Origin: Convolutriloba macropyga
Taxonomy: Eukaryota
Assembly (NCBI RefSeq): GCF_964194025.1
Contig: NC_134475.1
Coordinates: forward strand, 8,370,001 to 8,434,000
Direction: 5' to 3'
DNA: 64,000 bases
Shown here: piece after piece, positions 1 to 64,000 of the stretch
Layout: the number at the start of each line of letters is the position of its first letter
Numbering within the stretch: the stretch's first letter is position 1
Translations under genes and position numbers: made by a program
Notes under the pieces: model-generated
Databases searched by the model: none
What the model saw: only the letters and a program-made list of their open reading frames with translations
What the model was told of the DNA's origin: nothing

Positions 1-3000
1 TTGAATGTGCATGTGACTCAGAATCTGACTAAGAAAACAAACTTTGTAAATAAAACAATTCTTTTATTAGATTCGATAACCAGTACATATGTAATTAATT
101 TTCCGCTCTTCTTATAACCAAATGGGGAAATATGATATGGTATTACAGGTAGCGTTGAGGTTGATTAAATTAGCGGTGCCAATCATTAAGTTATTTAAAT
201 CTTTATCCACTTCATCTTGACTTTTCGTACTTTTTGTAAAATTTCATGTCCTGAGTTGCAAGTTTTTTCAATTGGTTGTTCATTAAATTTAAATTGTGTA
301 TCTGGTTCATTGTCTGATGATAAGTTTAGTTTCCTGAGAATTTGACGCTATTTTTATTTGGTAATTTCTGCCTTATGTTCAAGTTTTTAATCAAATTGCT
401 GACTAAATCTGAATTTGTATTTACTTTCATTCTCTTGAATCGCACCACATTGTTCTGTTAGCTCTCTTCCAACACTATCCTTTGCCAGGCGAATCACGCA
501 ATAGTAATTCAATTCAAAGTTCAGTCTTTCGCAAAGCGAAACACTCTAGAAAATTCATCACTTGTATTCGTGGAGCGAATACCGTCAAAGTTATTTTGGA
601 CATAAACAATTCTTTGTTACAGAATTCTAAGCATGTTTGCGGAATGAAATCAACCAAACAAAGTCACAATATCAAATCGGATTATGCGGAGCGAAAGTAC
701 ACTCTGATAAAAGATTGATAAACCGCATGACAACTCACACAGGGAAAAAGAAAGCATAGAAAAAGAATTGGGCTCGAATAGGTTTGATAAAAGTTGTATT
801 AGCAGAGGAACATTCAAACTTAAGAAAATTCAAAACTGGGGGACTTGATTTTCATTTCTCTGCGGGCTGTAAACTTTGAATAAAAATGGCTAACAGAACC
901 CGAGCCTGGTCACTAGCTCATACTTATATCATGCCCAATTTCATTTTTCTTACGCGTTGTAATGTCCAGTTTTACAGCGTTCGAAGTTTCCAATATAATG
1001 CCATCAAATATGTCATAATTGTCAAGATAAATGATATTTGACCTTAAAAGAACATCAATTGAGCTGGTGTTACTTTAAATTCTGATACAATTTTTGGTCA
1101 AACAGCAGCTATTTTTTGGCACCGCACACTATCACGTAGCATATTTTCATTTATCGGTTCACTGCGAAATTGGACGTGCTCTGTAACAGGTGGGGGGGGG
1201 GGTGCAGAATATGGTTCGCAAGCGGAAAAAGAATTTTAGAACAATTATCAGCATATTCGATCTGTTATTACAGTGACTGTTAAAATAATGAGATAATTCG
1301 ATTTGGAACATTTGATAGGTCAAATAGAGTACTAACTGCTTGGATCGGCATTTGCAGGTTGGTTTTGAATCATGACCAACATCAAAACCAAGAACAGCTT
1401 TGCCACAACTGTCGGCGAAAAAGGCCCCATGATTACAGAACCACTTCAGACGTTTATCTTCTTTTTCTGTTATTGGTTTCCTCAATTCGCTTCCTATTCA
1501 ATCTGGGATCTGAAATAAGGACAAAGCTGTTTGGAATTCCATGTCTCAACATATAATCGACGATGGAGAATGCAGGTTTTATATGCATTTTATTTTGATT
1601 CTCTCTGGCGCTTGAAATTGGCTATTTTCAAACATAAAAGCGCGGCTCTTAGATTAACCAATCGAATGACAATGTTGCGAAGTAGTTCACTGTAGTCTGA
1701 GGATTTTAATAACAGACTTGGCTCAAGTCTTACACACCAAAAAAGTGACATGAATATAAGTATCTGCATCAGTACTTATTTACAATTTGTTTATGTCTTG
1801 TCCAGTACTCTTTTTCACTTCCATAGGAGACAAATTTGAACTTGAAACTCATAATGGGAACATGAGGTAACAAAAAATCTACTTTTCTCCATTTTTGAAA
1901 ACTTTTTACAGAACATAAATTTTAAAGTCTATCATTGTAAAATTCAACTGCGTCGTAGCACCTTAACAAATAAACATTCTAGTAATAAAATTTTATTCTC
2001 ATAACAGAGATTAAATATATATTAATATTATCCACTAAAAGTTCGAAAAGAGGCAAGAGTTAGATTTAGTTGTGAGAAGCTTAAGCAAAAAAAATCTTTG
2101 CAATTTTTTTAATTAAAATTAAGCGGGCGATATCTCCAGTTTTCGATGTATTGAAACCTGCTCTCGGAAAATTTTTAAGTAACTGGGGAAAATAAATGTC
2201 ATCTTTTGATAAAAATTAAATTGAACAGTCTTATTTGATTACTCGCGAATACAAAACACGTAGGCTTTTTTGCTTGTTTCGATTAATCTGTTAAACTACG
2301 GCGCAGAAGTGCAGGCGTTCATAATAATTTTACCGCTCTGAAATTCCGATAGATTTCATCCCGAATTGAATTATTCAAGAAAAGTTAGAGAAAGTTTATC
2401 TCTGAGTTTCATATTTGGTGAGCTTGAAAGAAGTCACGCTAAAGTGTTTGCAAAAAGAACGGATAATGTGAGATTCTTACTCTGTGATTGTCTCTCAACT
2501 AGATAGAGGTTTTCTCAAACAGATAAAACTCTTAGTCAGCATGGAATTTTTAGGAAAAAGTATCAATCCTATTATAGTTGTCTGTGTCTTTAACAAATTT
2601 ATCAATTCAATTCTTTTGAAATTCTTATATACATTTTTCTGCAAAGGGCACAATATAGTAATATAGCTTTAAAATGAAAAAAAAAAATAGATTGGTTCAA
2701 TTATGGAAAAATTTTGTAGCTTTCAACAAGGAAATTGTTTGTTTTTATTTTAGGTACTTTTCGCCCCACAGTTGTTTGAACACAAACAAAGTCTTAAGCT
2801 TCATCGTAAGCTATGCTAATTAATACTGATTGCATCGAGAAATAGTTTGCGTAAAATCTAAGTTAACCTTAAAAAGTTTTAATACTTTGTCAGCACTGGG
2901 TTTTCAATACATATAAGAACACTTTTTAAGGCTTTCGTTTTCCATTTTTTTGAATTTTGAATCCTTTACGGCCTGCAAAAAATTATTTGCCAAATTTGTT

Positions 3001-5569
3001 GTTGAGAAAAGTTTTTTTAACCAAATCGAGATTTTAATTTGGCAGATAATTAAAATGCATTGGGGTAACCGAAAATTTGGCAGACAATTAAAATGCATTG
3101 AGGGCAACATATTTTTCATTATATTTATAATTAAAACATTATAACTAATTAATTATAATTAATTTAAAAATAAACCATTATATATACCAGTAAATGTGCT
3201 GTGAACATAAACGAACTGCAAGTAAGGGGACATTTAATCACCACGCCGTATTCCTATTGGTTTCAATTTTCTTCTCGTTTTTGTTCTTAATAATTGATGA
3301 TTTTTGGTGAACCTGATGAAATTGAAATGAACAATCTAGTAAATTATTTTTGTCAATAAATTTTTACTCAATAGCAGCACAATTGGCACTTATAAACAAA
3401 ACAAATTGATCATTTTCCTCATCAGAAACAACTCATGGAATCAAATTGTCACGCAATAGCGGATTGGTAATAAGAAGATAGGGTTGTATAGCTAATTACG
3501 TAATCAAAGTTGTGAGGAGCTTTCTTGAGCAGTTTTTAATATCTTTAAAAATTGTTTCTCAGAAAAATAAACGCACTCACTGTATTTAACGCTAAATGTG
3601 GTAAGATAAGGAGAGTTTATTTCTGAATGTAAACATCAAACAGGGTTAATTTTGTTATTGGGACCGAAAAATACAAAATTTCAGCTATCGAGTTCCATTG
3701 TTTAGTTGAGACCGATGACTGATTTTGACAGTTTGTGTTTGGCGTGTTTTTTGAAAAAAAATTTTATACAAAAGTACAAAAATTTGGTGCATTCTTGGCA
3801 GTCTGACAGGAAATAACAGCTCCACGGACTATAACAAGGTTAGTAAACAATTCAGAAAATGAATTATATCAGAAACAACAAGTAAATAAAAAAAAACTTG
3901 TGTTAAAATTGGCAATTTGCGCGATATTTGAGACTGAATAAACCTTGATTGTGATAATACTTAGCGTAAGTTTTCTAAACGATCACTGAAAACTTTTTTT
4001 GAAGAAAAGTCATAAGAAGTTATAAGAAAAACTTAGATGACTCGACTCACCTTTTGACAATACAAACTTCGATTGAAGATTGAAAATATGATATATTCAC
4101 AAATTCAATTTTAGGCTAATTTAATTCACATCTTATTAATCCAGCATATCTTTGTTAAGTGTATATTTTTTGTACATATGATGTATCTTTTTTAACTAAG
4201 GGCCTGCGGCAAAAAAAAACTGAGCCAATGAGATAATGCTCGCTATAAATTACAATAAATGTTCAATCTTTACAGGCGTTTTCAAAAGATCTCCGAAAAA
4301 AGACAATGATTTTTATAATTTGAGATTAATTACGATATACACAATTAACCATTATTGAGTTTCCACCGCGCTCGCTTTTCATTCAATTGAATTTATTCTG
4401 TTTGAAGAGAGGGCGTTTCAAAGAGTTAAAACTTTCTTCTACAAAGTGAAGTTTTCATCTGTATATATGACTTCGCTTTTCAAGTAAGGAAAGTTGTAGC
4501 CAAATACGAAGAACAGCGATAAGAAAAAACATGGCTCTAATAATATCATAACTATATTGGCTTGCTTGTAAAAACAAATTTTAAACTAGCACTGTTTACG
4601 GTATGAGATATCTAAGATAACATTCGTTTAAAACGTTTCATAACCAGCTTTTCGCGTTGAAAAACAAACTTTTTTGGTTCATTGCTTTTGATGAGTTCAT
4701 TTACACACACTCTACCTGGAGTTAATACTTAAGAATGTAAAGTAGTAACAACTTTTGAGCAGAGATTTAAAATTGGCAGCAGTAATTATAAATGAACAAT
4801 TAAGAGAAACAAAAGAGCAATGACCTCGGGTCAGAAATCATCCGAGAAATCTAAAATGAGATTTTAGTTTTAAAAAATCTCAGTACCCAATACGACGAAT
4901 GATAAGCTAGCTCACTTTATTCTAGTTTTCAGTAAAGAAATAGTTGTAAAAAGGGTTTTTTTACGGCAGTGCTTAATAAATATTCAAAGTGTTCAAAGTT
5001 TCCACTCGACAACTATGCCCAACAAAACTGCTGGCTCCTGGTTTCTAAGCAGGATATGTTTCAGTATTTAATCTAAAATCAGCATAGTGAAAAGACAGTA
5101 GATAAACCATGAAAAAGTCTTCGTTGTACTGACAAAAATTGTGTTGCCTCTTCAAAATTTTAGGAAGCGCTCTTATTGTCTGAGAAAATCTATATAGTAC
5201 TACTAGTTGCATTTTTCTGAAATTTTTGAGTTGAACTAAATTTAGGTAATGTGATTTGTTTCTGAAAATCAAAAAAGTCGAAAGTAGTTTGTTCGTGATT
5301 CGTACCGTTTCTGAGGCTATATATAAAAAATCAGTGGAATTTTCCCACAAGCTAGGTTTGCTAGTATTCTTAAGCATGCATGGAAAACTTGTATTACTTA
5401 TTGTTAGAAGATTTCTAGCTGGAGACTGGCTAGCGCCCGAAACTCAAAATGCCGAAACATTTGATTGATATTTCCTCTAATTGTTGGGAGTGTTCTCCAC
5501 TGTCACAAAAAATTGCACTCTCGACTGTTTAAAAATGCACTTTGGATATTAATTTAGTCCATAATTATA

Positions 5570-6660
5570 ATACCAGCGACCGGTCAATTATAGCCAAAAA
5601 CTATATAATTTAACAATTTCAACAATCCAAGAATATTTTGCCATGCAAACCAACTAATTAGTCAAACTAAATCAACACAATTGAATCAATCTATCCGCAA
5701 GTATCCACAACTATTTCAATCAATTTACTAACCCAAATAAACCTCTTAATTATTGCCTCCCGGTAGCTCAGTTCCTGATCACAAACATAATATCAACCAA
5801 AAAAGCAAAGCTAGCTTCGCAGATTCATCACTGCAACTGAGCAACCATATTCTTTCACAACGAACTCAATAAATTCTTGCAACTTTCTCTCACTAAGAAT
5901 CAACTGTTCCGCTCAAAATCCCTCTCACCTCAGTCGTTCTGTTTCTTTTTGTGCCTGCGGGTACTCAACCTTATCAGATTTATCAGTGGTAACTTACGTG
6001 TCGTTTCAATGAAAATATTTTTTACCTGACGTAAAAATGCGATTTCAGACATACAAGGCTGGTCGCAAGATTTAGCTTGCTTCATGCAAGTGTTTGCCCA
6101 AGTGGACTGAAGTTCTGCGGTCAAATTTGTATGTTCCGCGGTCAAAAAAGAGAAGGAAAAGTTAGGTTTTCCTACTCTTTTTCCTAGTGGGAACTTTGTT
6201 TGCATCAAAACAATGAAAATTAAAGACAACCAAGTGAAAATCTTGAAGTTTTAGTGACAAGCACTAGCCTTCAGATGGTTAAATTCACGTCTGTTTTAAA
6301 AGGAACAATTAAATAAACGTGTGCTACAGCAAAAATCCTGCGGTTTTTTATACGCAACTGTCCAAGTTGTGACCATTTTGATCTTGGGTCATTAAGGTTG
6401 TAGCCTTTTGCTGGAGGGATTGTAAAAATTCAGACGCCTGTAGTTTGAGCATAAATGTTTCTCGACTAAAATTGTTTCGAATAACCTAAGTATTTTTCTG
6501 TATGCTTCAATCTAGTCTCAAAAAACATTAATTACTCCAAACAATAAACGTACTTTCTAACTCGCTAACTCCACTCACAAATTGGCTCTTGAGCATTTAA
6601 TTTTACAACTGTCCACCATTATAAATGCTACAATCATAAATGAGACAATCGATTTTCTCC
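5570..6660. repeat. Diverged single-copy paralog of the 11.6-17.1 kb region (part of the array monomer plus its right flank)
   Basis: Shares collinear blocks with the array unit (tgcctcccggtagctcagtt, caactttctctcact, tttttgtgcctgcg), the array right flank (ccaagtg-actgaagttctgcggtcaaatt at ~6098 and ~16142) and 16970-17130 (ttggctcttga-cat-taattttaca). Confidence 0.8.
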
Positions 6661-7921
6661 ACTGTTAGATTAAAAGCCTTGCGTTTCCCTAAGTCTAACT
6701 AGATATAATCAATCAGACTGACACATTTTGAATATAAGATCTGCAGCAATTATTTTCATTTCTTCCCAAATTTCTGATGTGATAAAAAAGCAGCCCTGTT
6801 TCATCAATTTAATCTCTCAAAAATGTTCTACTGATATTTGATTCAAAACTGTGCAACTATTAACATTATTTTTTTTCAATTCTGAGTGCATGTCATTTAA
6901 CAGACATACTGCCATACTTAAGGTTGCCAAGGCGCCTACCAAGTTTAATTCTGTTGCGTAAAATTCAAAATACTGCACATTTACACTATGAAAGCATCAG
7001 ATTTTGAAAATGTAAAACCTTTATTCCGACCACGAACGAAACATAAATAATTGTTTAATTTTTTAAAATCAAAAACAGCCTCTTTTGTGTTTCCCTGCGT
7101 AAACGTTGTCACCAAATCTTTTATCACTTCTACCTCGTTCTCTATCTTTACTATTTGTAATCATGGAAAAATACAAAACGGGCCAAAAAATTCTTAAGAG
7201 CTCAGTTTTTGATTTTTTTCCCTTTTTCCTTTCTTTTTTTTTCAAAAAAATTCCATCTTAATGTTAAAACAGTAATTATTCCCTCCTATCGTGTCGTTAC
7301 CTACAAGGAAAATACAATTAATTTTGCATATCTACTTTGCTCTTAGAAAATGAATTTAAGCATTTTTGGGAGAAATTCTGAATGAAGACTGCTATAAGTT
7401 TTTTTGCAAAAAATGGGAACACTAATTTCTTTACCTCAGTCATGGTTTCTCCAACAAATTAGTCGTTTCAAAAAGCAAGCTTTGCATTGCGTGGTTTAGT
7501 AAAAAATTATCTAAATTCGATTAAATGTTTCAATGCTCAAGTTAGTTCGGTTTATTTACCTAAAGATTTGCTCAAAAACCTAGAAAACTTATTTATCACT
7601 CAATATGAAAATCTCAAACAACTATTGGTATATAAATTGGCAGATTTATGCCAATTTCAACTCCAGTCTCCTGCCTTCTCGACTATCAATTTCGCGAATT
7701 ATATTAAAGGTTTGTATTTCTCATGTGTACTTGCAGGATTTTTATTGCTGTCCCCGCTCTGATCCTCTTTTGAACGTTCTCTTTTAAATTGCCAACGTAA
7801 GTGTAAACAGATTAGATAGAAATCCAAATACGTTGAACGTAAAAAATTATATACTGCACCAAATAAAATACAAAAGTTACACTGAAAACTATATGTTATT
7901 ATTAAAATATAATGTTGCATA

Positions 7922-8835
7922 CCCGGGTCGAGACCGAATGGTTAACTTGTAAGAACTTGCAAGTTTCTTGCAAAAGAAGGTTAACTTGTAAGATTTTGCA
8001 AGTTTCTTGCAAAAGACGGTTAACTTGTAAGAACTTGCAAGTCGAATGGTTAACTTGTAATAACTTGTAAGTCGAAGGGTTAACTTGTAAGAACTTGCAA
8101 GGCAAATGGCTAACTTGTAGGTTTCTTACAAGTTCGTTCCGGTCGAGCACAACACTTATTGGTTAATTATATTTAACATTCAGTCATTTACCGTAGAAAG
8201 CGCGTAGGAGTTAGTCGCTCTGTTTGGATAACATAGCACAATTCGACATAAGTAGATAAAACGGTTACCTTTGAATTTTTTCAATTCAAAAGAGTCCCTT
8301 TTGCAATTCCATTAAAAAACTGTAGATTTCAATTAGCTTCTTCGATTGCTTTTTTAAAAATGTTCCCAAAATATTGATTTTGATAGAGTTTTCAAACTCA
8401 TATGTCAGTATTTTCCCAAAATAATTCAGTGGCCCATCATTTTTACAACATTCTTTATAATTTAATTCACACTTTTCAAGATTCCATTTTTTCCAAACAT
8501 CCGTTTACATTCATGTCTTGCAACGTTTTATTTACGGTTTAGTGTGCGTGTATGTGTGTGTGTGTGTGCGCGCGTGTATGTGCGTGCGTGGTGTGTTTGT
8601 GTGTGTGGTGTGTGTGCGAATGGTTAACTTGTAAGTAACTTGTAAGTTGAATGGTTAACTTGTAAGAGCCTTGTAAGTCGAATGGTTAACTTGTAAGAAC
8701 TTGCAAGTTGAATGGTTAACTTGTAAGAACTTGCAAGTTTTTGGAAGAAAAACTTGCAAGGCGATGCATCGCCTTGTAAGTTTCTGCCAGAAACTTGCAA
8801 GTTCTTACAAGATAACCATTCGGCCTCGACCCGGG
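7922..8835. mobile_element. Non-autonomous DNA transposon (MITE) with CCCGGGTCGAG termini, ~45-bp TIR, TA target duplication
   Basis: Left ta|cccgggtcgagaccgaatggttaacttgtaagaacttgcaagtttc is the near-perfect reverse complement of right gaaacttgcaagttcttacaagataaccattcggcctcgacccggg|ta; subterminal tandem GGTTAACTTGTAAGAACTTGCAAG repeats; no coding capacity. Confidence 0.9.
8541..8616. repeat. Imperfect (GT)n microsatellite inside the MITE
   Basis: Directly visible. Confidence 0.9.
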
Positions 8836-11114
8836 TATCAAGTCTCTAGGAGTTTCTCTTTTCAAAGAGAACCTTATACAAAAAAATCGGTCAAAACAAA
8901 AACCACTGCGCTCTCTAAGGAACAGAAGCCGCAAATTTCTTTAAACTTCACCATCTTTTAATTCTTCTGACAATTTTTATCATTTGAACCATCCAATATT
9001 TCCCCTTCACTTGTTTTAGGTGACTAACTCAGTATCCAGATTTTTTAGAATTCTTTAAATGTCAATTTAAAATCTGCAATAATAAAATTGATGAAATAGA
9101 CTTACAAGTTATCAAAAGAGACAACTCAGAAGCACCAACTTGAAATATTTGTTTCCAATAATTGAGGGAATACCTCCGTACAGTTTCATTCTTTGATCTC
9201 TTTTTTCCTTCCGATCTCTTCGACTTATTTTTTTGTTTCCTTTCGACCCACTCTTTGCACTCCAAATAAAAACCTGTGTGATTTGGGGGTACTCCAATTC
9301 CAAGTTCTCTGGTCATCAGCCGTGTTCATAAGATCAAAAGAATTACTACCAGCTGCATCCTCCGAATACTCGCCGTTTTATACTCAGCACTGGCTGATTT
9401 AGCACTGATTTCGACGAGACTTTTTTGCTGTCCCGATTTCATATCACGAGGAATGATTCTGTTCCTGATCTTCCTGAGAGTCCACGCCTGCTGTTTTTTG
9501 TCGTAAAAGAAACTTCAGGCAAACACTCGGCACTAATCTTTTCTGAAATGTTAGTTAATTTGAACTCAATAGCGTTTTTGTTTGAGAAAGAAATTCTATT
9601 GGCACACATTACTCCCTAGATGTGCACTAATCCAGCAATACTATTTTCACTAGGACGAATTAGACTACTCATTCTCTCAATAATAGAAAAGTTGCTTTCT
9701 TACCAACAATGAGTCTCCAGTCATTCTCTGTATAACTTCTTCATTTTGATAAATTTCAACACTTTCAAAAAAAGAGGATTCAATTTTGTGTTTTCCATGT
9801 GGCAATAGAAAAATAGAGGCTCACAGACTAACGAAATCTGCTCCATATCATCTGTTGTTAATGGTCTATCTACTGCACCGATATCTAAATGCCATTTCAT
9901 TATTTATCTGGTGGCTAATTCGATCTTTCCTTTCAACAATATTTTTTGACCGAGCAGCCTGATTCGTCCACCCTCGCCTCAATTAGTCAGAAGCTACATC
10001 ACGCAAATCAATGTCAACCTCGTTTTGACCAACAACCAGGATTGCACTTGCCATTGTTTTGTTTTCGGTCCCTCGATCTAGAACTCAGGCTAAAACGGAT
10101 CCAATAGCCAAGCTACACCCTGATTGGAGTTCTGATTTCAAGTTATTTCCTTCATTTTGAAGGTTACGGGTGCTATCTGACTCAAAATGTTAAGACATGC
10201 GTCTTTTTCTGCTGAGCATCACAATTAAATCTCAGATTTTGTGTGCTCAGATCCTGGTTTTTTGTATACACCCGTTTCAACAACTGTCTCTTCTTTCCAT
10301 TTATTCGAGCAGACCTCTGTCTTTGCAGCAGTACTCTCATGTTTTCTGATCGCTTTGCAATGGGTGTCATGAGCCAAAAAAGATAGAGAGCTCTCGTGTA
10401 CGCGTTCACATTCACCTCCTAGAAATTTGTGCCTCCAACAATTCTGATTAGTATACTGTGACACATCCGTTGTGATTTGGCGTAAATCATTAGCAACCAA
10501 GTCGTCAGTAATCATATCTTCCACTCTCAAAGTTGAAATTTTCCTCCTGAGATTGTTTGGAACTAAAACATTCCACAAAAACAATTCCGCAGAAACAATT
10601 CATTCTAATTATTGCAGCCGAGAATACTTCTGGCATGGCTAAAATAGTCGTTGTCGATGAAAAATGCAATATCTTTCTCTTCGTGGCTATTGGTATCCTT
10701 GACTTCTTTACTTCTTATTTCTGTAACTGCGTAATGCTTACCGAAACCCATCGAGCAACGCATATCATTAATTGTTCATCACAGTTAGCTCTCCGCCAAA
10801 ACCGACTCGACAAAATCAGCTGTCATTTGTACTTCTTTCTTGTTCAGTTTATGAATATGCTTTTTTCCTCGATAGCGCTTTTCTGTCAACAGGCTCACCT
10901 AGTTCAACGTCATCTCACTGTACAACTGCTTTCCCCTTTTCCTCTTTTTCTATCAAGTATCTATCAAATGCATCCTTATACACTTGAGGGAAACTTAGCT
11001 GCTTTACGTTTGCTGAAGAGTTTTTGCATGCTTCTTTTGATCTAATTTTATAAAAATCCACGTGGCAAGTAATCAAAAGCTACAAGTGCCCAACCGTTCA
11101 ACTACCGTTGAACT

Positions 11115-11117
<3 letters not shown>

Positions 11118-11167
<50 letters not shown>
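11118..11167. repeat. (TA)n microsatellite
   Basis: About 25 perfect TA units. Confidence 0.97.
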
Positions 11168-11169
<2 letters not shown>

Positions 11170-11615
11170 TCATCTCTTCTTCCCTTCAAATGCGATAAAA
11201 AGCGCCACAAACATCCGAATAAATTTCAAGCTTATTTCCGAAATATCATCTCCAGGAGAGGGGAAAGTTTTAACTGGCCCCAATCATGCCATTGTTCGTC
11301 AAAACACTAACTGCTACTAACTGTATGCTCCTCTGAAGGTTCAAATTCTGCTGCAAAACATCTTTTTTCTTCTTCCCATCTCTATTTGAGAAATATTCTC
11401 ATTCAAATAATCTGGTGCTGCCACTACTACACAGTGTCATTTTCCCGTTACAAGAAGAGCCATCTCTCCAAAAAATGTCTTTGATGCTTAAGAACTCTAA
11501 ACATTTTCAATATTTTCCAGGCTCTTCTTGAATATCGTCAATATTTTTCTTAGCACAGATTGGTCGATCGATACTGTCGCCAGCTTTGCGCAACTTTTGG
11601 CAGTCTCACCGGAGA

Positions 11616-14600
11616 ATTTTAACAGTAACAGTGAATTTGTCCTCGGATATTGTCGTGCAACTCCCTTTATAACAGGAAAGCCCAATTAGGAGCATCCCCA
11701 TAGAATTTTGAAATTTCCTCTTTAGAGTATTGCTAGACGGGGACTGGCAAGCGCCAAAAAGAGTTACAAAAATCTTGTTCTCTGGTTTGTCTGCTGGTTG
11801 AGAAGATCTTAGATTATTCAAATGTGATTAATTTTTTATTGTAATAGAACTAAAAATCAATTTTTCAAAAACCCGCCACCATTAATTTATAGCAAGAAGC
11901 ATATGAATGAATAACGTCAACAATCCAACGATAATTTTTCCGTCAAAAATAGTTAATAGTTCACACCAAATCAAACCAATTCAATCAATCAATCTGCATA
12001 AAGCCATATTTTTCAATCGACTTACTATCACAAATAACTCTAATAACTACTGCCTCCCCGTAGCTCAGTTACTCGTCAGCAAAGTTTACTCTCAACAACT
12101 AATTTTAGTTAACTTTGCAGTTTCAGTCAATTCCATTACGCAACTGTATTTTTTCACAAAGAACTCAGTAACTTTTTACAACTTTCTCTCACTGAGAGAC
12201 AACTGTTCGCTCAAACATCCTCTCACTTACATTTGTTCCAGTACTTTTTGTGCCTGCGAGTACTCAGTGTTATCAACTTTTATCAGCGATATGTAATGTG
12301 TCATTTCAATTTTGGACATGTTGATCTAACGTAAAAGTGCGATAATCGACAAGCAAGTCTGGTGGCAAGAATTAGCTTCCTTTATGCAAGTATTTTAACA
12401 GTGACTTTGTCCTCGGATATTGTCGTGCCACTCTCTTCATAACAGGTAAACCCAACTAAATGCACCCCCGTAGAATTTTGAAATTTCCTCTTTAGAGTAT
12501 TGCTAGCCGGGGACTGGCAAGCGCCAAAAAGAGTTACAAAAATCTTGTTCTCTGGTTTGTCTGCTGGTTGAGAATATTTTAGATTATTCAAATTTGATTA
12601 ATTTTTGATTGTAATTGAACTAAAAATCAATTTTTCAAAAACCCGCCACCATTATTTTATAGCAAGAGGCATATGAATGAATAACGTCAACAATCCAACG
12701 ATAAGTTTTCCGTCAAAAATAGTTAATAGTTCACACCAAATCAAACCAATTCAATCAATCAATCTCCATAAAGCCATATTTTTCAATCGACTTACTATCA
12801 CAAATAACTCTAATAACTACTGCCTCCCAGTAGCTCAGTTACTCGTCAGCAAAGTTTATTCTCAACAACTAATTTTAGTTAACTTTGCAGTTTCAGTCAA
12901 TTACATTACGCAACTGTATTTTTTCACAAAGAACTCACTAACTTCTTACAACTTTCTCTCACTGAGAGACAACTGCTAGCTCAAACATCCTCTCACTTTC
13001 AGTTATTCCATTTCTTTTTTTGCCTGCGAGTACTCAGTCTTAGCAACTGTCATCAGCAATATGTAATGTGTCATTTCAATTTTGGACATGCTGACCTAAC
13101 GTAAAAGTGCAATAATCGACAAGCAAGTCTGGTGGCAAAAATTAGCTTCCTTTGTGCAAGTATTTTAACAGTGACTTTGTCCTCGGATATTGTCGTGCCA
13201 CTCTCTTCATAACAGGTAAACCCAACTAAATGCACCCCCGTAGAACGTTGAAATTCCCTCTTTAGTGGATTTCTAGCTGGGGACTGGCAAGCACCAAAAA
13301 GAGTTCCAAAAATCTTGTTCTCTGGTTTGTCTGCTGGTTGAGAACATTTTAGATTATTCAAATTTGATTAATTTTTGATTATAATAGAACTGAAAATCAA
13401 TTTTTCAAAAACCCACCACCATTAATTTATATCAAGAAGCATATGAATGAATAACGTCAACAATCCAACGATAATTTTTCAGTTAAAAATAGTTAATGGT
13501 TCACACTAAATCAAACCAATTCAATCAATCCAACTGCATGCAAAGTTTACTCTCAATCATTAATTTTAGTTAACTTTGCAGTTTCAGTCAATTCCATTAC
13601 GCAACTGTTTTTTTCACAAAGAACTCACTAATTTCTTACAACTTTCTCTCACTGAGAGACAACTGCTCGCTCAAACATCCTCTCAATTTCATTTGTTCCA
13701 GTACTTTTTGTGCCTGCGAGCACTCAGTCTTATCAACTTTTATCAGCGATATGTATTGTGTCATTTAAATTTTGGAGATGTTGATCTAACGTAAAAGTGC
13801 GATAATCGACAAGCAAGTCTGGTGGCAAAAATTAGCTTCCTTTATGCAAGTATTTTAACAGTGACTTTGTCCTCGGATATTGTCGTGCCACTCTCTTCAT
13901 AACAGGTAAACCCAACTAAATGCACCCCCGTAGAACGTTGAAATTCCCTCTTTAGTGGATTTCTAGCTGGGGACCGGCAAGCACCAAAAAGAGTTCCAAA
14001 AATCTTGTTCTCTGGTTTGTCTGCTGGTTGAGAACATTTTAGATTATTCAAATTTGAATAATTTTTTATTATAATAGAACTGAAAATCAATTTTTCAAAA
14101 ACCCACCACCATTAATTTATAGCAAGAAGCATATGAATGAATAACGTCAACAATCGTTAATGGCTCACACTAAATCAAACCAATTCCATCAATCCAACTG
14201 CATAAAGCCACTTTTTTCCGGTCGAATTACTATCACAAATAACTCTGATAAACACTGCCTCTCAGTAGCTCAGTTACTCGTCAGCAAAGTTTACTCCCAA
14301 TCATTAATTTTAGTTAACTTTGCAGTTTCAGTCAATTCCATTACGCAACTGTATTTTTTCACAAAGAACTCACTAACTTCTTACAACTTTCTCTCACTGA
14401 GAGACAACTGCTAGCTCAAACATCCTCTCACTTTCAGTTATTCCATTTCTTTTTTTGCCTGCGAGTACTCAGTCTTAGCAACTGTCATCAGCAATATGTA
14501 ATGTGTCATTTCAATTTTGGACATGCTGACCTAACGTAAAAGTGCAATAATCGACAAGCAAGTGTGGTAGAAAGACTTAGCGTCCTTTTTGCAAGTATTT

Positions 14601-16133
14601 TAGCAGTAACCTTGTCCTCGGAAATTGTCGTTCCCCTCCCTTCATAACAGGTAACCCAACCACAAGCACCCCCGTAGAATGTTGAAGTTCCCTCTTTAGT
14701 GGATTTCTAGCTGGATACTGGCAAGCGCCAAAAAGAGTTACAAAAATCTTGTTCTCTGGTTTGTCTGCTGGTGGAGAATATTTTAGATTATTCAAATTTG
14801 ATTAATTTTTGATTATAATAGAACTAAAAATCAATTTTTCAAAAACCCGCCACCATTAGTTTTTAGCAAGAAGCATATGAATGAATAACGTCAACAATCC
14901 AACGATAATTTTTCAGTCAAAAATAGCTAACGGTTCACACTATATCAAACCAAATCAATCAATCCATCTGCATAAAGCCATATTTTTAATCGACTTACTA
15001 TCCCAAGTAACTCAAATAAATACTGCCTACCAGAAGCTCAGTTACTCGTCAGAAAATTTTACTCTGAACCAATATTTTTAGTTAACTTCGCATTTTCAGT
15101 CACTTCCATTACACAACTGTATTTTTTTTTTACAAAGAACTCACTAAATTCCAGAACTTTCTCTCAGTGAGAGACCACTTCTAGTTCGAACCTCCTCTCA
15201 CTCTCAGTTGTTCCAGTTCTTTTTGTGCCTGCGAGTACTCAGTCTGATCAGCTTTCATCGTGATATGTAATGTGTCATTTCATTTTTGGACAATTTGACC
15301 TAACGTAAAAGTGCAAAAATGGACAAGCAAGTCTGGTTGCAAGAGTTAGCTTCATTTTTGCAAGTAGTATAACATTGATTTTGTCCTCGGAAATTGTCGT
15401 GACACTCCCTTCATAACAGGTAAGCCCAACTTCGAGCACCCCCGTAGAATGTTGGAATTCCCTCTTTAGTGGATTTCTAGCTGGGGACTGGCAAGCGTCA
15501 AATCGGGTTACAAAAATCTTTTTTCTTTGGTTCGTCTGCTGGTTGAGAGTATTTCAGATTGTTCAACTTTGCTTAGTTTTTGATTTTAACTGAACCAATA
15601 ATCATTTTTTCAAAAACCCGCAACCATTAATTTATAGCAAGAAGCATATAAATGAATAACATCAACAATCCAACGATAATTTTTCCGTCAAAAATAGTTA
15701 ATAGTTCACACTAATTCAAACCAATTAAATCAATCCATCTGCTTAAAGCCGTATTTTTCAATCGACTTACTATCCAAGTAACTCTAAATAAATACTGCTT
15801 CCCAGTAGCTCAGTTACTCGTCAGCAAAGTTTACTGTGAACTAATAATTTTAGTTAACTTTGCATTTTCAGTCACTTCCATCACGAAACTGTATTTTTTT
15901 TTACAAAGAACTCACTAAAATCCTACAACTTTCTCTCAGTGAGAGACAACGGCTAGTTTGAACTTCCTCTCACTCTCTGTTGTTCCTTTTGTGCCTGCGA
16001 GTGCTCAGTCTTATCAGCTCTCATCAGCGATATGTAATATGTCATTTCATGTTTGGACGTTTTGACCTAATGTAAAGATGCAATAATGGACAAGCAAGTC
16101 TGGTCGCAAGACTTAGCTTCCTTTATGCAAGTA
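11616..16133. repeat. Tandem array of six ~690-776 bp units
   Basis: Unit starts at ~11616, 12392, 13162, 13852, 14597, 15366; recurring anchors ttgtcctcgga, gcatatgaatgaataacgtcaacaatc, gacaagcaagtctgg; unit 3 has an ~80-bp and unit 4 an ~25-bp deletion. Confidence 0.95.
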
Positions 16134-19100
16134 GTCTTTGGCCAAGTGAACTGAAGTTCTGCGGTCAAATTCGTTTGGTAAGTTAGGATACGACAAGAAC
16201 CAATGTTTCGTGCAACAACCAATTTAAAACAAAGTACAAAGATTCTGGTTTGTAATAATTTCCCAGTTGAGAGTGTTTGTCATATTCATTTTATGGCTAC
16301 TTTCGCTTCTCCTTATGAGGAAGACTTTCTGCTTGCAATCAATTCTTAATAATCCTCGTGCATGATGATCTCAGTGATTTAAAAAGGACAGTTAAAACTC
16401 ATGTTTTCTTGCTCTTTTTTCTTGTAGGACGCAGTTAAAGCTTTAACACTGAATGACACCCAAATTGTGTCTTATTTTACTTTGTTTGAATTTTTTGTAG
16501 ACATCATAATTCTGGTAAGAATTTTTAATTCCATCAAAAAATTACCAAAAAAATCCCTTCAGTTGTTTTTCAGTATTGCTTGTTTTGAAAAATTTCCCGT
16601 CTTTCCCATTGCCTACATAATTGTCTATGGAGTGACCAAAAAAATTGTGAGGCCATTTGGACGTGATGAAGTGCAGTTTCAACTAATTTCGAGGGGTACT
16701 GAAAATTGGACGCTTGTAATCTGAACGAATTGGTTTATCTCCACCAATCTCAAAGTTACTTCTAAATAAACTTTAAACTGTTCTGTACGTTGTAATTGCC
16801 GAAAAAGAAACCTGTTAAGTGTTGAGATTAATTGGAAGTGAGGAAGTAAGGATTTGGCTATTTGTGGTAGGAGTGTAGAAAATTCGGACAGGTGTTCTTT
16901 TGAACAAATTAAACCCTCTGAGCTGAAAGTGTACGAAACAACTTTTTGTCTATTCTCTATGTTCAACCTAGTCCCAAACATTAATTGGACTTTTCTCAAA
17001 CGTCAAATTTACTTCGTGTCTTGTTGTCTCCACGCAAAACTTGGCTCTTGACCATCTAATTTTACAAAGTGTCCACCAATTTAATTGCTGCAATCTCTTG
17101 ACAAATTTGATTTTCTTGACTGTGAAACTACAAAAACGTGAGTAAAATTGTTTTGTCCGAGCATATGTTTCAAATTGTCAACATAATTTTCCATAAATGT
17201 TTACTGATTTTGTTGACGTCACGGATAAATTTTGAAAAAAAAGAACTCCAACAAATATTTGCAGCTTCTCCAATCAATTTATATCGAATATCTCCCCAAT
17301 CCAAAATCTCTCCTGCAGTCCAAATTTCTCCTGAATTCTCACTCTAATGGACAAGCTCTATAATTTCTTACCGTTTTCTGATCCAAAACTACTACTATAT
17401 TAACGGACAACCAAAATCTCCGTTAAATTTCTTTTTTAATTTCATGCTTGTCTTCCAGCACCTTTATTGCTATACTAAGCAATTTTTTGGCGCCTAGCAT
17501 ATTTTTTCATTTTACATAAAAGACAAAAAAATGCTGAATTAAACAATCAAATTATCACGTTTTGATAATCTAAAATCTTTGCTCCTCTATCCTTGAGTTG
17601 AAGATTGTTGGTAAATTCTTTTTTTTTCACATAAAAGCTGCTTTGTTTTTTCCTGCTAAAAGATTATCACGAAAACTCTTTTTTTCTTGTACTTTATTCT
17701 CAATTATTGCCAGAAATTCAGATACCCAGGAGTGGACAACAACAATTTATGCATTTTTTGTTTTTTTCCCTATCATTTTTCAATAATCATTCTATTATAT
17801 TCTGCATGAAAAAACAAATTAAAGCTACCAACCTTGGCATTACTTACGGGGAACACAAATTTAATTTTTTATTAAGACTTAGATCTTGAATTTCAGCGTT
17901 TTTGAGAGGAAATACGAATCGAAACTACCGTCTGATTTTGCAATGCCTTTCATTGCGTTTTCCGCTTTCATTTTATTTTGATTTATTGGGTACAATAATC
18001 TCTGTACTTCAATCATACTCATTAACTGAATATCAAAATTTAAAACAACTGAAGGTTCATAACTGGACAGTTTTATGCTAATTACAATTCCAATAATAAC
18101 AAACTTGCGCGAATATTGTGCGAAAAGACTTAAGCTTTATGCATGTTAAAAAATTGGGTTTTGAAAGAACACTTGTTGCAAAAAATAACTTCACGGTGTT
18201 CAGCACATTTTTTAATGGGATGTTCGCCGGGTCAAATGACTTTTTCTTTGAAAAAGGGGTTTTTTGACATTTCGTGGGGATAATTTTGCGTACTTTTCAT
18301 TTTTGTCTACAAAATAGACTTCATCATCTTTCGATGCGCACTTTTTAACTGGCGTTTTTGTTGATAAAAATCGGCATAATCGAAGAAATTGGGTTTGCAT
18401 AACGACTCCATTGTGTTCTATCAAGTGTGACGAGTTTTGCCAATCCCACTGGAATGAAATCAGTTGCTTATATCAAGAGCAAGTTAGGAACTGAATTTTG
18501 GGAGCGATATTACAGATGTGTTTTAAAAAGTGAGGAGATATAACAATATCATACGAAGAAGCACTTTTTTTTTGGGGGGGGGGGGGGGGAATTAAGTAAT
18601 GTCTGAAGATTTCATTTATTAATCATTAACAGATATTGCAAGACAACCGTAGCGCGGTTGCGGTTCCTGAGTAGTTTTTAAAACTACGAGAAGGTCCTCT
18701 CTGTGTACCACATATCCTCTTAATTAGTTTTCCCAAATGGGTCAAGAAACTAAACCCAACGAAAAAATTAGCAGCCTGATTTTTATAGAATGATAAGTAT
18801 GGTGAGGGTAACATTTATTATACTGTTTCGGATGAATTCCCCTTGTTCGAGAATATAAGTTCTCCCTGAGTGCTTGTTGAACTAAAGAACTGACAGAAAA
18901 TAATTGAAACCGACTTTTTTGTGCTGTCATCTGTTTCAGATGCCCTTAAAGAAATATTGGTAGATTTTTGATTTTCCCGTGATTTGTGCGAGAACAAGTG
19001 TTGTGAAATTATTGTAAGGGAGCCAAATTATGTTTTCCGGACATTAGTTGATACTGAATTGATGCTCAATCGATCGAAAGGCGTCTTTTTTATATATGAA

Positions 19101-19344
19101 CAAAAAATTCGTTAGGCAAAATGTCGGCTTCGTTTTTAGAATTCCCCGTCAGAACATATATGGACTTTCTTCATTCGCTTCTCCAGTTGAGGAAATAAAC
19201 CATGGAATAAATCCCATTGAAACAAATCCCAGTGAAAAAAAAACAAACCTCCACAGAAAAACCAATTTAAACATCCTTTTAAAGACCGACCATGCACTTA
19301 AAAAAGTGAAAAAGTGTTAATAAGTTTTATTTTTTTTCGTATAT

Positions 19345-20243
19345 GCTTGTACTACGAAAATGTACTATGAAAAGACCAAACTCGACTCATTTGAGCTGTG
19401 AAAAGATTTTAACTCGACTTTCGAAGACATTCCGGAGTTTAGCTCGGCTCAGATTTTTCCTAGAAGACTTTAGCTGTTCACAAAGTTTTACAAAAGAATT
19501 TGGCTCGAACCAAAATTTCGGCTGGACTTAAGCTCGACACAATGTTTGCAAACAAAGTCGAGTTAAGGTCTTTTCATGGGTCCATCATTGGTTTTTTCAT
19601 AAGTCTACTTTTTTTGCGTGCAATATTGCATATAACGTAGTCAGCATATATACTCTTTCATCTTTTACGATTCAGAAGAACCACAAATCCCTCAAAAATC
19701 TGCTTTTTTTAAAAAAGATAGCTCATAGTTTTGGAAGAGAAAGCAAACTGAATAACGCTGAAACCTGGTCATGGTTAATGGGACTAGGACCAATACACTT
19801 AAGCTAGCTGATTTCCTTGAATCAAGTAATGTGATAAAATAATCGGGCTGCCATAACTCTTTAATTTAAGATTTGCCAAAAATCTTAAGGCTTTTGGCAG
19901 TTTTTCAACTGTTTCTTAAGTTGGACTGCTCTGGTGCAAAGAAATTTAGTCTTACTCCGATTCTGCTTTTGTATGTACAAAAGCAGCAAAAAAAATGAAA
20001 TTGCGAACTCTGAAAAAACAGACTTATGAAAGGACTAATTGTGAACCCACGAAAAGACCTTAATTCGACTTTGTTGGTTATGAAATGACTCTTAGTGGAC
20101 CCATGAAAAGACCTTAGCTGGACTTTCCAAGACAATCTAATAGCTGGACTTTATCTAGGAAGCTCGACCGTGTAATTTTAGTGAATATCCCCCCCCCTAC
20201 TAGACTTTTAAAGTCTTTTTATAAGTCGAGGCCTAGGTCTGGG
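19345..20243. mobile_element. Degenerate MITE-like element with GAAAAGAC/CTCGAC internal repeats; right end ...gcctaggtctggg (CCCAGA-type terminus); second partial copy 21441-22252
   Basis: Internal inverted repeats (aaagtcgagttaaggtcttttcatgggtcc at ~19555 vs ggacccatgaaaagacctta and gaaaagaccttaattcgacttt at ~20050-20120); left terminus not recognisable. Confidence 0.5.
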
Positions 20244-23200
20244 CACTAAACTACTGAAATTTGGTCATCCGTGTGTCAAGGGTCAGACAATGGGGAAAAA
20301 TTATAGTGCAAAAAAATCTCATGTAGCCAAAAGGATCTTGTTCGGCTTATTATCTGACATTAAGATGCATCTGGCATTTTTAGAGCCTTAAATCATTAAA
20401 TTATAGGGTCTTCGCATTCTAGGCCCCACGATATTATACCCCTCCCCCATTGTGGAATAATCACTATGATTGGGGGTTATGCGTTATATGACCACTTAAC
20501 GGGAGGGGGAAAGGGGAAGATCCAAAATATATTTGATTTGGTAATTCGGTAGTTATAAACTTTAACATTTTTTGATTATCTTAGAATGCGAATTGTCTGC
20601 AGTTTTCAGACAGTTTTTTCAGGATATTTCAGGATAATAAGTTTGGTTGTCTATTGTGAATACTTTTAGGTGAAGTTTTACTAATAAGTTACCAAAAGGT
20701 TGCATGCCTTTTCCTGCCATCTGTCTTCGTATTATCTTAACACTTTCTATCCCATCGTCTTTTCCTCTCGATAGCAAGTTGCCCCTCCCCAAGTAGGTCA
20801 GGTAATTTTACCCCTCATTTACCATTCAACCACCATGAAGCCGTCTAATCCAGTATGTTAATCTTTCCAATCCGAACAAACCAATTCTCTCAACTTTCCC
20901 CTGTCTCATCCATTTTTGCACTCAATTAATTTGCCAGTCGATGCAAGTCAAATAAGATGAATCAACCCGATGATGATTAAATCACCCGAGGTCTCATAAA
21001 TCAAAATAACGACATATACTCAAACCCTTACAAACACATAGACGCACGCATACAGGCACGCACACCTCAGACAAACGCACATACATACATCCTGATTTGA
21101 ATTCAATTGAAAATTTATGGACAATTTTGGAGCAAGAATTACGAAAACCGAGAGCACTTTAGGAAAATTTGGAAGAAAAATCGTCGAAAACTTGACTCAG
21201 ATTTCCTTTTAAAATTCTCTGAAAATTTCAAAAACGTTCTACCATGTATTACAAAAAGTAAAAGCGTAACTTCCCGTCAATAGAGAACTGAATTGAAGTC
21301 AACATTTTTTAATATTCGACATTTGAGCCACTTTTTAAAGATCCTCTCGGTGTACGTATCTTTTTGGTACAACAGGGTATATATCTTATATATCAACAGG
21401 GTATATAACAGGGTATATATTTATCTAGGAAAAATCTGAGCCGGAGTTTAGCTCGGCTCAGATTTTTCCTAGAAGACTTTAGCTGTTCACAAAGTTTTAC
21501 AAAAGAATTTGGCTCGAACCAAAATTTCGGCTGGACTTAAGCTCGACACAATGTTTGCAAACAAAGTCGAATTAAGGTCTTTTCATGGGTCCATCATTGG
21601 TTTTTTCATAAGTCTACTTTTTTTGCGTGCAATATTGCATATAACGTAGTCAGCATATATACTCTTTCATTTTTTACGATTCAGAAGAACCACAAATCCC
21701 TCAAAAATCTAATTTTTTTAAAAAAAGATAGCTCATAGTTTTGAAAGAGAAAGCAAACTGAATAACGCTGAAACCTGGTCATGGTTAATGGGACTAGGAC
21801 CAATACACTTAAGCTAGCTGATTTCATTGAATCAAGTAATGTGATAAAATAATCGGGCTGCCATAACTCTTTAATTTAAGATTTGCCAAAAATCTTAAGG
21901 CTTTTGGCAGTTTTTCAACTGTTTCTTAAGTTGGACTGCTCTGGTGCAAAGAAATTTAGTCTTACTCCGATTCTGCTTTTGTATGTACAAAAGCAGCAAA
22001 AAAATGAAATTGCGAACTCTGAAAAAACAGACTTATGAAAGGACTAATTGTGAACCCACGAAAAGACCTTAATTCGACTTTGTTGGTTATGAAATGACTC
22101 TTAGTGGACCCATGAAAAGACCTTAGCTGGACTTTCCATGACAATCTAATAGCTGGACTTTATCTAGGAAGCTCGACCGTGTAATTTTAGTGAATATCCC
22201 CCCCCCTACTAGACTTTTAAAGTCTTTTTATAAGTCGAGGCCTAGGTCTGGGCACTAAACTACTGAAATTTGGTCATCCGTGTGTCAAGGGTCAGACAAT
22301 GGGGAAAAATTATAGGGCAAAAAAATCTCATGTAGCCAAAAGGATCTTGTTCGGCTTATTATCTGACATTAAGATGCATCTGGCATTTTTAGAGCCTTAA
22401 ATCATTAAATTATAGGGTCTTCCCATTCTAGGCCCCACGATATTATACCCCTCCCCCATTATGGAATAATCACTATGATTGGGGGTTATGCGTTATATGA
22501 CCACTTAACGGGAGGGGGAAAGGGGAAGATCCAAAATATATTTGATTTGGTAATTCGGTAGTTATAACCTTTAACATTTTTTGATTATCTTAGAATGCGA
22601 ATTGTCTGCAGTTTTCAGACAGTTTTTTCAGGATATTTCAGGATAATAAGTTTGGTTGTCTATTGTGAATACTTTTAGGTGAAGTTTTACTAATAAGTTA
22701 CCAAAAGGTTGCATGCCTTTTCCTGCCATCTGTCTTCGTATTATCTTAACACTTTCTATCCCATCGTCTTTTCCTCTCGATAGCAAGTTGCCCCTCCCCA
22801 AGCAGGGCAGGTAATTTTACCCCTCATTTCCCATTCAACCACCACGAGGCCTTCTAATCCAATATGTTAATCTTTCCAATCCGAACGAACGAATTTCCTC
22901 AATTTTCTCCCTGTCTCATCCATTTTTGCACTCAATTAATTTGCCCCAGTCGATGCAAGTCAAATAAGATGACTCAACCCGATGATGATTAAATCACCCG
23001 AGGTCTCATAAATCAAAATAACGACACATTCTCAAACCCTTACAAACGCATAGACGCACGCATACAGGCACGCACACCACAGACAAACGCACATACATAC
23101 ATCCCTATTTGAATTCAATTGAAAATTTATGGACAATTGTGGAGCAAGAATTACGAAAACCAAGAAAAATTCAGGAAAAATTGGAAGAAAAATCGTCGAA

Positions 23201-23475
23201 AAAGCGTCAGATTTCCTTCAAAAATTGTCTGAAAGTTTCAAATACGTTCTACCATGCGTCAACCATTATTGAACTGCTGATCTGTTGAATTATTTACCAT
23301 AGTTATGATAACCAAGTTAATTATAATTAAATTTTTCTTTCATAAAAAAAATGTATTATAAAAAGTAAAAGCGAACTGAATTGAAGTCAACAAGCTGTAT
23401 TATTCGACATTTGTGCCACCTTTTAAAAATTATCTCGGTGTACGTAACTTTTTGGTACAATAGAGTATACATCTT
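19432..23475. repeat. Tandem duplication of ~2.0 kb (19432-21387 and 21441-23475)
   Basis: Offset ~2009 bp; first ~1.35 kb nearly identical, remainder visibly more diverged with indels. Confidence 0.95.
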
Positions 23476-23486
23476 CACGGCTCTTA

Positions 23487-24311
23487 CCCAGGATTAAGTC
23501 CGCTACCTAAGACGGGTTTTGCCCAGACAGACTTCAGTCGCTGACTGGGTTTCCAGACCAACCAGGCCAAAAAAAATCACTGACCAGAGCGGCCAGACCA
23601 AACAGACTTTTAGTAAATGTTAGCCAGACTGAACAGACTGGTCTGCAGAACAATGGTGAGATAGAACAGACATAGGCCAGATTTTTTGGCAGACCATGGG
23701 CCAAACCATTGACCAGACCGAACAGACTCTTGGCCTAGACGATTGTCCAGATCAACTTCTAGAGCGTGTAGAAAAATCCTATAAAATTTATATTTAATTC
23801 GCTTCACTTTTTGTACGAGAAGGGAAAACAAAAATTTTTAATGAAAATACCGACGATTTAATGTCCATTGTGAACCTGAGAAGTTAATTTGGTGAACTAG
23901 TCTTATCATCTAGAAATAGGCGCGGTTTGCCATTTAATGGCGGCTATTTTCAAAAATAGTTTGCAGAAAACCCGCTGTCGATTTCGCTGGATCTCGTTTA
24001 TCATATTCCGCTTGATTATGGATGTTGTCCAGACCAGATACCACCAAAATGGGGTTTTGACCAGACATAACAGACCAAAATGTGGGTATTAGCCAGACAG
24101 AACTGAGCAATGTCTGTATTGTGCAGAACAAACAGACCGAAATGTCGGCATTGGCCAGACCTAACAGATAAAAAAATATAGAATTGACCAGTCAGAAGGT
24201 GCAACAAAATTTTTTTTACAGGTCATTGAGCTGGGTTGCAACAGAACCCCCTGTCCATAACGTTTGTTCGTCTGGCCAATACCTCTCTTGGGTCGCGGAC
24301 CTCATCCTGTT
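23487..24311. mobile_element. Degenerate non-autonomous DNA element with CCCAGG terminus and CCAGAC internal repeats
   Basis: Left ta|cccaggattaagtccgctacctaagacgg vs right cctctcttgggtcgcggacctcatcctgtt (imperfect ~30-bp TIR); many ccagac/acagac motifs in both subterminal regions. Confidence 0.7.
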
Positions 24312-26744
24312 ATAAGATCCTGTTGATTTTAGTTGATACGCTTCCCTTTTTACATATCCAGTTTTTTATATCTGCCTACAAGATACACTCATTTTAAAAT
24401 TGACTGTCTTTATCTCCCGTTGTCTTACAATCAATTATCAATAAAAGTGAATTAGTTTGGTGACCCAAAATTAATATAGAAAAAAACACAATTAGCTTTT
24501 TAGTGAACAATAAACACGAATAATTTAATCAGGAAATTAAGCAGCAAAGATCCAATAGTGTTGCAAAGTTTACAAAAAAAATGGGTCGCTTTCGAGCTAT
24601 AAAAGTGTGAAGTATGAAATAGTCTTGAACGCTATATAGAGATTGGTCTTGATTTTGCCTCTAATGGTTCAAATTTAATAAAATCAACTATTTGCCCTAG
24701 TTAACAAAAATCACATGAAATTGTCTCTGGGCAAAAAGGGGTAAAGGTAAAGATTTACTTTGTTGGGGGTAAGCAAACTTTCGCTGATGCTGTAACGCTA
24801 AATTTACTTTATAGACCTCATTTATTACATTAACAAATCTGCCCAATATTTTCAACGTAAATTTTCCCTCAATTTCCAGCGTAAAAGTCAAGTCAAGTCA
24901 CCCGTTCTCTAATAGACTGAATTTGTTATCACCAGTTGGCAAAATTCCACCCGTCGCCTGAAATACTTGAGCCAGTTTCCGCTTTTTCAGCCCCCTTATA
25001 CCAGATAAGACCAGAAGATTATCACAACAAACGAAAATTGGGAGCATCTTTCAAAGTAGCAAAGCAATATTCGCCTACGATATACCTTTTTCAACTCTTA
25101 TAGCGCCGTATTTGCGTTTTTTAACTTTTTTTAACAAAATTTATCTTTGTTTCTTTGAAATTTAATACAAAACGATTGAGTTCAAATCCCCCTGATCAGT
25201 CAAGATTTTTTGTGCTATCCATTAGAAAATAAGCCAGACTAATTTTCTCGAGGGAAAAGGAAATCTTGTCTTTGTAAAATTGCCTATTTTAGCCGCTTTT
25301 TATTGCCAAGTCAAATTAAGCGGACCAATTTTGTGTTCCCCAAATTTCCTGATAAAACGCGACAGTTAAATTGAATTAGCATAACTTAATCTTTCGGTCT
25401 ATAAAGGCATGCAATAACCAGCTTTTGCGTTCACTCAATTTTTTTGCAAATTTGCTGGCTTTTTAAAGTAAAATATTTCAAAAGCGGGTATTTTGGGCAC
25501 TTCCGACACAAGGTGGAAAAAGTTTAGCCGGTTAATTTTCCACTGGTGATAAGTGATAACTCACGCAGTGATATTAGTTAAAAAGTGAAATTTTCACAAG
25601 CCTTTACATCAATTTTTTCCGCTGAACGGGAAATTTTATCTTCTTCTTTGAGATAATCTTTTTAATCTTCGGGGGAAGAAAAAGGTTTTATTTTAGTTCA
25701 CTTTCCTCGACTTTCCGCGAGAGTTGGTCAAAAATTATCATATTGGAAAATCGATATTATTGCTTTGTTAGGTTAGAATTCAAGTTTATAAAAAAATTGC
25801 TGAAATCTGATATCGGTCATTAATTTTACAATTGTCTGTAAACCAGATTCTGTCCGAGGAATATTTGGATATGTTTTACACCCATACAAAACGGCAGTTT
25901 TACGACACTCAATGAAAAATTATGTTTTGTTTTATAGCATGATACTAGACAAATAAATAACATGTGCTCCTGGGGAGTAAAAAATAAATGATTTTTTCTG
26001 GTTTGTGCCCCCCTCCCCAACTTATTGGGAGCATATTATTTGCACCCCCAGATGCCCGGGTCATATTTTTGGTGGTTTGCTATGTAAGGGAACGTGCTCT
26101 GTAACTGGGGGATGCATAACGTACTTCGGGGGGGGGGGGGGCACTAACAGAAAAAATCCGAATTAACATGCTCGCTAAATCGGGGGAAGGGGAAGGGGTT
26201 GAAGAATATAGATCCAAATATTTTCAGTTTCTTTAGCAGTAATATTTACAATTATGAAATCTTTTCCAAGTGTTGTTATTCTGTTTGCTCTAACACTTTT
26301 GGCTGTCCAGCTTTCCTTTTACTCTGTGGATTGTGGTTTTGTATTATCACCCTACGCATCTGAACGTATCCCTTCAGGTAAGAAACAGCTCATTATCATA
26401 ACTAAATGAAACCAAACATAACCACATGCCACTAGTTGAGAAGACAAGAAAAAAAACAACATTGGAAATCGTCGGTATGCTCAATTTTTTGGCATATTTT
26501 GGTATGTAGGAAATCGTCAGTATGTTCGGTCTTCAAAGTAAGAAAACTTTGGTAACTTCAGTTTCGCAAGAGTCCCAATCTTCGGTTTTTATACGTGAGA
26601 AAGTATAGTGTATGTTTGGTTTGAAAATTGTGATCTTTTTCCATACAAAAAATGTGAGTTGTTTGTATGATGTAGTCAGAAGTTATTATAGCGCTCTTTT
26701 TGCACAAACTTTAAGTGTATTTGTTAGAGAAAAATTCTGAAATT

Positions 26745-28130
26745 CTAAAGGATGCATATCACCAATTTTCAAAAAGGAGATGTTTCTGTTTTAACTAATT
26801 ATCGTCCAATTTCCGTAATATCAATTTTTTGCGAAAGTTTTGAAAGACTTACTTAATCAGTTAGTAGAATACCTTAAAAAATATGGGCTCTTGAACAGAA
26901 AACAATTTGGCTTCCAAGCTAGAAAGTTGTCTACTGATGCTGTGTTTTACTTTATTGAAAAAAAAATAAGAAATATGGACGATAACAACGACACAGGTGA
27001 TGTATTCTTGGATCTTGCAAGAGCATTCAAATTAAATTCTCATGAGATTTTCTCAAGAAATCTGAGAATTTCAATCTCGCTCACTCAACAATTTTACTTC
27101 GTATTTTTGTTATCACAGATCGAACACAATGCGCTAAACTGGGTATTGACTTATGAGATTAAATAACTAGTAATCATGGTATATCACAAAAAAATGTGTT
27201 AGGACTTCTTATTTTTCTGTTATATGTCAACGATTTGTCCGAAAAAATAGAAACTGAAAATGATATTGTTCAATTTGTAGAAAACACTAAATTATATGAA
27301 GAATTGAAAGTAATGAAAACATTCCAGTAAAAATTGAAAAAATACTAGAACAAACAAACAAATACCTGACAAAGATTCAACTCACTTTTAATGCCGATAA
27401 AACAGAGATGTTATTCTTTACCAATTTTACTAATTCGGATCCAGTTTACTTTTAAAGGTGAAGTTATTAAAACATCGCATACTTGTCGTTTTCTTGGAGT
27501 ACGAATTGGCTCAAACCTATTCTTTAAAAATCACCTGAACTCAGTTTTAAAGAAAATTGGGTAATGCAATTCCTTCTTTGTATTTTTTAAAAAAATCAGA
27601 TTCCTTTGAAAGTGAGAATTGATGTTTTCGAGTCAGTTGTATTCTCACTTCCTTCTTGCAATGGAATATTCCTTCAAACTCTTACTGCAAAAAGACATAA
27701 ACGGTATAAATAGGCCGGTTAACTGCGGAAAAGAATTTTTTAACTTCGACAAAAATTTGAGTACTCGATCGATCTTCTCATCAAAGATCGTATGTTGCCA
27801 GTTGAATTTTATATCCCAAAAATTCGCTTAATGAAGCCACAAACAGATATAAGACACTGCGATGCAACCGAAAAATTTAAAAATCATTACTACTCGCCAA
27901 AATTCTATATAGAACAAGAGAACAAATCAAATTTTTATAAATAGAGAACGAAAACGAAGTGGAATAACAAATCTCTGATCTTGAAAAGCGTTCAAAAATG
28001 GAACAAATTGCCCTCTTCAATTAGAATTTCAAAAGAAAACTTGCTTTAAAAAATTTTAATCGAGTTTTTGCTCGATCAGCACAAGAGAGTTAATAGACAA
28101 ATTGGAGCCTTAATAATCCTATTTTACCTA
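26745..28130 (+). mobile_element. 5'-truncated, heavily decayed CR1/L2-group LINE (RT and C-terminal region)
   Basis: Frame-broken RT motifs: PIFKKGD..NYRPIS, KQFGFQ..STDAV, VFLDLARAF, HGISQKNVLGLLIFLLYVND. Confidence 0.85.
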
Positions 28131-29804
28131 TGAGAACGATCAGCCACATTTTAAATACTGTTTTATAAATGAAAACGCTGATTAATTTATATAAATTTTG
28201 AAAGCATGTGGATATCTAACCTTAGTGTTATAATCTGAATAAGTTACATGTTACACCAAAAAAGCGAAATAATGTGCAAGTTTATTCTTTAGCTCGTTGA
28301 GAAAACGAGTCGAACAAGTATGAACTAACACTACTGTTTTTCTCCGGCAAAAAAAAATCTTTAAAGTGTTGAGTATTTTTTTTTCACTTTTTTTAACTGT
28401 ATATAGTGTTATTATTATCTGTTTAAGATTTTTAAGGAATTTTATAGCGCTCTTTTTGTACTTTAAAAGTTTTATAACTTTATACATTATTTTTTCATCT
28501 AGTTCCAATTTTAAGCTATTATAAAGAGTCTTTAAAAGGCTCCATAAACTACGCATTACGAGAAGAATAAAAATGGTCACGATTGTAGGAAAAATTCCAG
28601 TTTTCTTTTGTTCGAAAACATCATTTCATATGCTAACCTTTTTTTTCATCAAAGTCTGAGAACTTTTTTCTTTCTTTTTAGCTGCTTTTTAAAATCTTAA
28701 ATCTGATTAAAAAATTTTCTGAAACAGTTTTAAAACTTAACAAAAAAACTGCTTCACCTTTAATTTTCAAGTGTAACTAGCAATTTTCTACAGTCAGTCC
28801 TTAAAAAATTTTTAATATGACGATTTAAATTTCAATTATACTTATGCAACTTCCAGCAGTCATTTATTAAAACTCTAATGACAAGCAAGGAACAGATGTA
28901 AAATCAAACTCAGGTAGTTTGTTGTGCTTTTTTGTTTCAAAGTGAGCCTTTGTCATGAAACTGTTAAAAATTCTGTTTCTTGTTTTGCTTTCCTATGCTT
29001 TGTTTATCAAAATTCTCTTTTTCAGAGTTAGCTATTTAGTGGTTATAATTCCTCTCAACCAGATTGATTGAACCGCGCATATCGTAGCCCCATATTACTT
29101 CACCCAGCTAAATAGCAGTTTACATTGCAGGCATATTTTGTGATAACTAAGTGGATAATTCAATTTTATGTTCCGTTGCGATAGTTTCATATCAAGTCCC
29201 ACAGAGCTGCCGAGGCATGGCCATAGCCCGCGTGGTGTGGCCAATTGATTATTATATTAATCAAATATTACTTATTATATAAAAACAATAAATTGGGGGT
29301 CAAATGACTGAGGGTTTAAATGATAGAGGGTTGAATTAATCGGTGTTAAACTGTAATGGGTTTAATAAGGAATGATGAAAAAGCGGGACACGCTAAGTTA
29401 TGTAACTGTTCCACTTAGCAACAATTTACTAAAAGCATGCATGAACAAATTTAAGGTTCGTGGAAAGTTTTTTTTGCGTAAAAATTATAATTGGACTTAG
29501 GAATATTTTTTTCAAGCCTTTTTAACGCTCAAAACAACCTGGTTTAAAGAATAGATCGTAAAAAGTAGGAAAGTTGTCCTGTAATGACTAAAACTTTTCT
29601 TCTAGAAGACAAGCTCACGCTTGAAAATGGAAAACATATGGTAACAATCAAGGAGGTGACAATATTCTTAAACTTTAACATTTTCCCCTGAGGGGGCAAA
29701 CGTGAATACGCAAATGCAATTATGTGCCTTAGCTCAGGTGTTTCATTACAAGTTGAGGTCCTCGTTCAATATGACAAATGAAAATACCTATCTACACTTA
29801 TTAA

Positions 29805-30445
29805 ATAGTTTCAGATATAACTGAATGTCAGGGTAGCCGTGGTTGCCCTTTTGTATTGTTGATTGTTGGAGCTAGCTCATTAGATCATTCTCTGGACAAG
29901 TGGGATAACATTCGAAAACGACTCAGAGGGAAGGTCATCTTGAAACCAGGATACAATCTACATCCAAACGCTGAAGATAAGTACAAAATCGACTGCGATA
30001 CGTTGAAAATAACACCAAAATTATATTGTGGCACGATATTATCAATAATACAGTAACAAGCCCGAAAAGCGATAATAGAACACCCCTCAATGGTGATCAA
30101 TTAAAAGTTGAAATCGAACGTCTACAACGAAAAGTTGATATAGTCGGAATTGTTTATTGTGTCAGAGAAGGCGCTCCTGACGTCTACAACAAATTGAAAG
30201 AAACTGAGATACCAGTGTTGCATATAGTCAAGAATCTCTTATCTCGCCGAAAGCAAAAGGATAAGAAAGTGTTGAAAAAGTACAGTAAGTTTCACTTGGA
30301 TCCATTTCTTGAATTGAAAACGCTCTTCTCAATCGTACGAAACAACGGTGATTTGAAGCGAATTTGCAAAAAGAAAAATAGCAAACCCCAAAAACAACAA
30401 AAGAAAAACTCCGCCAACAAATATTCAACTTTGAGGTTAGTTTAA
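29805..30445 (+). pseudogene. SGNH/GDSL esterase-like ORF upstream of LINE ORF1 (one frameshift near 29990)
   Basis: Joined frames read LLIVGASSL...VILKPG...KIILWHDIINN...IVGIVY...KFHL, echoing SGNH blocks I, II, III and V, then a basic tail; motif-level recognition only. Confidence 0.55.
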
Positions 30446-30587
30446 GTTCTGTAAAGTTCCTAGAGATTAAGTTCCTTGGTCCGGATCAGAACTTTTAACC
30501 TAAAGTCCCAGTCGTTAAGATTATTTTTTTGAGAATTTCCTAGCAATTAAGTTTCTTGGTTTTGCTCAGAAAATAATATAACACGAA

Positions 30588-31430
30588 TTGGGGAAAAATT
30601 GTAAAACTTGCAAGAAGGCCGTTAATGCGAACGAAAAAAGATATACTTGTGTGGCATGTAATTGTAACATGCATCTGACTCCTGAATGTACAGTTCTTTC
30701 TCCAGCTGCAATTACTGGCATTGATGAGCTTGGTATGAATATGTAATCATTGTGTTGAACAAAATGAAAGGGATAACTTTATTCGTTGTCGAACCCTGCA
30801 AAAGTTGCTGAAAAAATCGATAGCTTGGATGTTGGGGAAGAACTGAAGAATATGGAAAGGCGATTAACGGACTTAGTGGATGAGAAAATTGGGAATGCTA
30901 CGAAAATGACGTGTGATAAAGTTTAAAAAACATATGCTGCTGTCGTTGCTGTTGAAACTACTTCAGGAAAACCTAAAGGTGTTAAAACTGATGAGTACTC
31001 GAAAAGTCACAAAATCAATAAATGTATAAGAATACAAGGGATACCTGAGGATCCTAATAAAACGAAAGGGGAAAATCTTGTCCCAACAAACGATGAAGTT
31101 TACGATCTGCTCAATTGGATAGGTGCAAATGCACATCTAACGGAAATACAAAGACTTGGAAAATTTTGAAATGATAGATTAAAGCCAAGGGCGGTATTAG
31201 TAACCTTGGCAAATGAACACGAAACAAGAATCACTCTTGCAAAAAGTCGAGAATTCAGAAATAGTTTGGTCGAAAGAACCATTTACATGCTGCCAGCGTT
31301 GTCGAGGGATGACGCACTGAAAGAAAATCAAATGTTAAAAAAGCGAAGGGAGCTGCTTGACGGAGGTGTACCTAAGGAGAAATTGAAAATTCTAAATCTT
31401 GAACTTTACAGTGATGGGGTCAAAGTGTAG
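30588..31430 (+). pseudogene. LINE ORF1: PHD finger, coiled coil, RRM/CTD-like region (stops and frameshift)
   Basis: CKTCKK...CVACNCNMHLTPEC; ELKNMERRLTDLVDEKI; KTYAAVV; IRIQGIPE; IQRLGK..KPRAVLVTL; IYMLPALSRDD..KKRREL. Confidence 0.85.
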
Positions 31431-31454
31431 TTGGATGTACAGAATGCCCACTGA

Positions 31455-34212
31455 CTAGGAGGCTTTCTCCATATCCTCCAACTAAATACAAGAATTTTAG
31501 TAAAAATCGAAAGAAGATCAAAATTCGCAAATGCAGTAATTAACTCAGATTATAATGTTCTATGTCTTTGCGAAACCTGGTTGAACGATAACATTCATGA
31601 CTCCGAACTCTTTCTTAACGATTACAATATTTATAGAAGTGATCGGGCCACGATTGGAGATAGCAATGAGCATGGAGGTACCCTCATTGCTGTGAAAAAT
31701 ACTCTGATATCGGAAAAAATAAATTCAACTCTACCCAACTCATGGGTAGCGTGTAAAATTACTCTGAATGACACTCAAGTGTTTCTATATGCGTTCTACA
31801 ATCCACCAATATCAAGCTCATATCAATACACGATAGAGGACTTCCAACTGCTCCTGAGAAACATTCCTAAAAACAAACCAATCGTCATCTGTGGAGACCT
31901 TAATTTTCCAGAAGCAAACTGGAAGACACTGCATAGTCCCAACGAGACTGAAGACAAAGTCATCGAAATGTTTGAAGAGAAATTGTTTCGGCAAATTATC
32001 GACTTCCCGACATGTGGAAACAACATCTTGGATACTGCCTTCTATCAAAATTGTCATCTATCCGCTGAAATAGACAAATCTTTTCCATCTATCTATAATC
32101 TAACTCACCATGAAGCTATTCGTCTATCCTTAGAAAACCCAGTTACTGAAACAAAACCATTAATACAGAACTTTAGAAGTTTTTGGGAATGCTGACTATG
32201 ACGCAATAAACGAGCATATTGTTGAAAAACCGTTCCAGTCATTTTGTTACACCAACATCAACAAATTGAGCGAAAAATTCACAAGGTATCTTGACGGAAA
32301 TTTTGATTTGTATGTCCCGAAAAGAACAAGGCATAGACAATCACTGCCACCTTGGATTTCCTGTGGTACTTCAATTTTGGTTAATAAGCTGAAGACACAG
32401 AAACGTTTATTGGAGAATAAGCCATCACCTTACAGAAAACAGTTGGTTCTAAAACTAGAAATCCAAGTCACTGATTCAGCTGAAGAAGACAGAGTTGTGT
32501 AACAAGAAATATTACTGGGATCGAGAAATACAGACAGAATTTTTAAACATCTGAAAAACCTAAACAAATCTGCCTGCCTGCCCAAAGTTTTGATGAATGA
32601 TACCAAGCAAAGTTCACTTCGATGCGAAAAAATAATTATGTTAAATCAATTTTTTCATTCCGTCTTCTCCCCAAAGACTAATTTCAGTTTGAAAGATTTC
32701 AAAGTACAGAAACCCTCTCTTACAAATTTTGACGTCTCGAAGAATACCATCAGAAATATAATGGATGATATTGATGCCACAAAATTCAGAGGACCGAACG
32801 GTATTCCTCCGGTTTTTTACGTAAAGACAAGCAAGAATCTCTGCAACATCATGCATTCTGTCCTTCGGAACATAAAAAGGCTGCGGAAAATACCAGATAG
32901 CTGGAAAGTTGCTGCCATAACGCCTATTTTCAAAAAAGGAGACCGAAGAAAAGTTGAATACTACCGGCCTGTCTCACTATTGAACATTGATAGCAAGATT
33001 CTGGAAAAATGTATACACATTGCCTTGTATAATCATTTTCAAAATTTCCTAACTAAGAGTCAACATGGTTTTGTAAGGAGAAGATCTGTGCAAGCAATTA
33101 TACTTCTGTTTTTTCAAAAGAATATATGAAGCTCCTGATCACGAGCCTCAATCAGAGATTATTGCTTTCTACACTGACTTCTCAAAAGCTTTTGACAAAG
33201 TACCACATTATGAGTTAATTCAAAAATTTATTGAAATTGGAGTTGGAGGATGTTTGCTCGAAATTTTAATCGACTGCTTGAGTGATCGACAACAATATGT
33301 GCGTGTGGACAATACCAGTTCAAAGATACTCGATATAACAAGCGGGGTACCACAGGGGTCACTCCTAGGCCCTATACTGTTCTGTATATTTATAAACAAT
33401 CTTCCAGATGTCCTGATGTTTTCTGAGCCCTTTTTCTTCACTGATGATCTTAATATTTTGTCTGTACAAAGAAGCTACTGGGAAGTCCAAGATGATCTAC
33501 ATGGGATTGAGAACTGGATAATCCAAAATAAAATGGAGCTGGCAATAGACAAGTGTGCGTATCTGAATTTCAGAGGTAGAGACCAACAGTACAAATTGAT
33601 GGGAAAAGATTTGGCGAAATCCACGACTGTCAAAGATCTTGGTATTCACGTGGCGGCTGATGTATCGTGGAAACAGCAAATAAAATTCTGTGCATGCTTA
33701 AGCGAAATGTTGCAACTAAAGTAAACACGTTTGTGAAATTGGGAGTATATAAGTCTTTAATTCTGGTGGTATTGCTGTCACGTGCTTGTCTGCAGGAAGA
33801 ACTGAAATTCAAATATTGGAAAAGTTTCAAAAAAAGGTAGTCAAATGGATAACGGGAAATAAAGATACAGAACACAAAAGCCAGCTTCGACTATTAAACA
33901 TATTGCCATTACCAAATGTTTATTCCAACTTAACGATCTGAAGTACATACGAAAGAAACAAGGAACAACGAAATTTTCAAAATGACGAAAACTCGATTAG
34001 AGAAAGCGCGCAGCGAATTCACCTTTAAAACCTGTCGAATTGCAAACCGCCTAGAAAATTTAATAAACTTAAGGGAACCATCTGGACTGAAAAACCGAAT
34101 ATTACGTACAATGTGGAACTTTTTCGAGAAGAAATTTTCTGAGCGAAATATTTGCACTTGGCAATTGTTCTGCGATTGTCAAAACTGTAGAAACTATTGG
34201 ACATTATTTTGA
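31455..34212 (+). pseudogene. LINE ORF2: AP endonuclease + reverse transcriptase (disrupted)
   Basis: APE: QLNTR, LCETWL, YRSDR, GGTLIAVK, GDLNFP, NILD; RT: GPNGIPP, WKVAAITPIFKKGD, YRPVSLL, QHGF, DFSKAFDKV, SGVPQGSLLGP, FTDD, KDLGI. Confidence 0.95.
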
Positions 34213-34754
34213 TTTGATGACTGGGACTTTAGACCCTTCAGCACAGCTGTAAATCCCCAACAACAACAACAACAACAACAACACTATTAATGCTTAGGAA
34301 AGTACACACGCAAAACGCAAATCATATGATCTGCTCTCCGATTGTTCAAAGTTTTTGTCAGTTCATGAGCTCGTTCAAAATTTTTACTTATGAAAAACCT
34401 TTTGATCCACAAAGAGAACAAAATGCGACATGATTCAGACTTTGGTTGTTCAAGTTATGAAAAAATCAGGCGGGTCTTGATGCCTTGCCTCGTTCTTCTT
34501 TAATAAAAAAAAGATCTTTAAAAAAGGCCATTACGAAGAATTTAAAATGATTTTTGCAATTAACTAAGCGTTCAATGTATTGTGTAATTTCTCAGTCTTT
34601 ATGTTTATGGCTCAACTAAAGTGCTTACTCCATAGCCTAGTGAACTGTGATATTTCTACAAAATGTCATATAAAGTAAAAGTTATTAAATTTACAAAATA
34701 TACAAAAAGATCAAAAGATATATAAAATGTACAAAATGATAAATAACAAAATGA

Positions 34755-34791
34755 TATATAATTATATATATATTTTATATATATATATGTA

Positions 34792-34840
<49 letters not shown>

Positions 34841-34885
34841 GTGATTATCATATTTATATAATATTATATTTTTTATATAATATTA
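34755..34885. repeat. AT-rich (TA)n microsatellite region
   Basis: Directly visible. Confidence 0.9.
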
Positions 34886-35236
34886 TATTTTTAAGTACTT
34901 GGTGCGTTTTGTGGCCTATTTAAAACCACTTGTGCACTTTTGATCGATCCATAGCTCCAATGTGCGTTCAAATTAGTTCTGCGTCATTAAGGAGAACCTC
35001 AACCTGATAACTAATCTCATCAAAGACATTGAGTACATACAAAAATTAGAAGGAAAAAAAGAAAAAAGAAGTAACTGTGAGAAAGTTATANNNNNNNNNN
35101 NNNNNNNNNNNNNNNNNNNNNNNNNNNNNNNNNNNNNNNNNNNNNNNNNNNNNNNNNNNNNNNNNNNNNNNNNNNNNNNNNNNNNNNNNNNNNNNNNNNN
35201 NNNNNNNNNNNNNNNNNNNNNNNTTTTTTATTTTTT

Positions 35237-38200
35237 TCTTATCTTTTCCAAAACACCTAATAATATAACTTTCTCTCAGTAACTTCTAATTTTCTCATTT
35301 TATTTCTAATTTTTAGATGTACTCAATGTCATTGATCAGATTAGTTCCCAGGTTGAGGTTCTTTTTATGACTCACAACTAATTTGAACGCACATTGGGGC
35401 TGTTGTAAGTAGTCATTTATTCTAGTGCAGTAAAATTCCTATATGATGTACTTGTTTCTTAACTGTATTTTTTCCTGAAGGACATGAAAAAGAAGTCTTG
35501 CTAAGTTTACCTAATAACCAAAGTCGTTTCATATTTTATTCTCTTGCCCTCTTTCCCGTGTCGGGAAACTAATTGTTCATATGTGTTTTGACTTTTATAC
35601 ACTCAGTTTCAGTTAAATTCATTTCTTTTATTTTGCACCTCTTGTTCAGTTGGTAAATTTAACTTATCACTAGACAGTCGTATTTACTTCATAAGTTAAG
35701 TGAGCAAGTGACAGATAACCATTTCGCTAGGTGAATTCAAAAATGAAATTGTGCTAAGTGCACTCGCCGCACAAGTCATCAAAACAGAAAATCTGACAGA
35801 GATTTGAACAGCAAAACAAGTGAACAATATTGATTTTGTACGACATGGCGCAGTCAGCATTAAAAAAGCGGAGACCACTTGGCATCGAGGCCTTATGGGA
35901 AAAACCTAGCTCAAACCCTACTTTAAAGTGGGAAAATTGACAAAAAAAAGGCGAAATTGGCTATATTAGCCAAAGAGAACATTATTTTGGACATTTTGCT
36001 TGACCCCAAACCCGAGAATGTTTGACTCCATTTAGAACTGGTTTACGAGAGCACAAAAACTGTACATTCTGACCAATGGGAACGCCAACGACTCCCTAGA
36101 AATGTACAGTTGTATATGTACTGGGAACATCTCTGCCAAAGACAATTAGAAATAGGAATCATGTGTGGTGGCAAACCGTTGAACCAGGCAGAGCGCAAAG
36201 TCGTTTCTATGTTTTACTTTAGTCTAGGCACCGAAGGGAGAAGAATCGTATGCAGCAGAAACCTGCATCTGATGTGGATATATTGTCGACTGTGGAGATC
36301 TCGAAAATCATGGAGGACGCTTTCATTCAACCACGAGATAATACTTTTGACAGGTACAAGCTTCTTACAACAAAACAATCAAAAGAATTGGCAAATTAAA
36401 GGAATTATCTGAAAACTGCGAACTTGTAAACCAAGAAGATACATTTATAAGAGACCTTTCTATTGCCAACATGCAAGATACTGAAATTCAGATGGAGTTA
36501 TTTAGAGAAACTGTCAAACCCGCCCAAGCATTATGTTTGGCCAATAATTTGGAACTTGGTTAGCGGAACGAAATAAAAAACATCCAATTGTCAACCCGTT
36601 TTCCAAGTAATTACAATAACAACACAACGCCAATTCGGTAATTCAAATAAACGGCAAAATTTTCCAGCCATCAGCCCGACAAGCAAATCAACAGGGCTGA
36701 AACTGTGGCCTTACTGGGTTAGCAAATCAGAGAGATAAATGCATTGCTAAAGGCAAAACGTGTAACGACTGTGGTCTACAAAACCAGTTTGCTCGTGTGT
36801 GCCGCCAGCTAAAAACTATCACGTCAAAACCATCCTGACTCAAAATGAACTCTATTGATGAAACTACAATTGACTCTGTCAATACTATTCAAAAAACTAA
36901 CTACAACACAGAATGTGGACCGGATTATGATAGTTCAGATGACAATTTGTTGGCCAGCGTTACAAGCCATACTTTGCAATTTGAGCCAAAAAACACGACT
37001 CTACAAATTGGAAACACTAATGTGGGCCTACTCATCGTTTCCGGGAGTGTATATAGCATCCTAAATGAATCACTTGCCACTGAAGTCATTAAATATACTA
37101 CTCTCGCGCAATGGTTGACGAAGGGACCACCCAGAGGACTTAAAACTTTTGCGAATGAACCTATACCCATCATTGGCATTATGTAGACGCCGGTAGAGAG
37201 TAATTGTTGGCGAATTGAAGATGCTAAAGTTGTTGTAGTTAAAGACGGACTAAAACCAATCATTGGTAGAAATCTGTTAGAGGCTCTTGGCATATCAATT
37301 ACTCTAAGTTTGAAATCCTATGAAGGTAGTATTATCAACAAAATTAATACACAATTTCCTCTTAACGGGCGCATAGCAAATCATTTTCCACAACTCACCA
37401 CACGTAATGGTAGATCAAAAGTACATATTGTAAAGTCCAATTTCATAAACACTTCCAACGAAAACATCAAAATTGTAGAAGAGTACCTATTAGTCTGCAA
37501 GATATAGTTAACACTGAAATTAAGATGCCTATTGCCAACTAAATCTTCATCGTGATACTGCTAAACATTGTAATTTTAACATCGTTTGTGGTGACATGAC
37601 AAGCACGCATCCATTCCAAACAGGTTTTAATGAACTTACTGATATGCCCGCCGAGTTCCAAAAAGCCATGGACTATACGCTCATTGGTTTAAAAAACACT
37701 TTCTGTTTCTTGGATGATATTGTTATCATGGGTAAATGTTCTGAAGAAGATCATTTAAAACTTGTAACAAATTGCCTTAAAAAATTAGATGCAGATAATC
37801 TTTGCAATAATTTACGAAAATTTTACTCTTCCGAGCATGAAGTGTCATGGTTAGGTTAAAATACCATCAAAACTGGTTTCGCGCCAAATTGGATTTACAA
37901 CTTCTGCAATTTTTTCACTTCAAACACATACCACACTTAAAAAATAACTTTCTTTTCCTGCTCTGTCCAATATTTTTGGAAAATTGATTCCCAACTTGGC
38001 ACCACTTGGCACCCTTTAAGACCTCTTCTACGCAAATCGATTAAATACACCCGAAAAGATGAACACACTGTACTTTTTAATGCTATCAAGATGCAAATCG
38101 CAAATCATAAAGAAAACACTCATTGAAACCCGCAACTTGAAACCTGCATTAAATGTGATGCCTCCCGTTTTGGCCTTGGGGCAGCATTAGAAACATTAAC

Positions 38201-38606
38201 AGTTAATGGCTGGAAGCCAATATCATTTGCCTCTAGATTTTTAAATAGTAATGATGAACGTTACAGTAATAATGAGCTCGATTTATTTGGAGTAATTTGG
38301 TCAATGGAATAATTCAAAATATATCTTTTTGGACAAGAATTTTCATTAAAAATCATCAATCGAGCTCGACTTTCCATTTTAAAAGAACACAGATCTAACA
38401 AATGATACAATAGCCGTTTATCAATATAGTTAGATAGTCTACTACCTCATCAATTTGAAAATTGAAAGGGTGAATGAGCTAAGATGGGTCTCGCAGATTA
38501 CATATCTCGTAAACTTTATCAAACAGCAAACATTATTTTTAATTTTGAGAAGAATTTTAAGTTGCCACCTTATCTCGAATGCAAACAGATGCAAATTTAT
38601 TTCAAA
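35237..38606 (+). repeat. Near-identical duplicate of 38737-42107 (flank, 5' LTR 35401-35845, PBS, gag-pro-RT-RNase H); probably an uncollapsed allele
   Basis: Offset ~3500 bp, scattered substitutions only, same flank and TSD, same inactivating lesions, bounded on both sides by N gaps. Confidence 0.9.
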
Positions 38607-39346
38607 NNNNNNNNNNNNNNNNNNNNNNNNNNNNNNNNNNNNNNNNNNNNNNNNNNNNNNNNNNNNNNNNNNNNNNNNNNNNNNNNNNNNNNNNNNNNNN
38701 NNNNNNNNNNNNNNNNNNNNNNNNNNNNNNNNNNNNTTCTTATCTTTTCCAAAACACCTAATAATATAACTTTCTCTCAGTAACTTCTAATTTTCTCATT
38801 TTATTTCTAATTTTTAGATGTACTCAATGTCGTTGATCAGATTAGTTCCCAGGTTGAGGTTCTTTTTATGACTCACAACTAATTTGAACGCACATTGGGG
38901 CTGTTGTAAGTAGTCATTTATTCTAGTGCAGTAAAATTCCTATATGATGTACTTGTTTCTTAACTGTATTTTTTCCTGAAGGACATGAAAAAGAAGTCTT
39001 GCTAAGTTTACCTAATAACCAAAGTCGTTTCATATTTTATTCTCTTGCCCTCTTTCCCGTGTCGGGAAACTAATTGTTCATATGTGTTTTGACTTTTATA
39101 CACTCAGTTTCAGTTAAATTCATTTCTTTTATTTTGCACCTCTTGTTCAGTTGGTAAATTTAACTTATCACTAGACAGTCGTATTTACTTCATAAGTTAA
39201 GTGAGCAAGTGACAGATAACCATTTCGCTAGGTGAATTCAAAAATGAAATTGTGCTAAGTGCACTCGCCGCACAAGTTATCAAAACAGAAAATCTGACAG
39301 AGATTTGAATAGCAAAACAAGTGAACAATATTGATTTTGTACGACA

Positions 39347-39360
39347 TGGCGCAGTCAGCA
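39347..39360 (+). promoter_or_regulatory. Primer binding site, probably tRNA-Ser (duplicate at 35846-35859)
   Basis: tggcgcagtcagca directly after the LTR terminal CA; complementary to a ...GACTGCGCCA 3' end as in invertebrate tRNA-Ser(AGA). Confidence 0.7.
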
Positions 39361-42300
39361 TTAAAAAAGCGGAGACCACTTGTCATCGAGGCCTTATGGG
39401 AAAAACCTAGCTCAAACCCTACTTTAAAGTGGGAAAATTGACAAAAAAAGGCGAAATTGGCTATATTAGCCAAAGAGAACATTATTTTGGACATTTTGCT
39501 TGACCCCAAACCCGAGAATGTTTGACTCCATTTAGAACTGGTTTACGAGAGCACAAAAACTGTACCTTCTGACCAATGGGAACGCCAACGACTCCCTAGA
39601 AATGTACAGTTGTATATGTACTGGGAACATCTATGCCAAAGACAATTAGAAATAGGAATCATGTGTGGTGGCAAACCGTTGAACGAGGCAGAGCGCAAAA
39701 TCGTTTCTATGTTTTACTTTAGTCTAGGCACCGAAGGGAGAAGAATCGTATGCAGCAGAAACCTGCATCTGATGTGGATATATTGTCGACTGTGGAGATC
39801 TGGAAAATCATGGAGGACGCTTTCATTCAACCACGAGATATTACTTTTGACAGGTACAAGCTTCTTACAACAAAACAATCAAAGGAATTGGCAAATTAAA
39901 GGAATCATCTGAAAACTGCGAACTTGTAAACCAAGAAGATACATTAATAAGAGACCTTTCTATTGCCAACATGCAAGATACTGAAATTCAGATGGAGTTA
40001 TTTAGAGAAACTGTCAAACCCGCCCAAGCATTATGTTTGGCCAATAATTTGGAACTTGGTTAGCGGAACGAAAGAAAAAATATCAAATTGTCAACCCGTT
40101 TTCCAAGTAAATACAATAACAACACAACGCCAATTCGGTAATTCAAAAAAACGGCAAAATTTTCCAGCCATCAGCCCGACAAGCAAATCAACAGGGCTGA
40201 AACTGTGGCCTTACTGGGTAAGCAAATCAGAGAGATAAATGCATTGCTAAAGGCAAAACGTGTAACGACTGTGGTCTACAAAACCAGTTTGCTCGTGTGT
40301 GCCGCCAGCCAAAAACTATTACGCCAAAACCATCCTGACTCAATATGAAATCTATTGATGAAACTACAATTGACTCTGTCAATACTATTCAAAATACTCT
40401 CTACAACACAGAATGTGGACCGGATTATGATAGTTCAGATGACAATTTGGTGGCCAGCGTTATAAGTCATACTTTGCAATTTGAGCCACAAAACACGACT
40501 CTACAAATTGGAAACACTAATGTGGGCCTACTCATCGTTTCCGGGAGTGTATATAGCATCCTAAATGAATCACTTGCCACTGAAGTCATTAAATATACTA
40601 CTCTCGCGCAATGGTTGACGAAGGGACCACCCAGAGGATTTAAAACTTTTGCGAATGAACCTGTACCCATCATTGGCATTATGTAGACGCCGGTAGAGAG
40701 TAATTGTTGGCGAATTGAAGATGCTAATTTTGTTGTAGTTAAAGACGGACTAAAACCAATCATTGGTAGAAATCTGTTAGAGGCTCTTGGCAAATCAATT
40801 ACTCTAAGTTTGAACTCCTATGAAGGTAGTATGATCAACAAAATTAATACACAATTTCCTCTTAACGGGCGCATAGCAAATCATTTTCCACAACTCACCA
40901 CACGTAATGGTAGATCAAAAGTACATATTGTAAAGTCCAATTTCATAAACACTTCCAACCAAAACATCAAAATTGTAGAAGAGTACCTATTAATCTGCAA
41001 GATATAGTTAACACTGAAATTAAGATGCCTATTGCCAACTAAATCTTCATCGTGATACTGCTAAACATTGTAATTTTAACATCGTTTGTGGTGACATGAC
41101 AAGCACGCATCCATTCCAAACAGGTTTTTATGAACTTACTGATATGCCCGCCGAGTTCCAAAAAGCCATGGACTATACGCTCATTGGTTTAAAAAACACT
41201 TTCTGTTTCTTGGATGACATTGTTATCATGGGTAAATGTTCTGAAGAAGATCATTTAAAACTTGTAACAAATTGCCTTGAAAAATTAGATGCAGATAATC
41301 TTTGCAATAATTCACGAAAATTTTACACTTCCGAGCATGAAGTGTCATGGTTAGGTTAAAATACCATCAAAACTGGTTTCACGCCAAATTGTATTTAAAA
41401 CTTCTGCAATTTTTTTCACTTCAAACACATACCACACTTAAAAAATAATTTTCTTTTCCTGCTCTGTCCATTATTTTAGGAAAATTTATTCCCAACTTGG
41501 CACAACTTGGCACCCTTTAAGACCTCTTCTACGCAAATCAATTAAATAAACCCGATAAGATGAACGCACTGTACTTTTTAATGCTATCAAGATGCAAATC
41601 GCAAATCATAAAGAAAACACTCATTGAAACCCGCAACTTGAAACCTGCATTAAATGTGATGCCTCCCGTTTTGGCCTTGGGGCAGCATTAGAAACATTAA
41701 CAGTTAATGGCTGGAAGCCAATATCATTTGCCTCTAGATTTTTAAATAGTAATGATGAACGTTACAGTAATAATGAGCTCGATTTATTTGGAGTAATTTG
41801 GTCAATGGAATAATTCCAAAATTATCTTATTGGACAAGAATTTTCATTACAAATCATCAATCGACCTCGACTTTCCATTTTAAAAGAACACAGATCTAAC
41901 AAATGATGCAATAGCCGTTTATCAATATAGTTAGATAGTCTACTACCTCATCAATTCGAAAATTGAAAGGGTGAATGAGCTAAGATGGGTCTCGCAGATT
42001 ACATATCTCGTAAACTTTATCAAACAGCAAACATTATTTTTAATTTTGAGAAGAATTTTTAGTTGCCACCTTATCTCGAATGCAAACAGATGCAAACTTA
42101 TTTCAAAAAACCTATTTCTGCCTTCCATCTTAATAAGTTTTATTTAGCTAACAAACTTGATACTCAAATACACACTACTAAACAACGTAACAATAATGAT
42201 TATGTCTTAAAGATAGATTCTGCAACACAGGAAAATTTATCTCAAAATTTATTGCCCCTCGCCAAGCAAAATACTAGATCGAAATTGGCTTCAATAAAAA

Positions 42301-45192
42301 TTTTAATTTAAGTAGTGATCCTGCACCGCAAGTACACAGTACGTTTTACTCAAACTCAGTTCACAATCTAAAAAATTGCAAAAATGCAAAAATGTAATCT
42401 AAAATTAATCTCTCGTAACCACACTAATTATGATAGTACACATGCATCGCGAGTACGTTTTACTCCAAATCAATCAACACCCGCTCAGCGAAACTCTTCT
42501 TCAATTACACAATCCCAGAATACAAATAGCACATTTAACTCATTTGAATTTCACACTAATTTTATAACCAAATAATCCCTCACTCACTTTGCATAAAACA
42601 AATAGTATCCATTCTATACTACAAATTGATGCTCAAATACAGAAATTTAAGCCGCGAATTACCAATCAAGCGTCTCTTGCTTATCAAAATCCACTACAAT
42701 TCAATGAATTAAAACACTCTAATCTGTCAATCACAACAAAGTCTCACATTCCTTTCTTAATTAACACTAAAAATTCAAATTCTTCAAATATTTCACATGC
42801 TCAAATAAAAAACAAAACAATCGAATTTCGATTTTTGCATAATTTCAATCCCAAATTCAGTCGGTTAATAGTTCCATAAAATCAATCTACACTTTTTGTA
42901 AAATGAGTCAAGTATCTGCAATGAAAAGCAAATACCCATCACGAACAACAACCAGAACTTCACCTCGCGTGTCTTTCACATACAACACAGTTCAAAACAC
43001 GCCCAACCAATCATCTTCTATTTTTAACATTAGTAACCCGCGAATTGACAGTCCTCAGGTTCTGTCGTTTGACAAAGTGGGTGAGAAGCTCTTTAGCAAA
43101 AACCTAATAGCTGCTCACAAGAGTAAAGATGCAGTGCTCAAAGAGTTCCGCGACTGCATCATTCAATCAGAAAAGGAGAGACTCAAACAGCTAAATCAAC
43201 ACCTGCAAAGATATTGGTGTGATCTATATGCCAGTAGCTTCTGTGTATGTATGGACGAGAAGGTGGAGAATCCAAACGCTTTGAAAGAAGAGTTAAAAGA
43301 AGATCTCCACGCTAGTCACCGGGCAGCTGGGGAATGATATGTATGAACCAACACTGTTAGTGACCATACATGAACAGGGATATGTTTCTTCGTGCAATAG
43401 AGTGCAAGCCTTGCACCGCAACTGGAAAAAAACTAAAGTCAAATATACCCGCAAAGCAATATCAACCTCATAAACCATGTATTGTCACCCATCAAAAAAT
43501 GCAGATAGATTTCGCAAGCCCCATTAACAAGGAAAAGGATCAAGAATCGATCAATCTTTTTGCCTCATAGGTTATCAAGTAAAAACCTTTTGCATAAAAA
43601 ATATAAATCTAATTCCAGCTCCAGCAAATGGTCACCGGGTTATCAATTTAGTAGAAATGTTAACAATTTTCATAAAACAACGCTTAGCATGTATGAAAGA
43701 AGCTCATATAGAATTAAATTCGTTCACCATTAAAACAGCACTTGAAACAACACTATACAAGCTCCTCATATGGAAACATAAAACTACTGGGGTTTCGGCT
43801 TTCGAATCCCACTTTGGTTGCCAGGCTAACACTCTGCTTATTAACGTTAGTAAAAAATATTGGCAATATTGGCTAACACTCAATACTCTGATTTTAGTTT
43901 TGAAAGATTTTAAACCATTTCTTAGACAAAAAAATTCCAAACCATATGGACTGCTAACCTAGGTGTATTGGGGCTACTATCGCGGTGACGAGGAGGATGA
44001 ACGGAACACAGTTTTAGTGCGAGGCGAGAGGCACACCCGTGCGAACGGAATGCAGATGATAATGAGCCTCGTTTCGTTCGCTCGACCAAAATAAATAGAG
44101 TCATTCTTCTTAAAGAGCCAGCAGTACAACTCAATAATACCCGCAAACGCCATCCAAACTAGCGGTCCATGAAGAACCTCGAAGGCCTATATGAGGTATT
44201 GACCCCTGGTTCTTTTGTACAAAAGACTGACCAACATACATCGGTGATTCGCGAACCGGGGAAATCAGTCGTCACAGTTCGCAATAGCGATATTGCGAAG
44301 TTCAGTACAAGAGACGAGAGAAAAACAAAACTCACCAAATATATTAATAGGCGCGGACCATGTATCCTGGAAAAGTCAACCTAGGCTTAAATTCTGAGCC
44401 ATACAAAAGAGTTTACGGGAATCCAAAAGAGCGATCGTTAAATGAAGCGGCGCAAACGTGACACAGCTGGTGACATCTCGTCTAATCGCTCAAACATTGC
44501 TCGCGCAATGCGATTAAGGATGCCAAAAATCCCGACCAATTTTGCACCAACTGACACCATTTCAACTTTTGCACCGCAAATGACATCTACAACTGGTTCT
44601 ACTCATCCAGCACAACAGAGTTCACAGATATTAATTGCAGCACCACCTACAAGCCAAACTGCAGAATTGCAATTCTACTTCTGCACCTATAAAGGCCCCT
44701 CAACAGGTTTTGCCGAAAACGTCAAAGCGAACACGTAAACGTAAAAGTCCAAATTATTATGGCTTTGACAATGATGATTCGCCTGGGGAATCGACCAACT
44801 CGTGCCCACCAGATCTTATGCAATTCCAAAGAAAACGCAGACTTGGTGATATTGAGTCGGTACAACATTCAATTGTACAAACTATAGCAACCACCGCAGC
44901 TCAGGTAGAGCCATTTTATAGTCCATATCCCTCGCCGGTCATAGGCAAAGTCTCGCCAACTGATCGCCGTTTTTAACATGCAGATCAGAGTTCTACTGAT
45001 GAGTTATTTATCGACGAAGAAGATAGTCAAAAAAACTTGAACACTTTTAAAACTGGATACGTTATTACTTATGACTAGCTATCATAACCAGTAAATATAA
45101 GGTTTATATTTGTATAACCGGTGAATAAGTACTATTATATATTCCATATTGTTATTAAAAATTTTCAATTAGTGCAATTTTTAGTTTTTGTC

Positions 45193-45205
45193 AGAAGGGG
45201 AGAAA
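45193..45205 (+). promoter_or_regulatory. Polypurine tract
   Basis: agaaggggagaaa immediately before the 3' LTR. Confidence 0.9.
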
Positions 45206-48200
45206 TATTGTACCTAGCCATTTAATCTAGTGCAGTAAAATTCATATATGATGTACTTAATTTTTAATTGTTCTTATTCCTGAAGCTCTTGTAAAAGAAG
45301 TCATGTTATGTTCACCTAATAACCTAAGCCATTTAAAATGTTAGTCTGTAGCCTTCTTCCCGCATTGGAAAACTTATTGATCGCAAGTGTTGTGACCTTT
45401 AGAATCTCTGTTCCACTTATCTTCATTCTTTTTATCTTGCATCTCGTGTTCAGTTGCTAAATTTAACTTACCACTTGAGAGTGGTATTTACTTACCAAGT
45501 AAAGTGAGCAAATGACAGGTATGCAAGTCGCTAAGAGAATTCAATAGTAAAATTGTGTTAAGTGCACTCGCCACACAAGATAGCATAACAGAACATCTGA
45601 CAAAGACTTGAATTGCAAAACAAGTACACAATATTGATTGTGTACGACAGGGGCAACGGCTTGTTTCAAAAATGCACAAATGGTTTTAAATGGGCCACGT
45701 TAACGCACCAAGTATTTACGGGATTAAATCGTACGGTTAACATTGAGGACCTTCTTGACCCGAAGGTTAATTTGTCTTTTTGAAATACAGAGGAATTTTT
45801 CAGCAAATATTTGATAATGATTACTTTATATTTCATTTTGTTTTCATCTTTTTGTATACTTTATATATCACTTTGTATACTTGGTATATTTGATAGCTTT
45901 CACTTTATATATCAATTTGTAGTTATATCACAATTCACTAGGCTGTGGAGTGAGCACTTTGGTTAAGTCATAACCATAAAGAACGAGAAATGACACAATA
46001 CATCGAGAACCTAAATAACTGCAAAAACTATTTTAAGTTCTTCATAATGCGCTTTTTTAAAGATCTGTTTTTTATTAAACACGAACGAGGCAAGCATGCT
46101 TGGTCGGAGAGGTAAGCAAGCAGGGTTTCTCAGATTGTGTTCGGTTCCAAAAGGAATATTTGTTCAGTATGTTTGGTTTTAATCATTAAAAAATGTTCTG
46201 TATCTTTGTTTTTTTAAATTGGGTTTGTTCGGTTTGAAACTTAAGAAATTAGTCAGCTTTTTCATCATATGAGTTCGAGTTTTTGGTTTTTATTGTAGTC
46301 AAATGCAATATTCTTTATCGCAGGAGTTTTAAACGTATTTCAGGGAGACAATGTGATGGAACAGAAGTGTGAACTGACTGAAGTTCTTCTTTAGCTGAAT
46401 TATGAAATTGGTGAGCAAATGTTACCGATTCTAAAAAACCAAACATTTGACTCTTTCTTACGTTTCAAACCCAATATACCGAAACTGAAACCCCAAAAAA
46501 CAACTAACTCTTACGTTTCAAAGCCAAACATACTGACAAAAACCAACGAAAAAGCTTAAGAGCTTTCATCATTTTTTCTAACTGAAAACTAAACATACCG
46601 ACGATATTTCTTACGTTTAAAAAGACAATTTGTAGACTACGTCTTTTATGCCTGGACAATTTGCGGGCAAACAAAATGTTGTACCATAAAATGCGATACA
46701 AAAAATCAAGTTGTTGCTTTTAGAAGACTTCTGCTTTAACTTGCAGCAAAACGTCAAGGTAATTCATAGCTAATACATACCAAACTTACCTTCTTCTTCG
46801 CGTTGTCGCGCGAGAGTTAGGATTTGAAAAGCAAGTGCGATTGTGACACTCAAAAAAATAGAATAATTCTATGGCATAATTGACGATTTGTGTATTTTCA
46901 ATGGATACCAATAAAGGTTGGCCAGTATTTTATCATACTATTATTAATACAATGTTGTCAAGCTTCGCTAATAGTTTACTTATAATTTATTGAGCTTAAA
47001 ATTGCATCAGTATGTAAACGCACCTCTGTCGGCTGCAAATAAAATGCGCCCAATGAACTAGGGGCACAGATAATGGGTGGGGGGACTCAATGGTACAAAA
47101 ACTATTGCTTGGAAAGAAGGCAAAGTTTCCAGTTTTGATTGAATCTATCCAGCTTATTGTAAAAAAACTACAATTTTCGCAAGTTGCAAATTTTTATAAA
47201 ATTATAGGAATCTGTTAATTAGCAGTTCTAACTCCAAGCAAAACCATTTTCAAATAAAAAATGATTGTTAATGATTACCGACTTTGGCATCCTTTTTCAC
47301 GAATTTATTTTTCTCATACTTGTAATACGTGTTCACCCTATTTTTCATTGTTTCACTTTGAGACACTGTAACTAGTGTCAATTTTTCTGTATTTTGTTGG
47401 TTGTGTGATTTTTGTAATCTAATTTTCAAAGTATTTGTCCAAAACAGTAGGAGACATTTGACAGCTTCAACACCCCCGATTCCGCAGGCTATTATTCAAT
47501 ATTGTGCACTTTAAACAAAAATATCATCTCTATTTTCTTGAACATATCAGTTTCTTATTTTATTTTCAGCTTCTTATTGACATCTACGATTACTAGGTTT
47601 TCTTTTTTGTACTCCACAAGAGTTAGCTTTCAAGTTGTGGATTCTATGCTTTATTTCAAAGAATTTGGGAGTCATCTAATTTGAACACATCTTTACACCT
47701 AAATGAACAAGGAGTAATTCCATTCCTGTTTTTCGGCTCTTTAATAAACTCTTGATTCCGTTTTTGGTTAAAATTTTGCACATTGCCCCAATTTTAAAAC
47801 GTTTACTATGGCAAGAGCTTGCAATAATCATTCAAGATTGAATTTTACTGCAATATCTTGCAAAAGATAACATTGTTTTATTTTTGCTCCCTCGGCCAAG
47901 AAGACACTATTTTTCATCACTTGCGGGTGAAAATTTCAAGTTTCCTTTAATTAAAGCTGAGTGGACACCTATAAAAGAAGCAGATAGTCAATGGAGGTTT
48001 CCTTTAGAGGCATCTCCCACTTTTTTATCACAAACCTGAGCCACATCCAGCGCCTTACCATTTCGTCATAAAATAGAATAGAAAAAAATTTGCTTTTTAC
48101 TATCGGTTATATGGACTTCAATTTGTGTGCTTGTGAGCTCAATATATAGATTTTTTATTGGATTTCAATTTTTTCAATTTTTTGTACTTTTTTCTCAAGA

Positions 48201-50869
48201 AACTAATAGGAAACTACAATACCGAATTTCACATAAAATTTAAACTAGTATTGTATAAGGCTATCCCTGATTTTAAAAGATATCGTGAGGAGAAACCCCA
48301 TTGGAGAGCAGCAATTTTGTTTGGATCATCAAATTTAGGAAAAATTTTGCATATCTCGGTAAAATATACAATTTTCTCAAAAAAAGTTAGACCTGAAATT
48401 CACCCAAAACACGTTGATTCGAGACAAAAAAAACTCAAATATCTAATCTGATCTGGTTCCAATATTTTAAACTAAAATGCGTATTATACACAATTTTCTT
48501 TTTTTTCAATTAACTATTATCTATGTTGAAGATAGCTTTACTAATTGCAAAAAGAAGTTCTGGAACAAAGAGATAATATTATATGCAGAAAAACAATTTA
48601 CCTGAAAGCTGAATAGATAATTAGTTCTCATACTTTATGTTTAAGCTGTGTAAGAGAAAATCGGAAGCTATCTAGTGGTTAACGATGACTGAACCTCCAA
48701 CAACTATGGCTGGAGCAACTCAAAAATGACAATGAAAAATGTGTATTTTTTGCCTATTTTTTGCACCAGCAAAAGAATGGGAACTTTAGTTGATACTTAA
48801 TTTCATAAAAACTGCCTACTACTGGTAGTTTAATATTATAAAAGAACTATGTTTTTAATAAACAGTAAAATGCCAATTGTTTTCAGGTCGAAGTACAATC
48901 ATTACCAGTACAAAAAGTTTTTACTATAAGTACTGTAAGATTGTTCACTCATGGCACTTCTGATTCTTTAATAGGATAAATATTACGGCAATAAATATTG
49001 AAGTTAAAACTGCTAATAACAAAATAGATTATTTTTGAATTGGGAAAACAATCAAGTTATCGCAAGTTAATCAACTTACCAAGTTTTCATCCAAATTCTG
49101 TAAGGCTACTGAAAACAACAGGCAGAAATGGTCATTGATAGATTAAATCTAAAGCTCAGATAACAACATAGCCGAATATTTTTACGCAGATTGTTTGATT
49201 ATTATGTAGAAGATGCTATCTTTTTGCTATATCTGACGCGTTTAAGGGACCCTGATCAACTTGATGACAAGTGACGCATCACGACGCATCATAAATCTTT
49301 GCCAAAAATAAACCTATTGAATTATCAGATAATCTTTTTTTGGCTGTTAAAGAAGTTTGCATTGTTATTGTAACTTCTCGGACTGAACGCCAAGTCAATA
49401 TCGGTACTGTGCACAATCTATTTGCAAGTCTTATATCAGCACTGTATCAGAGCTTTGATCATGTCACTTTTTACACTTGTAAAGGCGAGTCTTGCCAGTG
49501 CTTGCAAGTCTAAATGCAAGTCTTGGCAAAGACGTGCAACTCTAAAAATAAGTCTTGACCAAAACTTGGCAAGTCTAATAATGTAAAAAAATTGCCAAAA
49601 ACGTCAAAATAGTCGAAAGAAGAACGTCAAAAATCGCCAAAAAACGTCAAAAAATAGCCGAAAGAAATGGTGGGCACATGGACTGTGAAAGTACGTTTGA
49701 CAACTTTCCTCGGTTGAAAACTGACATTTCAACTTTCTAAAAATTAAAAATCAAAGATTTGAGTAAAATTCGGGCTAAAACGGGCTGAGACGGCTGAAAC
49801 GGCCCATAACATCCTGAAAATGGCCTATTTTGTCCTACTTGGGTACCTTATTGACCTCCATGGGGTCCCCTGGTATCAGTTCGTATCAGTTAGAATAAGT
49901 TTTCAGGAGCCCCGAGAAAGTGGCTGAAAATCAATCTTGAAATTGTGGCACGTTACAAAAATTTTTGAAATTCGAATTTTTTACTCGGAATTATTTGAGA
50001 AGTTGGTTTTGACTTGGGAATCAACTTTAATATATGCCAAGTGCATCAATTGTAATACGTGCAAGTGTAATACATGTCTTGACAAATGCTTTTCAGACTT
50101 GCAGACATGTTTTTAGACGTGCACATTACTGATATATGCATNNNNNNNNNNNNNNNNNNNNNNNNNNNNNNNNNNNNNNNNNNNNNNNNNNNNNNNNNNN
50201 NNNNNNNNNNNNNNNNNNNNNNNNNNNNNNNNNNNNNNNNNNNNNNNNNNNNNNNNNNNNNNNNNNNNNNNNNNNNNNNNNNNNNNNNNNNNNNNNNNNN
50301 NNNNNNNNNNNNNNNNNNNNNNNNNNNNNNNNNNNNNNNNNTCTGTTTTCAAATCATTTGTTGAGTAAATTGTAAACATCGCAATTATGGCTAATTTTAC
50401 ATTTTTATTAAGGATCTCATAAGTCAATAATCAGTGCAGCACTTGTTTTTAAAACGGTCATTTATAGTGAAATCTGTTTTCATTAGTTGTCACCAAAATC
50501 ATGCTATTCATATTTCGTCTCATATTAAGTATTCTCCCAAGGATGTTTAGTTTGCCAGCTTGTGTTTTCCCAATCATATTTAAAAACCAAATAAATTGTT
50601 CTGGTTTGTCAAGATATCATCTTCTGTGTTCTTTTTCAATATCTTCTTTCAAGTTTCTAAGGTTGTTGAGGTTTATTGAGCTGTGTCTTGCATTAAAAAA
50701 TAAATTTGGATAGAACTATTCTTTGTTTTGATTACTTTCTGTTGGAAAAACTGGTGATCCTGATTCAATTTTTTTGTTCTCGGGATTCGGGTCTTTCATA
50801 TCGTTTGGATAAAACAGCTATATTTGAACGCTAAGTTTTGAACTCTGTTTTCTGTCTACCGTTTTTTTG

Positions 50870-51975
50870 GTGTGTTCTCAGAGTTTCAAATGATTTTGCA
50901 ATTTGTAAATTAATTTTTCCACCAAAAAGTCTAAAATTGTTCTCATTCTTTTTCAGCGGCATATAGTTTTTTATATAGTAATTTAGTAATAGGCATATAG
51001 TAATTTTGCAATGACAATTGAACTTATCAAAGGTCTAACCACAATTTGTAGAATCTATCTGCGTGCTAGAGAATTTCAAATGATTTTACAAGTTATAAAT
51101 TTATTTTTCCAGCGGTAGATTGTTTGCAGGTGAAAAAATGTCTGATTTAAGTAGTATAGTGGTCAGTATACATTGACGCTAAATTGTTTTCTGGAAAAAA
51201 AGTTTTCAAGATATCGGAAAAAGTCAAAATTTACCGTCCAATTTAAATAAATTTTAGATAACGCTCTTGAGTTGTTCTCGTTGCGAGATAAACAGCTCTA
51301 TAATAAGTTTTATTGTTGTCTTCCTTTAGTTCCTTTACGCTCATAAGATTTACAGTTAAACGTAATCACTAAAATAAATGTATATTCCTTTATTCATTTT
51401 TCTCTTTTAGTTTTATCGATCAGTTAGAATACAATATTTTGCCAATTTTAAGTCAGTTTTTTTCACGTGAGTTTTTTGGTTCTGATAATCTGCATTCTAT
51501 AAGACTGTACAGTCGAGTTGTCCGAAGGCCTATTTGAGTAGAGTTCTGGTGTGTGCTAAAGAGTTTCAACTGATTTTGCAATTTATAAATTAATTTTTCC
51601 AACAGTAGATTGTTTGCAGGTGCCGAACACTTTCTATAAAAATTTTATGTTTTTTCCGCTACTGAACGAATACGTCTCAGATTGATTTGAGCAGTATAGT
51701 GGTCAGAATATATGACAAGAACGCCTTACTAAAATGTTTAGAATACAATATTTTTGAGGTAAACCTCTGTAATTGTCTCGAATGTTGATGATAAATTGTT
51801 TTCTGGAAACAAAGTTTTCAAAATATCTGAAAATAAACAAAATTTACAGTCGAATTTGAAAAACTTTAAGATAACGCCCTTAAGATGTGTTCTTGTTGCG
51901 AGATAAACAGCTATGTAATAAGTTTTATTGTTATTCTCCTTTAGTTCCTGTACGGTTATAAGAATTTACAGTAAA
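50870..51975. repeat. Diverged local direct duplications (blocks at ~50870, ~51060-51365 and ~51550-51975); 51420-51550 recurs at ~55495-55625
   Basis: Repeated anchors gagtttcaa-tgattttgcaattt-taaattaatttttcc, gtagattgtttgcaggtg, gttgcgagataaacagct, and tgcattctataagactgtacagtcgagttgtccgaa. Confidence 0.8.
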
Positions 51976-52699
51976 ATTCGTCACTTATAGAAATTGTTAG
52001 TTCCATCAGCCTGATTCATCTTTGTGTGGAGGAGGAACTATATACTCAAATGTTTTTTTTTGTTCAGTCAAAATTGGCCGATTGATATATTCAAGGCAGA
52101 GAAAAGTAGGTGGTATCAATAAAAAGCTGGTCCAGCGTAGAATTCAAAACAAAAGATTTTTTCATTGTTTTTCTTTTCGAGGAGTTATCGAGGATTGAAG
52201 TTTTGTGTGGACACGGGATATTTGTTCACTTTTAGTGTGATTGTTCTTCAAATTAAGATATTTTCTATAAAAAGAGTATTTCAAACTTAAATTTCTCGCC
52301 CAAAAGTGAACCAATTTCGTGTTCCTAACAGACTAAAGGCCATAAAAAAGACTAGTTCTAGTCTCACAGGGAGCTTCAATATAAAAAATCGATATCTATA
52401 TGAGAGCTCTTTTTTATAAAAGTTTTCTACTTTTTTTTTGCTTTTATAAGTCGCCTAGAGACAAGTCATTTTTCATATCGAGTATCCGTCAATTACAAAA
52501 TTCCTTTACAGTCAACTGAAGCCAAGTGAAATAAAAAAACTCGTTTTCAAGGAACTGCTCATGTTGTTTTTTAAATTCGACTCTGAGTTTTTGTAATTTT
52601 AAATGAAATTTTAAATTCCTTTTTGAAGTTTTACTAATTTTTTGGAGTCTTATGGTTAGGACTCAGTAACTAACTGCGCAATATATTCCGTAATGAGAC

Positions 52700-54420
52700 C
52701 TAAGTGAGCGTATCTAGTGCTTTGAGTGGACAGCTAATGGCTGTTAAGGCTTTAAAAATAACTTTTCGAAATTTTAATTATAATTGATTAATAATTAAAA
52801 TAGCTAATTTTAATTGTTTTCGAACAATAACAAACCATAAATTTAATTTCGTGAACTGTAGGTCAGTCTCTGTGATGACAGCAACCTCCTCCGTCCCACT
52901 GTAATCAAATTTGATCTAGCTGGCGGTTTTATCTTCTAACTGTCAGTAATATGACTTCAAGGACATAGGATTTCAAAATGTTTTATTTTTTTTTGGATAT
53001 TTCCGTATTATTGGGTACTTTTGAAATCCTATCACCATATCCTAAAACTGAGAGCGACTTTTGGCTTTGGGAAGACGTTCACTGGATCACAGATAAATTT
53101 TTCCGGGAAAAGCATGTGTTTTCAAATGGCTTTGACCTTTTCTTCTCGCACAAATCTACTGAATTTTTGGTTTTTGCTTGATTTTGATAGTCATAAGACT
53201 TGTTGTGACGTCTTATTGATCACCCATGTATGAAAACATCCCCATACTCCTATCAAAACTTATTTGAGTGCATTTATTGAAATTCGTTGAAATGAATTGA
53301 ATTTGATAGCTGTTAAGCGGTTAAAAATATTTTTTTCGAAAATTTTTTTGAACATTAACCAATCTTAAAAATTTCGTGAACTGTTGGTCAGTCTCAGTAT
53401 TGACAGAACCCACTTGTTTTCTACTGAAACCAAAATAAGTTTCATTGACAATTTTATCTTCTATATATTGATTATATGACTTCAATAACACAAGAAATCA
53501 GAATTTTTTTAAAAAAATTTGGATTTTTTCATATTATTGGTTACTTTTGAACTCTTATCACATTATCCAAATATTATACACATTGTCCAACTATTATTCT
53601 AATCCAATTTTTTTATAAAAGACATTCAGTGGATCACAGATAGACTTTTCCGAGAATAGCTAATGGTTTAAATGGCTTCGAAATTTTCTTCTCGCACTTT
53701 TCTACTGATTTTTGGTTTTCGCCTGTTATTGTTGATGCTTTCATAGTCTTAAGACTTATTGTAATCTTTTATTGAATATCTGTCTATGACAAACATTTTT
53801 TCCCTGCCATTGTGTTATTTCTGAGCGTAGTTATTGACCTCCGTAAAAAGCTTTTGAGTTTAATGGCTGTTAAGATTTTAAAAAATATTTTTTGAAAGTT
53901 CTTTTGAACTTCAACCAATCCTAAGCTTTTTTTTCGTGAACTGTCAGCCAGTCTTAGTTTTTTTGGATCCCCTTTTTCATTTCTAATGCATCCAAAAATA
54001 ATCTGGCTAGCGGTTTTATCTTCTAACTTTTAGTTTATTAAAACTTCAATGCCACTAGTCTTCATACTTTTTTAAAAAAATTTCCGCTACTTTTTCTTAT
54101 TTTGGATCTTTTTGAAATCTTATCACATTATCCTAATACTAATATTTCCCAATGGTTTAGGAAAGACGTTAAACGGATCATATATAAAGTTTTCATTGAA
54201 GAAAATAGGATTTAAATTACTTCGACTCTTTCTTCTGGCACTCTTCTACTGAATTTTTGGTTGTTGCTTTTCTTTGTTGTTGTTTTCATTTTCAATAATT
54301 TGTTGGAAGGTCTTATTGACCAAATATGAATGGCCAACAAACTTGTCGTCCCATAGAAGCAAAGTTTAGCGTATTTAGTGGATTCCGTTAAAAGCTAAGG
54401 AAATTAATGGCGTTGACACT
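52700..54420. repeat. Old tandem array of three ~530-560 bp units
   Basis: Anchors tttcgtgaactgt (~52847, ~53372, ~53932), ttttatcttcta, tctactgaatttttggtt and ggctgttaag recur in order. Confidence 0.85.
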
Positions 54421-55631
54421 AAGAGTTTTCTCAAAAATTTCGTGGTTCTAATGTATTTGTTCATATTTGATATTTTGAAGCCATATTTACACAAAAGAAG
54501 AATCCCATTGTTGTTAAAAAAATTCAACATAGAAAAAATTTTAGTGAAAAGTTCATCTGTTGCCTTCGACAGTTTTCTCGCTCAATTTTTTTTCTTGAAA
54601 CTGCTGTTTTTGCCTGTTTCTGTTCTTTAGGTGGCCGTAAATTGCTTACAAGTCTCTTAAGCTTGTTTTTGAGGACTGAATTAAGTGTTACCCCGAATCA
54701 GTAAGTCAGTTTATAGCCTTTAGTCTTAAGGTTTATGATATAAATTTTCAAATATTTTTCAAACTTTTCTGTTTTTGTTGTTCTTTTGTCAAATTGTAAC
54801 TTCTTTTCGTCAATGAGAGGTCACATCCAATTTCTTTTATCCCAAAAACAACATATCTACTGATATTATTTGTCATCGAAGCTTCGTTTGTTGGAAAACA
54901 AGCATTTCTACAAACAATTTTTGAGGGGTCTTTTTCTCTTCTTTCAGAACAATCGCGTAGTAACAGATCCCAATGGTTTACAAATGCGGCCAAATATACT
55001 TATTTAATCTCTCGGCATAATTCCAGCAGCTGAATTAGTAGAAATAAGAAATGAATTAAAAATGCATAATATTCAGATAATAGCTAATGATTTTAATGTT
55101 AGCATTCGTTTGTGTTTTCGCAAATCGTTTCTAATTTTTTTAGGTTTTTCTTTAGTTCGTTTCTAAGGCTTAAACTACCCAAAGTCAAGGCCGTTTGGTT
55201 TTGTAGTAACTTTTTAGTAACTTATCAGGGATTAATTGGTTAAAAGCTAATGATTTTTAAGATTTTTGAAATTTCTCGGTTTAAAAAATGTTGATTTTTT
55301 TTTGAAATTCACCTCATTGATCGTTCTCTTTGTTGACTTGTAACATAGTCTGATTAAGAAAACTTTCCGTCCGCTGTTTAGTTAGGAGAAATTAAATTTG
55401 AGTAGTGAAAGTGTTATCTGACTGCATTTTGACGTTGTTACTATTAACGAACGCACATTAACGAGCGGCCTTGTTTTCTTCGAGTCTTATCGATTCGTCA
55501 GAATACAAAATTATGCCAATTTCAAGTCAGTTTATATACGTCAGTTTTTTGGTTATGATAATTTGCATTCTATAAGACTGTACAGTCGAGTTGTCCGAAA
55601 GTCTATTTGAGTAGAGTTCTAGTGAGTAGAT

Positions 55632-55637
55632 TTTATT
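55632..55637 (-). promoter_or_regulatory. Candidate polyadenylation signal AATAAA of the ZP gene
   Basis: First AATAAA on the minus strand, ~110 nt after the stop codon. Confidence 0.45.
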
Positions 55638-55647
55638 TGAGTATAGA

Positions 55648-55750
55648 GTTCCTGAGAACAATTCCTGAGCTCAATTCCTGAGATCGATTCCTGAGATCAA
55701 TTCCTGAGATCAGTTCCTGAGATCAGTTCCTGAGATCAATTCCTGAGATT
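55648..55750. repeat. 13-bp minisatellite (TTCCTGAGATCAA)x8
   Basis: Eight ttcctgag cores at ~13-bp spacing, abutting the ZP stop codon. Confidence 0.95.
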
Positions 55751-55888
55751 AACGGGACTCGAGCTTCACTTTCTGGTATCCAGCTCTCTTTCGCCAGAAA
55801 TGTACAACAGTAGCCAGTACTGCCGCCATTACAAACATGAATAGGAAAGACATCTGTGTGACTGGGAGTCCCAATTTCTGATCATTGG
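55749..55888 (-). CDS. ZP-domain protein, terminal exon (TM helix and cytoplasmic tail)
   Basis: Acceptor gtttgttttag; phase 1; reads (A)NDQKLGLPVTQMSFLFMFVMAAVLATVVHFWRKRAGYQKVKLESR*: hydrophobic helix, basic stop-transfer, YxxV motif. Absent from the ORF track. Confidence 0.8.
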
Positions 55889-55995
55889 CTAAAACAAACA
55901 ATATTCATCAGAATAACAAAGCAAACCTTGCCTAACTAAGGCCAGAAGACTGGAAAACGCCAAACAAAAGTGAGAAACCTTTCTTTGGTTTGTTC

Positions 55996-56136
55996 CCCCG
56001 GTCGAGGTTTGGCGGTGAATTTTCGTAAGAAATGCGGTGAAATATTTATTATCACCGCATTCACCGCAATCACCGCATTTCTTACAAAGATTCACCGCAA
56101 TTCTCACAAAAATTTACCCAAAAACCTCGACCCAGG
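55996..56136. mobile_element. Minimal 141-bp MITE of the CCCGGGTCGAGG family, TC target duplication
   Basis: tc|ccccggtcgaggttt ... aaacctcgacccagg|tc; internal GCGGTGAA/TCACCGC inverted motifs. Confidence 0.8.
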
Positions 56137-57199
56137 TCGGTTGCAGTTGTAATAAAGTTTTGAAAAGTCCAATTTCGTCTGTATTATCGGTTTTGATGAA
56201 AGAAATGTTTGATATCATCGGTTTTGCAACATACAAAACCGTTGGCAGGTTCTCTCCAGTAAACGTAAGAACTCATCGATATCTTTGTAATAATACTTAA
56301 GAAATTGCCGATGTGTTTGATTTAAAACTTAAAAATTGTTTTTTTCCTACAAATTAGATTTAGTTCTTTGCTTACAATTTAGTAAAAAATGATAAAATTG
56401 TTATCATGCAGCTTCAAACGTAAATCTTTGAAAGAAGAATGATTTCAGTAGACGGAGAATTTTTAATTGAACTGTCTTCCTTAAATCGTCAACAATCATG
56501 AATGAGTAGTTTAAAACTTTAATATAAATTTGCATCTCACATGCTTAGCATAAATAGAGAATCATTTAATTAATTTACCCATACAAACGTTTGGTGTTAT
56601 GACAATGAAAGGACCTTTTGCATAATATTTCGTTCCTTCACATCGAACATACTGAGAATTTGTTAAATTGAAAAAAATAACTAGCCTACAATTCCTTAAA
56701 CTTAAAGACCAAACACACCAACGATAAGAAGAGAAAAATGTAAGAACATTGGTCAAGTGCGTGTAAATTATTGTTCCAAGGCAGTTTTTCAACTACTTAT
56801 GTTCGACCAGTTTTCTTTGTTTAGTCAACAAGGAGGCTTGGTAATGTGCGATCGCACATAAAGTTCCGACTCCGCTCCTCCGCAATTTTGGCATAATTGT
56901 CTACCAAATGTGGAAACGATAGAAAAAATAGTTTATGAAGGAAAAGAGAGCCTACGAAGCAAATAACTCAGTGGAGTAAAAAATGATGCACTACATTGAT
57001 GAGATATGCCTAAATTAAGAAAACGAGTTAAGATGAACAGCAAAACCAAACAACACCAACAAGCATTAATTACATCGAAAACTTTATGTCCGTTTTAAAA
57101 AACAAAAATTAATAACAAAGTCAACATAGCGTCAGATAAATGTGAAACTATACGAAATAACTTGTATATCACCAGAAAAGATATCAAACCAGTCCATAA

Positions 57200-58100
57200 T
57201 GAACCTTGGTAATAATTAGACAATAAAGAACAAAAACAGTAAAATTAAAAAATTGGTTCATTTTTTAAAACAATTAATTTCAAAGTAATGAAAGCCATTA
57301 GAAATCAACTAAAAGATCTCATAGGTTTACGATTACAGATGTTTCTATACAAGGGTATTACGTCCTGTCGTTATTCAATTTTTTGCGGTTAAGAAGAACA
57401 ACAAAAAGACAGCAAACAAACGCTTTCGAATAATGTAGTATGTAACCTTTTTATAAAGGAGACTAGGTAACAAGTAGACAAAAGAAGGACAAAATTAAGT
57501 AACACTTTTTTTTCGAAAAAATTAAATCCAAAGTCAAGAAAGCCATTAATTGCAAACTGAAATAGTTAAATAGGTTCGTTTATTTGTCCAAAAGAAGCCC
57601 CTGAGACCCGTTTTTATCCAGAATATGTCTTACGTCTACAAGAAGAACGGCAAATATGACAAAAATCAAAAATTAATTTACATTTTTGAGAAAAACCCGT
57701 ATCGAAGCCACTAAAGCCACAACGAATTCTTCAAAAACATTAGATTTTGTGGCACCAATCGCTTTTTGCCACCTTCCCCTGACACCATAATTATTATATT
57801 TGGCCTCTAATATAAGAGACTAGGTAACAAATAGAAAATAAAAAGAACAAAATTGCGAAGTTAAAAAGAATTTTCATTTTGGAAAACAATTGTAATCAAA
57901 GTCATGGAATCCATCAGCTATCTATTAATATCAGACTTTCAACTCATGTATTTTTCATGAAAAGCCAATGAAACCAGTTATACAAGTTGTTTCATACGAG
58001 CAAAGCGACAAGGTAAAAAGACAGTCAGAGACAAAATTAAAAAATTCAATTAAATTCTTCAAGAAAGTAATGTTGAAGCCGCTAATATCATAATCAATAT
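57200..58100. repeat. Degenerate irregular tandem repeat in ZP intron
   Basis: Recurrent gactaggtaacaa..aaagaacaaaa..aattaa..aaagtaatgaaagcc motif at ~57210, 57460, 57820, 58010. Confidence 0.6.
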
Positions 58101-60475
58101 CTTTCAGGATTTTAATATATACAATTGTGCTTTTCTTGAGCGCCAATATTGAGATATGTGAACTGTCAACAATTTGATGATGTAACAAAACTGGAAAACG
58201 TAAAAAATTGGTAAATATCTAAAAATAAAATAAGAAATCCGGTAGTATCAAAACCAGAAAAACATAACTTAAGGCATAAAACCGCAAGTGGGGTTCGATT
58301 TCCAATCAGTAGAAAACGAAAGCAATTTTATGACACTAAGCTGCAAGTTGACCAAATTAAGGAAAAAGTAGAGACAGAGTTCAATAAGCAATTTTTCATT
58401 TTAAAATCAAATATTTGTAAATGTCAAAATGACCATACATTTTCAAGTAAAAGCTAAATGCATCAATATTGAGCTGTGTAGAAAACCCATTGAACCCATC
58501 CCTACTGTTCTTCGGTTTAAATTGTTCTGCTCTTTCATTAACAGAGAAAAAAGATTATATTCTGTTCTTTACTTTACAAAAAACACCGACTGATTACAAT
58601 CCGAAAACTTTTTGGATTGTAACAGTTCACGATTGGTTCAAAACTAGCAATGCTAATGTTGTTCGTCCGTTAGGACGACACTTACTTTTTGAATGTTATG
58701 GATATAGATATTTCTTTAGTTAAAAAACCAAAAAAATGCTGTTTTTTTATTAATTAACGAGTAAAGCTAACAAAAAAACGGCAAAGTAAAAAACCCCCTA
58801 TTTAGTCTACAAAGATTGTAATTGTGGTGTTTGGTTGTGTACTTCCGACAAATTTAATCAAGGTGGACCATAAAAGTTATTTTGTTCTGTTTTTGATGAA
58901 AAAGTCTAAAGTTTGAAAAATTTTGCCTGAATTTTTGGCAAATGATTTAATTAAAAATAGTTGACACAATTTTTTGTTTTTCAAAGTGAACTCAACAACA
59001 CTATTCTTCGAAATTTTACCAATTTTTAGCAAAGTTCACTCTACTTTTCTCGAAAGTTTAAACCTCAATAACTCCCTGTAAAAAACGAAAGGAAAAACTC
59101 CTTTTGTTTACATATTCAATGCTGGACGAGCTTTTTAATGATACCAGTCTCAACTCTCTACGATGATCATATCGATCGGCGAACATTGTCTGAATAAAAA
59201 AACCCATTTTAGCAAATTTTTCCTCCCCCCTCAAGAGGGGTCGGAGCAATTATGGACAAAATATATAATTCAGTCAAAGATAAAAGTGTTGTACAATTGA
59301 AACGCTTTTAAAAAACTCAACCGGTCGCTTACAATAAAATCAAAATTCTGTTTTTCGAACAAATAAGCGGACTGACTTTAATAAAAGTGTTCTGTTTTTG
59401 GACTTTTTCTGTATACATAGGTTATTTAAATCTTAAATGATTGCATTGTTGACTTCGCAATGATATATTAAATTTATTTCTCACCAAAATCCATCTTCTG
59501 ACGATAATTGAATGAAACACATCCTCTGGCCTTTTATGAAGTTCTTATGTCCATGTTTGAACTACATAGAAACAAGGCATTAAAGAAAGCAACAGAAAGT
59601 TATTGGTAAGCATTTAACAACAAATGAGGACCTGCTGCTAGGTTTAAAGACAATTTTTTTGGAGAACTAAATATACATTAAAAATTAGAAGCCAAGTACA
59701 AAGATTAAAAACTGTCCGGATTTTACTTACACCTAGTTGCTCCAGAGTATTGTCCGAAAAAATCACAACCACTGCTTTTCACGAATTATGTGACTATTTT
59801 TTTTAAAAGTGTTTTCTTTGCAGTTAACTGGCAAAATTGGGATTCACTGGTTTTTTAAGAGTTTTGTTGAGCAAAGGAACTGTTCATGTTTCTCTGCACA
59901 AGACGAATTCAATTGGCATTTGAAAAATCAGTATACTTTCCCATAAAATATTGGTTTTGTATCAACTACCAGTTTTTCTCACAAAAATTATCTTGAAAGC
60001 CTCTTCTAGATTTGCTTTAAAAAATGCGTCATTTTTTTCAGATTTTGCAAAATTTGATCCGATTTGAAAGCCTTAAAAAGAATAAGTTTTTGAGCCTTGG
60101 GTCATTGAAAAGAAATATTTTGCGCCTGTCTCTGCCATTTATTTCGAAAAATATATTTTTCGTTATACTTCGCTTGCAACTTTTCATGTCCTCAGAAACG
60201 CAATAAATGGTAAAATGTTAAATGCCGAAAAACGATATACAGAAGCACTATTTTCATAAAGAACCAGCGTTTCTATCAAGCATTTGAACCTATTTTTTAA
60301 CCCAAACTCTTAATACGTGTAAAAAGGGCCTCAACAATTGAGATATGGAGACGAAGGAACAACTGGACCGTTCCCAACAAAATCTAAAAAAATTGGAGCG
60401 AAAGATTTTATGCTTTTTTGGATTTCAATTGTCTCGTGAAAAAACTTAGCCACAAAAAACAAAACAATTCTGTGT

Positions 60476-60600
60476 TCAATTGCATATAACTCAATTGCAT
60501 AACTCAATTGCATAACTCAATTGCATAACTCAATTGCATAACTCAATTGCATAACTCAATTGCATAACTCAATTGCATAACTCAGTTGTATAACTCAACT
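60476..60600. repeat. 13-bp minisatellite (ATAACTCAATTGC)x~9
   Basis: Mostly perfect tandem units, degenerate at both edges. Confidence 0.95.
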
Positions 60601-60963
60601 GGAACCTTGATAAGCATATGGGATACAGAATGTTTGTCTTCAATTTTCTTAATTTTGTTTTGATGGGTTAGAATAGCTTCATATCTTCAACGGCACATTA
60701 GCGATCGTACTTACTAGCATTAAGAATCATGCTAACTTCATAAACTGAAAAATTTAATTGAAAAAGTCGCAAAAACCTTGGTCTCCGAGTTATACATGCA
60801 ATCAAAATTTGTTCTGCTTGCGAGATCTTTCTAGCTTTGTTCGTAAAATGCACTTTGAGGCAGATGATAATGGTCATAATGAGTCACAATATTGTGTACT
60901 GAATTTGAAAACTTATCGATAATTTTGTCGTCCTATGAAGTTTTACTTTTGTTTATTGCAATA

Positions 60964-61614
60964 CCCGGGTCGAGGTGTCACCGCTAAAAATCGCTAAAAG
61001 ATGTAAGATTTGCGGTGAATTTGAGTAAAAGTGTAAGATTTGCGTTCAATGCGATGAATGCGGTGAAAAAAAACTTTTAAGCGGTGAAAATTTTTTTTTC
61101 AGCGCTTAAGCGGTGAAAGAAAATTTTTCACCGCTACATGCAGGATGCGGTGAAAAAAATTCTTCACCGCTACCACCAGAATGCTGTGAAAAAAAATTTT
61201 TCACCGCTACCAGCAGAATGCGGTGAAAAAAAATTTTTCACCGCTAAAATCGCAAATCTTACAAAAATTTACCGCTCTAATTTCAACGCTTATCCTATAT
61301 TCACAGGAAATATCATTGAAGTAAGTGACAGATGGCGCAGTGGATTACGAAGTTGGTCACACGCATGAGGTAGAGGTTCGAACCCTTGTACGGCAGTTTC
61401 TTTTTTGTAAGAATTCCGGTGAATGCGGTGAAAAAAATTTTTCACCGCAAAATTCAACGCTATCAGCGCAAAAATTCTTCTTTTTTTACAAAAATTCACC
61501 GCTTTCAGCGCATTCAACGCTAAAAGATGCGGGCGCTTTACGGTGAAAAAAGTTTTTTTTCACCGCTATTCACCGCTAATCTTACATTATTTTTTGTCAA
61601 AACCTCGACCCGGG
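60964..61614. mobile_element. MITE of the CCCGGGTCGAGG family, TA target duplication, with tRNA-like core
   Basis: ta|cccgggtcgaggt ... acctcgacccggg|ta (13-bp perfect TIR); many GCGGTGAAAA...TTTTCACCGC mini-palindromes. Confidence 0.92.
61326..61396 (+). ncRNA. tRNA-derived (Val-CAC-like) sequence with intact Pol III A/B boxes and T-run terminator; not a functional tRNA
   Basis: A box TGGCGCAGTGG 61333-61343, B box GGTTCGAACCC 61375-61385, TCACACGC anticodon-loop remnant, TTTTTT 61391-61396; acceptor and anticodon stems do not pair well. Confidence 0.6.
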
Positions 61615-61949
61615 TACCGCAATTTATTGCAATTATTACCATAGGCGGATTTGGCTTTTGATATCAGTTATAAAATAATTTTGTCATAAACTGTAAATCA
61701 CCTGGGGTGTTAGAAAAATTAGCATCTGTTTAGTCGATCAGGACGAACTAAAAAATCTAGCCTACAGCTTAGTTTTGATTGGTTGACAAATCTGATTGGT
61801 CAAATTTTTGATCATTTGTCCTGTCGTTTCGTACGGCCGGCTTGTAGGCTGAAAATTTCATTTTGTTTCATGGTTGTTTGTTTAAATTTAAATTCGCCTA
61901 AACGCCCTGTCGGCCAAATTCAACGACCTCATCAGGTAGTTTTCATTAC

Positions 61950-62102
61950 CATTGAGTGGTTGATATTTGACGAGTGGCTTGACGAAGAATAACGGCTGAG
62001 ACGAGATGGTCATCGTTTTCAGAGCTTCACCCTCTCTCGTGAGGTCAGAGAGGGCTCTCCTTGCTCTCTGCCTCTGATTGTTAGTTTGACATTCGTTATC
62101 AC
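61950..62102 (-). CDS. ZP-domain protein exon (last Cys, furin site, external hydrophobic patch)
   Basis: catttttag| ... |gtaatg, phase 1-1; (S)DNECQTNNQRQRARRALSDLTREGEALKTMTISSQPLFFVKPLVKYQPLN; RARR fits R-X-R-R. Confidence 0.88.
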
Positions 62103-62932
62103 CTAAAAATGTCACAAACCAGAGTTTCAATTGTCAAAATAGGTGTGAACATGACATGATTGAGAAAGGTGATAAAGTCAGGAAAGGTACATAAAAATTT
62201 AGAGATGGAGCGTTCAAAGATAACGGAAACTCATTATCTCTCAAGTTAAGCGGATTTCTCACTTTCTTACAAAATAGTGCAAGTTTATCATTTTAAGCAA
62301 GACATTATTGTAAGATAGCCAATTTTCGACCATATAAATTCCTATCTTCCCGACGTGAAGTGGTCGAAGTATGATTAGACAACTATTGTCTGATGGGGGG
62401 GGGGGGGGGGGTACCGTCCCAGACGTAAATCACACGGTCTGGGCAATACTCTTTGTCGCGTTATTTCGAATCATAAGAGCGGTATGTTGAATCATATAGC
62501 ACTGCACAATCGAATCTTAGTCCCATTACGTCTGAAGAAATTGCGCAAAATCGAATCATAGTCACAAAAAATCCGACAGATTCCAGCCAGTTCTAATCAT
62601 GACAGCACTTTTTCCTCTTTAAATGTTCCGCAAAGGTCGAATCATAGTCTCACCACTTTTTTTGCACATCGTTTCCTAATTTCGAAATGGCTAGATGAGC
62701 CATTTTTCGAATTGGCTTGAAATGGTTTGAAGAGATCCCGTAGAGCCAGCCGGCTTTCGAGGAGAATTATATTTGAGATTTTATTAAAAGGATGCAGTTA
62801 CTAAATGAAGGCAGCCTCTTGTGAACACATTATGCTCTTAGTTTATCAGATTTGAGTAATTTTAAGTTTTTTTAAATGTCGGTTTGCAAAGCAAGAACAT
62901 GTCCGAACGTATGTAAATTGACGGATTCTAAC

Positions 62933-63117
62933 TTGGAGCGATGCAGGTAGATTCGTTTACTGAAGGACAGCTCCTGACCACACAGTGAATGTAAACAATG
63001 GCAGTAGTTTCTCCCTGCCATGAAAATGACATGAAGCTCATCAGGTCACGTGTGCTGCCTTCTTGTGCTCTGAGGGTGTGGTCTCGTTCAAACACGTCAT
63101 CAGATGCCAATGGACAC
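62933..63117 (-). CDS. ZP-domain protein exon (ZP-C subdomain)
   Basis: tttactcag| ... |gttaga; CPLASDDVF...MSFMSFSWQGETTAIVYIHCVVRSCPSVNESTCIAP matches the ZP-C pattern CP...F..F.F...VY.HC.V..C...C..P; splices in frame to the next exon. Upstream exons lie outside the window or were not found. Confidence 0.88.
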
Positions 63118-63139
63118 CTGAGTAAATTGCATTTAGTTC

Positions 63140-63363
63140 CCCGGTCAAGGAAAAATTAGAAAAATATGTAAGATTAAGTGGCGAGTCAAAAATTGTTTTT
63201 TCACCGCAAATTTTGTACATAACTTTGCGGTGAAATGTGGTAAATGCGGTGAAATTATATAAGTTCACCGCTAGAGTAAGCGGTGATCTTACAAAAATTC
63301 ACCACAATTCACCGCTAAAATATGTAATTTCACCGCTTAATGGCGGTGACACCTCGACCCGGG
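63140..63363. mobile_element. MITE of the CCCGGGTCGAGG family, probable TC target duplication
   Basis: tc|cccggtcaagg ... gcggtgacacctcgacccggg|tc; right 21 bp are the exact reverse complement of the left end of the 60964 element. Confidence 0.85.
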
Positions 63364-64000
63364 TCAATATAATTTCTCAGGTGATTGTTAATTTATAATT
63401 TACTGCTTATTTTCATATAAAATTGTTTACGCTAAACAGCGACATTAAACGAAATTTAAACTGATTATATACGATCAAGCAATAATTATCGAATTATCAA
63501 GAATATCAAAAAAATGGCCGACCGTTTGAGATTTAATCAAGATCCTTAGCTTTTGAGTTTGACAAACCTATTGAGGGCTTGCAAGTTTGGCGTCTATACA
63601 GTTCACTTTCTAAACAAGACGGGACTGCCATACTGGTCATTATAACAGTCAAATTAAGGAAAACGATAGAGAAAGACTTGACTTAAATTTGCATAATGCA
63701 TAAAAATGCATAATGTCAAAACATAGTTTTTGATTTATTAAAAGTCAAAGAGTTAAAAAATGAACAAAAACAGTGTAAACAACAGAAAAAAATATTCTAA
63801 AAATAAGTTCGAATAACCTGTCTAAGTTACTGGCTAGAAATCAAAATAGACTGAAAGAAGTTGATCATCAAAATTTAATAAAGTCTTTAAATGTTGAAGT
63901 GTATCCGACGCAATCAGCTTTTTGAATTATATGGTCGTTAAAAAGTATGATAACGTTTTTGAGGAATTCGAAAAGCTATATTTTTTTTCAGCTTTAATTT

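Follow-up and report, generated by a model that had tools for sequence, protein, structure and literature searches.

A CACTA/TRC-type MITE variant in Convolutriloba macropyga whose predicted Pol III promoter boxes show a sequence signature of selection at the element level

It is not evident what an element that transposes without RNA would gain from a Pol III promoter, and the question raised by this locus is what a predicted tRNA-type promoter does inside a 651-bp MITE at positions 60964-61614 of the window (the whole 64,000-nt stretch analysed here, C8:8370001-8434000 of the 1.18-Gb C. macropyga genome). The initial annotation had placed the element in an intron of a ZP gene. The ZP-C exon was found on the minus strand at 62931-63140 (PF00100, E 5e-6), and the intronic position is plausible, judging from a plausible-looking donor site near 61950, with the next exon not found. 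A 13-bp minisatellite (9 copies, 60476-60598) lies 370 bp to the left of the element. At 31455-33724 and 36026-44976 the window also holds decayed LINE-like endonuclease and reverse-transcriptase frames, together with a tandemly duplicated, decayed LTR-retrotransposon-like region, all named by eye. The features of the element, in window coordinates, are as follows.

60962..60963, no strand: left copy of the TSD, TA, 2 bp (sequence)
60964..60975, plus strand: left TIR, CCC-type (TIR match search)
60976..61290, no strand: left subterminal array of GCGGTG/CACCGC palindromic motifs, partly in 37-bp units (sequence)
61291..61325, plus strand: AT-rich stretch preceding the cassette; TATA-like word near 61296-61301 (putative function)
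61326..61398, plus strand: decayed tRNA-derived sequence without a cloverleaf (ARAGORN, folding, tRNA comparison)
61333..61343, plus strand: predicted Pol III A box, TGGCGCAGTGG (sequence)
61357..61364: tRNA loop remnant (sequence)
61375..61385, plus strand: predicted Pol III B box, GGTTCGAACCC, 31 nt after the A box (sequence)
61401..61406, plus strand: T6 run, predicted Pol III terminator, 15 nt beyond the B box (sequence)
61407..61602, no strand: right subterminal motif array (sequence)
61603..61614, minus strand: right TIR (TIR match search)
61615..61616, no strand: right copy of the TSD, TA (sequence)

The 12-bp TIRs (sequence CCCGGGTCGAGG, at 60964-60975 and 61603-61614) begin with CCC, are bordered by a TA duplication and have 7 matches within the window against 0.04 expected. 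Between them, 11 GCGGTG/CACCGC motifs lie to the left and 5 to the right of the core; by analogy with CACTA biology, they are likely to be transposase-binding sites. These palindrome arrays on both sides of the core, as well as a consensus A box followed 31 nt later by a B box, had been described from the outset and were recovered as such. The T6 run, however, lies 15 nt past the B box rather than 5 nt, and while a SINE body and poly(A) tail are indeed absent, the TSD that had been reported missing is present as the 2-bp TA. An A box, a B box at tRNA spacing and a downstream T-run, which together define a type-2 Pol III unit, are all there. The core lacks the cloverleaf of a functional tRNA gene: ARAGORN called no tRNA in the core of 60964-61614, Rfam gave no tRNA match (its E-value matches were palindrome artefacts far below gathering scores), and folding was no better than that of shuffles (z +1.2 and +1.6), all of which agrees with the earlier view that the cloverleaf stems are broken.

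We classify 60964-61614 as a non-autonomous animal CACTA/EnSpm (TRC-type) element, because animal CACTA (TRC) elements are characterized by CCC ends and a 2-bp TSD in the accessible text of PMC1636069 and PMC4298943. The TIR beginning with CCC (a TRC feature in the same portion of PMC1636069), a 2-bp TSD of variable sequence and repeated subterminal motifs are all seen here. A 2-bp TSD occurs in 111/126 harvested elements (the figures for 1, 3 and 4 bp being 33, 3 and 1, respectively) and in 28/28 elements of family E, one of the sister families described below. Tc1/mariner, with its TA TSD, was ruled out, as the TSD sequence varies. Of eight flank-adjacent paralogous matches, five have an overlap of precisely 2 bp and mark empty sites, whereas three were tandem or microsatellite artefacts. 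An empty allele of 60964-61614 itself was also looked for, and no contig from four runs reached across the element. TIRs, 2-bp TSDs and empty sites together show that the element transposes as DNA.

A genome-wide search with the core of this element's family (family A) returned 1861 candidates, the top 40 of which show 97-100% core identity. Both TIRs enclose the core in 27 of the 30 loci taken from that search; 26 of these 27 are 590-710 bp long and the remaining one, which is nested, measures 1228 bp. The B-box region alone has 331 genome matches at ≤3 mismatches, which disposes of the possibility that the core is unique to one copy. Family A spans several hundred copies, and is short, non-coding, homogeneous and of high copy number, as befits a MITE; it departs from the definition in the available part of PMC3879986, by which MITEs are without a Pol III promoter, since its A and B boxes are complete. 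Hundreds of B boxes can in this way spread without retroposition.

An independent SINE was ruled out within the exact-pattern searches, where the cassette sits in transposon shells. When 40 divergent matches were fetched, all 36 A-type stretches had the MITE shell on both sides, and no free SINE head was found among 25/25 divergent pattern matches, apart from a lone tRNA-like match (L162). A start at the tRNA head, a body, a tail and a 6-18-bp TSD, which characterize tRNA-derived SINEs, are lacking. In a census of 179 distinct cassette matches, drawn from loci fetched mostly for these families, 128 had both TIRs, 25 one TIR and 1 the shell only, while 20 lay in HINE repeats and 5 were unassigned (3 HINE-like, 2 chance-like). 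In 400 kb of stretches chosen blind, a scan for the A+B cassette gave 1 match, which lay within a TIR element; 5 shuffles gave 0. With TIR-bounded copies, 2-bp TSDs and no free SINE found, the proposal of the initial annotation that a MITE/tRNA chimera is dispersed by DNA transposition holds up. Metagenome contigs, searched for the element in other organisms, gave 0 matches.

The cassette occupies the same place, in the same orientation, in five MITE families (A, A2, B, D and E), and in every cassette-bearing sister family it is directed toward the right end, 190-265 nt away. Box patterns led to A2 and B, which have the TIR of A (B with GCGCTG repeats), and to C, a repeat of another kind; as A2, B and C were first found in this way, box agreement at the family level is partly selected. 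When family B was resampled by its shell alone, the core was retained in 25/29 loci. D, D2, A3 and E are cassette elements met via their TIRs alone, in blind stretches or beside other loci; D and E were then sampled by shell sequence and their boxes were thus not selected for, with the cassette found in 18/32 loci of D, and 30 loci sampled for E. TIRs also led to elements without the cassette: a sister family encountered 4 times by chance and represented in the window at 7922-8835, single loci (L010, L104, L125) and short deletion derivatives. The window itself holds three cassette-less elements.

7922..8835, no strand: 914-bp sister-family element with the same TIR, a TA TSD and no cassette (sequence)
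55996..56136, minus strand: 141-bp cassette-less derivative with family A2 ends (sequence)
63139..63363, minus strand: 225-bp cassette-less derivative of family D (sequence)

The first of these differs in its internal repeat and contains a TIR-like word in its interior as well as a GT microsatellite; related ends occur at L028, L280 and L315.

In comparisons between families, conservation is much higher in the boxes than in the sequence around them. The A and B consensuses agree at 18/18 box positions and at 57/107 (0.53) of the rest, against 0.51 in shuffles (p 5e-5); in further comparisons, which are mutually non-independent, the boxes agree at 17/18 positions for A and D (rest 0.69), 15/18 for A and E (0.54), 17/18 for B and D (0.51) and 15/18 for B and E (0.46). 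The A box is identical to that of family A at 10-11 of 11 positions in all compared family consensuses, and the changes seen in C and E fall on the purine-degenerate positions of the A-box consensus. A, A2, B, C and E conform to the B-box consensus and have a T-run 12-18 nt past the B box; D does not conform: in most of its copies an A of the B-box core is changed to G, and the terminator is absent from its usual position. A TATA-like word is found at a similar offset in B, C and E. Lesser damage occurs elsewhere, as 6/30 copies of E share one A-box change and the B box is mismatched at 1-2 positions in single old copies of A3 and D2. The predicted A box, B box and usually the T-run are kept in place across families whose sequence is otherwise saturated, a constraint on lineages that is read from family consensuses.

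Could the cassette be a tRNA pseudogene or SINE head that was captured once, has no function and appears conserved through the route by which the families were found? TIR elements capture host DNA, copies decay neutrally, families and derivatives lacking the cassette have spread, and the B box of family D is damaged, all as such a relic would predict. Against this, D and E were not found by their boxes and still have an A box matching at 10-11/11, with the rest at or near the shuffle level relative to B, and the best cassette scores in the 4 incidental elements (26.7-34.6 bits) exceed the maximum of 280 shuffles (21.3 bits). We consider a functionless relic unlikely.

Family C, a ~410-bp repeat with 2660 candidates (L246-L275, e.g. 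C5:44208919-44209199), also carries a TATA-like word, an A box, a B box and a T-run resembling those of the MITEs. A 27-locus alignment reveals subTIRs, an inner inverted repeat, a 3' stem-loop and T-rich ends, an anatomy by which, compared with the accessible part of PMC4067079, we assign family C to the HINE/Helentron-type repeats. Outside the boxes, C is 0.60-0.62 identical to A, A2 and B, versus 0.49-0.50 in shuffles, and the cassettes may possibly share an origin. The box positions of C vary less than their neighbours (16/423 vs 257/3038, p 5e-4, corrected for the query).

Within families, the picture is different. Box changes are as frequent as background changes in copies of B (62/447 vs 489/3409, p 0.83), D (9/324 vs 97/2535, p 0.43) and the top family-A matches (6/660 vs 63/4079, p 0.29), while in E the boxes vary less than background (10/533 vs 168/4590, p 0.03); the box-selected samples of A and A2 are biased and were left out of these counts. 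Since boxes mostly decay at the background rate in inserted copies, selection on them seems to act along replicating lineages and not for the host. This counts against a further proposal of the initial annotation, a host role as dispersed insulators or antisense RNA, given the background-level decay in B and D. It is true that the copy studied here lies antisense within or beside a ZP-domain gene and that copies of E and C show a weak box excess, but the excess can stem from substitutions common to subfamilies and is absent from B, D and the top A matches. That the host has selected these copies as insulators, or to regulate genes like the ZP gene in antisense, appears to us most improbable.

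The predicted short Pol III RNA could instead be the selected product, for instance as a decoy or guide through which the family is less strongly silenced. This would account for the joint retention of TATA-like word, A box, B box and T-run in 5/6 families, and is opposed by the saturation between families of the transcript sequence between and after the boxes, the lack of a stable fold and the lost terminator position of family D. We regard a selected RNA as quite improbable.

Three complete long elements, to which open-ended matches of family D led, provide a candidate autonomous partner. Each is bounded on either side by the TIR of our element and has TA/TA flanks.

C16:25372297-25402049: autonomous-type element, 29.8 kb
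C11:44456955-44490409: autonomous-type element, 33.5 kb
C4:69247128-69283863: autonomous-type element, 36.7 kb

A fourth element (C745) extends past the 40 kb fetched, and no such long element was found within 20 kb of four further open-ended family-D loci. Inside the complete elements lie tandem arrays with repeat units of 166 and 180 bp, in up to 95 copies, and the GCGGTG/CACCGC motif fills both element ends. Their 1071-aa ORF, unbroken in the C16 copy, has an N-terminal SET domain; it scores 15.7 bits for Transposase_21 (below the 28.6 cut-off), matches DUF1258 at E 5e-4, and aligns at 27-34% (E 1e-34 to 1e-84) with 10/10 above-cut-off genomic Transposase_21 ORFs. We infer that transposase is supplied in trans by these 30-37 kb SET-fused elements or a relative. 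Further loci with a SET-bearing giant EnSpm/TRC ORF (~1000 aa) are L206 and L207, the C16 copy corresponding to L384, L385, L394 and L395. SET-bearing Harbingers are cited in the accessible part of PMC12730594, and within the full-text literature, as far as its text was available, no paper was evidently about EnSpm elements with a SET domain. Another route to a partner, via PF02992, gave 73 matches, and none of the 20 loci examined had this TIR at the element ends. Cassette MITEs adjoin two of the three complete copies (beyond C16 25372297 and beyond C4 69283863), a hint of local hopping or end targeting.

The closest MITE to the long elements is family D and not A: D consists of the two autonomous ends (90% and 96%), between which a 136-156-nt cassette occupies the apex of a terminal palindrome. 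What family A has in common with the long form is limited to the TIR, the motifs and ~95 + 82 nt at 76-78%, including the first 95 nt of 60964-61614, which are 78% identical to the autonomous 5' end; the AT-rich flank at 61291-61325 is not present there, and an A box was not found in the three autonomous copies at ≤1 mismatch. It may be that the cassette was ancestral and selected in the autonomous 3' end, that the MITEs inherited it by internal deletion and that the sampled autonomous lineage, the one covered by this comparison, lost it through motif-mediated recombination at the terminal palindrome. The same position and orientation in all families would follow, a single origin is parsimonious, and at the palindrome apex a gain in D reads the same as a loss in the lineage. 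The cassette is, however, missing from 3/3 complete TIR-matched copies and from 20 other Transposase_21 loci (8 of them extended to ~30 kb), and L020, tried as a cassette-bearing autonomous element, proved to be a truncated MITE inside an old tandem array. We hold such an ancestral end to be somewhat unlikely.

The explanation we favour, with confidence in the middle of the scale, is a TRC-type MITE whose tRNA-derived Pol III cassette would act in cis to help donor copies transpose. TFIIIC would bind the boxes and TFIIIB the TATA-like word, the right end would stay open or unsilenced, and new bursts would more often start from box-intact copies. Only replicating lineages would be under selection, with inserted copies decaying neutrally, and the predicted ~80-nt RNA would be a by-product, because neither its sequence nor its fold is kept. 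A strict need for the cassette is contradicted, because cassette-less families amplify and the B box of the main subfamily of D is damaged; these natural box-damaged and cassette-less variants make the idea of a TFIIIC boost directly testable. Flanked by subterminal motifs, the cassette could be swapped between end pairs by recombination. More tentatively, and with some doubt, we suggest that a portable Pol III core has evolved in the non-autonomous DNA elements of this animal and not in their partners, exploiting TFIIIC while the ends are renewed, with a comparable module present in a rolling-circle element. If true, the core would be kept by element-level selection and the ends renewed to fit the active transposase, a DNA-level counterpart of SINEs keeping their core and swapping tails, with host TFIIIC put to use as a cis-enhancer for cut-and-paste movement. 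This bears on the wider question of how short non-autonomous elements come to outcompete autonomous ones. Between the diverged families nothing but the promoter boxes is preserved, and a matching transposase-like gene has been found; on these sequence patterns, the element is a new TRC-type MITE variant with a signature of element-level selection on its predicted Pol III boxes.

CACTA elements with a 5S-like sequence occur in Triticeae, and elements such as ours may have been annotated before; TIR elements keeping tRNA-type boxes were not found in the full-text literature, Repbase Reports and most subscription papers lying outside that scope. The available descriptions of the TRC elements SmTRC1 (PMC1636069) and Spongebob/EnSpm-4N1_HM (PMC4298943) share with our element CCC termini, a 2-bp TSD, internal tandem repeats and a long form with an ORF that here is putatively Transposase_21-related. 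Those descriptions have no tRNA-derived cassette, and the long forms here are set apart by their 30-37 kb length, the 180-bp array and the SET domain in the same ORF. MITEs in the consulted portion of PMC3879986 are likewise short, non-coding, TIR-bounded and of high copy number with a TSD, but they have incomplete boxes only, in pearl and DTC84, whereas here both boxes and the terminator are complete and conserved between families. The Cassandra and Ajax TRIMs, with 5S promoters, are similarly non-autonomous and have retained a captured Pol III promoter, it seems to further their own spread; being retroelements, they depend on RNA, unlike the present element with its tRNA-type promoter and movement as DNA, and Table 2 of PMC10946416, as far as that source is accessible, lists Pol III promoter capture for retroelements and no DNA transposon. 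Like tRNA-derived SINEs, as presented in the accessible text of PMC11481361, the element has tRNA-derived A and B boxes; unlike them it lacks the body, tail and 6-18-bp TSD, carries an upstream flank and terminator, and always lies inside TIRs or a Helentron-type shell. Family C resembles the HINE/DINE-1 non-autonomous Helentrons in its subTIRs, inner inverted repeat and 3' stem-loop but carries an A/B-box cassette, and the available text of PMC4067079 nowhere mentions tRNA or Pol III.

As to where the core came from, 61326-61398 is ~65% identical to the genome's own tRNA-Val(CAC), in a comparison biased by Val genes having been fetched with a core-derived pattern. Among 23 isotype labels compared, Val is the best match for families A and A2, while B, C, D and E best match other tRNA types and the sister loops differ; a search with an Arg(ACG) pattern gave no match. 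CAC was counted by eye in 18/67 family-A rows among the first 100 of 193 matches listed, and G is read at 61358 in 70-79% of read depth (four runs). The CAC loop is a minority, young-subfamily allele, and most copies read GAC. The loop remnant at 61357-61364 was correctly recognized at first, but the Val(CAC) label attached to it is weak because sister families show other loops and other best-matching tRNAs. Other tRNA-like A/B-box sequences, of further types and without a family assignment, occur at L317 (minus strand, near position 927), in the right flank of L252 and at L162. Genes for tRNA-Val(CAC) form a tandem array at C4:80412241-80465792 (L075-L090) with ~570-bp spacing and some mutated anticodons, and similar arrays for Thr, Lys, Arg and Cys are located on C13, C7, C1 and C15.
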